From positions 55,800,001-55,864,000 of the forward strand of contig NC_088856.1 in assembly GCF_963853765.1 (NCBI RefSeq): a DNA stretch of 64,000 nucleotides. Direction: 5' to 3'. Within the stretch, counting starts at the first letter, position 1. Each line of letters opens with the position of its first letter. Positions 1 to 64,000 of this stretch are shown here, piece after piece. The position numbers and the translations under genes were made by a program. This DNA comes from Magallana gigas. Taxonomy: Eukaryota. Below the pieces are notes generated by a model. That model had not been told where the DNA came from. It saw nothing but the letters and a program-made list of their open reading frames with translations, and did no database searches.

Positions 1-1067
1 TTTAAATTCCATATATAGTATTAATTGAAAAAAAAACTTTTTCTAAATCTTTATCATCTTGAACTCAGAAGTAGAATTGGATCGATATGATAGTAAAGTA
101 TCAATGGCTCTAACTTGCTTGTTTATATATAATCTCTCTATCAAAGTAAAAAAAACCATAAAAACTAATCATATGCATGATTAATGATGAAGGAGGGCTC
201 GAAGTCTGAAGCCGGTCACAAAAATCTGTATTCATTTGTTTACGTATCACGACTCAAAACGAAGGAATGGAAGATTCTCATGGGTCTTAGCAAAGCTTTG
301 CGATAGTCAAAACGTGTCTTCAAACCTCAAGGACCCTAAGTTATTAATTAAATGTCAGGCATTTTTGGCATAACACTACGGGGCTTAGAAATTTCTGAAC
401 AATACTTGATGGATTTGTAGGTTTAGCTTGTTCTTTTTCCCGCGCACTGGTTCACAGAGCTCGCCGGCGAGATGCACTCGCTACAAGACTGTAATAAATC
501 ATGCCATACCATAAAACAGTGGTTTACAAACAGTTTACGAGTGAAACTCAACTCGCCTATCTAAGAAAGTCGTCATTGTCACTTTAACTGTTATGAAAAA
601 ATTTAAAAAAAATATAATTTATAAAAAAAATTGTACTTGTAGCTTGAATATTATTTGACTAAGTGTAGTTTAAAATCTAAATCGTCCATACATGTAAATG
701 ATGATTTGATTGAATCTAGGTTTAGATTCAGCAGGTGAGGGGTGGGGGCTTTTGTTCTTTTCTTTTTTTTTAAATATTAGTATTCAGAAAGAGTTGACTT
801 ATTGGAATTAAGAATGAGTTTAGGAAACTTCAACCTTGGATGTGGTCAACAAATTAGCCTTCAGATCTTCCTTAAACTTTTAGACATAGTGTTTTAGCGA
901 TTTACAACTATCTGGCAAAGACAAAATCCATATATTAAATCATTTACATTTGGACATTTTCCTATATTCTTATATAGATCCAGAACTCTCTATTTAAAGG
1001 AGATCACTACAGTATAAAAATGGCCACGACCATCAATCCCTCTAAATTCAAGGTATCACACCGGTAA

Positions 1068-1235
1068 AATATAAACAATAAATTGCTTTCGTTGATGATT
1101 CATTCGGTATATGAAGGTAGAGACATTGTAGAAAAAAATACAAAACCCGTGTTAGCGGGTTATACGTTGTCTGCAATGATCGTTACCTTCATAACCCGCA
1201 TGAATCATCAAAGAAAGTATTGTATTGTTTATATT
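1068..1235. mobile_element. Palindromic MITE-like element (~165 bp), copy 1
   Basis: Long imperfect inverted arms (aatataaacaata...gatgattcat...tatgaaggta / taccttcata...atgaatcatc...tattgtttatatt) around a short centre; a related copy lies at 2381-2548. Confidence 0.7.
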
Positions 1236-2380
1236 AACATTTTTTAACTTAATAATAAATTGATTATATAAAGTTAGTAAAATTCATTTAATTATTGTTA
1301 ATGTACATAAGTACGTTAGCTAAAAAAACAGCCAACCGTCTCATGAGAGACTTGAGTCTGACATCATCATGATTACTTCGTGCAGTCCGTGATTACGAGT
1401 TGATGTATATCAACTCAGTATAGTCACTGCAAAGGGGTTTCCCATCACTGGGTTAAATCACATTTTCGTATTGATGGTCAGACTAATACATCAATTATCA
1501 AAATGCAATGATATGAATCATGAAAGGATGACTTCTTTTATCGGAGGTAAAATTTGTTGTCATCGTATTTTAATCAACAAAAAATCATGATTTTCTTTCT
1601 GTTAATTGATATCAATCCGCACAAGAATATAGGTTCAAGGAAAATCTTCTGACACATTTCATATACTAAGGATACATTATTGTTGCCATCAATAAATTGT
1701 ATAAAACATATCAAGTATGTTTCTTCATAACTAAGAACATTTTAATTGACTGATAAAAATGTCGCTATAATTAAATTTGACGTATGTACATGTACATGAA
1801 ACTTCAGTGATATCCGCGCTGTAATCGCTTTTATGCAGATGAGCTCAGCTCAGTGGTGGACGTCTAACGTTTTCCCCACACAAGAGTTGAAATTCAAGAT
1901 CATGAATGCGTTTCATAGCGTTGATTAAGAAATAGTATCATAAACATGATTTTTTTTTACAAATCGGTTTGATAAACAGAGGAAAACTATTTTACCCAGT
2001 CTATAGAATGGTAGTTTGTAGTTAATGGTGTGCATTTTGGACATGAGTATAATTTTGTCATTTTTTTTGTTTTTTTTTTTGTTTTGTTTTTTTTTTTGCT
2101 TTTTGGTGTAATGATTTGAATTTTATATTAGTATATTATATTTATATATCAATGTAGAATAACTTTAAATGCTCTATAATAAAAACAACAAGACGGAAAT
2201 CTACCAGCCCCGTTTATCGATTGGTCAAAAACTACGCAGCAACCTAAGAAAAATCACGGACTGCACGGAATATAATAATGGGGAGGATTTTGGTGTTTCT
2301 TTTAGCTAACGTACTGCTGTACATTAACAGTAATTTTGTTAATTTTACAATCAATTTATTAATTTGTTAAAAAGGTGTAA

Positions 2381-2548
2381 ATAAAAACAATAAAATGCGT
2401 CTTTGATGATTCATTTGGGTTATGAAGGTAGCGAACATTGCAGAAAAATATTATATAACCCGCTAACGCGGATAATGTATTTTTTCTGCTATGTCGCCAC
2501 CATCATATCCCCCATGAATCACCCAAGAAAGCATTTTATTGTTTAGAT
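2381..2548. mobile_element. Palindromic MITE-like element, copy 2
   Basis: Same motifs as 1068-1235 (aacaataaaatgc, tttgatgattcat, ttatgaaggtag, cattgcagaaaaa, aacccgctaacgcgg), more diverged. Confidence 0.65.
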
Positions 2549-3020
2549 ATAACACAGGCACCTGACCTTTTAAAAAACTTTTTTCTCTAAATGAAAAAAA
2601 AGAATTTTAAAGAGAAAAGTTTAAAACGTCACGTGCATGTGATTTATTAAACCCTCTAAAAAATTTGTGTCCATGCAGTTTTGTAAAAATGGTTTGAAAT
2701 GTAATGTAAAAATAGATGAAGGTTCTGAAAAGAAGTATAATAATTTAAGGAATGACAGAAAAAGAGACCATCATTTGATCATATTGACGGTTTGCTTTCA
2801 TTGAAGTAAATACGATAAATCACAGGCACATACAATATACATTTTTTCATAATAAAAAATATATAGCAACCCTCTACCTAATAATAAGGTACCGGTATAG
2901 AAGGTAGCTATATAATTTAATTATGAGAAAGATAAATATAACATTAATTAAATGTGGCCGAATGAATGAACTTAACATTATTTGTGTTGATCGACATAGC
3001 AATACAAACCACCTGTTTAA

Positions 3021-3339
3021 AGCTGCATGGTCTAATTATTATCCATACAAACCAATTATCTTATTTTTGTTTTGCCACAACTCACATTAACACTCGATGT
3101 CAAAGTCGTAATACAATCATCCCCACCTCGACTGCAGGGACGAATTTGGATATGAGGCGAAATAACGCGATACCCTTTTTATGACGTTTGTTTTGTTAAA
3201 AAAACTATAATTATTTTCATTGATATATGGCTTAATTGACCGGGAAAACTACCGCAATGTCTGTTATCATACACATACTTAGCATAACCATCGTTTAAAA
3301 GCGTACACAAAATTTGATATAAAATCGGATCATGCAGCT
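3021..3339. mobile_element. TTAA-flanked non-autonomous DNA transposon (Kolobok/piggyBac-type)
   Basis: TTAA|agctgcatggtc ... gatcatgcagct|TTAA: terminal inverted repeats with TTAA on both sides. Confidence 0.65.
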
Positions 3340-4249
3340 TTAAAAAAGGTGTTGTACTGTTTTCCTGTTTTTGTATGCGTAATTTGCAGACTAAACAACA
3401 AGTAGAACTCATATTTATTGCCTTTTTATGTTATGACAACTGTTTTAGTCAGTTTTGGGCAAAAACAAACCAGTTCAATATATGTTTACATTTTGACCCT
3501 CAAATGTAAAAGATGGCCGAACATCCCTCTATATGATATTTAGATTATCAACAGAAGACAGCACATTTGATGGAAATTCATACTAACAAAACACATATGT
3601 AAACAATAACAAGACTCGGGTATTGCTTACAAAACAAAGAAATAAAAACTCTTAATCGTGCTTCTCCCTTAATATATGACTTTTAAATTTTGGCAAGACA
3701 TTAAAAATACCCAAATTAACCATTCTGAACATAAAGAAAAAGGAAAAATGAAATTTTAAATGTTCTGTCGAAGTCAATTTAAAGAATATTTAGATAATTT
3801 AAAAAATGATCTTTCACGATTCATGATTTTTTATCTTTGATATGTTGTGGCCTAGTATAATAAGATACCCATATACTTTATTTATTATTTATTTCAAGTT
3901 CTGCTTATTGAGAGCAGAAAAGGGGCAATAAATGTCTAATTTCTGAAGCATCAACTCGTGTCAGTTCTTTCAGTACTTTGATTTTTCATAGGTTGCTGTA
4001 GGTTTCGACCAGTCGATAAACAGGGCGTATTAATTTCTGTCCTGTCAGTTTCTTGTCAGTTCCAGCTGCTGTAGATTTCGACCAATCGATAAACGGGACG
4101 TGTAGATTTCAGTCTGGCTGTTTCTATTAAGCTATGATTTAACTATAAGTTTTCGTAAAAAATAGAGGGAACAATACATGGTAAATGCAAATATATCTGA
4201 TTGAGAATACCTTGGCTCATCAGTATACGGTCATAGATATAGCACACAC

Positions 4250-4394
4250 CTGGCCCCACCGTCACCAAAATTTTCAAATCCCTCAACTCATTCCTCAACT
4301 CAAATCCTCAACAGAAACATGCATAAATTTGAGGTCAAACCTCAGATTTGAGGCTGAGTATTGACTTGAGGAAAGTTGGTGATGGCGGGGCCAG
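4250..4394. mobile_element. ~145-bp MITE
   Basis: TIR ctggccccaccgtcacc / ggtgatggcggggccag; an opposite-orientation copy of the same family lies at 23184-23325. Confidence 0.7.
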
Positions 4395-4572
4395 ACATTC
4401 CGCTATTGACGAGGACGATCAAAACTATAACTTCACTTTGTGTACAAAATGGTTAGAGTGTTGGACTTGTTCCTGAGTGCAAATCCCCTGACTTTAACTC
4501 CTGCTTAATAAAAATGACATGTCCGCACATGTCATATTAAATATAAAAGCGGGGGTTAGATTCAACTATTAA

Positions 4573-5456
4573 GGGTGTTATTTACTCAGGGTTTGAGTTC
4601 TCAAATTCCGATTGTTATAAAGTTCAATGTAATGAGTAAAATTTGTTCTAAACACAAGAAGTATTTATGAAATGAATTATTATTGACAAAACATTGAATA
4701 GTTTTACTTTATTATGAAATTAGGCTCAAACAAAAATTGACTTTAAGTCAAACAGAGAAAATTCGGACTAAATTTTGCAGATTTTGTTTTCTGCTAAAAG
4801 TTTTTTGGCAGTAGTCTAATGTTAAAAGTTAGGATTTTATATTTAAGTGTATGTAATTTTGCATATTTTCCCTTAGTTTTACATCACTTATTCATAAAAA
4901 TAATCTTATGGCATGAATAATAAAAATATTGAAAAATGCTTAAAAACGATAAAAGACACCATATCTCAAAAGATCATTGACCTCATATAAATTTTATGCC
5001 AACAGAATAAGGTCAATTTAAGTAGTTCAATACCATAAATGTTTTTGTATTATCATCATTCAATTTTTTGTAAAATTGAATAAAAAATGGGAAGGGATTT
5101 GAAAAATTATAGAGGAAATTCGGACTGAATTATTTTTAAAAATTTATGCTGAAATCTTAATGTTGTGTACTTATTTAGTGCCACTACCATTCATAAAGTG
5201 TATCTTATTTTTTAAAGTGTTTAATTATTTGTGATATTTTTTTGATTAAGAAAATCTCAATCGTAGTGTAAAATTTTATGGGATTTTTCTTGATTTTTCA
5301 ATAAATATTCAATGGCCATTAACTCAAAAAGTAGGTCATTGACCTACTTTTCTGAAAGTGAAAAATAACAATACAAGCAAAGGACTATAACACACAATAT
5401 ATGGTTTTTCATTATCATCAGTGGATTTTTTTTTTCATTCTGAGTAAACGTCATCC
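4573..5456. mobile_element. TTAA-flanked non-autonomous DNA transposon (~880 bp, Kolobok-like)
   Basis: TTAA|gggtgttatttactcag ... ctgagtaaacgtcatcc|TTAA; very AT-rich interior without ORF. Confidence 0.65.
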
Positions 5457-6324
5457 TTAAACACAAAATTTTAAGAATATTGTACAGATATATCAGTTGA
5501 TTAGTTTTAATATACGCTATTTTTTGAGTCCAGATATTTGAATAAAAGGACTTTAAATTCTTTAAACTTAAATTTCAAGAGGAAAAAAACAACTTTGAGT
5601 ATTAGTCTTACCTGTTTTGCTTGTAAACATTGCTGTAATACACGAGTAACTTCCCTTTCGGCTATGATCTCGCTGAACATAGGTGGATCCTGGTTTTGGT
5701 GATTACAAATTTTGTGTGATATTATTGGGCTTCTCCTCATTTATTTGTCTGTAATAATGGTCCTTTAAAATATATATTTAACTATAAATCTTTTTGGTGA
5801 AAATTATTAATGAAAGGAATTACATTATATTTATGTATTTATGCATTTATAGTATGTCCAAAGATCTATGCTGCACATTTGGACGATTTTTAATAAAACA
5901 AATACCTGTCAAAGATGTGCAATTCAAGTACATGAAAGGGTAAATATCTAACATCTTCATTCACTCGTAATCCTTTTTACTTGGAAAAAATTACAGGAAC
6001 AAAAACAAATTTCTTACGGAGATTTATCACGGTGGATTTTGACATCTTTTCTTTATTCGGAAGACACTCTGAATACTACCGCAATTTTTCAACGCTATCA
6101 TTTGGGCCTGTTGCAATACTTGTAGACATCCCCGTGTCATTTTGAACAATGTATTAAAACCTGATAAACTTGAGGGGGCGTTTCAATTGAGATGAAATCT
6201 GGGGTATAGTAATACGTATCTATTAATATCGAGTGATTTAGTAAAATGTGAATCCAGGATATCTTGGGACAGAGTATACAGAAGGAAAGGAGGAATAAAC
6301 ATATAACTACACTAAAAACACTGA

Positions 6325-6470
6325 ACCCCTGCAACTCTAGTCAGGGGCTTTACCACTGAGCTACCATACAGGCCGATATCCACGGTCCATATATCCCCAA
6401 CTACTACATTCCTCCCTCCTTAAATAGTCTTCGACCCCGAAGACACAACACATGTTCACCCTGTCAGGAA
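6325..6470 (-). repeat. tRNA-derived (SINE-like) fragment
   Basis: Minus strand reads ggtagctcagtggtaaagcccctgactagagttgcaggggttc: tRNA-like A box, truncated B box, no complete cloverleaf. Confidence 0.4.
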
Positions 6471-6784
6471 CATTCACTAATATTTGAAATAAATACTTTT
6501 AAAATATTACATGCATAAATTCCAGCAAATAGGACAATATTTTGATAGGGACGAACATTTTAATTCATTAAATAGATATTGGTACTGGCTTATGGACAGA
6601 TGTCAGATTCTATAATAACATTTTAATACACGTAGCTCCCGAGGGTTTCATCTTCCCTGACTCTGTTTAGCTGCATAGTTTTCACAACAACATAAATACT
6701 AATGATGAAAATATAAAACATTTAAAAAGGCATCTAACAGAATCATAAAATAATTGAAGAGGAAGCACGTGGAGGGGGCTTTAA

Positions 6785-9162
6785 TCAAGTCACACAATCG
6801 TTGAGCGTTAGTTCGTTGTAGCACGTTTCACAGACTGGGATCCGCTCCCCGTTAGGTATGGTGATTTGTTGTTGGTAGCAGGATCCGCACACGTTCTCTA
6901 TACAGCGTGTACATTGGAACTGTGAACAGAAACAGTCCTATTATACGGTGGGTTAGGTATATACATGTACATGTAATATACACGCATGGCTATCTACATC
7001 AGACTGTTTAATTCTCCCGTACGTATGTCTTTTTTTTTTATCTTTAGTTATACATCGAAGTTTTTTGCGGTATGAATTATCTAAGTTTTATAAACCTAAA
7101 TCGAGGTACTTGTACCTGCTGTCAATTCTTCAAGATATTGTGTTTTGTTTTTTTAAATAAATCCAAAGGTAATTTTAAAGATTTTCTTGCTAAGTTAGGT
7201 TTTACATACAAATCAATGAATACTTCAATCTTTCATTTGACTATATTCTGTAAAATGTCACTCATTGTTTTTACTTTATGAAATATTCTGAAGAATTGAA
7301 GTATTTAACACTCCTAGCTTCTGTATACTTTACCTTGTGTTCCGATGAGTTGTTCTGCTTCTGACAGACTGCACACTTCCAGTACTGGGGCCGGGGGTTA
7401 CTTGCCTCGTCTCGTACTATTCGCTCCTCTACCTAAAAGTTCATGCCGTATTATGAGAAAGTGTTAATAATAAGACGGATTATATTTTTCATAAAAAATG
7501 GAAACCATACAATTGTGTATTTGATATGATTGATCTCTCTTTTCTGAATTCTTATTCTTGAAAAAAAAAACCCTCTGAAAATCTGGTGGTTTAAGTATTT
7601 TAATAATCTTTTTTTTCAATTTGATTATCAAAGATCTTTTGCATAAAAGGTCAAAACAATCTACCATATCTAAATTTCGGTCGGGCTCGGGCTCCGCAGG
7701 AATTTCCATTTCTTCCTGAGCTTCCAGATCCGTTTGCTGCGTATCTAGCGTTTGTCCAGGCATAGAGTAGCCGGGCGGAGGACTCCGGTACATCTCGTAG
7801 GGTGGGGGTGGGCTGTGGTACCGGATGTTGGAGCGGGCCCGCATCGGGTAGATCAGGTTGGAGCGAGGGCGCAGACGCCGCCGGCTGTCATTCCGCCAGT
7901 TCGAAGTCTCTGTTTCTTTATAGTACTCGGCTGTAACATATATTTAAAATTATTATAAAGAATTTTGTAACTGATGCAAACACTTGCTAAATAACTTGAT
8001 TAAATCTAGTATCATATGAGTAAGTTTGTACACGTACAAAATACAGAAGTTTGTATTATGAAAAATTATGATAAATTTTTATTAAAAATTGCGAGTTGTC
8101 CTTCCGAAGGGATAAATATGTTTAAATTTTCCTTTATAAATTTCAATAAAATGTTTTCACTTGTTATTTTAAAAGGGTAAAAAGGAAGAATTCTCACGGC
8201 AAAAATGTTCTCGACTATTTTTTACTTTAATAAGTTCAACTCTTTGTCACTGACAGTTGTTCATATCAATGTTACATTTTGTGTAGAGTTATGATTTAAC
8301 CTGAGTTTCCTATCAGAGACACTCCCCAGATTCCGCTCCAGATCCAACCAATCAGAAAACAGGACACCATCAGCAGCTGGAGGACCCCAATCACCACCAC
8401 AACGAGGCTGGAGATGTAGCGCTGTTTGGGGGTCAGATCGTCCGTCTTGGCGCAGCACAGAACGGAGAACCCGGATATCATAGTGCCTACAAAGGAGAAT
8501 GGATCATTTACAATGGGAAACTCTGTTGTGTGTATAGATCTTTAGAGCGTTACGGAAAAAATTCAGGTTGACACGCCGAAGCTACCTGTATCCTTAACGA
8601 TGTGTATTACAGTCAATGTACAGACTTGTAATGTAAACCACTATTTATAATATTCAGATCGTTTTATTTTGTATGTATGCAATTACTCGTTTCATTACAC
8701 GTAAATTGTAGAATCTATAATTTGAGGCTATGTTTAAACAAAAAAGGTTGATATTCTACCTTAGTTAAAACAGGTTAGCTCAAATTTTTGTACTAGGTAC
8801 CATAAAAAACAGAGAGAGACAGAGAGAGATGCTAACCCACCCCCACCTTCAACCAACCTCTATCTGCGCATACCATAAGTGGTAGATATAAATAATGCAC
8901 ATCTGAAAAAAGCCTACAGACCTACTCCTGGGAGTAGGAAGTTCGTCATACAGCACACCACGGCCAACTCCAGGGGCAGGATGGGTAACATGATGGCGTC
9001 ATCAATCGAGTCATCGTCATCAACATCCGGGACATCCTCCGTCAGCCAGGAGCGGCGCCTATCAACGTATCGAGGGGGGTCCCCGGGGGTTGAAGTTGGG
9101 GGATCGGCTCCAGGGGTATCGGCGGGGCACGAGGCGGCAGATGCTTGTTCTGTGTTTGACAT
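6785..9162 (-). CDS. Spec3/STUM-family membrane protein with PPxY motifs and C-terminal FYVE-like zinc finger (~308 aa)
   Basis: Exons 9162-8922, 8486-8301, 7930-7665, 7432-7334, 6919-6785; all GT-AG, phases 1,1,0,0, open to TGA. ILPLELAVVCCMTNFLLPGVGTMISG...GVLQLLMVSCFLIGWIWSGIWG is the Spec3/stum hydrophobic signature. C-terminus CAVC-x12-CTRC-x4-CGSC-x15-CETC. Confidence 0.85.
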
Positions 9163-9983
9163 TTCACGTTAATCCAGACAGGAATTTGGCACAATTCATA
9201 ACTTTAGAGCTTTTTTATTGAGTAAGGTGTATTCCATTTTTTCTGAACACAAATTCTTTTGAATTATAACAGCCAAGATTTATCCTCTGTATGGCACATT
9301 CAAGTCAGTTTTTCTCTCTTGAATTTGTTTATCTTTGAATATGAATGAAGCTTTAAAAACCCACACTTAATGAATATATCCTCAAGATTCGACAAATGAA
9401 AATAAAAATAGTCGAGAAATCAATTAAAACCCGACATGCGACTAGCTTCGTACACACTTCGGTAGAGTGAAAGTGACAATTCATCCATAGAAAAATGTTT
9501 TGACAGAAATGAACAGGTTTAAAGGTCGCAAATCGTCTTAGGTTTTGTTCAGTAACTAATTATGTTTGTTTACCCTGTAAAGAGATATTCTGCGGCAGGT
9601 ATTGGGGGTTGCTCCTATGTAGATTTAATGACGTATCAGGCCCCAGATTATCTGACAATGGATTGGAACTAAAGATTTAATATCTCTGTGATAATCATAG
9701 GAAATATGGCGTATCAATAGATAATGCCGATTTAATCCACTGCCGACTGTGATAATTTGCAGTTGTTTAAATGACTTTTGCGGTTAACCGAGTGCGTTAA
9801 TTGTTTGATCTATGCCCTGCACTTCAAACTTCTCAAGACGAACGGTTTAAATTATCGTGTAGGTTGAATAAAAGTCCTGTATAATTCTTCTTATTATTAT
9901 GATATAACGTCAATATTATAACCGAAAACAGTGAACAATGCAGAGATGGGCACTATGCAGATATATCAACGTATAGCATCTCG

Positions 9984-10025
9984 GGGGGGGGGGGGGGGGG
10001 GGGGGTGGGGGGGGTGGGGGGGGGG
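9984..10025. repeat. Poly-G tract (G-quadruplex-prone), with poly-C tracts nearby at ~10257-10272 and ~10343-10362
   Basis: About 40 nt of nearly pure G, in the intergenic region between divergently oriented genes. Confidence 0.85.
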
Positions 10026-10751
10026 TTACTAGCGTCTTATTGGTAGAGAACTGTTTCGCACATCCTTGTTACGATATATTCTCCAACCTCGTGTCTCACT
10101 TTGTTGTTGATGATAAAGGAAAGCTCAGAAAAGTGAACACTTACTTATACAGGCACGTGTATTGACGGCACGACCTTTAATCCTCCCCCTCCCCTACTTC
10201 TTAAGCCACTCAGCACTATCCACACCTAGCGCCACCCATTAATTCCCCCAACCACCCCCCTCCCCCCCCCCCAAAAAAAAAAATAAACTCTCAAGGAGAT
10301 TGAGATTCAGTAAAGTAAGTTACTACAAAGGCATTTTATACCCCCCTCCTCCCCCCCCCCCCCACACACACACACACATATTAGTCACTGATCATAGGCG
10401 TAGGTGGAGGAGGTTTAAATAGCTATAGACATTTTTTTTCTTTCATTTACACACAAACTTATGAACCATATACATACATGAATCATTTACATCCATCATG
10501 CCCCTACCATACAGACAACACAAGTACTGGCAATAAATCTGAATTGTCAAAGTAAAAACACCCATATGATGAAACGTTTGAAAATTTTTGATATAATATT
10601 TAAAAAAATAAATAAATCCCTATTCTCTTTATTTAAACATTTAAGTTAGGTAAAAAAAATCTGTATTAGTTTTAGAATTCTAGCTCCTCTATAGCAATTG
10701 CCGTTATGGCTTCCCATACTGGACACTAGTGAGAGATATGCAGGTACTACA

Positions 10752-13700
10752 ATGGCTATGATTTCCGTGCGTTCTGGACTAGGTCTGTGGTGTATCATCC
10801 TGTCAGCAGGTTCAGTCACACTTACTTTACCCTTTACTCGCTTTAACTTGCAGACTTTTTAGGACAGACTCGTTCTTAAATTATAATTAATCTAAATATG
10901 TTTTTGTAAATGTTCATATGTTTGTGAACAATTTAAAGGAGCATGGTCACGTTTTTGGTCAATTTTTTTTCCAATTTTAATGTTAACTTTACAATGCTTT
11001 AGTAAGGTATTTTTAATAAACAACCAAAATTTGAGTGTCATTCGTTGAGTTATAAGCAAGTTACAGTTCTTACAATTCTTTACTATGTAAACAAAGCATT
11101 TATTTTGTTTACATTTTAAATGCTGAAGGAAAAATTCCAATTTCAAACCTAAAATGAATGTGTTAAACGTAAGAAACTGTTAATTCATGCTGAAAATTAA
11201 TAAGAAGATAACACATCAGCATGAACAAGATTTTTTACCGGTATATTAAACCTATGTAAACAAAAACAGGGCACGAGCCTTGTTTACATATCAAAGAATT
11301 ATGAGCTCTGTATCTTGCTTATTACTTAACGACTGACTCTCAAATTTCATTTGAACATTAGAAATGAATTTCTTAAGCATCTAAATAATAAAAACAGAAT
11401 TTGACCAAACTCGTGACCATGCCCCTTTAACATATAAACTAACTTAATATAAAAGTCCATTTATATGACTTCTCAATATATTTTAGATATTTCAGTGTAC
11501 TTTTTAAGTAACCCTTACGATTGAAAACGTTACCAGAAACACTGGTATTTACGGTTCACACCTACTGATTTTAGTAGTAAAGGATGTATAGACCAGAGCA
11601 CAGCGATAGCCACTGACCTATATATTGTTTGTAGTGACCACGGTTGAGGGGGCGTGTCCGGAGGGGTTTTTCCCGCATGGTGACTCTTGTTACTTCTTCT
11701 CCTCCAGCATGGAAGCTGACTGGATCGAGGCCGGGGTAATGTAAAATTACTGAGGAACGGTAACTCTGTAATATTGAGACCGAGGCCGGGATAATGTAAC
11801 GTTACTAATGAACGGTAACTCTGTAATATTAAAATAGAGGCGGGGGTAATGTAACGTTACTAATGAACGGTAACTCTGTAATATTAAGATCGAGGCCGGG
11901 ATGATGTAACGTTACTAAGAAACGGTAACTCTGTAATATTAAAATAGAGGCGGGGGTAATGTAACGTTACTAAGGAACGGTAACTCTGTAATATTGAGAT
12001 CGAGGCCGGGGTAATGTAACGTTACTAAGAAACACTAACTCTGTAATATTAAAATAGAGGCGGGGGTAATGTAACGTTACTAAGGAACGGTAACTCTGTA
12101 ATATTGAGATCGAGGCCGGGGTAATGTAACGTTACTAAGAAACGGTAACTCTGTAATATTAAGATCGAGGCCGGGGTAATGTAACGTTACTAATGAACGG
12201 TAACTCTGTAATATTAGAATAGAGGCGGGGGTAATGTAACGTTACTAAGGAACGGTAACTCTGTAATATTGAGATCGAGGCCGGGGTAATGTAACGTTAC
12301 TAAGAAACAGTAACTCTGTAATATTAAAATAGAGGCGGGGGTAATGTAACGTTACTAAGGAACGGTAACTCTGTACTATTAAGATCGAGGCCGGGATGAT
12401 GTAACGTTACTAAGAAACGGTAACTCTGTAATATTAAAATAGAGGCGGGGGTAATGTAACGTTACTAAGGAACGGTAACTCTGTAATATTGAGATCGAGG
12501 CCGGGGTAATGTAACGTTACTAAGAAACAGTAACTCTGTAATATTAAGATAGAGGCGGGGGTAATGTAACGTTACTAAGGAACGGTAACTCTGTAATATT
12601 GAGATCGAGGCCGGGGTAATGTAACGTTACTAATGAACGGTAACTCTGTAATATTGAGATCGAGGCCGGGGTAATGTAACGGTACTAAGGAACGGTTACT
12701 CTGAAATATTAAGATTTTACATCGAAGGGCAAACCCCTCTAACTGCTAATAAAGGACCTCGATATAAGAACTCTTCAGTGTATAGAATACAGTATGTCAT
12801 TAATACTCAGGTTTTACTCTACATGTACATTGAAGCAGGCACGGGCTTGGGTGATCAATAATTGAGGTTCAGAGCGACAGATTTTATGACCAAAATTCAT
12901 CCAATCAACGCATTAACGAAAAAAAATAAAGATAATTAGGATGTAATGCTAGGTAAAAATTTATTTCACTGATCTGAATTATCATCTTGGAGGAGAAACA
13001 GATAATTTTGACGTATTGCTCAACAAGTTGTCCTCTTTGCCCCTAGCTTTAATGGAAAATCGTCAAAACCGATTGTAGGTCAGAGGCACTGGAATGTAGG
13101 CGTAAATATACATGTACATACAGATAGCAAAAACAGTGACCTTATAGACGCGATTGAATGACTTCATGACATAGCTATAGGTTAAACTGTCGACAGCACA
13201 TATACAAATAAATGACGTATTTGTAGTATTAAACTTGTTGATTTGTTTGTCTTTTAATATTTTTTTTCTTTTTCAGTTTTTCTGTAACCGATTTAATGGG
13301 GGAGACTTAGTTGCCGTCGAATCGCATTCAGAAAACGAGTTTCTGTATCAAATACTACATTTTATGCGTTCAGATAGTAAGTACCTGTATAATACGATAA
13401 AGTTCATTGATTTTACGTCACGTTAATGACGTAGTGTTAAGACACACGCAGTGTTTGCATAATTATGCGAACTGAAAACAATGTAAAGAAGTTTACGAGA
13501 CTTTGGGCGTACAGATAATTTTTACGTTAATTTTCTAAATATGATATTTCATGCTGTGAACTATTATTAGACAAAGAAATCATCAAATTTTATAGCTTTA
13601 AAAATTGAATGTTTCCCATTACTTTACTGTCTGAAGGAGATTAATGTATACGTAGTGTAAAAAATGGCCGCGACCATTGAGCTTTCGTGGTGTTTTAAAA

Positions 13701-15914
13701 TAAAAAACAAATTGCTGAAAATATTATTAATATCAGTAATGAGGAACCTTTCTTTGGTTATCATGAGGTGTTCAAATACGTCGGGTGTAATCAAATACTA
13801 GTATATCATAAAGCCCTTTTGGGCATCAATTGATTTGATCACAAATATATCGTAAAGCCCTTTGGGCGTTAATTGATTTGATCACGCCCGATTGTTTTTG
13901 GTCACCTCAATATACACAACGAAGAATTCTTTATTTCTTAAATAATAATAAATAAATACCAGAAAAATGTTTTGGCAAAAAGAGGTACATATATTAATTT
14001 AAGTAATATCAGGAACAAATCGGTGTAAATTTTTATTTCATTTCTCTTAAGGGCAAACCTTAGCTATCATCTTCCTTTTATCTTAAAGCTTTTTATAATT
14101 AAAAAATACTAGATCTAGAAAACGGATACTTAAGTTATTCATAAGAAGATGGGGGAATAAGATGGCGCAAATGCCCATTCGGTTTAGTTGTGAAATACAA
14201 TTTTGAATTTATTTTTCCCTAATATTTATTCAAATATATCGTAATAAAACTTTGCAAAAGCAAAATTTCTAACTGTAGTCATTTTTAATATATTTAACAA
14301 AAAATAAGAAAAAAAATATTGTCGGAAATTTTGGTGGTATTGAACCCGTAACATAAAAACCCTTGAGATATAAGGTTAGCTTATGCCAGGTACTCTAACC
14401 ACTGAGCCATTTCAGACACAAAAAAGTGGGCTTTTTAAATATTATGTGTGACTAAGGCCACGAGTTACCGGACTTGGTATTATTTTTTCAAAACGTTGAA
14501 CAATTGTTGGGATACAAAATGATATTCTTAATGTATAGTGGGTCATCTCTCCACGTTTTTGTTGATTGAAATCGGTTTGTTTTCCAATAGACCTTAATTA
14601 GACTATGAAAAATATATGGAGCACAAACCCACTCTATAAAAGAAAATGCCCTGAAGTTCTAAAAAAATGACAGTATTTGCTGGTTTTGATACGTACACGC
14701 CTGTTTGAGTCAACATATTCCAAGTACTGAACACACCTATAGGTTGAAAATCAATGATTCGTTAAATATATATTGTTTTCAATGATTTAAAAAAAACATC
14801 AGATTTATTGATACTTTAATTTTTCAGTAGCCTGTCCGTCCGCGTATACGCATTTTACATGCCTTATCCACCCATCTTCAAATTTATATTTAACTTAGCG
14901 ATTGTGTTAAAAATCATTGGAATATATATTTCGAAAGAACTATCTCGATTTGAAATATTCATAATTCAGGTGCCTCTTTATTGCTTATTAGTTGGCGTCT
15001 AAACCAAATCGTTCATAATATTCAAATTTAACTTTATGTAGCATTGATATTACTATATAAACATCATGTATACATTCTATATCTATATAATTTAATATTG
15101 AAGTACTTTTCAGAGAGTTTTTGGATGGGCGGGACGGACGAGTTTGTTGAAGGTCACTGGATTTGGATCTCTACCATGGACAAAATGACCTTCACCGACT
15201 GGGGTCAAGGTTATCACGACGGCCACGGTTCTCACGAGGACTGTCTCCAGATCCAGGCGGGGGGTCGGTGGAAGGACGCCGTGTGCTCAGTCAGGTCCAA
15301 CTTCATCTGCGAGGTCCCGTACGTTTACATATAATTATAATAATTATATAGTTATAATAATATAAGTCATGGAATTACAAATTTATGAAATATATTCTTA
15401 AAGGAGACTGGTTGGTTAACAAATTAACCATCAGGTCTGTCTAAAATATTAAAATATGATTTCTACAGCTGTAAATTATTATTTAGAAAAGGAAAACTCC
15501 ACATATTTTACCTTTTAAAATTGGATATTTTCCTATAATTTTATACGGGACTCTCCTTCTAATGGAGATAAATACTATACACTCTAAAAATGGCCACGAC
15601 CATCGAGCCCTCGTAAATTTCTGACGGCCAGAGAATTTTATGGGTCCCTTTTTTCCAACAAATAAGGTCCAATATGCCTATACTTGGTAGTCTTTCAGGT
15701 GTGTTTTTTAAATCTGGCTTTCCGAGTAGATAATGGGGCTACACTTCACAACCCCATTCTAGCTGCAGGTCTTTTGAAGCTCTTGGTCTGAAAAAAAAAC
15801 CGTATGAAAACGGATGGGCGACCTGCATGGGAGTTTTTGGTTTTTTTGTTTTTTTTTAACTGTTTACAATTTTTCTGTTTCAGTGCGCTAGGTGGGCCCG
15901 ATATCGTTGGATGA
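10752..15914 (+). CDS. Secreted C-type lectin, perlucin-like, copy 1 (164 aa)
   Basis: Exons 10752-10809 (signal peptide MAMISVRSGLGLWCIILSA), 11635-11735 (CPEGFFPHGDSCYFFS...WIEAG), 13277-13376 (FCNRFNGGDLVAVESHSENEFL), 15114-15318 (FWMGGTD...EDC...WKDAVC...FICE), 15884-15914 (PALGGPDIVG*). Total 495 nt, in frame. Confidence 0.9.
10937..11426. mobile_element. TTAA-flanked MITE (~490 bp, Kolobok-like) in lectin 1 intron 1
   Basis: TTAA|aggagcatggtcacg ... cgtgaccatgcccct|TTAA. Confidence 0.8.
11722..12710 (+). repeat. 55-bp minisatellite (18 units) built from the lectin 1 exon 2 end plus splice donor
   Basis: Unit gatcgaggccggg|gtaatgtaacgttactaaggaacggtaactctgtaatattga; donor positions recur every 55 nt from 11736 to 12671. 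Confidence 0.95.
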
Positions 15915-16913
15915 TGTACATGATGATGTTGTTTACATATTGTTTATGTGACTCTGTACTTGTTTCCGAATATATCTATAAAGTTACACAGATGTTTGTG
16001 TTTATTCTACCAGCAACCTTTCATAAACTCTTCTGATGTACTTTATTCCTAGTAGCCGCTGGAAATGTTCAAATATTGTAAACCAACTATTATTTGCGAC
16101 GACTTTATTTCGCGATTTCCGCGAGATGAAATGGTTCACGGCGACCGGTTTGCGTGACCAAGCCTAATCCACACCTGTTTATTTTTTGTTTTTGGGGTTT
16201 TTTTTTCAGTACACCAATATGGCAAATACTGATCTGCGGCGAGAAATATTTGCGACAACAAGGCTTTCGCGAACCTCGCGAAAATTTCTTACAAGCGAAT
16301 AAGAGTACAGTATATGTCATAAAAATTCAGGTTTATTCAACAGTTACTGTAGTCCAACGTCTTTGCTTGTTTGATGGATATAAACATGAAATTTATTTAT
16401 CAATTTTCCCCTAAGAAAAAGGATTTTGAATTGATTATAGTGTATAATATAGCACTATAGTTGTTTCCTGTCGGGCTGTGGGTAACCGGTTCCATAGTAA
16501 CCGAGACAAAGATCTAGAATGGAAAAATTTCTATTAAAACTAATTTTTTTCATAATGTATTCTTTCCCTAACAATGAAAAGCCTAGTAAATTGTTCACAT
16601 TTCTCATAATAATACCCCAAATAAGTTTTGAATTCCTAACCTTACCCTGATTTATACAACATTATCGTTTGCGTGACCAAATCTAAGTCTGATGATAAAA
16701 GGTTGTTTGTAATTATAATCCTGTCATTGTACAATGTGGGGGGAAATGACTAGAAATGAAGTCTTTGCTTTTAAATGTCTTTTAAAGTATAGTTAACATA
16801 CTTCCAAAAGTAAGTACATGTACTTGGGTATAAATTCGTTATATACATGGATATTTACTAATGGCAGAGCTGTTCCTCCGTACTCAACAGATAAGACAAC
16901 ACTTACACTCACA

Positions 16914-19900
16914 ATGTGGCACCGAGTTCTGGTATTGTGGATAACTGGACTTATACAAGGTTCTGGGTATACGTCTTCTTACTTTATAGTGAGGTGTTCA
17001 TGCATTGTTTTCTACATCAGTACAACGACGCATATTTAAGAACAAAATGAATATCTTGTAAATTCCAAATTTGTGATAAGCAAACCCTAATCTAATTACA
17101 TGTAAAGTGAGATCGTTGATCCGCTCCTAATAGATCACTACACAAAGAAGCGATCTAATAGGAGCGGATCAAAGATCTAATTTTTATTAGATTGAAGCAT
17201 GCCCCGATACATCGTTGAACTTTTTAAAAATATTCAATTTCATAAAATGTCCAAATAGCAACATGGAAAATATTTTCTTATTATATAAGTAACTTATTAA
17301 TGTGTGTCGACACAATATCTGCATGTTGGAGCCCCTGACTCGGTACAAAGACAACTGATTATTTTTACAGATAGAAACGTGATTTACTGTATGTTTTATG
17401 TATACTAATAGATACAAAATTCTATTAATATGTAATAAGCCATAAAGTTATCGTAAAAAAGAATATGGTAGTTGAAAACAAACTTATGATAAGCTTATAT
17501 TTGATAAATAATTAAAGTGGGGATTGGATGTTTTCCTAAGTTAAAAAATTTCAAATTGTGATCAACAGTCCTACTATTATTATCAACTATTATCAGAAAA
17601 GTTGTACAATTGTTGTAAATAGCTAAACATGATTTGATCCTTATATTTCAAAGTAAAAATATTCTAAATTATCAAATAATCTTAATTTTCAATAATTCAA
17701 GGAATTTGATATGAGATAAACTCTCCAATGTGTTTTTCGTACAGCTTTTACGTTGGTGGTCTTAGTATTAAATCGCTGTACATTCAATTTCATTTAAAGT
17801 ATACACAGCACAAGAGGCGTGTCCTGAGGGATTTTTCCAACATGGGACCTCCTGTTATTTCTTCTCCTCCCACCTGGCGGCAGACTGGATCGAGGCGGGG
17901 GTAATGTAACGTTACCAAGGAACGGTAACTCTGTAATATACAGATCGAGGCGGGGGTAATGTAACGTTACTATGGAACGGTAACTCTGTAATATTGAGAT
18001 CGAGGCGGCGGTAATGTAACGTTACTATGGAACGGTAACTCTGTCATATTTAGATCGAGGCGGGGGTAATGTAACGTTACTAAGAAACGGTAACTCTGCC
18101 ATATTAGGATCGAGGCGGGGGTAATATACTAGTAATCTTACTAAGGAACGGTAACTCTGTGAATTAAAGTTAAATAAATGTAAAATCGTATATTTGAATC
18201 CGCTCTTTATCTAAAATCTATGTAAATTCTATGTATAAATCGGAGATCTTATTTTTGACGATTTTGATTAATTTTATCCAGTAGAACAAATATATTAAGC
18301 TCCCTTTAAAAGAGTTAGATGTAGGTTAAAGCAATATAAGCTGCAATTTTCATGTTGGATTTTTTTGGTGAAAATGTAACTAATTACTTTAGTATTACAT
18401 TGACCAAATTAAAGTATAATAACATTATGGTTTTCAAACTTCTGTACGTTATATTTCCTAGGGGGGAGCTATTTTTCAGGCACTGATTAAAGACAAATTA
18501 CATCACTGTCGTTCAGTACAAAAATTGCTTTGCTATATATATATATATATATATTCCATTATATAGGAATCTTTATCTTTATAAGATTTTAAAGATTTAT
18601 TTTCCACCTATTCATCACCTAGGTTCACCTAAACACAGAATTATCATCTTGGCTTGTCCAGGCAGCAAAATTAAATTCTCTAAAATACAGCTCATGATGT
18701 CGTACCAGGAATATACAATGTGTAATATCAAATAATACTAAATACATGTCTTTAGTGTTTGATATTTTAGAGTTTGCAATATTACCCTCACAAATCTTTC
18801 CCGATTTACCGAAACTGAAGCCCAAGAAATCAAGTTCATAATTTCTAAAGGCGGTCGTTTTACTATGATCCAATAATATATATTAAGCATAAAAAAAATA
18901 TATTAAGTAAGGATTAAGACTTTAATTTGTAAATAATTGCTAATTCATATCCTGATGTAATTTCTATTCCAGTCTTTCTGCAGAAGGTTCAATGGTGGAG
19001 ATCTTGTTGCCATAGAAACACAATCTGAAAACACGTTTATTTACCAGCAATTACTTTTGATGCATGATCATAGTAAGAGACTTTATGAATATAAATATAA
19101 AAGTCTACGGGTATTGTATTTAAAAAAATATTACTGGTCTCGTCCTTCAATGTTTAAGTTAGTTCAACTCCTTGCCATTCATAATCGCATACAATTGTGC
19201 CATCTCGCAATGTTTCTGCGTGAGGCAGGTAAAAAACGGGATGTCGGATAACTAGTACATCCAACTGATGTATTATTACTATCACTATTATTATTAATAT
19301 TACTATTATTATCATTATTATCATTATTATAATCATTTGATTTATTGATTTATAGGGTCTCTCCTCCTATGAATGTACATGTATGAATAATATTTTTTTA
19401 GAATATTGTTTAACGTCAATAGCGAACTGTTTGATTTTGATTGGATAGAGTGTAGCATTATATATTTATAATTATGTACATATGTTTCAACAGCTTATAA
19501 TTCATTTGAATTTAGCCAATAAACAATACAATGAATAATTTACATTATCAAGTCATCATTTGCTTTGTCCTCTATCACTAATTCCTCTATTGCTAAAAAT
19601 AGTCTCTTTTTATATAAACTGAAAAAAGAGAAAGATGCCATCTTGAATTTTTTTAAGTAATTTAATAGGCTTCAAATTTCACAAAATTTTGAGAACATAC
19701 AATAAAAAATAGGCATCGAAATTGATTTCGTATATATACCTTATTAAAGAACAACGTGACCTTTAATTCCGGAATCAAGCTCAAGCACACACCGATAATC
19801 GTGCATACAATCGTTGATACATCATATAAAGCACGCACACACCGATAATTGTGTACACATTCAACCAAGCACACACACCGATACTTCTTTTAACGTACTA

Positions 19901-22053
19901 AAATTCACAAGTCGATTATATATGCATATATATGTATACATCCTATCAAGCACACCTCGATTACTGTGTATGCATCCTTCCCTCACCAACTCTGTTCATT
20001 ATATAAATCTTGTATTATCATATATCTTCTTATATAGATAATTTCTGGATCGGAGGGACGGACGAGTTTGTAGAGGGACACTGGGTCTGGATTCCCACGA
20101 TGCAGAGGCTGGGCTTCACCGACTGGAGTCCGGGAAACCCCAGCGACAGCAGCTCCAACGAGGACTGCATGGAGATCATTGTGGGTCACTCGGCGCCGAC
20201 CACCCACTGGAACGACGACGACTGCTCCAAGAAAGCAAACTTCATCTGCGAAGTCCCGTATGTAAAGTAGATGAACGTTTTTGTTCAGACTACTTTATGT
20301 TTCATTAATATCCCAACACACTACAAGCATTGTTTTCATACTCAGTCGAGGAGCATATATATACTACAGTTTTAATATAACGCTTTATTTCATCTACACT
20401 ATTTCGATTCAGTGGGGCTTTTTAGGTCACCTGAGTAAACTCGGGTGCCCTATTGCTATCCGTTTTCGTCCGTCGTCGAGCGTCGTGCGACGTGCGCCGT
20501 GCGTTGTCCGTTGTGCGTTAATAATTTTACATTTTTAACTTTTTCTTAAAAACTACAAGGCTAATTGTTACCATTTTTGATGTGAGGCATCTCTATGGTA
20601 AGAGGAATCTAAATTGTAAAATGCATGGCTCTACCACCCCTAGGACGCTACAGGTGGGGCCAAATATGCAAAAAAAAGAGCCAAATTTTCAAAAATCTTC
20701 TTCTCTACTCCCACACATGTTAGGAAAAAACTGGTTGCATAGTTATAATGTCCATGAAGCCCTCTACATAAATTGTGAAATTCATGGCCCCTGGGTCAGG
20801 GGTACAGGCTCTAGGATGGGGCCAATATGGCCATAAAGTAAAAATGTATTAAATCTTAAAAACTCTTCTTCTCTACTCCCACACATGTGGGCAAAAAACT
20901 AAATAAATGGTTATGATGTCCACTAACTCCTCTACCTAAATTGTGAAATTCATGGCCCCTGGGTCATGGGTTCAGGACATGGTGAGGACAATATGGCCAT
21001 ATCGTAAAAATGTTTTAAATCTTCTCTACTCCCTTATATATTTGTTAAAAACAAAATGCATGATTATGATGTCCATGAGGCCATCTACCAAAATTGTGAA
21101 ATTCATGGCCCCTGGGTCAGGGGTTCAGGCTCTAGGGTGGGGCTAATATGACCATATAGTAAAAATGTATTAAGTCTTACAAAATCATCTTCTTTACTCC
21201 CATATATATTTTTTAAAAACTAAATGCCTGGTTTTAATGTCCATGAAGCCCTCTACCAAAATTGTGAAATTCATGACCTCTGTGTTAGGGGTTCAGGCTA
21301 TATGGTTGAGCCAATATGGCCATATTGTAAAAATGTTTTAAATCTTAAATTTTTTTCTTCTCTACTCCCACAATTACATGGTTATGATGTCCACCAACTC
21401 CTCTACTTAAATTGTGAAATTCATGGCCCCTGGGTCAGGGGTTCAAGACATGGAGGAGGGGGGGGGGACAATATGGCAATATAGTGTCAATGCATATAAT
21501 GTTTAAAAATCTTCTCTATTCTCACACGTCTGTATGAAAAACTGACTCCATTATTATGTTTACCACGAAGTCCTCTACTAAAATTTTAAATTTTATGTCC
21601 CCTGGAGTATGGGTTTTGACTTTAGGGCAGGGCCAAAATGGATGTATAGGTGTTAATGCATACAATGTATAAAAATTATCTTCTTTACTCCCACACACCT
21701 CAAAGGAAAATTGAATTCATGATTTTGTAGACCAGAGGTTTAAGATTTTCACCAAAATTATAGGTTCACAGTTCTTTTTGAAAGAATTCAGGCAGGTAGG
21801 TGGTCGTCATTACATATTTATAATTTTCTACTCCAAAATGAAACCTAATTTAATGCATACATGAGACTCGTTGACAAGTTTGTGTATGAGTTATATGCTT
21901 CTCAGGGGACCATTAAGGCCTATTGGCCTCTTGTTTATTGTTGCTATGATCTCAAATTTTAAAAAAAATACATATAGCGGAAGTACATCTTAAATTTCTG
22001 TACATTTTTGTTACAGGATGTTAGATGGTTCACCGATAAATGTAATTGGATGA
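16914..22053 (+). CDS. Secreted C-type lectin, perlucin-like, copy 2 (167 aa)
   Basis: Exons 16914-16959 (MWHRVLVLWITGLIQ; donor weaker), 17800-17900, 18973-19072, 20038-20257 (FWIGGTD...WSPGNPSD...EDC...WNDDDC...FICE), 22017-22053 (PMLDGSPINVIG*). Total 504 nt, in frame; exon 2 and 3 sizes identical to copy 1. Confidence 0.9.
17887..18160 (+). repeat. 55-bp exon-2/donor minisatellite (5 units) in lectin 2
   Basis: Donor-like gtaat at 17901, 17956, 18011, 18066, 18121. Confidence 0.9.
20419..21936 (+). mobile_element. Non-autonomous Helentron/HINE-type element with ~150-170-bp internal tandem repeats, in lectin 2 intron 4
   Basis: 5' tttttaggtcacctgag, a cgtcc/cgtcg microsatellite-like stretch, repeated aaattgtgaaattcatggcccctgggtcagggg units, 3' hairpin aggcctattggcct followed by cttgttt. 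Resembles oyster satellite-carrying HINEs (from recall). Confidence 0.8.
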
Positions 22054-23183
22054 TCTTGATGTTTGATGACAAGAAATAAATCATCGTCACGTGCACGTGG
22101 TCCATAAGATTGTTTGGTTGTTTTGTTTTGTTTGTTTGTTTTTTTAAATTTTTTATTTAATCATTTTTTGCGGGGGCGGTGAGGGTTTTGTACCAGTGAA
22201 AAAATATAGTAAAATGTAAGTATATATGACGTGTACTCAAGTGTATACGTACCATACATATTCATTTTTTTTCCAAAATTCGTTTTTATGATATGTGTTA
22301 CAATAATCTTAACAAAGGGAACTAATAACATCATCTACTGCTCGAAATCATGTGCAATGCTCAGAACACAAAAAAGTTGTTGTTTTAAGAAACTATATTA
22401 GCTGCACAAGTGTCTGTGACGTTTTGCGCTTATATTTTAAGGAAAACAGCTTTTGAAATAAAGGCTTTTAGAGTGTCAACATGTTTAATATTTAATGTTT
22501 TCACAATTGAATTATTAAACAGTTAACGGTGTCAAATTTAAAAAGGGTAATATTTCTTTAAAAAAAACCAAAAAAAACCCCCAAAACAGACTTCTTTTTA
22601 CTAAGCTTTTGCATGATTCTTTAGCTGGAAGTCAACTAAACCTTCTGATTTTTATTTCTACATTTTGCAGCCCTTCAGTGAATCTTGTAGATGTATGTGC
22701 ATTGTATGTGATGCTCAAAATGCTAAAAACAAAACTTTCTAAAGAGAACTCTGAAAAAATTCCAAAGTGTCCTCAAAATCATTTTCAAGGAAATTATCTA
22801 CTTTCTCAGAGTTTCTCTGAACCTTTAACAGGATCTAAAGAATATTAAGTCAAGTCAAAAGTTTCATTGCATTTAAAGTTTATATCATGTGATGTATTGA
22901 TATTAAAAACTGTATATATTGAAATAGTTTCAGGGTGTGTTTATATAGCTAGAGAGGAGAGTGGTGCGCTAATTAAATACATGTAATAACTACCTGTATA
23001 TAGTGAACATTACTAAATAAATGCATTATTTCATATTTGTACTAATATGTATCTTGTGTAGCACACGTTTATCTAAATATGTAGTGTTTGTGCTAACGTT
23101 TATGGAAATAAACTAGAAACAAAAAATGCGTTTATTCTATCCAATATTAAAATGGGGAATGTATGTACGTCAACTCAATAACA

Positions 23184-23325
23184 CTGGCCCCACCGTCACC
23201 AACTTTCCTCAAGTCAATACTCAGCTTCAAGTCTGAGTTTTACTTCATATTTATGCACTTCTTTCAATGATTTGGGCTGAGGACTGAATTAAGAGATTTG
23301 AAAATGTTGATGCCTGTGGGGCCTG
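23184..23325. mobile_element. ~140-bp MITE, same family as 4250-4394
   Basis: Begins ctggccccaccgtcaccaactttcctcaagtcaatactcag, the reverse complement of the 3' half of the 4250 copy. Confidence 0.7.
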
Positions 23326-24066
23326 TTCTTCATATTGACCTCTGGCAGACAGATAAGGAATCCATTTGCCATGATTGTTCGACACACTTCTTCTCCAAGG
23401 TAAAAGTACATGTATAAGGAGAAATTGCTTTTAGATGTTAATTAAAATCGCTGGATCCTCTTTATATATATTTATAACCCAATCTTTGTTTTTTTATTTC
23501 TCCTTCATCAATGGTCAACACGTCAGGCACGTAGCATCAAGGCAGGGGGGGGGGGGGGGCAGGAGGGGCGTAACCCTCCCCCCCACGTTTTTGCGCAGCA
23601 AAGATTTTTTTTAAATTTACATACAAAAAATTGAATTAAGATAGAGTTGGTCCCCCCCCCCCCCCCACTTTTCTGCGACCATGTAAAAATTGAATTGAGA
23701 GTAAGGTAATAAACAGTGAAATTGAAGTTAAAAGTATACCTACTGCCCCCCCCCCCCCCCTCCCACGGATTAGGATTTTCAGAATTTTGGAAAGAGGCAG
23801 GGATAATGTAACGACGTGTTAGAGGCAGGGGTAAGGTAACCATGTGATAGAATGAGGGGGTAATTTAACGACGTGATAAAGGCAGGGATAATGTAACGAC
23901 GTAATACAGACAGAGGTAATGTAACGACCTAATAGAGATAGGGGTAATGTTATGACGTGATAGAGACACGGTTAATGTTATGAGGTGATAGAGACAGGGG
24001 TAATGTAACCACGTGATAGAGGCAGGGATGATGTAAAGACGTGAGAGAGACAGGGGTAATGTAACC
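23323..24066 (+). pseudogene. Decayed fourth C-type lectin copy (exon 1 and exon 2 remnants)
   Basis: ctgttcttcatattgacctctggcagacagataaggaatccatttgccATGattgttc aligns with the region before lectin 3 exon 1 (from ~26017). The exon is only 29 nt (23371-23399), so it is frameshifted and lacks the hydrophobic core. At ~23786, tggaaagaggcaggg (W-K-E-A-G) matches the exon 2 end W-I-E-A-G. Confidence 0.65.
23793..24066 (+). repeat. 28-bp minisatellite (~10 units), half-length relative of the 55-bp donor repeat
   Basis: Unit agaggcaggggtaatgtaacgacgtgat. Confidence 0.85.
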
Positions 24067-24373
24067 AGCCTGTATGTAACCAGTAAGCTAGCCTGGTTCC
24101 TGTGCGTAATGGGTAGCTCAGGGAACCAGGCTAGCACACGTGAATCGGGATCGGGATTCCATGTCATATACACATATAAGTTCAAAGGCGCTGTAATTGT
24201 AAAGTTGTCGGTAAACAGTACAGAAACAGTGTATTCCTTTTAAATAAATGATTGGCAGGTGATATAAACTGTCAGTATTATGAAATAAGTTAATGTTATG
24301 CCGAAACTACAACATGCATCAAATAGCATAATTTGCAACGTTTCGTCGTTTTCCGAATACACATGTAGCTTAA

Positions 24374-25303
24374 GGTATCCCACTCCTCAATGTTGATGTA
24401 TCAAGATTTTCTTGAGAAGTATATCATTGAAATCTGTAGACAAAACAAACTTAAAAAATACAAAGATAATGGGGGATCAGTATCCATCCCTCTGAGTTAA
24501 GGCCCATTTAATTTGACTTTTTTGCACCTAAAATGCAATTTCATCCTGATTAGGATTTGTTGTCAGTATTTTTGATTAAGCAAACTTATTTCTTCAAATA
24601 TTGTTTTTAATTATACACAATGGTCACATTGAATAGAGGGATTACGAAAAAAAATTCTAAAAAGCTGCATAATTTTTTGTGTGACCTTTTTGCACTTAAA
24701 ATAGACAATTTCTTTAATAGTTACAATTGGATTTGAAATAAAAACTTTTTGAATATCAAGAATTTTATAAGATTAATCCAGTTTGCCTAAATATGTATTC
24801 ACTATCATTTTGACATAATATAACATGGGGGTCAGTGATGTCAAATTTTTGATATAGGGCTTCAAAGGTAAAATTCTCGCAAAATTTGGCTTTAAAAAAT
24901 TCAGACATGTTCTATATATATGCATGATTTTATGCTAAACGGCTATCACATTCTCAAGATTTGATTTTGTACATGTCACACAGAACCTATAAAATATGTT
25001 ACAAACCTATCAAATGTTAAAAATGGGAATAATGATTAAAGTATAATAAAAAGAAAAGTATATTGAAAATTCATAAAATGGCTTGTTTCTGTCATTTTTG
25101 TCTAAAAAACCTTCCGCACGAAAAAAGAGTTCCCCAAAAAACTTGTTTGTTTCTTGACTTCAAATGGATTTTCTTTATGAATGTTGTGTAATTATGAAAT
25201 AATAATCTATCTGTGATGATTAAATAAATAAAATCATATTCATTTTAAATACAGTATAATGATCATCTGCGCAATGAAATCAAAACATGAGGAGTGAGAT
25301 ACC
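24374..25303. mobile_element. TTAA-flanked non-autonomous DNA transposon (~930 bp, Kolobok-like)
   Basis: TTAA|ggtatcccactcctca ... tgaggagtgagatacc|TTAA. Confidence 0.8.
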
Positions 25304-25421
25304 TTAACTTTACTTTTATAGTAGGCGAGGCTAGACTTCCTGCCGATGAAAAGTTTTTAAGCATTTAAGTATGATGGAATAATTATTTGACTATATATAA
25401 TAGATGATTGGATAATTATGT

Positions 25422-25424
25422 CAT

Positions 25425-25458
<34 letters not shown>

Positions 25459-25571
25459 GAAGGATAATTGTGTTTGCCAGGGGGGGGGGGGGGGGGGTCC
25501 GAGGCCTATTTTCGCGATAATTTTACTATGTAAATTTAATAAATTTTCATTTTCCAGGGGGGGTCGGGACC

Positions 25572-25608
<37 letters not shown>
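25422..25608. mobile_element. G/C-tract MITE with 5-bp target-site duplication
   Basis: TIR catgcgcggatccag / ctagatccgcgcatg, flanked by tatgt on both sides. Confidence 0.8.
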
Positions 25609-25609
<1 letters not shown>

Positions 25610-25808
25610 ATGTCACTGTATAAAAGTTTAAATCTCAAGAAAAATGCATAATAATATGAAATTAATTTACACAAAGCTGTCGCTGCTTAGTTAATAAAGT
25701 AGTGCGAATCGTAATGTGTGCGCAAATAGTAGAATTCGCCGAATGCCTGCTTTCATGTTTCGTTGGAAACATATGCATATGGTCCACGTATTGCAGTCCT
25801 TTTTTAAA

Positions 25809-25941
25809 NNNNNNNNNNNNNNNNNNNNNNNNNNNNNNNNNNNNNNNNNNNNNNNNNNNNNNNNNNNNNNNNNNNNNNNNNNNNNNNNNNNNNNNNNNNN
25901 NNNNNNNNNNNNNNNNNNNNNNNNNNNNNNNNNNNNNNNNN
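25809..25941. other. Assembly gap (N run)
   Basis: 133 consecutive N. Confidence 0.99.
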
Positions 25942-26064
25942 TTATAATGGATTAAGACGCGAACAACATACATGTATGATTTGTTGGATTTTCCTTTCTA
26001 ATATTTGTCTGCAAAGCTGTTCTACATATTGACCTCTGGTAGAAAGATAAGAAATACATTTACC

Positions 26065-26133
26065 ATGATGATTGTTCAATATGCTAATGTCGTATTTTTG
26101 GCGATTCTCCTTCTCAAAGGTACATATAGTAGA

Positions 26134-26193
<60 letters not shown>

Positions 26194-29100
26194 ATTAAAT
26201 AACTAGCACAAACAATAGTTTTATACCGATAAGCCATCACCATAACCAACAAAGTAAAGAAATACATATAAAAAATTATATCTTAATTATTACCATTGCT
26301 CACTGCCAAAACTACATTGTTTTGGACATACGCAGCAGTTGTGTAACCGACGAATTTTATGGATTACAAAAAAAAATACCAATACAATTAAAAGACACAC
26401 TATATAAATAGTGCCTGTTTGGGAGGGTAACTGTTGAAATTGACACCCCGAGAAAACTATTGTCAACCGACGCGAAATGGAGGTTGACAATGGTTTTCGA
26501 GGGGTGTCAATTTCAACAGTTATCCTCCCAAACAGGCACTATTTATTTTATAATATTGAATGTCATATTTTCTGCTTTTATATAGAAATGAAGTGAATTC
26601 TACGGCGAACCGAACGCGCATAATTTACGCGTGTGTAACAATTCGTTGTGTTACCCGTTGTCAAGTGTGTTGCTTACGCTGAGGGTAATAGAACGGATTA
26701 ACATGAAAGTTTGATAAAAAATAATGTACCCACGATAAGTTTACCAACGAAGTTAAGTACCCACATAGCTGTGTATTTACAAATTTACAAGGTGATGCAC
26801 CCACAAGGTGATGCACCCACAAGGTAAATGTACCCACGAATAAATGTAACCACGAAGTAATGTGCCAAAAAAAGGTTATGCTTCAACAAATCAATGCACA
26901 TACAAAGTAAAGCACTCATAAAATTTCACCCAATATTAACTAAAGTACCAACAAATTATGTACCCATAGACTAATGCATACACAAAGAAATGTAACTTAC
27001 ATGTGCTACATCTTTTCACTTTTCCTGAAAACAAAATATATGAATTCATTCAGTACACGAGATCTGTATGTAAATTAATCCATGCTTTATCCAATAAATT
27101 CAGGATTTATACGTGTTCTGTCACTAAATACAAAGAAAAAATAAATTCATTAATTTTTCAAAATTGTGAAGTAATGCCGTAAAGTTTGGGTTAGAGTTTA
27201 ATAGTTTTTGTGGCTAAAGAAATATTTAAATAAAAAACGACTACATTGATAACAACACATGTGGTTTACTATCATTGGTTTCATATTGGTTTAATTGTTT
27301 TTGTCCTTGAGAAAAACGAGCTCAAAACATTTAATTAGATTTGTTTAATATTGCTGTTTATGGTTTATAGTAAACACGGCCCAGGAAGTGTGCCCTGAGG
27401 GTTTTATGAAGCACGGAGAGTCATGTTACTTCTTCTCCTCCCATCTGGCGGCAGACTGGATCGAGGCGGGGGTAATGTAACATTACTATGGAACGGTAAC
27501 TCTGTAATATTTAGATCGAGCAGGAGGTAATGTAACGTTACTAAGGAACCGTTACTAAAGAACGGTAACTCTGTTTTATTAAGATGGATGCGGAGGTAAT
27601 GTAGCGTTACTAAGGAACGGTAGCTCTGCAATATTCAGATCGAGGTGGAGGTAATATAACATAACTAACTTAAAGGAACGGTAACTATGTAATATTGAGA
27701 TCGAGGCAAAGATAATGTAACGTTACTAAGGAACAGTTACTCTGTCATATTTAGATCGAGGCGGGGGTAATGTAACGTTACTTAGGAACGGTAACTCTGT
27801 AAATATAAATATTTAATTCAAATCCACTATTAAAATTCTTTCAAACATGTAAATGTATTCATGTAATGATAAAAGCGTATTCTACATGTAACTACGTGTA
27901 TATTTTCATTATCAACATGAACGTTCAACCTGACTTTGATAATTTACTTTTGGATATCTATAAAAAAAAAATAAAACTATCAATGCTCGGACATGCATCA
28001 TTTTGGGTAAAAACAGGACTGCGTTCAAGATCGTAGCAGCTTTCCCAGCCGCTAGGTCGTAGATATTTAGGTCTATTGAACGGACGGCTCGGTTAGCCGC
28101 TATGTCTCAGATTTGAAGTTGGAAATATTTAACTAAAGACTAATAACATTAACATATTAATTTTTTAAAATCAAGTGGAAATGTAGATGTTAAAATTCAT
28201 TGTAACTCATAGGATGAACAAAATATCAGTAAATAAATAAATTTCATGTTTGTTACAAAGAGGTTACTATGGTGGCCATCTTGAATTTGATGCTTAACAT
28301 AAAATATTTAGGCTACGAATATCTACGTAGTGGCAAGGTTAGCTTATCGTTCAACAGCGTAGCTGCTACGTAGCCATACGCAGCAGCTCCGAACTTGAAA
28401 GCAACCCAGATCACATGTACTGAGTATAAGGTACATGTATATAAAATATATATGGTAATTAAATGCAATAATTATCGCATTCATACGAATGTCCACATGA
28501 TAAGAATTTGTTGATTTGATTTTGACAGTTTGTTATTGTCATTTTTTTCATTCATTACATGAAAAGTATTAATTTCCGGTTCAGTCTTTCTGCAAGAGAT
28601 TCAATGGAGGAGACCTTGTTGCCATACAGACGCAATCCGAGAACGAGTTTATATACCAGCATTTACTCTCTATACCCCAGCACCGTGACAGTAAGAGTTT
28701 ATATACCAGCATTTACTCTCTATACCCCAGCACCGTGACAGTAAGAGTTTATATACCAGCATTTACTCTCTATACCCCAGCACCGTGACAGTAAGAGTTT
28801 ATATACCAGCATTTAATCTCTATACCCCAGCACCGTGTCAGAACGAGTTTATATACCAGCATTTACTCTCTATACCCCAGCACCGTGACAGTAAGAGTTT
28901 ATATACCAGCATTTACTCTCTATACCCCAGCACCGTGACAGTAAGAACGAGTTTATATACCAGCATTTAATCTCTATACCCCAGCACCGTGTCAGTAAGA
29001 GTTTATATACCAGCATTTACTCTCTATACCCCAGCACCGTGACAGTAAGAGTTTATATACCAGCATTTACTCTCTATACCCCAGCACCGTGACAGTAAGA

Positions 29101-30543
29101 ACGAGTTTATATACCAGCATTTACTCTCTATACCCCAGCACCGTGACAGTAAGAGTTTATATACCAGCATTTACTCTCTATACCCCAGCACCGTGACAGT
29201 AAGAGTTTATATACCAGCATTTACTCTCTATACCCCAGCACCGTGACAGTAAGAGTTTATATACCAGCATTTACTCTCTGTACCCCAGCACCGTGACAGT
29301 AAGAACGAGTTTATATACCAGCATTTACTCTCTATACCCCAGCACCGTGACAGTAAGAGTTTATATACCAGCATTTACTCTCTATACCCCAGCACCGTGA
29401 CAGTAAGAACGAGTTTATATACCAGCATTTACTCTCTATACCCCAGCACCGTGACAGTAAGAGTTTATATACCAGCATTTACTCTCTATACCCCAGCACC
29501 GTGACAGTAAGAGTTTATATACCAGCATTTACTCTCTATACCCCAGCACCGTGACAGTAAGAGTTTATATACCAGCATTTACTCTCTATACCCCAGCACC
29601 GTGACAGTAAGAACGAGTTTATATACCATTTACTCTCTATACCCCAGCACCGTGACAGTAAGAATGAGTTTATATACCAGCATTTACTCTCTATACCCCA
29701 GCACCGTGACAGTAAGAGTTTATATACCAGCATTTACTCTCTATACCCCAGCACCGTGACAGTAAGAACTGTGTTTGTTTAACTGTTAAACCTGCGTGGA
29801 TGATACGCTATCTATAAAACAATGAGTGCTTGAACTTATATTGATGTTATTTGGCGTATAGATGATTTCTGGATCGGAGGGACGGACGAGTTTGTAGAGG
29901 GACACTGGGTCTGGATTTCCACGATGCAGAGGCTGGGCTTCACCGACTGGTACCCGGGGAACCCCAGCGACAGCGGCTCCAACGAGGATTGCTTGGAGAT
30001 CATGGTTGGCCTCTCGGCATCCCCGCGTCACTACTGGAACGATGAGGATTGTTCCAAGAAGGCCAACTTTATCTGCGAAGTCCCGTATGTTCATTCTAAC
30101 ACCATTTTTCCATACATGTTTCTGAAACGTTGCAACATGATTTCACTTTTGTTTGATTGCCAAATTAAATTCCAAAATTCAGGCTCAATCCAACGTCAGG
30201 CACATTGCATATCATGGTGGGAGTTATTATATCACTTTTTCGCAGAAAAGTTTTACTTATTTTACATACAGAAAATTAAATTGAAATATCATGAAGTTTG
30301 CTCTCCACTTTTTGGGAAGTAAAAAAAAGTGTAAATAAGAAAATTAACAATGAAATTTAAATTAATGGTTATTTGTGGTTTTTATGCTTGTCAAGATATT
30401 TTGGATGAGTCGCTCCCCTCTCAATAACGATGCTACGTGTCTGAAGGGTTTATTATCTTCAATATGAAACCCGCGTTTTTCTCAGACACCGTTTTTTTTT
30501 TTGCATTTGTTTCAGAATGTCAGAGGGTCTAATAGTTGGCTAA
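26065..30543 (+). CDS. Secreted C-type lectin, perlucin-like, copy 3 (170 aa)
   Basis: Exons 26065-26119 (MMIVQYANVVFLAILLLK), 27371-27471, 28585-28690, 29862-30084 (FWIGGTD...WYPGNPSD...WNDEDC...FICE), 30516-30543 (PMSEGLIVG*). Total 513 nt, in frame. Confidence 0.9.
26137..26191. repeat. (CT)n microsatellite
   Basis: Perfect dinucleotide run in lectin 3 intron 1. Confidence 0.97.
26406..26544. mobile_element. Long palindrome (~63-bp arms), core of a palindromic MITE
   Basis: aaatagtgcctgtttgggagggtaactgttgaaattgacacccc...ttgtcaacc / ggttgacaa...ggggtgtcaatttcaacagttatcctcccaaacaggcactattt. Confidence 0.75.
27458..27802 (+). repeat. 55-bp exon-2/donor minisatellite (~6 diverged units) in lectin 3
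   Basis: Donor-like positions at about 27472, 27527, 27596, 27651, 27712, 27767. Confidence 0.85.
28021..28403. mobile_element. ~380-bp TIR element in lectin 3 intron 2; inverted fragment at ~30965-31085
   Basis: Ends gcgttcaagatcgtagc / gctccgaacttgaaagc; the ttaggctacgaatatctac...cgtagctgctacgtagc block recurs reverse-complemented near 31000-31085. Confidence 0.55.
28641..29768 (+). repeat. 50/54-bp minisatellite (~22 units) built from the lectin 3 exon 3 end plus splice donor
   Basis: Unit gagtttatataccagcatttactctctataccccagcaccgtgaca|gtaa, with an optional gaac; nearly identical copies. Confidence 0.97.
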
Positions 30544-31662
30544 CATTAAGGTAGATCCTTGACGTCTACCGATTACTTCATCCCTACAAAATTCGGAAAT
30601 ATGTGTGTGGATCATCACATTTATTAGAATATGAATATACATTGATTTGTACCGAAATAAAAGTTTCATCAAACGCGATTGCTGTTTGTTCTCAATTTCA
30701 CCTGATTTCTAATCCTTACACTTTAAGCGGATTTCCACTCAATCAAATAAGTAGTTCTAAAATATAAAAAAATCTCTCACTTGAGCGCAACATTTTCATG
30801 GACTTCAAGACAATATTTTGATCAGTAATTTACTGGTAGTATCCAGTCTGCGTTATAAAAGAACACACCTACAGAATAATTGAGGATGTAAATATTTTAG
30901 CGAGACAATATTACAACATGTACCCTTCATGATGGGTGTGACAATGACAGTTGAGCCAGAGATGTGTTCAAGAACATAGCTGCTACACAGTGCTACGTAG
31001 TAACTACGCTATTGAGCAGTAAGCTAGTCAGCCCCCAAGTGTAGATACTCGTAGCCTAAATTTTTAATGCTTTAATCAAATTCATTCTGGCTACATCAGT
31101 TACCACTTTGTAACAAGCACGAAATCTGTTTTATCAAGTGATATTTCATTTATCGTAAAACTGTAAGTTATAATGATTTTTATTATGTATTTCATGTATA
31201 TTCCCGATTGTAATTTAAACTTCTCTAAATCACAGCATAATACACTGTCCCGTAAAGTTAAGAATATTTCTTTTATAATAAATTGTAACAGTACCAGGAA
31301 TAATATTATAAAAAGAAAGATTTTAACGTCAAGCGCCCGTGTATCAACACTATACATGTAGTATGGCGGCGGTGGTGTTACATGTATTTGTAAATGAACA
31401 ATGCATGTTTTCAAAACTGCAAAGAAAATTGACTGAAAATGTGGGATGGCAGTAGGAGATATACACATTGCAGTAGGTTATGAAAACAAAGATGTGTTTA
31501 GTTCATCTTCATATCAATACTGTGTTGTCTCTTTAAAACACATTGGATTTTGTAAGCAATATAATGTCTATAATTAAACGTGCACATAATGCTTTGTTGG
31601 CATTTTATGATAAAACTATAAATGAAACAACATGTGAAAAAGATGGGGTTTATCCAACTATT

Positions 31663-32529
31663 TTATTCATTCATTCTACCAAATATAATTTCATACAGTT
31701 CCTTATCAAGTACTTGAGAGTAAGAATGAAATAAATAGAGTTTTTCTTTCTTGTTATAAAGTTCAAACTTTGAGTACACTAAATTTACATGAGAAACTTC
31801 TGACAGAGGCTTCACATTCTCTATCTTATAAAATGAATCCTTCCTGTTTCCAAAGAAAGACAGCCGCGACACTTGGAGAGTGTCTACAACATCACCCACC
31901 CCTCCCACGAACATGCTTCCTATCATGCGCGGCATCATGTAGAAAACCAGCGGCATCAACATCACGTTAGTCACCACGAAGCCCATCATCATGTACGACG
32001 CCGCGGGAACCGTACAGAGGTAAGCCACCGCCGTTGGAAACAGAGTGGAATACACCAACAACTGAAATCTCTGCACGATTCTTATGATGTTAATGGGAGG
32101 AAAGAAATAGATACATTTGTACTCGAGCTTAGGACGTCCCACCTCTCTGTCCTGATCGTCCGTAGAGACCACCTCCCTATTTGGCTCAGTTTGACTTTCC
32201 CCTCCCTGGGTGGTTCCTGTGATTTCCCCACCCTGGGTGGTTCCTGTGGTTTCCCCACTATGTGGGGTTCCTGATTTCCCTGTTTTACAATGCAGCCTTA
32301 CATCTGTTGTAAATGATTTTCGAAGAAGATCCAAAATATTTTTTGTATTCCTCACCATATCCTTAGAGTGACACACACTGTTCACAACTCTTTGGGGACC
32401 CAGCAATTCATATTCACTACCTCTGGCTGCTTGGCTGCAGTGGTTTCTCCTGACAGTTTGGTGTTGTGTATAAATGGAGGAAATGATTTGTCTCTCCACC
32501 ACACAAAGATACCTCAAAGACAAGGTCAT
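31663..32529 (-). CDS. TMEM186: Transmembrane protein 186 (mitochondrial), single coding exon, 288 aa
   Basis: ORF with basic/hydroxylated presequence-like N-terminus; YKCIYFFPPINIIRIVQRFQL, two hydrophobic segments, then LQVSRLSFFGNRKD, matching my recall of the TMEM186 family (related to TMEM70). Confidence 0.75.
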   Translation of the reverse strand: MTLSLRYLCVVERQIISSIYTQHQTVRRNHCSQAARGSEYELLGPQRVVNSVCHSKDMVRNTKNILDLLRKSFTTDVRLHCKTGKSGTPHSGETTGTTQGGEITGTTQGGESQTEPNREVVSTDDQDREVGRPKLEYKCIYFFPPINIIRIVQRFQLLVYSTLFPTAVAYLCTVPAASYMMMGFVVTNVMLMPLVFYMMPRMIGSMFVGGVGDVVDTLQVSRLSFFGNRKDSFYKIENVKPLSEVSHVNLVYSKFELYNKKEKLYLFHSYSQVLDKELYEIIFGRMNE

Positions 32530-32853
32530 GATGCTAGTGAAACAAAAGATAATTTGTTAAATACAGTTAGAAAACATTCAATGTTTCTGCTAAATCAAAA
32601 CTTGTAAGCATGTTTGACATTTGGAACTCAATTTAAATTTAAAATCATCCATTCAAAATAAATGTATACAAATTTACTCAAATTAAAATTTACAAATGAA
32701 ACATGAAATTTTCTTATTTTGGTGAATAAATACCGCAATCACTGCCAGTGTCTTGCCTTGTTAATTACTGGTACATGGATATTTTCAGTCTGTGTTTTCT
32801 TTTGAAAATAACTTCCATGAATTACCTGTATGTACATTATCTCACCTGTGTTG

Positions 32854-34635
32854 CTAGTAATTGATGTTGAACAGGCGATCCAGAAACTGACCAAACTTGT
32901 GTGGCTGACCGGGAGGGAATGGCTTCAGTGAGGAGAAATCCACAGAGTGAAGGGTGTCCACCAGGGTACTGGAAAAAACGTGTACTGGGCTTGAAATGAT
33001 TTCACGGAATACTTAAAAAGTTATGATGTGAATCAAAAGGAGATAATGAACTGAGTTTTCTTTGGGTATAATAACAAAATTGTACACAGATAAGTTTCCA
33101 CCATATTTAGAGAGTATCAAAAACATGACATGTTAAATACAAGAATGGGAACCTACAAAAAAGTACTGATTCAGAAATAAAACAACCTACGTGATTACTG
33201 TTTTAAACCAAACAGCATAATTGAAATACCGGTAGTAATAATACCTGGACCTCCAGCTTTAATAAATTTCTTATATCTTAATATGGACTTCGTATAAAAG
33301 AAGGTCCCAACAGAGAAAACTAAGCGAGAGTGTGCCTATATTTAAATCCGTTATGTGGTGATGAAGAATTGTTTATGATAAAAACATTAAGAAATTTAGA
33401 AATGAATCAAAACAATTTAAAGAGGACGTCTGTACCTCACTGTGCAGTAGAACAAATGTCCGTCTTTATTGAGCTGATAGGCAAGTTCCAGTTGATGGTT
33501 GTTCATCAAATCGTTGTTGATGACAACAAGGAGTGGCTTGTTGGCCGCGAGGGTCTCCAAACAGCTCCCTGCACCTGTAGAGTAGGTGTAATCTACCCGT
33601 AATTCTTAGTGAAATTCAGTCTGAGTGGCAAGTTCTTCAAACATAACTGACAAGTCAGCCTGTTAAAGCTGTCCAACTCTGATGTAAATATCAATTCAAT
33701 CTTATCTAACTCTTTATTCAAACTACATTGTACCCATCACAGCTAGTACTAATTCAGAAGCTTTAAATTTTTCAGTTACTTCAATGTGACGGCCACATGA
33801 AATTAACATATCAGATTTATCTATTTTTGACTGTACAATGAACTTCATTTAACCTATGGTCAGCAGGACTAGACAAAATGGCCTATCTCCACAGGGTTTT
33901 ACATTATCATTTTGAGAGTAGACAAACATTAATGTTGAGCCTGCTCTAGATAGTTTCAGAGGTTCTTGTCAATTTGCTGTTTATGTGTATAAAATAATGA
34001 CAGAATCTACCATTCTTCCTGTTCCAATTTCATCAAACTATCTAGTAATTTTACGTACCATTATCTTACAAGTTGTTTACACTTACCAGCGTGACTTATG
34101 ACAAGACTGGCCTGTCTAATGTCCTCGGTGATGCTTGGTTTCAGTCTGTAAACCTCTACCTCTATCCCTGGCACTGTATCAATCAAAGGATCTCGTCCAC
34201 GCCCTATCTGGACAACCACCTTCCTGTATCCTAGATTAGCTAGGGTCTAAAGAGAGAGTTATAGACATAAGTGAAAAAAATCATCCTATCACTCATGTTC
34301 TCACAAAACACAGAAATACCGGGCATGCGCTGGACATATTACTTACCAAATATTATATTGCACATTCAAAAATCGTAATTTCATAATTTAATTCAATCTA
34401 ATGCATCTAAAATATATCAAATGAGAGAAGTTTTGAGATTGTGAAGGTCTTAGAGGAAATTCGAGATGCATTCCTTGCAAATTATTTAATCTTTGGACTA
34501 GGTTTAACTGAACCTGGGAATCGAGCTTACTTTGAGAACGGCAGAACTACAGACGTAGTCAGTCAGCTTCTCGAATTGCGTCGTTCCCACGGTAACAAAC
34601 ACAGAATTCTGTCCACGTTTCCTCGCACTCGACAT
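32854..34635 (-). CDS. ALG13: UDP-N-acetylglucosamine transferase catalytic subunit ALG13 (short form, 172 aa)
   Basis: Exons 34635-34531, 34246-34087, 33574-33436, 32968-32854; motifs [57 protein letters not shown]; GT-AG and in frame. Confidence 0.95.
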
Positions 34636-35054
34636 CCTCCGCGAAAAGGCGACGTCGGTACAAGACAACTTGTTCATATAATACATTGATAAAGCGCACA
34701 TAAACTTTGTCGGATTGCAACATTCAATTTTTCATAAACTGGTGTATTTTAGATTCTTTAACTTTTTGCATCATACTATTCCTTGACCAAAATCTATTTC
34801 TTTCATAAAACGAGATTTGATTAAATCCATCAGATTTGATAGATCTTGGTGCTGACGCTAAATGTTAATAATGTAAAAAAAATTTACTTTAATAACGTTG
34901 ATTCTTTTGAACACAAGAACAATCAATGCTTCGTGTTAAGTGACTGATATTTATCATATGCCATGCACATGACATGGGCATGGAAAATAAAGACACAGGG
35001 GTTAATATAATATCTTTTATTTAAAATGTAATAATAATACAGTAATAACAATGT

Positions 35055-38000
35055 TCATCCTTTCATTTTCTTCTTCTTCTTGGAGTTTTTGGGCATGCTT
35101 TCTGACTCCTCTATCAACTCCATTTTTTCTGTTTGAAGAAGAATTAGTCACATCATTTTTATTTAGAAACAAGTATAAATCAATCAACTATAGTTGCTTC
35201 ATCCTACACCACAATGCAGGATCCTTTCACGTCTGACATAGTGGCAATAATAAATTGCATATTTACAGTAGACGTCATTGTGAAATTTGACAACAAAATG
35301 GCCTTGTAATTGCTTTTGAATTAATTGTCAATAGTATGTATCTTAATCCTAATTAAATACCAACCTTGCTTGTGTTTCTTCCTCTTTTTCTTCTTCTGTG
35401 GGGATACAACAGTGTCTGGAACATCTTTAAACAGAAAAAAAACCCCAATAAAACCATGACAGTCAGATCAAAAGAAATGTAATTAAAAGATTACTTTAAT
35501 AAAACTACCGTATCTGCCTCCTACCATACCCTATATAATAACATAATTATACAATAACCTTGTGTTGCATATATTAAAGAATTGGTAGGTGACAATATAA
35601 TTAAAATATTGGAAGACTTGTATATTTGTATATCTGCCCCCTACCATACGTTATACAATAACATTGTACAGTGTATATTAAAGAAGTAGATGTACAAGTC
35701 TTATTTCAATTAGATTTGATTACCAGACCACAAGAGTATATCCTTCATTAATTAAGATAACAGTAGAAGACTGACAGAGGGAGGGGGACCCATCAGTAGT
35801 TCAACTTTGTCCAATACTAGCTGCTGGTCTGCAGCTCCCAGTCTGAAAAAATTTAAATGGACAACCTGGGAGCTACAGTGCCACCGATTGTGTATTTATT
35901 GCGCACAAAATTAACATCCCCTAGTTCTGGACTGATTAACCTTATTTATATGCAAATTCTGTGAAAACAATTAGTACCATTAAATTATTCAAGCAATTTA
36001 CTACAGATATCGTCTCTTTACTTGCCTCAGACTTTCTCCGGAACACACTACTGACCTTGGAAATCAAGTATGTTAAATTCACATCGATATCGAGAGTCAC
36101 CAATTTTAGATGTAAATCAACTGCACCACTTCACTTTACGGGGCTGGTGATGGTGTTTAAATTACCTGCTCCGAAGGGAATAAATCTCTGCCTGAGGGTG
36201 TCTGGGATGGGATGTTCCTTCTTGGGGGGGACAGGTATGGGGGGAGCCGAGGGAACGTCCATCTTGTTTATAATCTGTAGCTGACCAGTAAAGTCCACCC
36301 CTATTTGTAACAAAAACAGAAATGTATTACATGTACAGTCATGTACCGGGTAATAATGTGGTTAGTTAGGAAAGTAGTTCATCTTTATTCATCTATAAAT
36401 GTAATGAATGTTACCTAGTTACCAAGCTCTTTATCCTTAATTACCAAGCTCTTTATCCTTAGTTACCAAGCTCTTTATCATTAGTTACCAAATTCCTATC
36501 CTTAGTTATATGTACTAAACTCTCTTTCCTTATTCCCCAAGTTCTCTATCCTTATTCCCCAAGCTCTCTCACCTTATTGACCAAGTTTTCTATCTTTATT
36601 CACCAAGCTCTCTCTCCTTATTGACCAATCTCCCTATCCATATTGACCAATCTCCCTATCCTTATTTACCAAGCTCACTCTCCTTATTCATCAAGTTCAT
36701 TCATCAGTCTTCATTACCAATCTCTCTATCCATAGTTACCTTGTTGTAACTTTCCTGAAGTCGGGCCAATCACCAGGGGACATAACTCTGTTTGCTGCCG
36801 TGACACAACCACTTCACACTTCTGACTGGCTAGATCTAGCTCGATCACTTTGTCCGACAAAGAAACTTTACTTTTGTCCAACATGGATATGTCTAACTAT
36901 ACAAGACAAAAGAATATAATTCCCATGTTATGTAAATTTAAAGTCATTCTTTTTCCTAGAACTACATTAAAAGCCATGCTGGATAATAACTATCTTGTTT
37001 TTAACTATGCATCATATATATCTAATATCTCACAATATCTAATACGTGTGTGACTGTCTATCAACAATCAGACTTCAAGTGTCTATGCATGAGTAATGGT
37101 ACTACATTCAATGTTGCAGGGAATAAAAAAAGTGCTCTATGACTAATTAAAAAGAATACTTAATTTTGGTGATTTTTGTCTGGACCCTATGCAATCCTCC
37201 ATTTCAATTCTACAGACACTTACATCACTGGGAGCTTTGATCAGCCAGAGCTCCGCCTTTGTTAGAGGATTCTGTAACAGAACCGTGCCATCGGACGCCG
37301 ACGGGCCATCCACCGGGTGAAAGTTTTCCCTCTGAAATCTGTGGATAGAGAAAAACACAACTCTTGTTTTAAACAGGTCACAGAACAAATTTCCATTCTT
37401 GGAAATTCAATTAATTGCAGTTACCAGTACTAAATATTGATGAAATTCTTCTTATTTGACATAACTGTGGAATCATCAAAATTTATCTGCGCAGATTTTC
37501 ACAGATTGCCAGTTTGACATTTTCATGGACTTGCTTCCTTAATTGATGATTTATTGCTGTGTTTCAGAATTCACTACGGATGCTAACTCATGGCTATTGA
37601 GAACCTATGATTTTCCTGAAAATTACATCAACACTTCAACACAACAAATCTAATGATACCACAGTAATTTAATTCAAGACAATTGGTACAATCAGCTTGT
37701 TGGAGATCGTTGAGATGTAAGGTTGATATAATAATTTTGAGTCCTGGCCCTGCACAGATTTTATTTTGGTGATTTCTTGTAATATTGCCTGAATAACGTA
37801 CCCTATATATCCTGTAAATTTTCCAATGATCTAATTTTTGGTTTTTTTCGTGAACTCTTTCAAATCGCAAAATATTGAAAACTGAGAAATTATGCCCTGT
37901 ATTATTTTTTTCAAGAAACTTTTAAAATTGCAAAAAAATGACTGACACAAATTATAAAATGCTACACATTTTTGCAAATTTTGTGACACGTGAAAAAAAA

Positions 38001-51255: not shown

Positions 51256-52489
51256 AGATCTGACAAGCGCCCTGTTGACCTCACCGTCACGTCGTCTTCG
51301 CTGACCGCACAACGTAGGCAGCTAACAGGTAAGATGTTTGTTTTTACCTGCAGATTTTACCTCGAAGAAATATTGTATATATCATATCATGTATCGTTTT
51401 AAGAAAGAGACCAATATGCAATACGGGGAGGGAAGAGGGGTACTCTCCCCCCACCCCCTGGAATAAGATATTGATATCAATACATTTGTAAGGGAATTTG
51501 GCACGGAAATGTAGTGTATGTGTTAAATGAAATTCAGTTGGATGTTTGTTTGTAAATGACTCGGGGATTAATACACTGGGAAAAAAACTAGAAATTTTGT
51601 TTTGGCCTAACATTATTTTTAGCAGCATACGGTTCTCGACATGGACCATGATATGGTCGTGTACATGCAATATAAGTTAGTTTTAAGATAATATTCTGAT
51701 TTTTTAAAAGGAATTTTATTTGATATTATCACTACTAACAAATAAAGTTTTGCATATGCAACAAATTCTCCCTCCGATATTTGCTGTATATAGTCCAAGT
51801 GTTGTTATCTAGAATAAAAGACAATTATCTCGAACTCTACTCCTTTTCTTATTTTAGCCGTAAATATATTGCGACGTTGCATTGAATATTCACCCCATCA
51901 TATTCTTCTTTGTTAGCCACGGGTTTAAAGAGCGGATCGTAAAATCTTGGCTAGCGAACTTCAAGGTACATGTTCACCCACTTCTACCTCCACGAACATT
52001 AGAACAAGTACGCAAAAATCGTGGTAAAAATTAGAAATTAAGGTGCATTTTCATTAAAGGAAAATTTGGTTGCAACCTCTGGCCTCTTGACGCTGTAGAT
52101 ATCTTGCTTACATTCAAAATAAATTGTCCTGACCAATGTTTCTTAAAAAAAAAACAATAAAATAAATGCAAAGTCATAAAGGGTAAAGAGCTAAATAGGT
52201 CGGTTTTGATATGATTTTAAAACAACTACCAACGAAATAGGTTACATGTATAAATTGAATATGTACTTTGTCACGGATTCTGCATGTGTGTATGATTATG
52301 AATACAAATGAAACAAAATGCTTTAAACCATGGCGTAATTAATTGTTTTTACTCTGTCATGTCTGACCATCTGTCATTCTGTTACTTCTCTCACAAAATT
52401 TCCCGAATTTTTAAAAGCAGGTAAAGTTAACTAATGTGATAAAGAGTACATTTTTTTTCTATTTACAGAACACATCAATATCACTCATC

Positions 52490-54175
52490 ATGTCGAAGTT
52501 AAGCTATCTCTCCAACCCCCGGCAGAAACCCTACCGATACTCTACAATCACAGAACTAATTCAGAAAAACACCCAGCGCTTCCCAGACCACGAAATCTTG
52601 ATACATCGCGGCATAGATGGGTCACGTGATGCCATGACGTATAAGGAACTATACATGGAAGCCTCTAAGCTGGCAAAGTTCCTGGTTTACAAAGGGATTC
52701 AAAAGGGGGACAAGATTGCATTGTTTGGACCAAATACTCTAGAATGGGTAGTAGGAGAGCTGGCGATACTTTTGGCGGGAGGCGTCGCTGTCCACGTGAC
52801 AATCAGCGTCACAGACGCGCGGGATCTCTGGGATATCTTCAGGCAGGCGGATTGTAAAGCTTTCCTGATTGACCCTGGGAAAGGCGAAGCGTTTCTGGAC
52901 GCCATTTTCCAGTTACTTGCGCTTTTCCGGCGCCGACGTCCTTCAAGACAGTACAAGGACATAGACTCGAACGACGCGACAGTTTTGTTTCTCAGGGAAG
53001 TTGACGGTATCCAAGGTTACCGAAATCTTCCAGGAATCCTGGAAATGGAAGACACTGATGTGCAGCTTCCAGTGCTTTATCCCGAGGACGAAATTCTTAT
53101 TTTTACCACCTCTGGTAGCACAGGGAAGCCCAAGATGGTCTCCCATTCTCACTTTGATGTCAACAACATTGACCTTTTTGAGAAAGAGCCCACCATGGAG
53201 TCCATTCAAGAAAAGACTTACAACGACCGGCCGTTTGGCTGGGTAGGCGGGTCACCTGTCATCCAAATCAGCAACGGCATCACTCGGGTGTTCAGCGATT
53301 CCTCGCTGGCAATCAAAGGCAATGACATCATGTCGGTATGGGACATGATTAAAGCAGAACGATGCTCAAAAGCCCTCCTGATGCCTTACTGTCTAGGGGA
53401 CCTGATAGCCATGAAGGACTCTTACACTGACGACTTTCAGTTAGACGTTATTCTTTGTGGTGGTCAGATTATTGATAACTTCTACACACAGGTTGTTGGG
53501 GTCTATACAAAGAATCTGGTAGTAGTGTATGGGTCGACGGAGGCGGGCTTTGTCACAATGAGACCCCCGATACAAGAAGGGGACACACTGGAGATCGGAG
53601 ACATTGGCGGTCCGGTGGGAGGAGTCGAACTGAAGACCGTGGATGAAAGTGGAGACGTTCTTCCCCGAGGGGTTCCGGGAGAGCTCTGCATCAGAAGCCG
53701 TATGGTATTTAAGGGATATTTTCAAAACGAAGAAGCCAACAAAGTTTCTTTTATTGGTAACAGATGGTTTCGATCAGGAGATATTGCAGCTATAACCAAT
53801 GACAACAACGTCGTAATTCAAGGACGAATAAAGGACATTATTTCCCGCGGCACCAGGAAAATTATGCCGGATGCTGTAGAAGATGTCATCATACAGATGA
53901 GCGGTCTACTGCACGTGGCCGTGGTTCCTGTCCCAGACAAGCGTCTATATGAAGAGGTGTGTCTCTGCTTCGTCACAGACAGAAATTCTGACGTCACTGT
54001 TGATGACGTCAAACGTTTTTGTGAGGAGCATTTTGAAGTTAGGCAGTCGGCAGATGGATTGGGTGAGAGACCGACGTACTACTTCAAGTTTGATTCGTTT
54101 CCAATGTTGGGCACTGGTAAACCTAACAAACGGATGATAAAGATGGACGCTGAGAACCGTCTCAAAAATCAATGA
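52490..54175 (+). CDS. Acyl-CoA synthetase / AMP-dependent ligase (ACSF2/FadD-like), intronless CDS, 561 aa
   Basis: Long ORF with P-loop FTTSGSTGKPK, YGSTE, FRSGD, GRIKDII.RG and C-terminal PMLGTGK lysine. First ATG after the acceptor is at 52490. Confidence 0.93.
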   Translation: MSKLSYLSNPRQKPYRYSTITELIQKNTQRFPDHEILIHRGIDGSRDAMTYKELYMEASKLAKFLVYKGIQKGDKIALFGPNTLEWVVGELAILLAGGVAVHVTISVTDARDLWDIFRQADCKAFLIDPGKGEAFLDAIFQLLALFRRRRPSRQYKDIDSNDATVLFLREVDGIQGYRNLPGILEMEDTDVQLPVLYPEDEILIFTTSGSTGKPKMVSHSHFDVNNIDLFEKEPTMESIQEKTYNDRPFGWVGGSPVIQISNGITRVFSDSSLAIKGNDIMSVWDMIKAERCSKALLMPYCLGDLIAMKDSYTDDFQLDVILCGGQIIDNFYTQVVGVYTKNLVVVYGSTEAGFVTMRPPIQEGDTLEIGDIGGPVGGVELKTVDESGDVLPRGVPGELCIRSRMVFKGYFQNEEANKVSFIGNRWFRSGDIAAITNDNNVVIQGRIKDIISRGTRKIMPDAVEDVIIQMSGLLHVAVVPVPDKRLYEEVCLCFVTDRNSDVTVDDVKRFCEEHFEVRQSADGLGERPTYYFKFDSFPMLGTGKPNKRMIKMDAENRLKNQ

Positions 54176-55191
54176 ATAGAGGATGTGTTCTGTTGGATTT
54201 AAGGCTCAGCTAGGGAGGGCTACATGCGCTGATCATTCATATGATTCATATGATTTTTCACCTTCAATGAAAATTCACAGACGTCATTCGCTAGTTAGGA
54301 GCAGATGAGATTGTTTAGGTCTAAGTTCTAGTATCATACCATAATTAAGCTTCATTCTTGTAGTTAAGTTTTAATCTTTTGACAATATTATGTACTAGTA
54401 ATAAATATGCATTCAATGTGTTGATGTTATCTTACAAAAATATGTGTTAACAGTTATCGATTGTGCACAATGCTGGGAAGATGGAAAGATGTATCTGTTA
54501 AATTTCTTGTTCTTCTATTTGTCAACTTTTAAACTAGCTTTTAAGATTTTGTTTTCACGTTTCGGGCATCACCATTTGTTTCTTTATTACCCTGAATCTC
54601 TGTTGTTGTTTTTACTTGTACAGTTTTATTTTCTTTTATATATGGCATATGCTCACCTGTATATTACTCTACAAGATGTATTCTAGCTCGTCAACTTTAT
54701 ACATTAGTTTCTTAATAAACATCCTAAAATTATCGTTTATGCTGTGGTTCCATAACAGTTGGTAAATACGTCGATCGGCGATTACATAATTATATGCTGC
54801 ACTTATAATCATATATACATTGAATATGGTGTCATGTTATATATAATGCACAGCATAATCGAGTTTTGCAGGGTCATGTACTTAATGACTTGGGTAAAGC
54901 TGTTTACATCGCTGTTTAAGACAAATGTAACACCACTGATGACGTATTTTTCGATTTTTGCCAGATAAGTTCGACCTACATGTAACGGTTTTTTTGCGAC
55001 AATAAAGAAATGTTTAATATACTGATTAACAAAAAAATCGGTCGGATGTGATGACCCAGATGCGCTTCGACCAGTTTGAGTAAAGTAACCTACAAATACT
55101 AGTGCATTGTAGTTCATTACAGTTGAACATTGACTGCGATTTCCTGTCAGTGAATAAATTCGTTTCGATTAAATTATATCTAATTCTGCTG

Positions 55192-55248
55192 TTTTTATAC
55201 CCCCGCTCCAAAAGAGTGGGGGGGGGGGTATACTGTTTTACCCTTGTG

Positions 55249-55288
<40 letters not shown>

Positions 55289-56190
55289 CGTCTGTCTGTC
55301 TGTCTGTCCGTCCGTAACAAAAAATTCTGTCGCATTTATCTCAGCAACTATTTATCGCAGATGCTTGAAAGTTTTACACAGTGTTTGTTAAGGCATGCCA
55401 TATCGTGGGATATATTTTTGTACCAATCGGACGTCAAATTCCTGTTAAATGACGACTTTGCTTATTTTTTAACCAAAATTTTGAAACAAATTTTCGTCAA
55501 AGATTTCTCAGCAACTTTTTATCGCAGATGCTTGAAATTTTTACACAATATTTGTAAAGGCATGTAAAATCGTGGGATATATTTTTGTACCAATCAGATG
55601 TCAACTTCCTGTTAAAAGACGACTTTGTTTTTTTTAGCAAAAATTTTCAAACAAATTTTTGTCAAAGAATTCTCACCAACTGTTTATCGCAGATGCTTGA
55701 AATTTTTACACAGTATTTGTAAAGGCATGCTATATCGTGGGATGTATTTTTGTACCAATCGGACGTCAACTTCCTGTTTAATGAGTACTTTGTTTATTTT
55801 TAGCCAAAATTTTCAAACAAATTTCCGACAAAGATCTCGCAGCAACTATTTATCGCAGATGCTTGAAATTTTAACACACTATTTGTTTAGGCATGCTATA
55901 TTGTGGGATATATTTTGTATCAATCGGACGTCAACTTCTTGTTAAATAACGACTTTGTTTATTTTTAGCCAAAATTTTGAAACAAATTTTCGTCAAAGAT
56001 TTCTCAGCAGCTATTTATCACAGATGCTTGAAATTTTAACACAGTGTTTGTTAAGGCATGCCATATTGTGGGATATATTTCTGTACCAATCGGATGCCAC
56101 CTTTCTGTTAAATGTAGATTTTGCTTATTTTGCATATTCACATCAGAGCGGGGGTATCACTAGTGAGCATTGGCTCACAGATATCTTGTT
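55192..56190 (+). mobile_element. Non-autonomous Helentron/HINE-type element with ~167-bp internal tandem repeats
   Basis: 5' tttttatacccccgctc, (ctgt)n microsatellite, about five cagcaactatttatcgcagatgcttgaaa units, subterminal inverted repeat gagcgggggtat, 3' hairpin gtgagcattggctcac, then tcttgtt. Confidence 0.85.
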
Positions 56191-58180
56191 AACTGAGCGT
56201 AGTTATTTTCCCCCACATAAGCATTTTACATGAGAACTACTTCAATTTAAAGAATATGACAGGCACGTAGCATCGTTTTTGAAGAGGGAGGGGGGCAGAC
56301 TCATCCAAAAAATCTTGACAAGCAAAAAAGAAAAAGGAAATTAGGACTTTCCAAAAATATCCTTTGCACCTCAAGCAAATCCCAGATCACGCGATACACC
56401 GCGGCATAGAGATAAAGATGGAAGCTGAATACCACCTCTAAAATCAGTGAATTTTAAAATCAAATTCTTTTAAATAGCGTTAAGGTAAAATCTTGCATTC
56501 GTGCATTTGATTTTCACCAATAGGAAACATGCTGGGTTTGAGTTCGCGTGTTGATGTGTACATATTTTAGTGAAGTTACTATTACACTGCACATACATGT
56601 ATCATCACGAAGGGATTCAGTAGAAAAAAAGGGACACGAAACAAACAATAACACAATTCTTTATTGGCCTCTGATATCTTACACTCCTGGAGTCTATTAC
56701 CTCAGATATCATGTGCCTTTTTTATCCTGTAGTACCATGAAAACATACGGTATCTACTCTTACTATATTATATTTCTTCATGCACCAAAAAACCCGACAT
56801 CAACCACGGCCCTTTTTTCAATCATATTAGTTTCATGCTCACAGTTTAACTTTTTTGACAATATGAAGTAAAAAGAATGTACCGGTACAAATGTATTCAA
56901 TGTTTGAATCGTTCCTCTCACCACTACTGTGTTTTCAGTTTTTAACCATTTTCTAGGATTCGGTTTTCTTCTCCTGTATGTAGATATGTTGTAGCTATTT
57001 TTATTCAATACATTTTGTTAAACTGTTTATCGTATTTTTAATAATACACATCTATAGACTATCATACGCTATATTCTGATTTGAAACTATTTATAGTGAA
57101 CATGCCCATGCATGTATTTTATGTTTTGCTTTCATATTATCATGCATATCTACACGCATATCGGAAATTAAAATTGATACCAGCCATGTTTTGATGATTT
57201 TTACAGGAAGGTGTATTAGGAATTTAGCTGTATGACAAATTCGTGTGCAGTTTGTTTTTGTATGCACACATGGTAGAAAGAAAGCAATCTAAACAAACTA
57301 ACTGAAATCAGTTTACAACTTATTTTAATTAGATTGAAAACGCCTCCATTACACCTTAACAAAGAGGAGAAAGTTTAAACTTATGAATCATGCTATAAAA
57401 AATTTTCACTTACATGAAATGGAATGTAAACATGTTAATTATAAAAATTATTTACATTGTATATATACTGGAGATATAACACAATATAACACAATGTGTT
57501 AAGATGGATAAAATACTTTTTTGTCTAAAATGTAAAAAAAAACAACAACACAAACATCTGTATACTACAGAAATGTTCCTAACAATTATATACACAAGAA
57601 TTACTTCACAATGCTATACTATCTGTCCTTTAACATTCCTGTAATTTCTTCTCTTAATTTGTATCTATACTCTGTCCCGAGTTTTTGCTTCCACCACTTT
57701 TTGCTTGATATTTCAATAATAGTAAATACCCATGTGCTCAAACTACGTTCATCCATTAATATGAAAAATGTCCAGATTATCTGTTTTGAAACGCCCCATC
57801 TACCGCTTCAGGTTTCAATACACATCCAAAAATTGAAAGTCTACGGAGATTTTGCATTGCATCAGCCATTAATAAGCCCGGATGATAATGTTAAAAAATT
57901 GCGCTATGTATTCCGAGTGTATTCCAAATGGAGAAAAGATGTAAACATTTCCCATTATCTCCGTAAAAAATTTTTTTTCGTTCCTGTGGAATTTTTTGAG
58001 TGAATAGGGATAATTGTTCAATGAAGATATCTTGGATATATTCCTTTTCATCGATTTGAATTGTATTTCTTTCACAGGTATGTGTATTTTTATTAAAAAT
58101 CATCAAAAATTGAAGCCATAACTTGGGACAGACTATAGACACCAAACGATAAAAGAGGGACTAGCCGTGTTGAAAATGTC

Positions 58181-59317
58181 CTATTTTCTGCCGTTAAACA
58201 TTCCCTTGATCTCTTCTCTTAATTTTGTATCCATAAACCCATAGATGAACGGATGAATTGTTGAGTCGAATATGTTGGAGTTGTAGGCTATGAGGCTCGC
58301 CTGGAGCTGACTGTAGGTGAGCTGGTGCCAGAACGTGTGCTCTCCCACGGTGATGGACATGAGTGTTATGACCACGGAAGGAATCAGGTTGAAGGCGTAC
58401 ACCCCTGTTAGTACCATGAAGGTGTACGTGAAGCGGTGCTTCCGGAAGTGATAGGCCATGGTTTGTCTCCACAATGCCTTACCCCACAAACTGTTAAGAC
58501 GTTCTCTTGACCTTCCGGTCTTTCTTTCGGTTTTAATAATAGAGTCGGTTTTGGAGCCAATGGGTCCTAATTCAAAAGACGACGTTTTGCTCAGGGAATC
58601 TTGTTTTGCCGGTGCATTTATTTTCTTCCTGTGGGTTCTTTTTTTAAACGCTGTGTGGATGATGCGGGCAATATAGGAGTATAGAACCGCCATTACTATC
58701 ACTTGACAGAAAACCAGACACAGAATAATCCCCGTATTAAGGACGGCAGCTGTTTCATTTTTCGGACCGTGTTTCTCGCTGCATTGATGAAACGTAATGT
58801 TTTCAACGTTCAAATTGCGATGCTCTTTAATTTGAACCTCCAATTCTCCGTAGAAGATCCAGATTGTGGAACTAGAGATCGCAGCAATAACTACTGCGAC
58901 ACATAACGAGATCCACTTTTGTTTTAAACTTAAGGATTTCTTACCATTGTGGTAGAACAACAGAAACCGGTCAACTGCTATCAAAAGTAAAATTATGGAC
59001 GATATGTGTACAAATACGTCAAGGAAATAAGTTCCTATCTGACAGAGAATGTCTGATTTAGGCGTAATAAAGTAAAAGTTCAGGTACACTCTGTATACAG
59101 TCCCTACTACACAAACAATCGCATCGTTCATCGCTAAAAACGGGACAAAAAAACGACCAGAATCCATCCATTTTGTCAGTCGAAAGAGGAAAACAAAGAC
59201 GATCATACAGTTTGCGACAGCACCAATGGAACTTGTTATTATCATAATAACAGACACCGGCAATCTGTCGTCTGCCATGACACGGTTCAACGCTTCCAAC
59301 GTCACTTCCTTGTTCAT
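58181..59317 (-). CDS. Class A (rhodopsin-like) orphan GPCR, intronless
   Basis: Seven hydrophobic segments; TM1 GAVANCMI, TM2 LAMND, TM3 LLIAVDRF, extracellular Cys pair, basic ICL3, TM7 HPFIYGF. ATG at 59317; ORF open further upstream. Confidence 0.88.
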   Translation of the reverse strand: MNKEVTLEALNRVMADDRLPVSVIMIITSSIGAVANCMIVFVFLFRLTKWMDSGRFFVPFLAMNDAIVCVVGTVYRVYLNFYFITPKSDILCQIGTYFLDVFVHISSIILLLIAVDRFLLFYHNGKKSLSLKQKWISLCVAVVIAAISSSTIWIFYGELEVQIKEHRNLNVENITFHQCSEKHGPKNETAAVLNTGIILCLVFCQVIVMAVLYSYIARIIHTAFKKRTHRKKINAPAKQDSLSKTSSFELGPIGSKTDSIIKTERKTGRSRERLNSLWGKALWRQTMAYHFRKHRFTYTFMVLTGVYAFNLIPSVVITLMSITVGEHTFWHQLTYSQLQASLIAYNSNIFDSTIHPFIYGFMDTKLREEIKGMFNGRK

Positions 59318-59906
59318 GGTGACGTTTGACACAAAAGGTGGCGTATTTTTTAATAGCTATTCCAAATCAGTTCAGAATTTGTAACACTAGCGACGAGCAT
59401 CAAAGATGTCTAATATTATCCATGTATTTGCATCTTTTCGACATCAATACTTGAGACATATAAAAACGGGATATATATCCTGGATTACACGTGTTTTTAT
59501 CACTAATATCCGCTTTTATAGAAATGTTTTACACTGATTAACACAGTTGATGAAGAACGTCAACGGATGCGACAAGTCTATCAACAGTAACGCTAATAAC
59601 CAATTAGAGTACAATACATTACAAATACTACTAGTGCATTATAGTACACTGAAGTAAAACGTTGTCAGCCGGTAATAACGATTTCCTGTCACAGTGATTA
59701 AATCTATTTCATTTATAAGAAAATAGTGTTTTGTTCAAAGATTTCACGATAACGTGTACTTGCGGTAGTTTAATAATATAATTTATTACAAAGATTAATT
59801 TGTTCAACGTAAATGCCATATGTTCATATAACAAAAATCATTCATTTGCCTAGTATGTGGTTTAAATTGAGTAATAAAAGCTCGAAAACAAACACTAATA
59901 TGTAAC

Positions 59907-59907
<1 letters not shown>

Positions 59908-59978
<71 letters not shown>
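59908..59978. repeat. (GT)n microsatellite
   Basis: Perfect dinucleotide run of about 35 units. Confidence 0.97.
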
Positions 59979-59979
<1 letters not shown>

Positions 59980-60371
59980 ACTTTACAGACTCCGAAAATT
60001 TCTTACAACAATTGTTTGCGTTTTGTCGAGGACCTAAATGATATGTAAACACACGTTTGTGTGAAAAATCAGTTCAAATAACGTTGCATCCGCCATGTTG
60101 CCGTATACATTTTGAAGCTTTACGGCATTATTGTTAAGGAAATCGCTTGACAATTGTTTTGCCTCAAAATAGAATATCTCGACGTCATTGGATGAAACGA
60201 GATTGCCTTACAAATTTCTTCAAAAGGCGAGCGTCAAAATTTATACGGCAGCATGTTGGAAGTAACGTTATTTTAACTGATTTTTCAAACAAACATTCGA
60301 CCATGCCTTTAATTTTTAAGTTCCAAAATATTTAGAATGATCCTTCTTTGCCCGTGACGTAATATCACGAT

Positions 60372-60690
60372 CCTAAAATGTTGCACAGGCAACTGCATGA
60401 CGAGGAACGAAAACAAATAAGAGAATTAAGCTAGTAATCTAATTGTTATATTATCTTTTGTTTGTTTATATATCAAACTTTAGGTCCTCTACAAAACAGA
60501 CACTTATTATGCCTAAAATGTTGCAAAGACAACTGCATGACGAGGAACGAAAACAAATAAGAGAATTAAGCTAGTAATCTAATTGTTATATTATCTTTCG
60601 TTTGTTTATATATCAAACTTTAGGTCCTCTACAAAACAAAACACTTAAAACTTTAGGTCCTCTACAAAACAGACACTTATTATGCCTGAT
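60372..60690. repeat. 140-bp tandem duplication plus a partial third copy
   Basis: cctaaaatgttgc...gaggaacgaaaacaaataagag... at 60372 and 60512; the ctttaggtcctctacaaaacagacac tail recurs near 60650. Confidence 0.85.
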
Positions 60691-63399
60691 TCTTTTTAAA
60701 ATTAATAGAAATAAAAAATGGAAAGTATGTCGGTGTTCACACCATGACATTTAATTGTATTATCACACGCACTGATATAACTATTGTTATTATGCATTAC
60801 CAGTGCTAGTTTTGACAACCATGTGATCTAATATAGACCCCTAAAACTTGTTTCACATCTCTGAGTGATTCTTTTTTTAAATTAAGAACAATAAGAAATT
60901 AGGAGTCAGTCGCTGTTTACAATTGCTAGCTTTGACAACCATGTGATTAAACCTTACAGGTACCGTTCTGGTACATTCTGATAACACACACAATAGGATT
61001 AAAGATGTCACAATCAATAGATTTATTCATGCTTACTATTTTCCTGTACGGTACCTCTGATTTTTATTCTATGTTATATCCTTTTTGGTGCCTCAGATTT
61101 TGTCAATTCAGGTATTGGTCAATATTGGACTATACTCGGACTGTTCTATTTGTTTACTATGATGCTATAAATACCCATGTTTTGGTCAGTGAGCCGGGGT
61201 CCATTAGCACGCACTGCAGTACTAACACGATGTATGGCTAAGTGTATTTTTTACGGTAACCATATCCATTAGGGGTAAGTTCGTTTTTCCTTATACTTTA
61301 GTCTTGTTTGTAATATTTAAGACTTTAGGTAACTGTTCTTATACGTGTTCGATAGTATTTTCGTGTTAACGTTTTACATAGTACTTGTTTATTTACCGTA
61401 GAGTTATGGTGCGTTTGTGTGACAAGCGTGGTTTGCTAGTTTATTTGTGAGTTTTTATTTCGTAGTCTTGTACGGCGTTATTGGTCATACATTGACTGTT
61501 TTGTGATGTTAAGGGGTCTTATACACTTAACTTTATTGCATGTTAAGAGGTCTTATACGCTTAACTGTGACTGTGTTTGATACGTTAAGGGGTCTGATAC
61601 ACTTAACGGTTTTTCACAGCGAGTATTGTTCGGTGTGATTGTATGGCGTGCAGTTGCGGTAATTAGGTAAATAAGTATATTGTGAAAGTGAAACGTTTAA
61701 TTGAAAATATTGTTATTTATATATAATTAAAAGGTTCCAGCAAGACTCCAGCAATGTCCCAGTGATGATTCGGCCATAGTCACCAGTGTTCCGGTATTGA
61801 ACATCTTACCACCCGTGTAACCTCCTTCGAGTATTCACTTACTACGCTGGAAGCCGGTGGACGGAAGCCGTCATCTTAGGACGTGGTACCGAAGGAGGAC
61901 ACATTGGAGGAACACTGGAGGGACACTGCTGTCCAATATTCCACCATAGGACATTGACGAATCAGATATTAGAAACATTTTTTTGTTAATATTTTGTGTG
62001 TGTGTGTGAATGTGTATATTTGTAAATTTATTGATTTTATATATAGATAAAGATTGTAAATACTTATTGTTGTTTTCATTGCTTGACTGGTTAGACACAC
62101 GACGGCTGTCGTGACAAAAGATAACAACCAATGTCTGTCTATTTGAGTCTTTCTGAAAAAGGTGAAACATATACAACTGTACCATATAAATTTGATAACA
62201 ATATTAGCTACGGCAATAATAGAAACATATTGGTTGTCATATTATTTTAACGCCATTTCATCGTTTACTGAAACATTTCTTCTTTTTTTTATTATTTTTG
62301 GAACAATCTATATATTTCATGATATGTTCAAACTTCCTGATCAATTGACATAAATAGCTGCTTCACATCAACATGTAAAATCTACAAAAAGTATACATGT
62401 ATCACTAATATCCGTTTCCTAATAAACGTTTGACACTGAATATCATCATAAACGTCCGGCGGATTGGCGACAGCGAAAACAGTGACGCTAATGGTCGATT
62501 TAAGTACTATACTCAGTCTGGAATTACACAGACTGATGCAGTACATTGCATTACAGTTAGACTTTAAGAAAGTAATTGATAAACATTTCCTGTGAGTAAG
62601 TCAATCTCGAACAAATCTCAGTCAAAGTATATGTATGGTTTTTTTAGACTCTTTAACAAACATATATAAAACAGACAACTAGACTATCAGATAATACAAG
62701 AATATACATCTCTACAGTCTCAAAAGTCTAAAAAAAAAAAATTTAGATCTTAATTACATTGTACTGTTAAAAAATAGTTGTAAATTTGAGTTATGTTTCA
62801 GTTTTAATAAGGATTAATATTTTGAGTAGCATAAGGTGATCAAATACGATCCGGCCGATCAGATCTCATACTGTAAATTACAATTTTCCGCGGTTCTGTA
62901 TCAAATCCCAGAATGTAAATACGCGTACACCATTTTTTGGTAATATTTTTACGTAGTTCAAAACCGGCCGAAATATAAAACGAGATTTTAAAATCCGCCA
63001 AAGATCTTCTGGCGATTTAACCAGACATGCTACTGTACAATTTTATCAGCTGGAAGAACATCGTTATTTATATTAACAACTCTTCAATTCCCTATCATAT
63101 CTCTTAATATATAAATAAAAAATATTTTGTTTCTTTAAGTGTTACATAAGTTACAAGGAAATGTCTTGGAGAATACATAACATACATGTAGCTACATATA
63201 TTCAATATATCTCAAATATAATGTACTGAAACAGTTTACGCTCTCACTGCAGTTTATAAAGCATTAACAAACCAAACCTTTTTTCCTGTGTAAAACAAGT
63301 GGCTATTCATTTTAATGGAAACGGGTAACAGGAAGTAAAAACATTTTAACAAAGCTCTTTAGTCAATAATACACAGGATACAGAAATAGATTTTCTCAT

Positions 63400-64000
63400 A
63401 TCGTTGTTAACTTGGTGATAAAAGTGTTTTATTTACTGTATATTCCTAATTAATTTTATTATTTATTATTTTAAAACTGAAGTTTACCTTTTAATCAGAG
63501 AGGTCATTGCATTCCGTAAAACAAAAGAACAAGACTGTAGGTTTGATATTTATATTTGTTGTGAAGAAAATTCCCCTGAATTGACAAGATAGCTTAAAGA
63601 AGTCTTTTTACCTTATTTTGAAACGCAAATGTATCGAGTTCATTGGCCTGAGCGGGATTTCCTTCCGGGGTCCTCGATATTTGATCAAGTGACGTCATCC
63701 GTGACAAAATCTGCAAATTACGTCATATTTCTGTCCTCTGCATTCTGTGGCTTACGAGAAAATGAAGACTCAAAAATGAATATGGAATGGCGTCTTATCT
63801 GGAACTCGTACCGAAACAAACAAAGCAAAAAAATTCTGTTAGTTAATTTTGAACACGTGCTACTGCTACGATTGGATCATTAAAGTATTTATACGTTTGA
63901 AACTTTTCTTCAGATTTGAAAAGCATCTTTTAAGTGATATCCAAGAAGAAATTGGTCGACCTTTTCGTGCTGGGAGAATGGTCGATAACAAGAAGCCGGT
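63400..64000 (+). pseudogene. Toll-like receptor pseudogene (TM plus TIR domain)
   Basis: Hydrophobic segment then YFKTEVYLL; TIR box 1 RFDIYIC; in-frame TAG where a Trp is expected (ELTR*LKEVFLPYFE); box 2 YRVHWPERDFLPG; frameshift near 63860 continuing DWIIKVFIRL...LLSDIQEEIGRP; another frameshift near 63425. Confidence 0.75.

Follow-up and report, generated by a model that had tools for sequence, protein, structure and literature searches.

Spec3/STUM proteins, a family conserved throughout the animals, have been associated with ciliated ectoderm and with proprioceptive mechanosensing; we know of no biochemical mechanism for them. Membrane adaptors that carry multiple PY motifs bind and disinhibit NEDD4-like ligases (PMC12720080). 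In adaptors of the NDFIP1/NDFIP2 type, it is the closely spaced cytosolic PY motifs that bind WW domains and relieve the auto-inhibition of the ligase (PMC12720080). The FYVE domain of ZFYVE27 (protrudin) lacks the WxxD, RVC and R(R/K)HHCR motifs, yet its binding to PtdIns3P liposomes has been reported (PMC3247280).

The window analysed here is a stretch of 64,000 nucleotides from Magallana gigas (contig NC_088856.1, positions 55,800,001 to 55,864,000), and all positions below refer to it. The best explanation of the locus as a whole, to which we give a probability of about 0.5, is a five-exon, single-copy gene of a cupped oyster encoding a Spec3/STUM-family integral membrane protein of 308 aa. 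The protein would be anchored in a membrane by a hydrophobic helical hairpin at about residues 60-147. Two close PY motifs would bind to WW domains arranged in tandem in NEDD4-family HECT ligases encoded in the oyster genome, and the protein would then act as a membrane adaptor of the NDFIP type or would itself be sorted by ubiquitin. A C-terminal finger, presumed blind to PI3P, would provide a further surface, where a partner protein or, non-canonically, a lipid could be bound, as opposed to classical endosomal PI3P targeting. The gene is a member of a bivalve orthologue group, and it is this group that arose beside a tandem Spec3 paralogue.

Gene structure, transcripts and membrane domain

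The 308-aa model put forward by the sequence-only reading stands: the five minus-strand exons of Table 1 splice into one open frame, which closes with TGA at 6787-6785 and is kept only if exon 1 uses the donor 8922|8921. All four junctions were found in transcript contigs of three studies and in raw poly-A reads. The joints 8485/8921 and 7930/8301 occur in RNA runs X1, X3 and X6. The junctions 7665-7432 and 7334-6919, which that reading had set as an RNA-seq check, are both present in RNA, the former as joint 7427/7660 (equal to 7432/7665 when the cut is moved by +5) in X1, X3 and two raw reads of X21, and the latter as joint 6919/7334 in X3, X6 and X21. A single contig crosses exons 1-4, from 9545 to 7359, and the introns flanking the finger exons (7457-7643 and 7083-7269) have zero depth in four of four runs. 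Upstream of the start codon, exon 1 is 5' UTR as far as 9545-9710 or beyond, with two contigs (X3 record 12 and X1 record 6) continuous from 8921 to 9545 and 9710, and the 3' UTR reaches at least 6712, in a contig that spans 6712-6919 (X6 record 14). Exon 5 is single-copy across the genome, and an Rfam scan of 4500-11000 gave no match. An expressed gene that joins a Spec3 domain, PPxY motifs and a FYVE-type finger on one mRNA is real, which we regard as virtually certain. A near-identical 308-aa entry is present in AlphaFold DB, where the search also showed an amphioxus entry (C3Y7X1); queries for the spliced protein were made with single exons, with the 71-aa finger and with a 96%-identical relative (P0089).

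Table 1. Features of the oyster Spec3/STUM gene, with positions in the window
Feature	Position	Strand	Residues	Content
Exon 1, coding part	8922..9162	(-)	1-80 and first base of codon 81	disordered acidic N-terminus, PPRY, start of Spec3 domain
Exon 2	8301..8486	(-)	81-143	Spec3/STUM membrane core, second long hydrophobic helix, GWIWS motif
Exon 3	7665..7930	(-)		disordered linker, probably cytosolic, with conserved block and second PPxY
Exon 4	7334..7432	(-)	232-264	short helix, first CxxC, x12 spacer; finger begins at 7375
Exon 5, coding part	6785..6919	(-)	265-308 and stop	other six Cys of the finger (to 6821), C-terminal helix
PPRY	9070..9081	(-)	28-31	N-terminal
PPPY	7797..7808	(-)	184-187	invariant in 20 bivalve sequences
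PPGY	7767..7778	(-)	194-197	PPxY retained in all finger-bearing orthologues, second PPxY nearly invariant
8-Cys finger	exons 4 and 5	(-)	251-297	C-x2-C-x12-C-x2-C-x4-C-x2-C-x15-C-x2-C

Exon 2 alone matched the Pfam Spec3 profile (PF15795) with 54.1 bits against a cut-off of 27, over profile positions 26-84 of 85; the preceding part of the profile, positions 3-24, matches residues 59-80 in exon 1. Because these two exons match the Spec3 profile and the joined finger passes the FYVE cut-off, the gene is beyond chance. The full-length AF2 model contains the hydrophobic hairpin of the Spec3/STUM family, with helices at 64-76, 80-92 and 100-147 (pLDDT 77-91), and also gives a helix at 229-241, ahead of the finger. 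In this model the first hydrophobic segment consists of a pair of 13-residue helices (64-76 and 80-92) on either side of a kink at a P-G-x-G turn, here P-G-V-G. This segment could be membrane-spanning or re-entrant, and a re-entrant segment would place the N-terminal PPRY on the opposite side of the membrane. Both tails are probably cytosolic. For the PY motifs, a cytosolic side is suggested by the adjoining zinc finger; some annelid Spec3 members have PPxY on either side of the membrane domain, which fits a cytosolic placement of both tails.

PPxY motifs and a candidate link to NEDD4-family ligases

Three PPxY motifs had been described from the sequence, and all three are present as placed, but only the two C-terminal ones proved to be conserved. 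A PPxY occupies the PPRY site in C. virginica, Ostrea and Saccostrea and is absent from Pinctada, scallops, mussels and Solemya; the N-terminal motif is thus confined to oysters, and it reads PLRY in the 96%-identical relative. PPPY and PPGY lie ten residues apart and are both conserved across bivalves. The first of them is the end of a 25-residue block in exon 3 (R-x-x-S-N-L-I-Y-P-M-R-A-x-S-N-I-x-Y-x-S-P-P-P-P-Y), in which S166, I169, Y170, P171, R173, S176, P183-185 and Y187 are invariant over 20 bivalve sequences, and the block motif was found in the bivalve orthologue group only. PPxY recurs in the Spec3/STUM tails of molluscs, annelids and a hemichordate. A count over 40 other Spec3 relatives gave 12 PPxY motifs against 2.3 +/- 1.3 expected from shuffles, an enrichment that is overstated because a composition shuffle breaks up proline runs, and PPxY arises readily in proline-rich disordered tails.

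Potential ligands are encoded in the same genome, which has 26 WW matches; WW clusters adjoin HECT exons at C3:32.72 Mb, C6:20.91 Mb, C7:14.36 Mb and C10:19.89 Mb. A complex prediction for residues 160-205 with one HECT-adjoining oyster WW domain (L019) scored 0.05, a value that counts neither way. Binding of the oyster protein to WW domains through its PY motifs has, in our judgement, roughly even odds. A role as a NEDD4-ligase adaptor is plausible by analogy with NDFIP, and that the protein is an adaptor rather than a mere substrate is a tentative proposal, with the odds against it. The endosomal or ciliary location suggested by the sequence-only reading is likewise conjectural. Spec3 and FYVE are the only Pfam families assigned to the protein, and no NDFIP family turned up in scans of the five exons, even at E values up to 10.

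The main competitor of the adaptor proposal holds that the PY motifs serve only the oyster protein's own NEDD4-type ubiquitination, endocytosis and turnover in lysosomes, as in ENaC subunits, and that the finger and the Spec3 domain hold the actual function, for example in ciliated or mechanosensory cells. This joint claim is doubtful. In its favour, all finger-bearing orthologues keep the first C-terminal PY motif in the extended form PPPY-x-M-[YF], similar to the endocytic signal of ENaC (extended PY / YxxPhi), and many small Spec3 paralogues have a single, terminal PPxY only. Against it, two PY motifs ten residues apart throughout the bivalves match the arrangement of multiple PY motifs on which canonical adaptors depend for ligase activation (PMC12720080). 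The substrate and adaptor roles are, moreover, not mutually exclusive.

A broader form of the adaptor proposal is that the whole Spec3/STUM family consists of PY-motif membrane adaptors for NEDD4-family ligases, and that bivalves extended one member with a FYVE finger that does not read PI3P, as a head that binds cargo or partners. We consider this generalization improbable. If true, it would tie what Spec3/STUM proteins do in mechanosensory neurons and ciliated ectoderm to the control of membrane-protein trafficking by ubiquitin. A literature search for STUM with NEDD4 gave matches that looked incidental, as judged by title and term count.

The FYVE-type finger: homology, distribution and competing readings

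The joined finger matched the Pfam FYVE profile (PF01363) with 31.3 bits (E 2.2e-7; cut-off 27.8) over profile positions 9-66 of 67, compared with 23.9 bits for exon 5 alone, and a FYVE match was obtained for 12 of 12 orthologous fingers. The best matches of a profile of the finger family were the solved FYVE domains of RUFY1 (5.6e-11) and EEA1 (1.3e-10), followed by Hrs and Vps27; the protrudin FYVE was also among the matches (1x4u, E 0.033). An AF2 model of the finger (pLDDT 81.7) gave the same answer in Foldseek, where the top 8 PDB matches and nearly all of the top 30 Swiss-Prot matches were FYVE domains, with probability 1.0 and a TM of about 0.6. Look-ups of exon 5 and of the whole protein in the ESM Atlas returned nothing or only sub-threshold bacterial zinc-ribbon clusters.

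RING profiles scored below threshold, at 19.9 bits for zf_RING-like (cut-off 27) and 13.6 bits for zf-RING_5 (cut-off 27.9). In RING domains the spacing between ligands 4 and 5 is x2-3. The x4 found here suits FYVE, not RING, and a RING or PHD identity was rejected, given the sub-threshold scores and the FYVE domains among the best sequence and structure matches.

The spacing and the three missing signature motifs are as the sequence-only reading described them. All eight Cys and the exact 2-12-2-4-2-15-2 spacing are invariant from Solemya to oysters. WxxD is missing ahead of the first Cys (YWKC here), as it is in 12 of 12 orthologues. The R(R/K)HHCR position reads HKFQCT; no orthologue has both His together, and mussels retain R-K-x-x-C-R. 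The RVC position reads PVC, and V/L/I/T/K-VC in orthologues, and the Gly that follows the fourth Cys is absent in the orthologue group, Solemya excepted. The finger is, on its profile matches and predicted fold, a true FYVE homologue that has lost the WxxD, R(R/K)HHCR and RVC residues, and classical PI3P recognition is therefore not expected of it. The missing motifs are no proof that PI3P binding has been lost, however, because protrudin was reported to bind PtdIns3P liposomes without them (PMC3247280).

The combination of Spec3 and FYVE domains occurs in oysters (Ostreida), the pearl oyster (Pinctada), scallops (Pectinida), mussels (Mytilida) and Solemya. Unionid and heterodont proteins stop just ahead of the finger, inside the preceding helix; their tails align with the oyster helix at this point, and in a gene tree the finger-less proteins of both groups are nested within the same orthologue group. 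Both the finger and the exon 3 block are absent from the nearest annelid, brachiopod, gastropod and hemichordate Spec3 proteins, and searches of limited reach found no finger-bearing copies outside bivalves. Word-indexed searches with the Saccostrea finger and with the Solemya tail and finger returned only the query itself or oysters, and with 5 and 44 candidates they are uninformative on distant kin. It is likely that the architecture is restricted to bivalves, with secondary loss of the finger in Heteroconchia. The suggestion of a lineage-specific architecture is accordingly borne out insofar as it was found in bivalves only; it is not special to the oyster genome and is already in databases. 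Public entries describe it as 'uncharacterized protein' or under automatic FYVE/Spec3 labels: the orthologues carry precomputed PF01363 and PF15795 matches or, for Pinctada, the UniRef name 'FYVE-type domain-containing protein'. Literature searches for Spec3 together with FYVE and by family name found no description of the architecture. The public gene model of Mytilus californianus is truncated before the finger exons.

A second competing reading builds on protrudin and takes the oyster protein for a tether or lipid sensor: its finger would bind a phosphoinositide, PI3P or another, non-canonically, and the protein would so connect the membrane it sits in with endosomes or with the plasma membrane. 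Protrudin combines a membrane hairpin with a C-terminal FYVE domain that binds PtdIns3P liposomes without the signature motifs (PMC3247280), and protrudin entries also appear among the AFDB-cluster matches of the full-length model. Mussel fingers are strongly basic, with 12 K+R against 6 D+E. Against a tether, the oyster finger carries no net charge (4 K+R and 4 D+E), which argues against electrostatic membrane binding, and the histidine pair of the pocket is missing in every orthologue. Over the full length, the structures of the two proteins match very poorly (TM 0.17), and the oyster protein shows neither an FFAT motif nor a coiled coil nor any other feature of protrudin. Taken together, these observations make a tether unlikely.

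Class-I WW domains of YAP/Yorkie, Kibra, MAGI and WWOX proteins also bind PPxY. The oyster protein might then be a membrane dock for Hippo-type or scaffold signalling and not for ubiquitin ligases, and many of the WW matches in the genome do not lie beside HECT exons. Nothing singles these partners out, however, and multi-PY membrane proteins are mostly clients of the NEDD4 family, which makes this reading very improbable. An annotation artefact, with the finger exons part of a different transcript or seldom used and the true protein stopping after exon 3, could appeal to the shortness of these exons, which the ORF listing missed (as the sequence-only reading had remarked), and to the one truncated mussel model, but it is rejected, since the joints between exons 3 and 4 and between exons 4 and 5 occur in several runs, no alternative joint out of exon 3 was found in the RNA data of the runs examined, transcript-derived orthologous proteins bear the finger and a public 308-aa model exists.

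Comparison with known systems

The bivalve branch gives the Spec3/STUM family two readable handles, the invariant PY motifs and a conserved FYVE finger that lacks the PI3P motifs. These handles suggest concrete partners, for example ligases with WW domains, or a ligand of the finger that is not a lipid. The distribution of the finger amounts to a natural experiment, in which half of Bivalvia retains it and in the other half the protein stops just short of it. The locus also provides a further example of a FYVE fold that has persisted over several hundred million years in the absence of its lipid-binding signature, and of short terminal exons that are missed in some public gene models, as in M. 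californianus.

With NDFIP1/NDFIP2, TMEM127 and SUSD6, the oyster protein shares the form of a small integral membrane protein with several close PY motifs, which in the oyster protein would lie on the cytosolic side. It differs from NDFIP1/2 in having two membrane helices, not three, and in the added zinc finger, and it has no sequence relationship to these adaptors. Canonical PI3P-binding FYVE domains (EEA1, Hrs, Vps27 and RUFY1) have an identical Cys spacing, and the predicted oyster fold superposes on them at 2-3 Å over 54-60 residues.

Protrudin has in common with the oyster protein a hairpin and a motif-less C-terminal FYVE domain (PMC3247280), although the structural and sequence echoes are weak. 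Homology between the two is detectable in the finger only; the membrane domain is a different one, and the oyster protein is without FFAT, coiled-coil and Rab-binding regions. To our knowledge, protrudin has no PY motifs. The closest relationship is with the Spec3/STUM family itself (PF15795; sea-urchin Spec3, Drosophila stum and human STUM), of which the oyster protein is a clear member, with two long hydrophobic helices and the GWxWS-type motif common to its relatives. To this family plan it adds the C-terminal FYVE-type finger and the LIYPMRA...SPPPPY block, both seen only in the bivalve orthologue group.

Gene structure and transcription

When the five exons are joined on the minus strand, they yield a single open frame of 308 codons; the exon 1 donor at 8922|8921 preserves the frame, whereas two adjacent GT sites disrupt it. 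Exon joining and translation also showed that the sequence-only reading had described the exons, PPxY sites, eight-cysteine spacing and absent FYVE motifs accurately throughout. The gene region occurs in sequencing runs from at least 11 studies, and in RNA-type runs about one-third of the sampled words were present, roughly the exonic share. RNA was mapped to positions 5400-11000 from transcript contig sets of three studies (X1, X3 and X6) and one run of raw poly-A reads. All four splice joints have CT..AC ends, corresponding to GT..AG on the minus strand, and one contig (X3 record 12) reaches from 9545 across the first three exons and into the fourth. Every mapped run had zero depth over the introns flanking the finger exons (7457-7643 and 7083-7269), and no alternative joint out of exon 3 was seen in the mapped RNA runs. 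Junctions 7665-7432 and 7334-6919 had been flagged for an RNA-seq check, with the objection that transcripts might stop before exons 4-5. Both junctions are present in RNA contigs and raw reads; the objection therefore fails, the architecture is carried on one message, and the gene model stands. The gene is real.

Features of the gene and its product (window positions or protein residues)
Feature	Position	Strand	Evidence or role
Exon 1 coding	9162-8922	minus	start of frame
Joint	8485/8921	minus	X1, X3, X6
Exon 2	8486-8301	minus	Spec3 profile match
Joint	7930/8301	minus	X1, X3, X6
Exon 3	7930-7665	minus	part of 308-codon frame
Joint	7427/7660 (equal fit at 7432/7665)	minus	X1, X3, two raw reads
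Exon 4	7432-7334	minus	first part of finger
Joint	6919/7334	minus	X3, X6, one raw read
Exon 5 coding	6919-6785	minus	rest of finger
PPRY	residues 28-31	minus	translation
PPPY	residues 184-187	minus	translation
PPGY	residues 194-197	minus	translation

The 5' UTR is continuous with exon 1 over at least 380-550 bases. Within it lies an upstream ORF of 11 codons (9164-9199, minus strand; ATG at 9199-9197) whose TGA ends one base ahead of the main ATG at 9162, an arrangement that could permit reinitiation-type control. On the 3' side, contigs end near 6712; low RNA depth further downstream (6335-6521 and 5774-6334) may represent a longer 3' UTR or a separate transcript. Three short segments (5401-5460, 5867-5898 and 5993-6027) have very high RNA depth (word depth up to ~350), with reads that exit both ends into varied sequence and agreement down to 0.41, the pattern expected of a repeat that many loci express; they have no Rfam match.

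Membrane domain and FYVE-type finger

Exon 2 alone matches the Pfam Spec3 profile at 54.1 bits (cut-off 27). Exon 1 contributes the profile positions preceding this match, and the continuation of the profile from one exon to the other provides independent support for their junction. In the full-length AF2 model, a disordered N-terminus is followed by helices at 64-76 and 80-92, with a kink at P-G-V-G, and then by one at 100-147. Beyond these come a disordered linker bearing PY motifs, a short helix (229-241) and the confidently modelled finger (pLDDT ~92).

The finger has eight cysteines in residues 251-297, spaced 2-12-2-4-2-15-2, and a phase-0 intron divides its coding sequence into exons 4 and 5; the genome contains a single copy of the finger exon. 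Exon 5 alone scores 23.9 bits against Pfam FYVE, and exons 4 and 5 together score 31.3 bits (E 2.2e-7, cut-off 27.8) over profile positions 9-66 of 67. A profile of 12 orthologous fingers best matches solved FYVE domains, led by RUFY1 (5.6e-11) and EEA1 (1.3e-10), with further matches to Hrs, Vps27, FGD5, endofin, ALFY and ZFYVE26. Foldseek with an AF2 model of the finger (pLDDT 81.7) likewise returned FYVE domains as top PDB and Swiss-Prot matches (probability 1.0, TM ~0.6, rmsd 2-3 A). Pfam scores for RING-like, PHD and B-box identities were far under the cut-offs.

The canonical PI3P signature is missing: YWKC rather than WxxD precedes the first cysteine, HKFQCT occupies the R(R/K)HHCR site, and PVC the RVC site. 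The oyster finger is also net charge-neutral, which counts against simple electrostatic membrane binding. Caution is warranted, since the protrudin FYVE domain lacks the same motifs yet is reported to bind PtdIns3P liposomes (PMC3247280).

Bivalve distribution and history of the finger

A phmmer search of 1.84 billion representatives with exon 2 gave 74 matches, with full-length finger-bearing proteins in Saccostrea, Pinctada, Pecten and Solemya and among transcript-derived proteins; a profile search extended this set to Ostrea edulis, Crassostrea virginica and Mizuhopecten. It also recovered a transcript-derived relative of 308 aa (P0089), identical to the window model at 297/308 residues. 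Three Logan proteins are from mussels. The eight cysteines and their spacing are invariant across finger-bearing relatives, and WxxD, both pocket histidines and RVC are absent from every one compared. The public Mytilus californianus model LOC127731818 (P0093, 258 aa) ends ahead of the finger; the transcript-derived mussel protein P0091 (343 aa), 90% identical to it, has a complete finger, and that annotation therefore seems to have missed the terminal finger exons.

Precomputed Pfam matches list FYVE and Spec3 in eight finger-bearing relatives, and Spec3 alone in Pinctada, P0089 and a further relative, P0092; a near-identical 308-aa entry forms its own AlphaFold DB cluster. The concern that the architecture is already widespread and annotated thus holds in part: it is widespread in bivalves and in public databases, but with automatic labels only. 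The literature search found no paper pairing Spec3 with FYVE and none describing this bivalve protein. The architecture is a lineage-restricted variant of two known domains, in databases yet undescribed. The sequence-only proposal of a possibly lineage-specific endosomal or ciliary membrane adaptor for HECT ligases is partly supported: it stands as to lineage restriction; its functional part is by analogy, and the architecture was already in databases.

Relatives with the membrane domain and PY block but no finger occur in Unionida, Dreissena, Mercenaria and Ruditapes and among four heterodont-like transcript proteins. Most finger-less bivalve proteins terminate in an IQEEEIRR-like motif that aligns to VEERIVR in the oyster protein; this stretch opens exon 4 and belongs to the helix immediately preceding the finger. 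A maximum-likelihood tree unites all 21 bivalve sequences (support 86/91) and places two annelid proteins next to them. The 12 finger-bearers fall together on one side of a branch supported 96/94, such that the tree requires only a single change, although the alignment included finger columns, which may bias it toward this split. Protobranchia lie outside the remaining bivalves in the accepted species tree. Since the finger is found in both Solemya (Protobranchia) and Pteriomorphia, the simplest history is one truncation on the heteroconch stem, with a gain as the alternative. Outside bivalves, the closest Spec3 proteins found, from Owenia, Dimorphilus, Ridgeia, Lingula, Haliotis and Saccoglossus, lack the finger.

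An AFDB cluster match, C3Y7X1 (401 aa, uncharacterised), which we take to be an amphioxus protein, aligns with the full-length model over residues 32-305 at 14% identity (E 1e-4); it may be a distant analogue or a membrane and FYVE protein of separate origin.

A finger-less Spec3 paralogue lies in tandem on the same strand ~48 kb before the window start (L005, C4:55751823-55752044). Over the membrane exon it is a 97% match to P0107, a Magallana gigas/angulata cluster (223 aa, "uncharacterized protein"), and it terminates in PPPPY. The finger-bearing gene and matching paralogue have consecutive accessions in Pecten; in Mizuhopecten both are listed with a longest contig of 1,099,665 bases, which suggests that they share one scaffold. 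The two genes appear to stem from an old tandem duplication.

PY motifs and candidate ligase partners

The second PPxY is present in all finger-bearing relatives, and the N-terminal one is restricted to oysters (PLRY in P0089). A near-invariant block, R-x-x-S-N-L-I-Y-P-M-R-A-x-S-N-I-x-Y-x-S-P-P-P-P-Y, was found only in this bivalve orthologue group. PPxY also occurs in 12 of 40 other Spec3 relatives (P0018-P0073) against 2.3 expected from composition shuffles, which break up proline runs. These PPxY-tailed relatives are from molluscs, annelids and one hemichordate.

Three features are established: the membrane anchor, the conservation of the PY pair, and a FYVE fold that lacks the PI3P signature. 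Judging from its zinc finger and PY motifs, the C-terminal tail would be cytosolic; some annelid relatives have PPxY both before and after the membrane domain, which suggests that both ends may be. The genome encodes NEDD4-type ligases, with WW clusters adjoining HECT exons at four loci. Given these ligases, the PPxY enrichment among Spec3 relatives and the precedent of known adaptors, the oyster protein is most likely a client or adaptor that engages NEDD4-family ligases through its PY motifs, and the finger would serve as an extra interaction surface. Multi-PY membrane adaptors bind NEDD4-family WW domains and relieve auto-inhibition (PMC12720080); the oyster protein is likewise membrane-anchored with a conserved PY pair.

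What the first reader, a model, noticed from the sequence alone, without database searches (positions are those of the whole stretch)
11722..27802. The same 55-bp exon-2/donor minisatellite sits in all three lectin paralogs, at 18, 5 and ~6 copies
Seen: the unit includes the exon's last codons (ATC GAG GCC/GCG GGG) and donor GTAATG, and the intron reads GTA ATG TAA, so use of any downstream donor introduces an immediate in-frame stop. The repeat persists although the signal-peptide exons and the other introns are not recognisably alignable. Copy 1 shows alternating gatcgaggccggg/aatagaggcgggg units (a 110-bp higher-order pattern). Inference: the array predates the duplications and is either retained by selection or homogenised by conversion; it may act as a splicing rheostat or an intronic enhancer (each unit holds the palindrome GTAACGTTAC).
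Basis: partly seen in the sequence, partly recalled or inferred. Interest (0 to 1): 0.7.

Follow-up and report, generated by a model that had tools for sequence, protein, structure and literature searches.

The report
Shared splice-donor minisatellite in oyster lectins
Three neighbouring Pacific-oyster lectin genes each carry a tandem repeat built from the end of exon 2 plus its splice signal; the repeat is real and limited to this oyster lineage, the sampled mRNA splices only from the first copy, and it is an oyster example of a repeat type already known from human genes such as F7.

Summary
There are 55-bp arrays at 11723-12715 (18 units), 17888-18167 (5) and 27459-27802 (6). Each starts with the last 13 nt of exon 2 of a C-type lectin (perlucin-like) gene of Magallana gigas, followed by the donor GTAATG. 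An in-frame TAA follows nearly every copy.

The unit occurs nowhere else in the 564-Mb genome. A degenerate 28-bp orphan array at 23793-24065 shares its first 24 nt.

RNA from three runs joins the first donor of paralog 1 (11735) to exon 3 (13277). No downstream donor is seen.

M. angulata has the arrays at 12, 8 and 6 copies. C. virginica (four genes, including a 1:1 ortholog of paralog 1), Ostrea edulis and Saccostrea cucullata (one syntenic gene each) have none.

Synonymous divergence between the paralogs is 0.75 to saturated, and their other introns do not align. The array consensuses nevertheless differ at only 1-3 of 42 intronic sites. Common descent alone cannot explain this, so exchange between arrays is the best explanation.

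I found no support for a splicing rheostat or an enhancer.

This kind of repeat is known from human F7, IFI6, CBS, LMNB2 and PDGF. The scan has already noted other donor minisatellites in this genome, in OvoA and in a GPCR gene. The assembly gap at 25809-25941 touches no array or exon.

The parts
10752..15914 (+). Lectin paralog 1 (RefSeq name: galactose-specific lectin nattectin-like, 164 aa). Exons 10752-10809, 11635-11735, 13277-13376, 15114-15318, 15884-15914.
   Evidence: RNA joints 10809|11635, 11735|13277 and 13376|15114. Exon 5 was placed from the M. angulata gene end. The translation equals the M. angulata product and is PF00059.
11723..12715 (+). Array 1: 18 units of 55 bp with no indels. 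Unit 1 holds the authentic exon-2 end and donor (GT at 11736-11737). 14 of the 17 downstream units keep GT. There is a 110-bp alternation of GATCGAGGCCGGG and AATAGAGGCGGGG units.
16914..22050 (+). Lectin paralog 2 (perlucin, XP_065939192.1, 167 aa). Exons 16914-16959, 17800-17900, 18973-19072, 20038-20257, 22017-22050.
   Evidence: Exact spliced mapping of P0020 on the window.
17888..18167 (+). Array 2: 5 units of 55 bp, the last one degenerate. The authentic donor GT is at 17901-17902.
23793..24065 (+). Orphan 28-bp array (9.7 copies) between paralogs 2 and 3. Its unit shares about 21-23 of its first 24 nt with the start of the 55-bp unit (GATAGAGGCRGGGGTAATGTAACG). No lectin exon lies beside it.
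   Evidence: The 20-mer GAGGCNGGGGTAATGTAACG with at most 1 mismatch occurs 22 times in this locus and once elsewhere in the genome. The 28-bp unit is unique to this site. There is no lectin exon between 22100 and 26000. It is conserved in M. angulata.
25809..25941 (.). Assembly gap (N run), 124 nt upstream of the paralog 3 start codon. It is not part of any array or exon.
26065..30540 (+). Lectin paralog 3 (perlucin, XP_065939193.1, 170 aa). Exons 26065-26119, 27371-27471, 28585-28690, 29862-30084, 30516-30540.
   Evidence: Exact spliced mapping of P0001.
27459..27802 (+). Array 3: 6 units (55, 69, 55, 61, 55, 55 bp), the most degenerate array. It is identical unit for unit in M. angulata. 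The authentic donor GT is at 27472-27473.
28645..29767 (+). A second, unrelated junction array in paralog 3: 22 units of 50 bp, made of the last 46 nt of exon 3 plus GTAA. 18 units are identical. M. angulata has 28 copies.
   Evidence: This is context only; it was filed by the scan as a separate finding.

Best explanation
**What it is.** This is a locus-specific splice-donor minisatellite (VNTR). A 55-bp segment (13 nt of exon 2 plus the first 42 nt of intron 2, bounded by a GAT microhomology) was duplicated in tandem at the exon 2/intron 2 junction of a perlucin-like C-type lectin gene.

**When and where it arose.** This happened in the Magallana lineage, after it separated from Crassostrea virginica. 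The intronic part of the unit comes from the ordinary single-copy intron start that C. virginica gene 2 still has.

**How it came to be in all three paralogs.** The array sits in all three tandem paralogs and, as a 28-bp derivative, at one intergenic site. Array sequence has been exchanged between the copies by ectopic (non-allelic) gene conversion or unequal exchange confined to the repeats. The arrays therefore stay almost identical, while the flanking exon is 73-80% identical and the rest of the introns cannot be aligned.

**How each array behaves.** Arrays 1 and 2 turn over quickly by slippage and unequal exchange, with 18 versus 12 and 5 versus 8 units between M. gigas and M. angulata. 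Array 3 is inert and decaying.

**Effect on splicing.** The spliceosome takes the first donor. The later identical donors are silent pseudo-sites, as in human F7 intron 7. Any transcript that used one would meet TAA three codons later and should be removed by nonsense-mediated decay.

**Shown versus inferred.** Shown: anatomy, uniqueness in the genome, taxon distribution, excess similarity and first-donor use in paralog 1. Inferred: direction and timing of the spread, the conversion mechanism, near-neutrality and decay of mis-spliced RNA.
For: **Locus-specific.** A 40-nt piece of the unit, allowing up to 3 mismatches, occurs 24 times in 564 Mb, all in the three arrays and none in the reversed control. 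BLAST with 165 bp found the same three places only.

**Taxon distribution.**
- M. angulata has arrays of 12.1, about 8 and 5.9 copies.
- C. virginica has four genes with no array.
- O. edulis and S. cucullata each have one syntenic gene with no array.

**Origin of the unit.** Exon ends and intron starts in the outgroups match it. Saccostrea reads GGCGGGG|gtaatataacgata. The start of intron 2 in C. virginica gene 2 aligns to the intronic part of the unit with score 31, reached by 0 of 2000 shuffles.

**Age of the paralogs.**
- Mg_P1 and Cv_P1 form a clade at 95/99.
- dS is about 1.6 for P1-P2, about 2.8 for P1-P3 (both saturated) and 0.75 for P2-P3. Between M. gigas and M. angulata orthologs it is 0.01-0.09.

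**Excess similarity of the arrays.**
- Array consensuses differ at 1-3 of 42 intronic sites.
- Units of different paralogs differ by as little as 1-2 of 55 nt.
- Exon 2 is 73-80% identical, and the introns give no blastn hit.

**Candidate exchange event.** Unit 2 of the M. angulata P1 array has its 42 intronic nt identical to unit 2 of the M. gigas P2 array. It is 3 differences from any P1 unit and is absent from M. gigas P1.

**Splicing.** The joint 11735|13277 appears in two contig runs (depth 53 and 22, 100 nt of exon 2 on one side) and in 3 raw reads of a third run. No joint from any later donor was listed. RefSeq models of P2 and P3 also use the first donor.

**Precedent.** PMC1557585 describes F7 IVS7 and lists IFI6, CBS, LMNB2 and PDGF.
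Against: - Gain-and-spread and old-origin-with-losses need similar numbers of events, so parsimony alone does not settle the timing.
- Only one assembly each of C. virginica, O. edulis and S. cucullata was examined. A VNTR can be polymorphic for presence.
- No other Magallana species could be examined.
- Conversion is inferred from excess similarity. The single candidate tract (Ma_P1 unit 2) could also arise from one recombination within the array plus one point mutation.
- Conversion that is limited to the array yet able to seed it in a paralog with little flanking intron homology is mechanistically awkward.
- The 78% identity of the C. virginica gene 2 intron start to the unit, despite saturated dS, hints that this intron-start element may itself be constrained.
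- RNA depth for paralog 1 is low, and nonsense-mediated decay would hide use of pseudo-donors.
Confidence: 0.6

Rival explanations
1. Old array, no function. The array formed in the single ancestral gene before all the duplications, was inherited by each paralog, collapsed back to one unit at least twice in the C. virginica lineage, and has been kept alike in Magallana by continuing conversion between arrays.
For: The arrays have identical outer boundaries in all three paralogs. Collapse of a minisatellite to one unit is easy and leaves a normal junction. Saccostrea and C. virginica gene 2 keep sequence homologous to the unit at the intron start. The event count is similar to that of the favoured scenario.
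Against: No array or partial repeat is present in any of six outgroup genes. The C. virginica ortholog of paralog 1 shows no trace of the unit at its intron start. This scenario still needs the same inter-array exchange as the favoured one.
Confidence: 0.2
2. Functional cassette. The array is kept by selection because its many U1-binding donor copies, or the GTAACGTTAC palindrome, tune splicing efficiency or act as an intronic enhancer of these immune lectins.
For: Similarity between the arrays far exceeds the neutral expectation. A related single-copy element is still recognisable in C. virginica gene 2 despite saturated dS. The donor GGUAAUG can pair with the downstream CGUUAC, and two units fold better than shuffles (z -2.3). 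Donor arrays recur in this genome (unchecked notes).
Against: Orthologs in four other genomes function without the array. Copy number differs freely between M. gigas and M. angulata (18/12 and 5/8). Array 3 carries indels and a lost donor and is not being repaired. No downstream donor use appears in RNA. The single-unit fold is not significant (z -1.3). There is no expression or reporter evidence.
Confidence: 0.12
3. Independent parallel origin in each paralog, or an assembly artefact.
For: Donor-junction arrays arise repeatedly in this genome; the exon-3 array of paralog 3 is an independent case.
Against: The arrays share the same 55-bp register, the same start and end points, a near-identical consensus and shared variants such as ACTATGG. 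They are present in an independent M. angulata assembly and partly covered by contigs of public runs.
Confidence: 0.03

Closest known systems
Human F7 intron 7 37-bp VNTR (Borensztajn et al. 2006, PMC1557585)
   Same: The first monomer spans the exon-intron boundary (4 nt of exon plus 33 nt of intron). The authentic donor is followed by identical pseudo-donors. Copy number is polymorphic (5-9). Only the most upstream donor is used, which the authors explain by 5'-to-3' scanning.
   Different: F7 is a single gene in one lineage. Here the same array sits in three paralogs that are old (dS 0.75 to saturated), plus an orphan site, and evolves in concert. The unit is 55 bp with 13 exonic nt. Every pseudo-donor is followed by an in-frame stop. 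No mutational test of the pseudo-sites has been done here.
Other human exon-boundary minisatellites listed in PMC1557585: IFI6 (6-16) intron 2, CBS intron 13, LMNB2, PDGF intron 4
   Same: All are tandem arrays that reiterate the donor. LMNB2 and PDGF use only the authentic site, as seen here for paralog 1.
   Different: IFI6 and CBS also use the first one or two pseudo-sites. No such use was seen here, at low depth. None of these is reported there as shared between paralogs.
Other donor minisatellites noted by this scan in the same genome (OvoA exon 8; a GPCR exon 2; lectin 3 exon 3)
   Same: All are built from an exon end plus its donor, repeated in tandem, and the first donor is used according to those notes.
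   Different: Those are single-gene arrays with unrelated units. I tested only the lectin-3 exon-3 array here. The others are unchecked notes.
Concerted evolution of tandem repeats by ectopic gene conversion or unequal exchange (general principle, established knowledge)
   Same: Repeats at separate loci stay more alike within a lineage than the age of the loci allows. Edge units are stable and interior units turn over.
   Different: It is usually described for rDNA, satellites or whole gene copies. Here the homogenised tract is an intronic minisatellite only, and it stops at the array boundary, while the adjoining coding exon diverges.

Membership tests
Exon-boundary (splice-donor) minisatellite, F7 IVS7 type | A tandem array whose first monomer spans the exon-intron boundary | tested here: met
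   The arrays start 13 nt before the ends of exon 2 at 11735, 17900 and 27471.
Exon-boundary (splice-donor) minisatellite, F7 IVS7 type | The donor sequence is reiterated in the downstream monomers | tested here: met
   GT is kept at the donor position in 14/17, 4/4 and 4/5 downstream units, mostly as the identical GGG|GTAATG.
Exon-boundary (splice-donor) minisatellite, F7 IVS7 type | Variable copy number | tested here: met
   M. gigas versus M. angulata: 18 versus 12, 5 versus 8, and 6 versus 6 units. Variation within a species was not tested.
Exon-boundary (splice-donor) minisatellite, F7 IVS7 type | Only the most upstream donor (or the first few) is used in mRNA | tested here: met
   For paralog 1, the joint 11735|13277 appears in three runs and no other donor joint is listed. 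This is low depth, and decay of mis-spliced RNA was not controlled. For paralogs 2 and 3 the evidence is the RefSeq models only.
Exon-boundary (splice-donor) minisatellite, F7 IVS7 type | Pseudo-donors are intrinsically functional but out-competed (shown by mutating the authentic site) | not testable with these tools
   This needs minigene mutagenesis, as in PMC1557585.
Concerted evolution by ectopic gene conversion | Paralogous tracts are much more similar than the neutral divergence of the paralogs | tested here: met
   1-3 differences in 42 intronic consensus sites, against dS of 0.75 to above 1.5 and introns that do not align.
Concerted evolution by ectopic gene conversion | An identifiable conversion tract with donor-specific variants inside the recipient | tested here: inconclusive
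   One candidate: M. angulata P1 unit 2 carries P2-type variants. Recombination within the array plus one mutation could mimic it.
C-type lectin domain genes (Pfam PF00059), perlucin-like | A CTLD encoded by the host genes | tested here: met
   PF00059 is precomputed for P0001, P0037 and the P0020 cluster. The CPEGF...CYFF...WxEAxxFC motifs are present.

The most novel reading that the evidence does not exclude
The 55-bp unit behaves as a self-propagating intronic cassette. It copies itself between paralogs and to an intergenic site. It is tolerated or favoured because arrays of decoy U1 sites, with donors that can be sequestered in a GGUAAUG/CGUUAC hairpin, set the output of immune lectin genes. 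Under this reading, the recurrence of exon-end/donor minisatellites in oysters (two independent ones in this small gene family, and others noted elsewhere in the genome) reflects a mutational process tied to splice junctions rather than chance.
Probability: 0.1. Interest if true: 0.75.

Novelty: new member of a known kind. Interest (0 to 1): 0.4.

Why it matters
The element belongs to a class already described in human genes, so its existence is not a surprise. The case is useful for three reasons.

1. One donor minisatellite is shared by three paralogs whose synonymous sites are saturated. This gives a clean natural example of concerted evolution confined to an intronic repeat.

2. It offers natural alleles with 5 to 18 identical pseudo-donors. 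These could test, outside mammals, the rule that the first of several identical 5' splice sites wins.

3. With the unrelated exon-3 array in paralog 3 and other arrays noted in this genome, it raises a testable question: do oysters make junction-spanning minisatellites more often than chance predicts?

For annotation, these arrays are traps. A wrong donor choice truncates the lectin.

Tried and rejected
- **Dispersed repeat or transposon origin: rejected.** The unit is unique to the locus. About 35 genome-wide hits to a 20-mer at 2 mismatches belong to several unrelated repeat families that share only GGAGGCGTGGGTAATGTAA.
- **A fourth lectin gene or pseudo-exon next to the 28-bp array:** none found by tblastn at E<1.
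- **Recent conversion covering exon 2: rejected.** Exon 2 is only 73-80% identical, and differences run up to 8 nt before the array.
- **CpG-decay signature among unit variants:** no clear enrichment, with 11 of 57 variants at 8 of 55 sites.
The corrected 40-aa query found nothing. No conclusion can be drawn from this.
- **Loci for Ostrea and Saccostrea isoform X2 and for P0012 were not on record**. I solved this through isoform X1 and P0039.
- **Literature search for oyster lectin minisatellites:** nothing relevant.
- **RNA structure.** The single-unit hairpin is not significant (z -1.3). The outgroup intron starts have z near 0.
Full report
**Observation.** Tandem Repeats Finder on the window reports three period-55 arrays.

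| Array | Coordinates | Copies | Matches | Indels |
|---|---|---|---|---|
| 1 | 11723-12715 | 18.1 | 89% | none |
| 2 | 17888-18167 | 5.0 | not recorded | not recorded |
| 3 | 27459-27802 | 5.9 | 67% | 12% |

Reading the sequence shows that each array starts with G ATC GAG GCS GGG followed by GTAATGTAACGTTAC... The coding context upstream is CPEGFF..CYFFSS...DWIEAG, the beginning of a C-type lectin domain.

Mean unit identity is 0.894 at lag 1, 0.936 at lag 2 and 0.954 at lag 9.

The only N run (25809-25941) lies between genes 2 and 3, 124 nt upstream of the gene 3 start codon. No array, exon or frame depends on it. I neither filled it nor looked it up.

**Gene models and organism.** A protein search with the last large exon and cluster look-ups identify the genes as follows.

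| Paralog | RefSeq name and accession |
|---|---|
| P1 | galactose-specific lectin nattectin-like, XP_065939194.1 |
| P2 | perlucin, XP_065939192.1 |
| P3 | perlucin, XP_065939193.1 |

All are Magallana gigas proteins and all carry PF00059. The P2 and P3 proteins map exactly on the window as five exons each. P1 was built from RNA joints and from the M. angulata gene end.

Exon 2 is always 101 nt and ends at 11735, 17900 and 27471. Intron 2 is phase 0, so read-through gives GTA ATG TAA. The in-frame TAA is kept in 18/18, 4/5 and 5/6 units. GT at the donor position is kept in 15/18, 5/5 and 5/6 units.

**Is it a dispersed repeat?** No. A 40-nt piece of the unit, allowing up to 3 mismatches, occurs 24 times in the 564-Mb genome, all inside the three arrays, with zero hits for the reversed control. 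BLAST with three units found the same three places.

A 20-mer spanning the exon end and donor, at no more than 1 mismatch, occurs 22 times in this locus and once elsewhere. Hits at 2 mismatches come from several unrelated repeat families that share only GGAGGCGTGGGTAATGTAA.

One extra member turned up. A 28-bp array at 23793-24065 (9.7 copies) has a unit that matches the first 24 nt of the 55-bp unit almost perfectly. It is unique in the genome, has no lectin exon nearby and is conserved in M. angulata. I read it as an orphan derivative of the same array.

**RNA.** I laid two contig runs and two raw poly(A) runs on 10100-15600. The joints found were 10809|11635, 11735|13277 and 13376|15114, all GT..AG.

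The 11735|13277 joint uses the first donor. It is carried by:
- a 556-nt contig with 100 nt of unique exon 2 on one side (depth 53);
- a second run's contig (depth 22);
- 3 raw reads of a third run.

No joint from any of the 14 intact downstream donors was listed.

There are limits to this evidence. Paralog 1 is weakly expressed in the raw-read runs. Contigs drop rare forms. Transcripts with a premature stop would be degraded. Low depth over the array and the intron (about 2-18 versus 29-53 on exons) looks like pre-mRNA or DNA carry-over. For P2 and P3 the only evidence is that the RefSeq models use the first donor.

**Relatives.** The look-up of encoding contigs returned the syntenic loci listed below.

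| Species | Locus | Lectin genes at this position | 55-bp array |
|---|---|---|---|
| M. angulata | L037 | three | 12.1, about 8 and 5.9 units |
| C. virginica | L048 and L036 | four, plus a P1-like pseudogene fragment | none |
| O. edulis | L038 | one | none |
| S. cucullata | L039 | one | none |

- In M. angulata the gene order is the same: a Spec3/FYVE gene followed by three lectins. The edge units of each array are conserved, the interior units vary, and array 3 is identical unit for unit.
- In C. virginica the first gene after Spec3/FYVE is the P1-type gene.
- In O. edulis and S. cucullata the single lectin lies between the VWA and Spec3 genes and the TMEM186-ALG13 pair. In the window, that pair follows P3.
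- Outgroup junctions read GGCGGGG|gtaatataacgata (Saccostrea) and AGCTGGG|gtaaagtcctgataacgtgttgttac... (C. virginica).
- The intronic part of the unit aligns to the start of intron 2 in C. virginica gene 2 with a score reached by 0 of 2000 shuffles.

The unit is therefore the ordinary ancestral exon end plus intron start, multiplied only in Magallana.

**Age of the paralogs versus similarity of the arrays.** In a maximum-likelihood tree of exons 2-4, Mg_P1 groups with the C. virginica P1-type gene (95/99). The three other C. virginica genes form their own clade (100/99). The P1 duplication therefore predates the Crassostrea/Magallana split.

| Pair | dS |
|---|---|
| P1-P2 | about 1.6 (saturated) |
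| P1-P3 | about 2.8 (saturated) |
| P2-P3 | 0.75 |
| M. gigas versus M. angulata orthologs | 0.01-0.09 |

Exon 2 is 73-80% identical between the paralogs and exon 1 is 45-57% identical. blastn finds no similarity in the introns outside the arrays.

In contrast, the array consensuses differ at only 1-3 of 42 intronic positions. Units differ from their own array consensus by 5-13%. Units in different paralogs can differ by 1-2 of 55 nt.

With interior turnover demonstrably going on, an isolated array's consensus should drift at the neutral rate. Near-identity across paralogs this old therefore cannot be simple inheritance. Either array sequence moves between paralogs, or nearly every position is under selection.

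**Conversion versus selection.** Several observations favour exchange:
- Homogeneity stops exactly at the array boundary. Exon 2 differs up to 8 nt before the array.
- Copy number is free to vary between the two species.
- Array 3 has 14-nt and 6-nt insertions and a lost GT, and it is static between the two species.
- Four other genomes do without the array.
- One unit in the M. angulata P1 array has its intronic 42 nt identical to a P2 unit. It is 3 differences from any P1 unit and is missing from M. gigas P1.

Two observations favour some constraint:
- The intron-start element is still 78% identical between the C. virginica gene 2 intron and the unit, despite saturated dS.
- The donor can pair with the downstream CGUUAC. 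However, one unit does not fold better than shuffles (z -1.3), two units give z -2.3, and the outgroup intron starts give z near 0.

I put about 0.6 on a Magallana-specific origin with spread and homogenisation by ectopic exchange. I put 0.2 on an older origin with losses plus the same exchange, and about 0.12 on a selected function.

**Comparison with what is known.** Borensztajn et al. 2006 (PMC1557585) describe exactly this architecture in human F7 intron 7. It is a 37-bp VNTR whose first monomer spans the exon boundary, with 5-9 copies and pseudo-donors identical to the authentic one. Only the most upstream site is used, which the authors attribute to 5'-to-3' scanning.

Their introduction lists further cases: IFI6 (25 pseudo-sites, the first two used), CBS, LMNB2 and PDGF. 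The oyster arrays meet the defining features I could test. These are a boundary-spanning first unit, reiterated donors, variable copy number and first-donor use in P1.

The scan itself has noted donor minisatellites elsewhere in this genome, in OvoA and in a GPCR gene (unchecked by me). Paralog 3 carries a second, unrelated 50-bp array made of its exon 3 end plus donor. That array has 22 copies here and 28 in M. angulata, and it is unique in the genome.

**Verdict.** 'Predates the duplications' is not supported for the oldest duplication and is unproven for the younger one. The rheostat and enhancer ideas have no support so far.

It is a new member of a known kind of element. Its modest extra interest lies in one intronic minisatellite evolving in concert across three old paralogs, and in the apparent recurrence of junction-spanning arrays in oysters.

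Noticed in passing
window 28645-29767: Paralog 3 has a second, unrelated junction minisatellite: 22 units of 50 bp made of the last 46 nt of exon 3 plus GTAA. 18 units are identical. M. angulata has 28 copies, and the unit is unique in the genome. Use of a later donor would shift the frame (50 nt) and reach a TGA.
   Followed up: partly
window 23793-24065: An orphan 28-bp array whose unit matches the first 24 nt of the 55-bp unit (exon end plus donor). It is intergenic, has no lectin exon nearby and is conserved in M. angulata.
   Followed up: partly
G000 C1, C2, C5, C6, C8, C9 (e.g. L041-L047): Several unrelated dispersed repeat families share a 19-nt core GGAGGCGTGGGTAATGTAA, usually a few bases after a short GC-rich hairpin. 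Its meaning is unknown. It resembles the lectin exon end and donor only by this short core.
   Followed up: partly
L036:8440-9245 (C. virginica): A P1-like lectin pseudogene fragment lies between the intact P1-type gene and gene 1 of C. virginica. It has exon 3 with disruptions, the 3' half of exon 4 and exon 5.
   Followed up: partly
window 11020-11571 and 14148-14883: Intronic stretches of paralog 1 have very high RNA depth (hundreds to thousands) from reads that fit only partly. They are probably copies of transposable elements expressed elsewhere.
   Followed up: no
window 16914-22050 versus L037:10001-13436: Paralog 2 shows a higher synonymous divergence between M. gigas and M. angulata (dS 0.094) than paralogs 1 and 3 (0.01-0.02). 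This could reflect deep allelic lineages or conversion.
   Followed up: no
each 55-bp unit, e.g. window 12053-12107: Each unit also holds a branch-point-like TACTAAG about 25 nt before an AG that precedes ATCGAGGCSGGG. In principle each unit could be a 12-nt in-frame micro-exon (IEAG) flanked by splice signals. No RNA support was seen.
   Followed up: no
window 13802-13885 versus L037:6552-6854: A 43-bp intronic repeat in paralog 1 intron 3 has 1.9 copies in M. gigas and 7.0 in M. angulata. This is another fast-changing minisatellite in the same gene.
   Followed up: no

Follow-up and report, generated by a model that had tools for sequence, protein, structure and literature searches.

Intron 3 of a C-type lectin gene of the oyster Magallana gigas (lectin 3) is almost filled by a tandem array of 22 units, each repeating the end of exon 3 together with its splice signal. 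The array is a boundary-spanning, or 'mirage', minisatellite of the type found in the human genes F7 and LMNB2. We consider it most likely that the array arose as a by-product of slippage and unequal exchange and is tolerated, and assign a probability of roughly 0.8 to the reading that this is a nearly neutral minisatellite of such origin whose first donor is still used. Coordinates refer to the window, i.e. the whole 64,000-nucleotide stretch analysed (contig NC_088856.1, positions 55,800,001 to 55,864,000), and all lectin 3 features lie on the + strand.

The gene structure was derived from the NCBI protein model P0001, an M. gigas 'perlucin', by tblastn on the window, and from RNA contigs and joints. 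Exon 1 (26065-26119; tblastn) carries the start codon and the signal peptide MMIVQYANVVFLAILLLK. Exon 2 (27371-27471; tblastn and rebuilt protein) ends in ..WIEAG with the donor GGG/GTAATG, and exon 3 (SFCKRFNGGDLVAIQTQSENEFIYQHLLSIPQHRD) comprises 28585-28690 according to P0001, the rebuilt protein and an RNA contig; its last 50 nt belong to the first array unit. Exon 4 (29862-30084; P0001 and RNA joints) encodes the remaining C-type lectin domain (..WND..FICEVP), and the coding part of exon 5 (30516-30543; tblastn and an RNA joint) encodes MSEGLIVG, followed by the stop codon TAA at 30541-30543. The rebuilt coding sequence yields 170 amino acids identical to P0001, a reconstruction that verifies the splice phases, and the protein reads ..HRD/NDFW.. 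across the join of exons 3 and 4. Lectin 3 thus encodes an intact C-type lectin: the conserved cysteines and the WIGGTD/WND framework are found in the P0001 sequence, and a precomputed PF00059 match exists for P0001 and its relatives.

Splitting the array by hand, together with Tandem Repeats Finder, resolves 28641-29765 into 22 units, 50 or 54 nt long and arranged head to tail. Seven of them have 54 nt, one has 51 nt and the others 50 nt; when cut at GTAA, units 4 and 5 measure 46 and 54 nt. Tandem Repeats Finder itself reports a single array (28645-29767; period 50, also 154 and 204; 22.0 copies; 94% matches; score 1960). The unit types follow each other in the order ABBCABDBBABBEABABBBFGB, with higher-order blocks of 104, 154 and 204 nt. 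Unit 1 consists of the true end of exon 3, i.e. its last 50 nt, plus GTAA and therefore spans the exon-intron junction, while the 21 units 2-22 occupy the intron; a unit holds 46-50 exonic bases and the splice signal. The 54-nt unit combines 50 exonic with 4 intronic nucleotides and reads as 18 stop-free codons (NEFIYQHLLSIPQHRDSK). Intron 3 has 1171 nt and ends in a unique tail of 96 nt (GAACTGTG...TATAG; 29766-29861) that contains the 3' splice site, so that the last donor copy and this tail would make an intron of about 100 nt. These data bear out the first-pass annotation, which had described the exon 3 end and donor as repeated about 22 times across the intron and the 54-nt units as 18 codons. 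About ten minisatellite arrays are present in the window as a whole.

The authentic 5' splice site ACA/GTAAGA (28691-28696), identified from P0001 and contig record 1 of RNA run X15, is the one used in mRNA. A motif count finds 20 further copies of ACA/GTAAGA in the intron (28741-29767), i.e. 21 occurrences of GTAAGA in total, and the 9-nt donor is the same in all of them. One unit junction, between units 4 and 5 (28837-28846), is donor-less, GTAAGAG having changed to GAACGAG; in the sister taxon M. angulata the matching unit keeps an intact GTAAGAG. Splicing computed from the sequence produces the 170-amino-acid lectin from donor 1. Donor 2 adds 50 nt and shifts the frame, leading to a stop within exon 4, and donors 3-21 each read into the TGA of the third unit. 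That only the first donor gives an intact lectin had been proposed earlier and is confirmed by these reconstructions. For donors 2-21 the predicted premature stops precede the last exon junction by 187 to 1196 nt, in every case more than 55 nt. We also considered recursive splicing at the acceptor-like CTCTCTATACCCCAG, which occurs in each unit 10 nt before the donor. This candidate was rejected: at a recursive site the acceptor would directly adjoin the regenerated donor, whereas splicing here would include 10 extra nt and disrupt the frame, and none of the joints listed from reads on 29253-31200 falls at this site.

RNA runs were compared over 29253-31200. Contig record 1 of X15 (159 nt, depth 43.7) comprises 75 nt ending in unique exon 3 sequence, followed by the exon end and then by a GT..AG joint to position 29862. 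This is the sole exon 3-exon 4 junction recovered, and it joins the first donor to exon 4, as do the NCBI models of both M. gigas and M. angulata. Joints listed from the reads on this region are 29456 to 29862 and 30084 to 30516, both of the GT..AG type. Despite the junction depth of 43.7, X15 contains no contigs across array junctions; steady-state RNA conceals degraded isoforms. In a second RNA run, X16, words spanning unit junctions occur at a depth of 34 for the 50-type and 17.5 for the 54-type, which corresponds to about 2.5-3.5 per copy compared to about 29 for exon 4, or about a tenth, while the unique tail has a depth of zero. These words could reflect some use of far-downstream donors, or else pre-mRNA or DNA carry-over.

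Some of the remaining RNA records concern the paralogue L2. The raw-read runs X22 and X23 yield just 8 and 7 reads, respectively, and no usable junctions. An assignment of the X23 reads to lectin 3 was discarded: they carry L2 letters at 29918, 29951-29953, 29959 and 29975, their loose end is the end of L2 exon 3, and they represent cross-mapped L2 mRNA. Contig record 11 of X16 connects the end of L2 exon 3 with exons 4 and 5 of lectin 3. We read it as a putative de Bruijn chimera, formed through about 53 nt (29865-29917) common to L2 and lectin 3 at the start of exon 4, and not as trans- or read-through splicing.

The array is polymorphic and restricted to one lineage. In M. angulata, for which a separate chromosome-level assembly was compared, it lies at the corresponding position and has 28 units, as against 22 in the window, and the array flanks are 97-98.7% identical between the two taxa. 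The first seven units and the last are in the same register, while the order between them differs. Both the length polymorphism noted before and the reality of the array, which had been set against a possible assembly artefact, are thereby upheld, the differences in copy number and order being between taxa, with one assembly each. Array unit junctions are present in two further samples, namely the X16 run and L021, another sample, in which a Logan contig begins exactly at the first 31-mer unique to the array end, a start that implies branching at a 54-type junction at this point. Conservation across related genes and species was not found: the paralogues L1 and L2 have no array, L2 intron 3 included, the Crassostrea virginica cluster contains no such array and no tandem repeats in 17 kb, and the order of units is unstable. 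In the C. virginica gene measured, intron 3 has about 138 nt. The intron of about 100 nt that would start at the last donor copy resembles this length, yet the donor seen in mRNA lies 1.07 kb upstream.

A different minisatellite follows exon 2. It lies at 27459-27802, as found by Tandem Repeats Finder, and is older, with about six diverged copies of a 55-nt unit made of 13 nt from the end of exon 2 and 42 nt of intron 2. The same minisatellite occurs in L1 (11723-12715, 18 copies) and L2 (17888-18167, 5 copies); genome-wide it is confined to these two genes and lectin 3, and in all three its first unit crosses the exon 2 boundary. Lectin 3 thus has two boundary arrays, which follow exons 2 and 3, respectively.

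Boundary-spanning minisatellites are known from the human genes F7, LMNB2, IFI6, CBS and PDGFA, as summarized in PMC1557585, and as 'mirages' from amphioxus Adh3 and the globins BflGb6 and BflGb9 (PMC3087553). As the class had thus been described, the impression of the first-pass annotation that the arrangement is unusual does not hold. The oyster array belongs to the F7/LMNB2 type, being a tandem array with its first unit on the junction, a variable copy number and the most upstream donor in the mRNA. In the 37-bp VNTR of F7 intron 7, studied with 50 minigene constructs, splicing is restricted to the most upstream donor (PMC1557585). F7 resembles the oyster gene in the position of the first unit on the exon-intron boundary, the identical reiterated donors, the polymorphic copy number and the use of the first donor; unlike in the oyster, its unit consists of 4 bp of exon and 33 bp of intron in 5-9 copies. 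The first-donor rule is experimental in F7, whereas in the oyster it derives from one RNA contig and the gene model. LMNB2, with 10-15 copies (de Stanchina et al. 1997, as cited in PMC1557585), likewise uses only its authentic first donor but is a vertebrate gene with a 100-bp unit, compared to 50 or 54 nt with 4 intronic nucleotides in the oyster. According to the same summary, pseudo-sites are silent in F7, LMNB2 and PDGFA, while IFI6 (6-16; 25 pseudo-sites) and CBS (15-20 repeats), which like the oyster gene contain a minisatellite with many donor copies, use the two nearest pseudo-donors (Turri 1995, Yang 2000 and Lievers 2001, as cited in PMC1557585), showing that silence of downstream donors is not guaranteed. 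In contrast to these two genes, splicing from donor 2 of the oyster array would disrupt the reading frame, and no evidence was found that this donor is used. The amphioxus mirages are similarly invertebrate boundary duplications with a length unstable between haplotypes and normal splicing undisturbed, and evolve in concert within the array (PMC3087553). They include acceptor-side duplications and units of 10-160 bp, whereas the oyster array lies on the donor side and its copies are more numerous. A term search of a study of intronic minisatellites in C. elegans (PMC4039745) found no mention of donors or cryptic sites.

We propose the following model. The founding event would have been a tandem duplication covering 50 nt at the end of exon 3 and 4 nt at the start of intron 3, probably by slippage between two AGAAC motifs, one in the exon and the other 54 nt away at the intron start; this microhomology had been pointed out before and stands as a plausible origin. 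A later loss of 4 nt may have turned a 54-nt unit into the 50-nt unit, and unequal exchange would have expanded the mixture to 22-28 copies, with reshuffling presumably continuing, thereby enlarging intron 3 from about 100-140 to 1171 nt. The first donor, which alone adjoins the unique body of exon 3 with its upstream acceptor, may win either through exon definition or through a first-come rule in the 5'-to-3' direction, as in the human F7 experiments. The 20 downstream donor copies would then be excised with the intron, and any use of them would be expected to lead via a premature stop to nonsense-mediated decay.

An alternative is that the array acts as a rheostat of decoy donors, where some downstream splicing leads to premature stops and decay, array length and order set the lectin output, and alleles with 54-nt units first add 18-amino-acid repeats. 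All 20 copies retain the 9-nt donor of the authentic site, each is predicted to give a premature stop at a distance favouring decay, and array length differs between taxa. The X16 junction words at zero depth of the unique tail and the use of proximal pseudo-donors in IFI6 and CBS point in the same direction. However, donor 1 is the one used in the single junction recovered between exons 3 and 4, and contigs across array junctions are missing from X15. The human F7, LMNB2 and PDGFA pseudo-sites, as summarized in PMC1557585, are silent. Both alleles, that of the window and that of M. angulata, start with units of 54, 50 and 50 nt, and no in-frame allele was seen, so that an allele starting with in-frame 54-nt decoys is hypothetical. 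The absence of the array from the paralogues and C. virginica and the rapid turnover of its structure also count against this alternative, which we regard as unlikely. Because of this absence and instability, a neutral minisatellite fits better than a conserved regulator; the neutrality of the array, or near neutrality, is suggested by these same two properties.

Two further explanations are both extremely improbable. Short-read contigs break within the array and the count of 22 units is as assembled, as would be the case for an assembly artefact or a repeat expanded in error. Nevertheless, in the independent M. angulata assembly the array occupies the same position and starts and ends with the same units, the private unit variants (types C, E, F and G) speak against a collapsed or padded repeat, and both junction types occur in the unrelated X16 run, with the branch implied in L021 as a third sample. 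Recruitment of part of a pre-existing satellite or transposon-borne minisatellite as the end of exon 3 would accord with the minisatellite-rich genomes of oysters, exemplified by the arrays in the window alone. In the 564-Mb assembly, however, a 100-nt probe of two units matches solely the lectin 3 locus, which excludes a dispersed satellite or transposon. In the array-less paralogues and orthologues, moreover, exon 3 has a homologous end, with codon-for-codon correspondence and the same intron phase (..NxFIYQxLL..).

Taken singly, the locus is of minor importance. It provides a mollusc case of a class known from human genes and amphioxus, and a clean natural system for examining how an invertebrate chooses among 5' splice sites. 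Such arrays can be mis-handled by gene-prediction and short-read variant pipelines. Assuming about 10 arrays in every 64 kb, a donor density of about 0.35 per kb and founder segments of 50 nt, a rough estimate suggests that by chance about 2% of arrays would span a donor, i.e. on the order of a thousand genome-wide. That donor-side boundary minisatellites are a systematic feature of the oyster genome and not scattered accidents appears to us very doubtful. If they were in excess of random birth, or biased to donors over acceptors, this would indicate a splice-site-linked mutational process or selection on arrays of U1-binding sites; a possible selected case would be an immune lectin whose output is set by array copy number via unproductive splicing. 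For the oyster, the array is a hypervariable marker within an immune or shell-type lectin cluster, and an effect of its copy number on lectin expression, if true, would be of some interest for oyster immunogenetics.

When the exon 4 reading frame was used as a protein query it retrieved a 170-aa NCBI model of Magallana gigas, 'perlucin' (Pfam PF00059). Mapped onto the window, this model places the five exons of lectin 3 at 26065-26119, 27371-27471, 28585-28690, 29862-30084 and 30516-30543. Spliced in silico these exons give all 170 residues exactly, and the model uses the first donor of intron 3 (..HRD|NDFW..). Lectin 3 is one of three tandem lectin paralogues in the window, together with lectin 1 (exon 3 at ~13283) and lectin 2 (exon 3 at 18973). 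The start codon of lectin 3 is preceded, at a distance of about 120 nt, by a run of 133 N (25809-25941), so that the promoter and 5' UTR are only partly readable.

Within 28585-29870 the end of exon 3 reads ...CAC CGT GAC A|GTAAGA and is followed by near-perfect repeats, each made up of the 46-50 exon bases before the junction and GTAA. A single array is reported by Tandem Repeats Finder (TRF), spanning 28645-29767 with 22.0 copies, 94% matches, a score of 1960 and a period of 50 (also 154 and 204). Cutting the assembly sequence at each GTAA yields 22 units at 28641-29765, seven of 54 nt that start with GAAC, one of 51 nt and the remainder of 50 nt. The junction between units 4 and 5 reads GAACGAG and not GTAAGAG, a 50-nt unit having lost its donor; these units therefore appear as 46 and 54 nt, and GTAAGA occurs 21 times, in all 21 cases in the identical 9-nt context ACA|GTAAGA. 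Both approaches thus bear out the first-pass annotation, which had described about 22 copies of the exon 3 end with its 5' splice site. The last unit is followed by 96 unique bases (29766-29861) and the exon 4 acceptor at 29862. In every unit (e.g. 28668-28690) the donor is preceded, 10 nt upstream, by an acceptor-like tract, CTCTCTATACCCCAG, so that a potential 3' splice site is repeated along with it. Splicing there would lengthen the mRNA by 10 nt and put it out of frame; no joint at this tract is listed among the RNA alignments of 29253-31200.

We reconstructed the lectin 3 mRNA in silico for each of the 21 donors. Splicing from donor 1 (28691) leaves the lectin intact. From donor 2 the mRNA gains 50 nt and changes frame, and translation ends in exon 4, 187 nt before the last exon junction. 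For each of donors 3-21 the stop is a TGA within unit 3, 225-1196 nt ahead of that junction. The frame effects claimed earlier are thus correct throughout, including the reading of the 54-nt unit as 18 sense codons (NEFIYQHLLSIPQHRDSK).

A two-unit probe finds its sole match in the 564-Mb assembly at the lectin 3 locus, and the array is therefore neither a dispersed satellite nor a piece of a mobile element. In M. angulata, whose chromosome-level assembly (GCA_025612915.2) is independent, the orthologue carries the same array with 28 units and flanks 97-98.7% identical to the window. With one letter per distinct unit, the window reads ABBCABDBBABBEABABBBFGB and M. angulata ABBHIBDJBDBDKBBBHJBDBBDBLBBB. 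The register is shared over units 1-7, and the array end and tail also match; in between, the two arrays differ in the number and order of their units and in private variants. The array is also carried by two further samples. A Logan contig from another run (L021; flanks 91-94% identical) starts exactly at the first 31-mer separating the array end (..GTAAGAACT) from the 54-type internal junction (..GTAAGAACG), and such a break in a k=31 assembly implies that both continuations are present in its sample; in RNA run X16, contigs cross both the 50-type and the 54-type junctions. An assembly artefact, which the first-pass annotation had named as fatal to its reading, is contradicted by the independent M. 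angulata assembly and, together with these two samples, excluded. The length polymorphism that it had proposed is shown at least between M. gigas and M. angulata (22 versus 28 units in the two assemblies, with a different interior order). Over window positions 29740-32217, L021 retains the end of the array and the reading frame of exon 4, with only 91-94% identity across intron 4 and the 3' flank; it represents a second haplotype or a close species and shows high allelic divergence at the lectin cluster.

No repeat was found in intron 3 of lectin 2 (960 nt) and no array in intron 3 of lectin 1, and TRF finds no tandem repeat in 17 kb of the C. virginica cluster, whose first gene has an intron 3 of ~138 nt. 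The position and phase of this intron (N|GTAAG) are common to all three lectins and the C. virginica gene. Judged from this distribution, the array was born in the lectin 3 lineage of Magallana, expanding an intron of ~100-140 nt to 1171 nt. AGAAC occurs in exon 3 (28640-28644) and again 54 nt away at the intron start, which as read at the array end is GTAAGAAC; slippage between the two motifs, as suggested previously, would fit copies 54 nt apart. The 50-nt unit equals the 54-nt unit minus GAAC, a loss that may reflect deletion between GA repeats, and on sequence grounds either type may be the first. Periodicities of 104, 154 and 204 nt point to unequal exchange of blocks.

Exon 2 of lectins 1, 2 and 3 ends in ..GATCGAGGC(C/G)GGG|GTAATG, and in all three this junction begins a 55-nt minisatellite (13 nt of exon and 42 nt of intron; 67-89% matches), with 18 copies in lectin 1 (11723-12715), 5 in lectin 2 (17888-18167) and ~6 in lectin 3 (27459-27802). 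This minisatellite is older than the intron 3 array, and as both junctions are repeated, lectin 3 has two boundary-spanning arrays. Several lectin 3 copies read GAG|GTAATG and fit the donor consensus better than does the authentic site, GGG|GTAATG; despite these better-matching copies, the conserved protein (..WIEAG|SFC..) requires the first exon 2 donor. The interval separating lectins 2 and 3 contains a 28-nt minisatellite (23793-24065; also 743-1015 of the M. angulata sequence). It has a 14-nt core, GGGGTAATGTAACG, in common with the exon 2 donor array and may be the relic of a boundary array from another lectin copy.

RNA alignments cover 29253-31200, i.e. the last 10 units, the unique tail and exons 4-5. 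Contig record 1 of RNA run X15 (159 nt, depth 43.7) consists of 75 nt ending ...GAGACCTTGTTGCCATACAGACGCAATCCG, the unique part of exon 3, followed by 51 nt of exon end, which the aligner places on a 54-type unit, and a GT..AG joint into 29862. This contig is first-donor mRNA, showing that the first donor makes lectin 3 mRNA. No X15 contig over 29253-31200 spans a unit junction, although coverage holes are not proof of absence; with junction words present 5-14 times per array, even modest retention or decoy use would be expected to give such contigs. Two raw-read RNA runs contribute 8 and 7 reads, and those of X23 are lectin 2 mRNA (lectin 2 letters at five places and its exon 3 loose end). 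In X16 the unit-junction contigs have depths of 34 (50-type) and 17.5 (54-type), ~2.5-3.5 per genomic copy, compared with ~29 for exon 4, 38 for exon 3 and zero for the unique tail and intron 4. Their source could be pre-mRNA, lariat or DNA, sampled too thinly for single-copy words to be recovered, or some splicing at far-downstream donors.

A T>C substitution at 30086 in the lectin 3 allele of X15 changes the donor of intron 4 from GT to GC, and exon 4 and intron 4 are continuous in a 521-nt contig of this run (29921-30441, depth 15.3). These features suggest that intron 4 is retained in an allele-specific manner; its retention would replace the C-terminal MSEGLIVG. Record 11 of X16 (29865-30674) joins the lectin 2 exon 3 end to lectin 3 exons 4-5 with one mismatch. 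The most probable explanation is an assembly chimera formed via the ~53-nt stretch (29865-29917) common to the exon 4 starts of both genes, read-through splicing from lectin 2 to lectin 3 or a gene-conversion allele being less probable.

The observation is confirmed and belongs to a known class, defined as a minisatellite whose first monomer spans an exon-intron boundary and reiterates the donor in the intron (Borensztajn et al. 2006, PMC1557585), exactly the arrangement in lectin 3. In F7 intron 7 (37 bp, 5-9 copies) the first donor only is used, and in 50 F7 constructs the pseudo-sites are functional yet never compete with the most upstream site (PMC1557585). In that paper's summary of earlier work, LMNB2 (100 bp, 10-15 copies, most of the intron covered) is described as using the authentic donor only and PDGFA as having 16-18 copies of 81 bp, while in IFI6 the nearest two of 25 pseudo-sites are also used and in CBS (15-20 repeats) two are. 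In amphioxus, Adh3 and globin genes contain 'mirages', in which exon-intron boundaries are duplicated in tandem; haplotypes differ in the length of these unstable duplications, and splicing is left undisturbed (PMC3087553).

We consider it likely (probability about 0.8) that the lectin 3 array is a tolerated by-product of slippage during replication and of unequal exchange. Donor 1 would win as the only one adjoining the unique exon 3 body and its upstream acceptor, through exon definition or a 5'-to-3' first-come rule; the copies would be spliced out together with intron 3, and a transcript spliced from any of them would carry a premature stop and be expected to be degraded. That the array instead regulates lectin output via decoy donors appears improbable: the ambiguous X16 depths and the analogy with IFI6 and CBS speak for it, but the array is not conserved and its turnover is fast. 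The earlier interpretation is thus partly supported, its length polymorphism holding and its regulatory role being a proposal. Some interest lies in the fact that the last donor copy and the unique tail together make up a short intron (~100 nt), near the 138-nt C. virginica intron in size, and despite this option the recovered mRNA uses a donor 1.07 kb further upstream.

Follow-up and report, generated by a model that had tools for sequence, protein, structure and literature searches.

ALG13 and TMEM186 share one spliced mRNA and one reading frame in cupped oysters, with leaky scanning as the leading candidate for translation of the second ORF

On the minus strand of a 64,000-nucleotide stretch of the Magallana (Crassostrea) gigas genome (NC_088856.1, positions 55,800,001 to 55,864,000; hereafter the window), an ORF resembling ALG13 is followed closely by an unrelated ORF resembling TMEM186. 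An earlier note, made from the sequence, had proposed that the two are spliced into one in-frame bicistronic transcript, the second ORF being reached by reinitiation, leaky stop readthrough or internal initiation. The locus raises two questions, namely whether both ORFs are indeed carried by one mRNA and, if they are, by what route ribosomes would come to translate the second.

Direct reading of the minus strand, on which all the features described here lie, verified every coordinate given by the earlier note. Exon 1 (34531..34657), which consists of a leader of ~22 nt and ALG13 codons 1–35 (ATG at 34635, coding part 34635-34531), is supported by the sequence, a contig piece from run X1 covering 34531-34657 and the joint 34246/34531. 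Exon 2 (34085..34246) is bounded by the joints 34246/34531 and 33572/34085, seen in reads and contigs, and exon 3 (33436..33572) by the joints 33572/34085 and 32968/33436. Exon 4 (32846..32968), placed from sequence, joints and conceptual splicing, holds the final 37 codons, the stop and an 8-nt tail: the TAG at 32856-32854 is followed by CAACACAG and then by GTGAGA, the strong donor that had been described 8 nt past the ALG13 stop. Conceptual splicing of the ALG13 exons gives a protein of 172 aa.

The intercistronic intron (32534..32845) is 312 nt long with GT..AG ends. Its acceptor AG lies at 32535-32534, exon 5 begins at 32533 and the TMEM186 ATG stands 4 nt on, at 32529, just as had been read; once spliced, the ALG13 stop and the TMEM186 ATG are separated by 12 nt (8 nt + 4 nt), in frame. 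The earlier note had seen neither AATAAA nor ATTAAA between the two genes, and a motif scan of the intron agreed, its sole finds being AGTAAA (32678) and AATAAG (32718). Exon 5 (31645..32533) comprises the 4 nt, the second ORF and a short 3' end, contigs ending at 31646 (X1) and 31670 (X4). ORF2 itself (31663..32529) has 288 codons and is overlapped at its stop by the expected AATAAA (31667-31662), with RNA contigs ending 15–25 nt downstream of this signal. Within the Thr/Gly-rich N-terminal half of ORF2, three X21 reads that jump back by 54 mark a 54-nt in-frame tandem copy-number polymorphism (32204..32257). At the other end of the locus, a TATA-like sequence, TATTATAT (34676..34683), lies ~25 nt upstream of contig 5' ends and is a putative promoter element. 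A 186-aa database isoform, and one contig of 1938 nt that encodes it, start at an upstream in-frame ATG at 34677, so that some transcripts may carry a longer leader; this start falls inside the TATA-like element, a caveat on reading the element as part of a promoter.

Evidence for the joining of the two genes in RNA comes from the joint 32533/32846, which skips 312 nt and reads CT..AC on the plus strand, equivalent to GT..AG on the minus. It was present in one X1 contig (depth 49), one X4 contig (depth 43) and nine reads of the raw poly(A) run X22 (four split and five with a short overhang). The X1 contig (864 nt) comprises all four ALG13 exons and 315 nt of ORF2, and the X4 contig (1297 nt) spans the exon 1/2 joint and continues to 31670; both cross the joint unbranched, with near-equal word depth over the two ORFs, and the remaining ALG13 joints were likewise present in X1 and X4 contigs. 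All of the ~9 X22 reads over the acceptor were spliced to exon 4, and depth in this run was nil in both intron 3 and the 312-nt intron. In X21 the joint occurred in no read, and ~1–2 reads, as estimated from a depth bin, enter the intron. The proposed transcript is supported in three of four runs, as well as in contigs from other Crassostrea, by short reads and contigs, which fall short of proving that a single molecule bears both exon 1 and ORF2. No RNA depth was seen between the upstream gene and 34657, and the reads aligned to the locus showed no pile-up of read ends in the 312-nt intron. Contigs of another species have 5' ends that map to the equivalent of 34654-34657, and related-species contigs have 3' ends at the equivalent of 31644-31649. 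Taken together, these data support one spliced, polyadenylated mRNA in cupped oysters on which ALG13 and TMEM186 lie in the same frame with 12 nt between them. This mRNA is probably the predominant form of the locus, and its sole abundant one.

We next consider what the two ORFs encode. ORF1 of a sister species, which is 91% identical to that of the window, shares 88–90% identity with annotated oyster ALG13 and 55–61% with vertebrate ALG13, and all carry PF04101 (Glyco_tran_28_C), to which exon 2 of the window alone gives a weak match. These results point to ORF1 as the orthologue of the UDP-GlcNAc transferase subunit ALG13. ORF2 is annotated in oyster genomes merely as 'uncharacterized protein'. 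A profile of oyster ORF2s matched 204 proteins at E≤0.001; ten of the matched clusters were looked up, and all six that bore a name were TMEM186. ORF2 also matched Pinctada TMEM186 by BLASTP (E 3e-18), and its Atlas features point toward PF06979 clusters. Pfam searches with ORF2 gave no family, PF06979 included, even at E≤10, and Pinctada TMEM186 likewise has no PF06979 match, whereas vertebrate TMEM186 proteins do. On these comparisons, ORF2 is a divergent orthologue of TMEM186, of the TMEM70/TMEM186/TMEM223 superfamily, and the TMEM186 family is divergent in bivalves. ORF2 is single-copy in the C. gigas genome. Both gene names assigned from the sequence at the outset were correct. An AlphaFold2 model of ORF2 built from eight oyster sequences had a mean pLDDT of 36, a quality too low to support searching by fold, and was discarded, and an exact look-up of the window ORF2 protein in the contig collection gave no record.

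The dN/dS values are 0.14–0.25 for ORF2 and 0.14–0.17 for ORF1, which places both under purifying selection. Indels within the ORFs, in reads and in the oyster alignment, are multiples of three, and the C. angulata ORF2 protein has a 5-aa insertion at the polymorphic site (32204..32257). ALG13 acts in N-glycosylation, and both genes are single-copy and of essential type. TMEM186 has been assigned to the assembly of mitochondrial complex I (bioRxiv 10.1101/808311).

The arrangement extends to other oysters. Spliced contigs (L001-L004 and L011-L013) show the 12-nt in-frame spacer in two or more further lineages of Crassostrea, and across four Crassostrea lineages the stop-to-start distance is 12 nt, the frame is kept and the spacer is free of stops. 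The same design is seen in a C. virginica-like genomic contig (L005), which matches C. virginica ALG13, with the stop followed by 8 nt and GTAAGT, and with CAG followed by 4 nt and the ATG. The sequence around the stop is less constant: the stop codon and next base are UAG-C in C. gigas and UAG-A or UGA-G in other lineages, the spacer codons differ between Crassostrea lineages, and the last two ALG13 codons are variable both within and between species. Saccostrea retains only the adjacency of the two genes, with a predicted spacer of 53 nt that is out of frame. In Pinctada the genes are unlinked, with TMEM186 standing alone on a different scaffold as a gene of one exon, and in Mytilus ALG13 is by itself. 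The ALG13–TMEM186 pairing thus appears to have arisen within the oyster family. An 'upstream ORF' in a TMEM186 contig of an unnamed species (L023) was rejected as merely open non-coding sequence. In Pinctada, a 282-codon methyltransferase ORF begins 9 nt past the ALG13 stop, and because of this it may be that, among pteriomorph bivalves, second cistrons have docked repeatedly at the ALG13 3' end. The oyster genome gave no match to this methyltransferase ORF at E≤1e-5, a weak test, as matches there are made exon by exon.

How might ribosomes reach ORF2? The 553 nt that precede its ATG contain just two ATGs, each in frame with ALG13 (C. gigas, L001/L002). Shuffles of this stretch give an expectation of 8.6 ± 2.7 (P 0.0065), an observed to expected ratio of ~0.23, and a count of two or fewer ATGs is found in just 1.3% of genomic windows of 553 nt. 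Possible out-of-frame ATG sites in ALG13 are used at 0/6–7 in Crassostrea, compared with 4/8 in Saccostrea, 3/10 in Pinctada and 8/10 in Mytilus, the Crassostrea species not being independent of one another in such comparisons. An additional out-of-frame ATG in L011 and L013 opens an ORF of a mere 2–3 codons. When the shuffles preserved the codons (synonymous shuffles), the lack of out-of-frame ATGs alone was not significant (P 0.10–0.20). Contig ends in two species put the length of the ALG13 leader at ~19–22 nt. The AUG of ALG13 is flanked by A at −3 and by U at +4; the A at −3 makes this context not obviously weak, which counts against leaky scanning. Leaky scanning was missing from the mechanisms listed in the earlier note. 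It is now the leading candidate, because AUGs are nearly absent before ORF2, and would most likely be the route by which TMEM186 is translated from the two-ORF mRNA.

In the model that we favour, transcription starts near 34657. The RNA data show the four ALG13 coding exons joined and a further splice, onto the fifth exon, taking out the 312-nt intron from 8 nt past the stop to 4 nt before the ATG, to give a mature mRNA of ~1.44 kb that ends ~20 nt beyond the AATAAA at the TMEM186 stop. Ribosomes initiating at the first AUG would make ALG13. Some 40S subunits would bypass this AUG, which is only ~22 nt from the 5' end and has U at +4, then bypass one weak in-frame AUG with U at −3, and move on through sequence devoid of AUGs until they meet the third one in the mRNA, where A occupies −3 and TMEM186 would begin. 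Since only 8 nt separate the ALG13 stop from the last exon junction, the message would be expected from established knowledge to be spared junction-dependent decay. The proposal as a whole, in which ALG13 and TMEM186 share one promoter, cap and poly(A) site, TMEM186 is made by leaky scanning and the arrangement originated in the oyster family, has in our estimate a probability of about 0.55. Only tentatively can it be taken further, to a Crassostrea pair that is an obligate bicistron, the 172-codon ALG13 being kept free of out-of-frame AUGs for scanning over more than 500 nt, and that would be the first mollusc leaky-scanning bicistron of two full-size conserved proteins, with docking of the Pinctada type possible.

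Other routes to TMEM186 on the same mRNA have to be weighed against leaky scanning. Reinitiation, in which a 40S subunit kept after the UAG restarts at the AUG 12 nt downstream, is an accepted route to the second ORF of animal bicistrons (PMC4705651; see also PMC10275272). The short stop-to-start distance, fixed in four Crassostrea lineages, is also in its favour. After long ORFs, however, reinitiation is usually inefficient unless a special tethering element is present; ORF1 has 172 codons, its last 120 nt contain no UGGGA-type (TURBS-like) motif in any lineage checked, and its final two codons vary within and between species. Reinitiation moreover leaves the scarcity of AUGs in ORF1 unexplained, and we consider it unlikely. 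Cap-independent entry at an IRES toward the 3' end of ALG13 is a formal option, as for any second cistron, and has nothing specific to recommend it here; at the sequence level, structure aside, nothing upstream of ORF2 points to a conserved RNA element, ORF1 is variable at its end and cellular IRES claims have a poor record, making this very improbable. The readthrough suggested by the earlier note would yield a selected ALG13-QHSI-TMEM186 fusion of ~464 residues, and the shared frame, the stop-free spacer in four Crassostrea lineages and the C after UAG in C. gigas would all allow it. It found no comparative support: because neither the identity nor the context of the stop is conserved, readthrough is disfavoured, and the spacer codons vary while the spacer predicted in Saccostrea is out of frame. 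The in-frame phase could be a 1-in-3 chance that was afterwards inherited, and in a fusion the N terminus of a mitochondrial membrane protein would end up hidden behind a cytosolic domain. Such a product is scarcely to be expected.

The remaining alternatives concern the RNA itself. A rarer monocistronic transcript, begun inside the ALG13 gene within the 312-nt intron or shortly ahead of exon 4, might make most of the TMEM186 and leave the bicistron mainly to ALG13. In keeping with this, depth beside the acceptor in X21 implies one or two intron reads, word look-up found 97% of the intron words in X25 and small parts in several other RNA runs, and unspliced contigs from a sister Crassostrea species (L010) and Saccostrea-like oysters (L006/L007) all begin ~90–100 nt upstream of exon 4. 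Raw read depth over ORF2 is also ~3x that over the short ALG13 exons; we attribute this to the loss of split and polymorphic reads, and a second transcript could be hidden there. Against this, acceptor reads in X22 were consistently spliced to exon 4 with both neighbouring introns empty, the X1 and X4 contigs pass the joint unbranched at equal depth, and L006, L007 and L010 may be DNA. A monocistronic source of most TMEM186 is accordingly improbable, somewhat more so than reinitiation. A contig over two genes is not by itself proof of one transcript, and the joint might be thought an assembly chimera or the product of contaminating DNA. However, in raw split reads from a poly(A) library the GT..AG joint is exact and is flanked on both sides by allele-specific SNPs, the joint recurs in independent studies and species, and a joint that lacks the intron cannot come from DNA; an artefact is the least credible of these explanations.

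The oyster two-gene mRNA is real and conserved, yet it has precedents among animal mRNAs. Drosophila stoned and Adh/Adhr are dicistronic genes whose two long ORFs are not separated through trans-splicing. Mammalian GDF1/CERS1 and SNURF/SNRPN are conserved mRNAs with two long ORFs (PMC4705651). The oyster mRNA is like all of these a conserved animal two-ORF message without resolution by trans-splicing, and unlike them it pairs ALG13 with TMEM186 and has an unusual intercistronic intron. Nematode and tunicate spliced-leader operons also place an acceptor a few bases ahead of the downstream ATG, but the oyster acceptor shows no leader sequence: no spliced leader was seen at ORF2, and the loose read ends at 32532 correspond without exception to the last bases of ALG13 exon 4, which argues that this acceptor is used in cis. 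Human RPP14/HsHTD2 is a bicistronic nuclear mRNA whose downstream protein is mitochondrial and whose translation mechanism is not established (PMC4705651). The oyster locus shares with it two full-size, unrelated conserved proteins and a mitochondrial ORF2 where a 3' UTR would be called, and differs in its genes and lineage, in ORFs only 12 nt apart, in the splice 8 nt past the first stop and in an ORF1 that is almost free of AUGs. Leaky-scanning bicistrons of the green algae Chlamydomonas and Auxenochlorella are experimentally supported, with depletion of ATGs before ORF2 as a signature (PMC11291117). As in those algae, the oyster transcript is depleted of ATGs, and it is probably exclusively or predominantly bicistronic as theirs are, its ATG ratio of ~0.23 comparing with algal medians of 0.43–0.49; algal ORF1s are usually small with a weak Kozak-like context, whereas the oyster ORF1 has 172 codons and A at −3 and belongs to an animal. 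Our literature searches found no paper linking ALG13 and TMEM186, save a gene list, no nuclear bicistrons in Crassostrea and no mollusc counterpart to the mammalian and Drosophila pairs; 'bicistronic' mentions in a snail genome paper refer to mitochondrial genes and were set aside.

Few animal nuclear bicistronic mRNAs with two full-length conserved proteins are known, and their translation mechanism is mostly untested. The oyster locus shows in practice that loci of this kind are mislabelled by annotation pipelines limited to a single CDS for each mRNA. The oyster pair is a clean natural case, with single-copy genes and a layout dated to one family, and Saccostrea, Pinctada and Mytilus provide natural controls without the tight bicistron. 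It allows a direct test of whether the needs of ribosome scanning can shape coding sequences, and if the leaky-scanning reading is true, the pair would be the first such bicistron of two full-size conserved proteins in a mollusc.

On the minus strand, the ALG13 homologue is encoded in four exons (34635-34531, 34246-34085, 33572-33436 and 32968-32846), the conceptual splice of which gives a 172-residue protein that ends at a TAG stop (32856-32854). Eight bases past this stop is the donor CAG/GTGAGA, and the acceptor AG, which follows a polypyrimidine tract, lies at 32535-32534, 4 nt before the ATG (32529) of a second ORF of 288 codons (ORF2) that ends at 31663 and has an AATAAA overlapping its stop. 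A motif scan of the 312-nt intercistronic intron found neither AATAAA nor ATTAAA, and did find the variants AGTAAA and AATAAG. After splicing, a 12-nt spacer separates the ALG13 stop from the ORF2 ATG, in frame. Every element of this layout, as described in the earlier note, was found in the sequence.

By similarity the upstream ORF (ORF1) is ALG13: a sister-species contig carries an ORF1 91% identical to it, which in turn shares 88-90% identity with annotated oyster ALG13 and 55-61% with vertebrate ALG13, with PF04101 in all. The annotations of Crassostrea angulata (96% identity) and of two Saccostrea species give ORF2 no name beyond 'uncharacterized protein', and a Pfam search with it did not reach PF06979. 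A profile of eight oyster ORF2 sequences recovered 204 proteins at E<=0.001; six of the ten best non-oyster clusters are named, all six as 'transmembrane protein 186' (frog, pigeon, axolotl, sparrow, Pinctada), and the vertebrate matches contain PF06979. BLASTP against Pinctada TMEM186 gave an E value of 3e-18, a language-model atlas likewise indicates this family, and the gene has one copy in the oyster genome, where two further PF06979 loci are presumably TMEM70 and TMEM223. Together the profile, BLASTP, atlas and copy-number evidence identifies ORF2 as the oyster TMEM186, with a fast-evolving N-terminal half. An AlphaFold model was discarded as too poor in quality. With dN/dS of 0.14-0.25, both ORFs are under purifying selection. 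ORF2 is polymorphic for an in-frame tandem duplication of 54 nt (18 codons) in its Thr/Gly-rich repeat (32204-32257, minus strand), which three reads of the poly(A) run X21 carry, and C. angulata TMEM186 has a 5-residue insertion within the same repeat.

Raw poly(A) reads (runs X21 and X22) and assembled contigs of two further RNA runs (X1 and X4) were aligned to the locus. The joint 32533/32846, connecting the end of ALG13 exon 4 to the TMEM186 exon, was found in one contig each of X1 (864 nt; 34657-34531, exons 2-4 and 315 nt of ORF2) and X4 (1297 nt; from 11 nt before the end of exon 1, through exons 2-4 and all of ORF2, to 31670), and word depth was flat over both genes (49 and 36 in X1, 43 in X4). 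In X22 the joint is crossed by four split and five short-overhang reads, which show the SNPs of that animal (at 32533 and 32859/32860) and are therefore not reference artefacts; at each of the remaining three ALG13 joints the count is 1-3 reads. The bin adjoining the acceptor has a depth of 0.66, as expected from its 11 exonic bases alone, and by this depth arithmetic essentially all of the ~9 acceptor-crossing X22 reads are spliced to ALG13 exon 4. In the same animal the AA>TT change at 32859-32860 turns the C-terminal NY of ALG13 into KN, which sister species also have, and the first base of exon 5 is altered, with the stop and the 12-nt spacing retained.

The aligned RNA showed no read-end pile-up in the 312-nt intron and no spliced-leader-like loose ends, and depth was zero from 34657 back to where the upstream POLR1G-like gene is polyadenylated. 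A spliced-leader operon was rejected because the exon 5 acceptor is used in cis. X21, of low depth, has no reads on the joint, and its bin depth of 1.39 implies one or two reads into the intron. Since an intron-only index search found 97% of intron words in RNA run X25 and 7-17% in a few other runs, some unspliced or alternative intron-containing RNA exists, but is uncommon. ORF2 has ~3 times the raw depth of the short ALG13 exons, an excess that is attributed to the loss of split and polymorphic reads, because most reads are only 95-99% alike, and that stays a caveat. A few X22 reads with reversed mate orientation (depth about 0.5-1, at 31200-31493 and 32964-33257) suggest sparse plus-strand transcription 3' of ORF2 and inside ALG13 intron 3. 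We conclude that the observation is real, and that the bicistronic transcript proposed in the earlier note is supported by junction reads and contigs.

RNA contigs of other Crassostrea lineages, with ORF2 identities of 86-89% (L011-L013) and 73% (L001-L004), are spliced exactly as here, and all have the stop, 12 nt and an in-frame ATG. L005, a genomic-type contig that in its ALG13 exons agrees at 97-100% with C. virginica ALG13, retains TGA, 8 nt, GTAAGT ... CAG, 4 nt and ATG. Saccostrea echinata keeps the gene order (POLR1G-like, ALG13, TMEM186, lectin), with 313 nt containing an AATAAA between ALG13 stop and TMEM186 ATG, and its best predicted splice leaves a 53-nt, out-of-frame spacer; the Saccostrea-like contig L006 has a similar layout. 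In Pinctada imbricata, ALG13 and TMEM186 sit on separate scaffolds; TMEM186 there has one exon, stands alone and is arranged head to head with a PALP-domain gene. Mytilus californianus ALG13 ends in its own AATAAA, and no ORF was found behind it. These layouts indicate that the adjacency is a feature of the oyster family and the tight arrangement of 8 nt, intron and 4 nt one of the Crassostreinae.

An unspliced sister Crassostrea contig (L010:1-1512) is colinear with 33018-31595 (intron 3 tail, exon 4, intron and ORF2), and, like the Saccostrea-like L006/L007, it begins some 100 nt before exon 4; these contigs could be DNA, pre-mRNA or internal-start transcripts. In Pinctada (L019:19874-20843, VSWD01000008.1) the last ALG13 exon ends in TAA, and 9 nt on, in frame and without an intron, begins a 282-codon ORF assigned to Methyltransf_16 (E 8e-14), so that ALG13 there would be the first gene of another two-ORF unit; this ALG13 is not AUG-poor (three in-frame and three out-of-frame ATGs). 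In Mytilus ALG13 intron 2 (L020:54921-56541), a 76-nt unit repeating the exon 2 3' end and its 5' splice site (CATGCAG/GTAACT) forms a tandem array of 21 copies, the same kind of exon-end/donor minisatellite as noted for the window's lectin genes.

The most telling feature for ORF2 translation is an AUG desert. Between the contig 5' end and the ORF2 ATG, C. gigas and L001/L002 have only two ATGs in 553 nt, that of the ALG13 start and an in-frame Met codon whose -3 base is U; mononucleotide shuffles predict 8.6 +/- 2.7 (P 0.0065), and only 1.3% of 553-nt windows within the 64-kb stretch are as ATG-poor. Possible out-of-frame ATG dipeptide sites are used in ALG13 at 0/6-7 in Crassostrea, 4/8 in Saccostrea, 3/10 in Pinctada and 8/10 in Mytilus; ORF2 uses 8/14. 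The additional out-of-frame ATG of L011/L013 opens an ORF of merely 2-3 codons, and that of L005 a 5-codon ORF closed before ORF2. When codons are only shuffled within ALG13 the test becomes weak (P 0.10-0.20), and the species of Crassostrea do not count as independent cases. Contig 5' ends of two species agree at 34654-34657, about 25 nt downstream of a TATA-like motif, which points to an ALG13 leader of only about 20 nt. Leaders this short leave the first AUG leaky, as Kozak's studies of leader length reportedly showed. One caveat to the short leader is that a 186 aa database isoform, carried by one 1938-nt contig, starts at the in-frame ATG 34677. Three more ATGs precede the ALG13 start (34701, 34686 and 34677, minus strand), all of them in its frame, and any longer-leader transcript would lengthen ALG13 at the N-terminus without opening another frame.

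As the mechanism we tentatively favour leaky scanning (probability about 0.45), in which ribosomes would pass the ALG13 start and reach ORF2 through the AUG-poor ORF1, because of the AUG desert, the short leader and an ATG depletion before ORF2 that is exactly the signature of green-algal bicistrons, where mutagenesis supports such scanning (PMC11291117). Reinitiation after ALG13 termination agrees with the conserved 12-nt gap but not with the long ORF1 or the desert, and seems unlikely; a minor transcript starting internally, for which the presence of some intron-containing RNA speaks, is slightly less probable again. An IRES, to which nothing specific points, is very improbable. Least credible is stop readthrough into an ALG13-TMEM186 fusion, given that the stop codon and its context vary among lineages, Saccostrea is out of frame, and such a fusion would bury the N-terminal end of TMEM186, which is a mitochondrial membrane protein.

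ALG13 and TMEM186 are not known to be functionally linked. ALG13 acts in ER N-glycan synthesis. TMEM186 helps to assemble mitochondrial complex I (bioRxiv 10.1101/808311). Among known cases human RPP14/HsHTD2 comes closest, in which, as here, one mRNA encodes two unrelated full-size proteins, the second mitochondrial (PMC4705651); GDF1/CERS1, SNURF/SNRPN and Drosophila dicistronic genes are further analogues. Our literature search found no paper linking ALG13 with TMEM186 and none on oyster nuclear bicistrons. The value of the oyster pair lies chiefly in being a natural test case with comparative controls built in.
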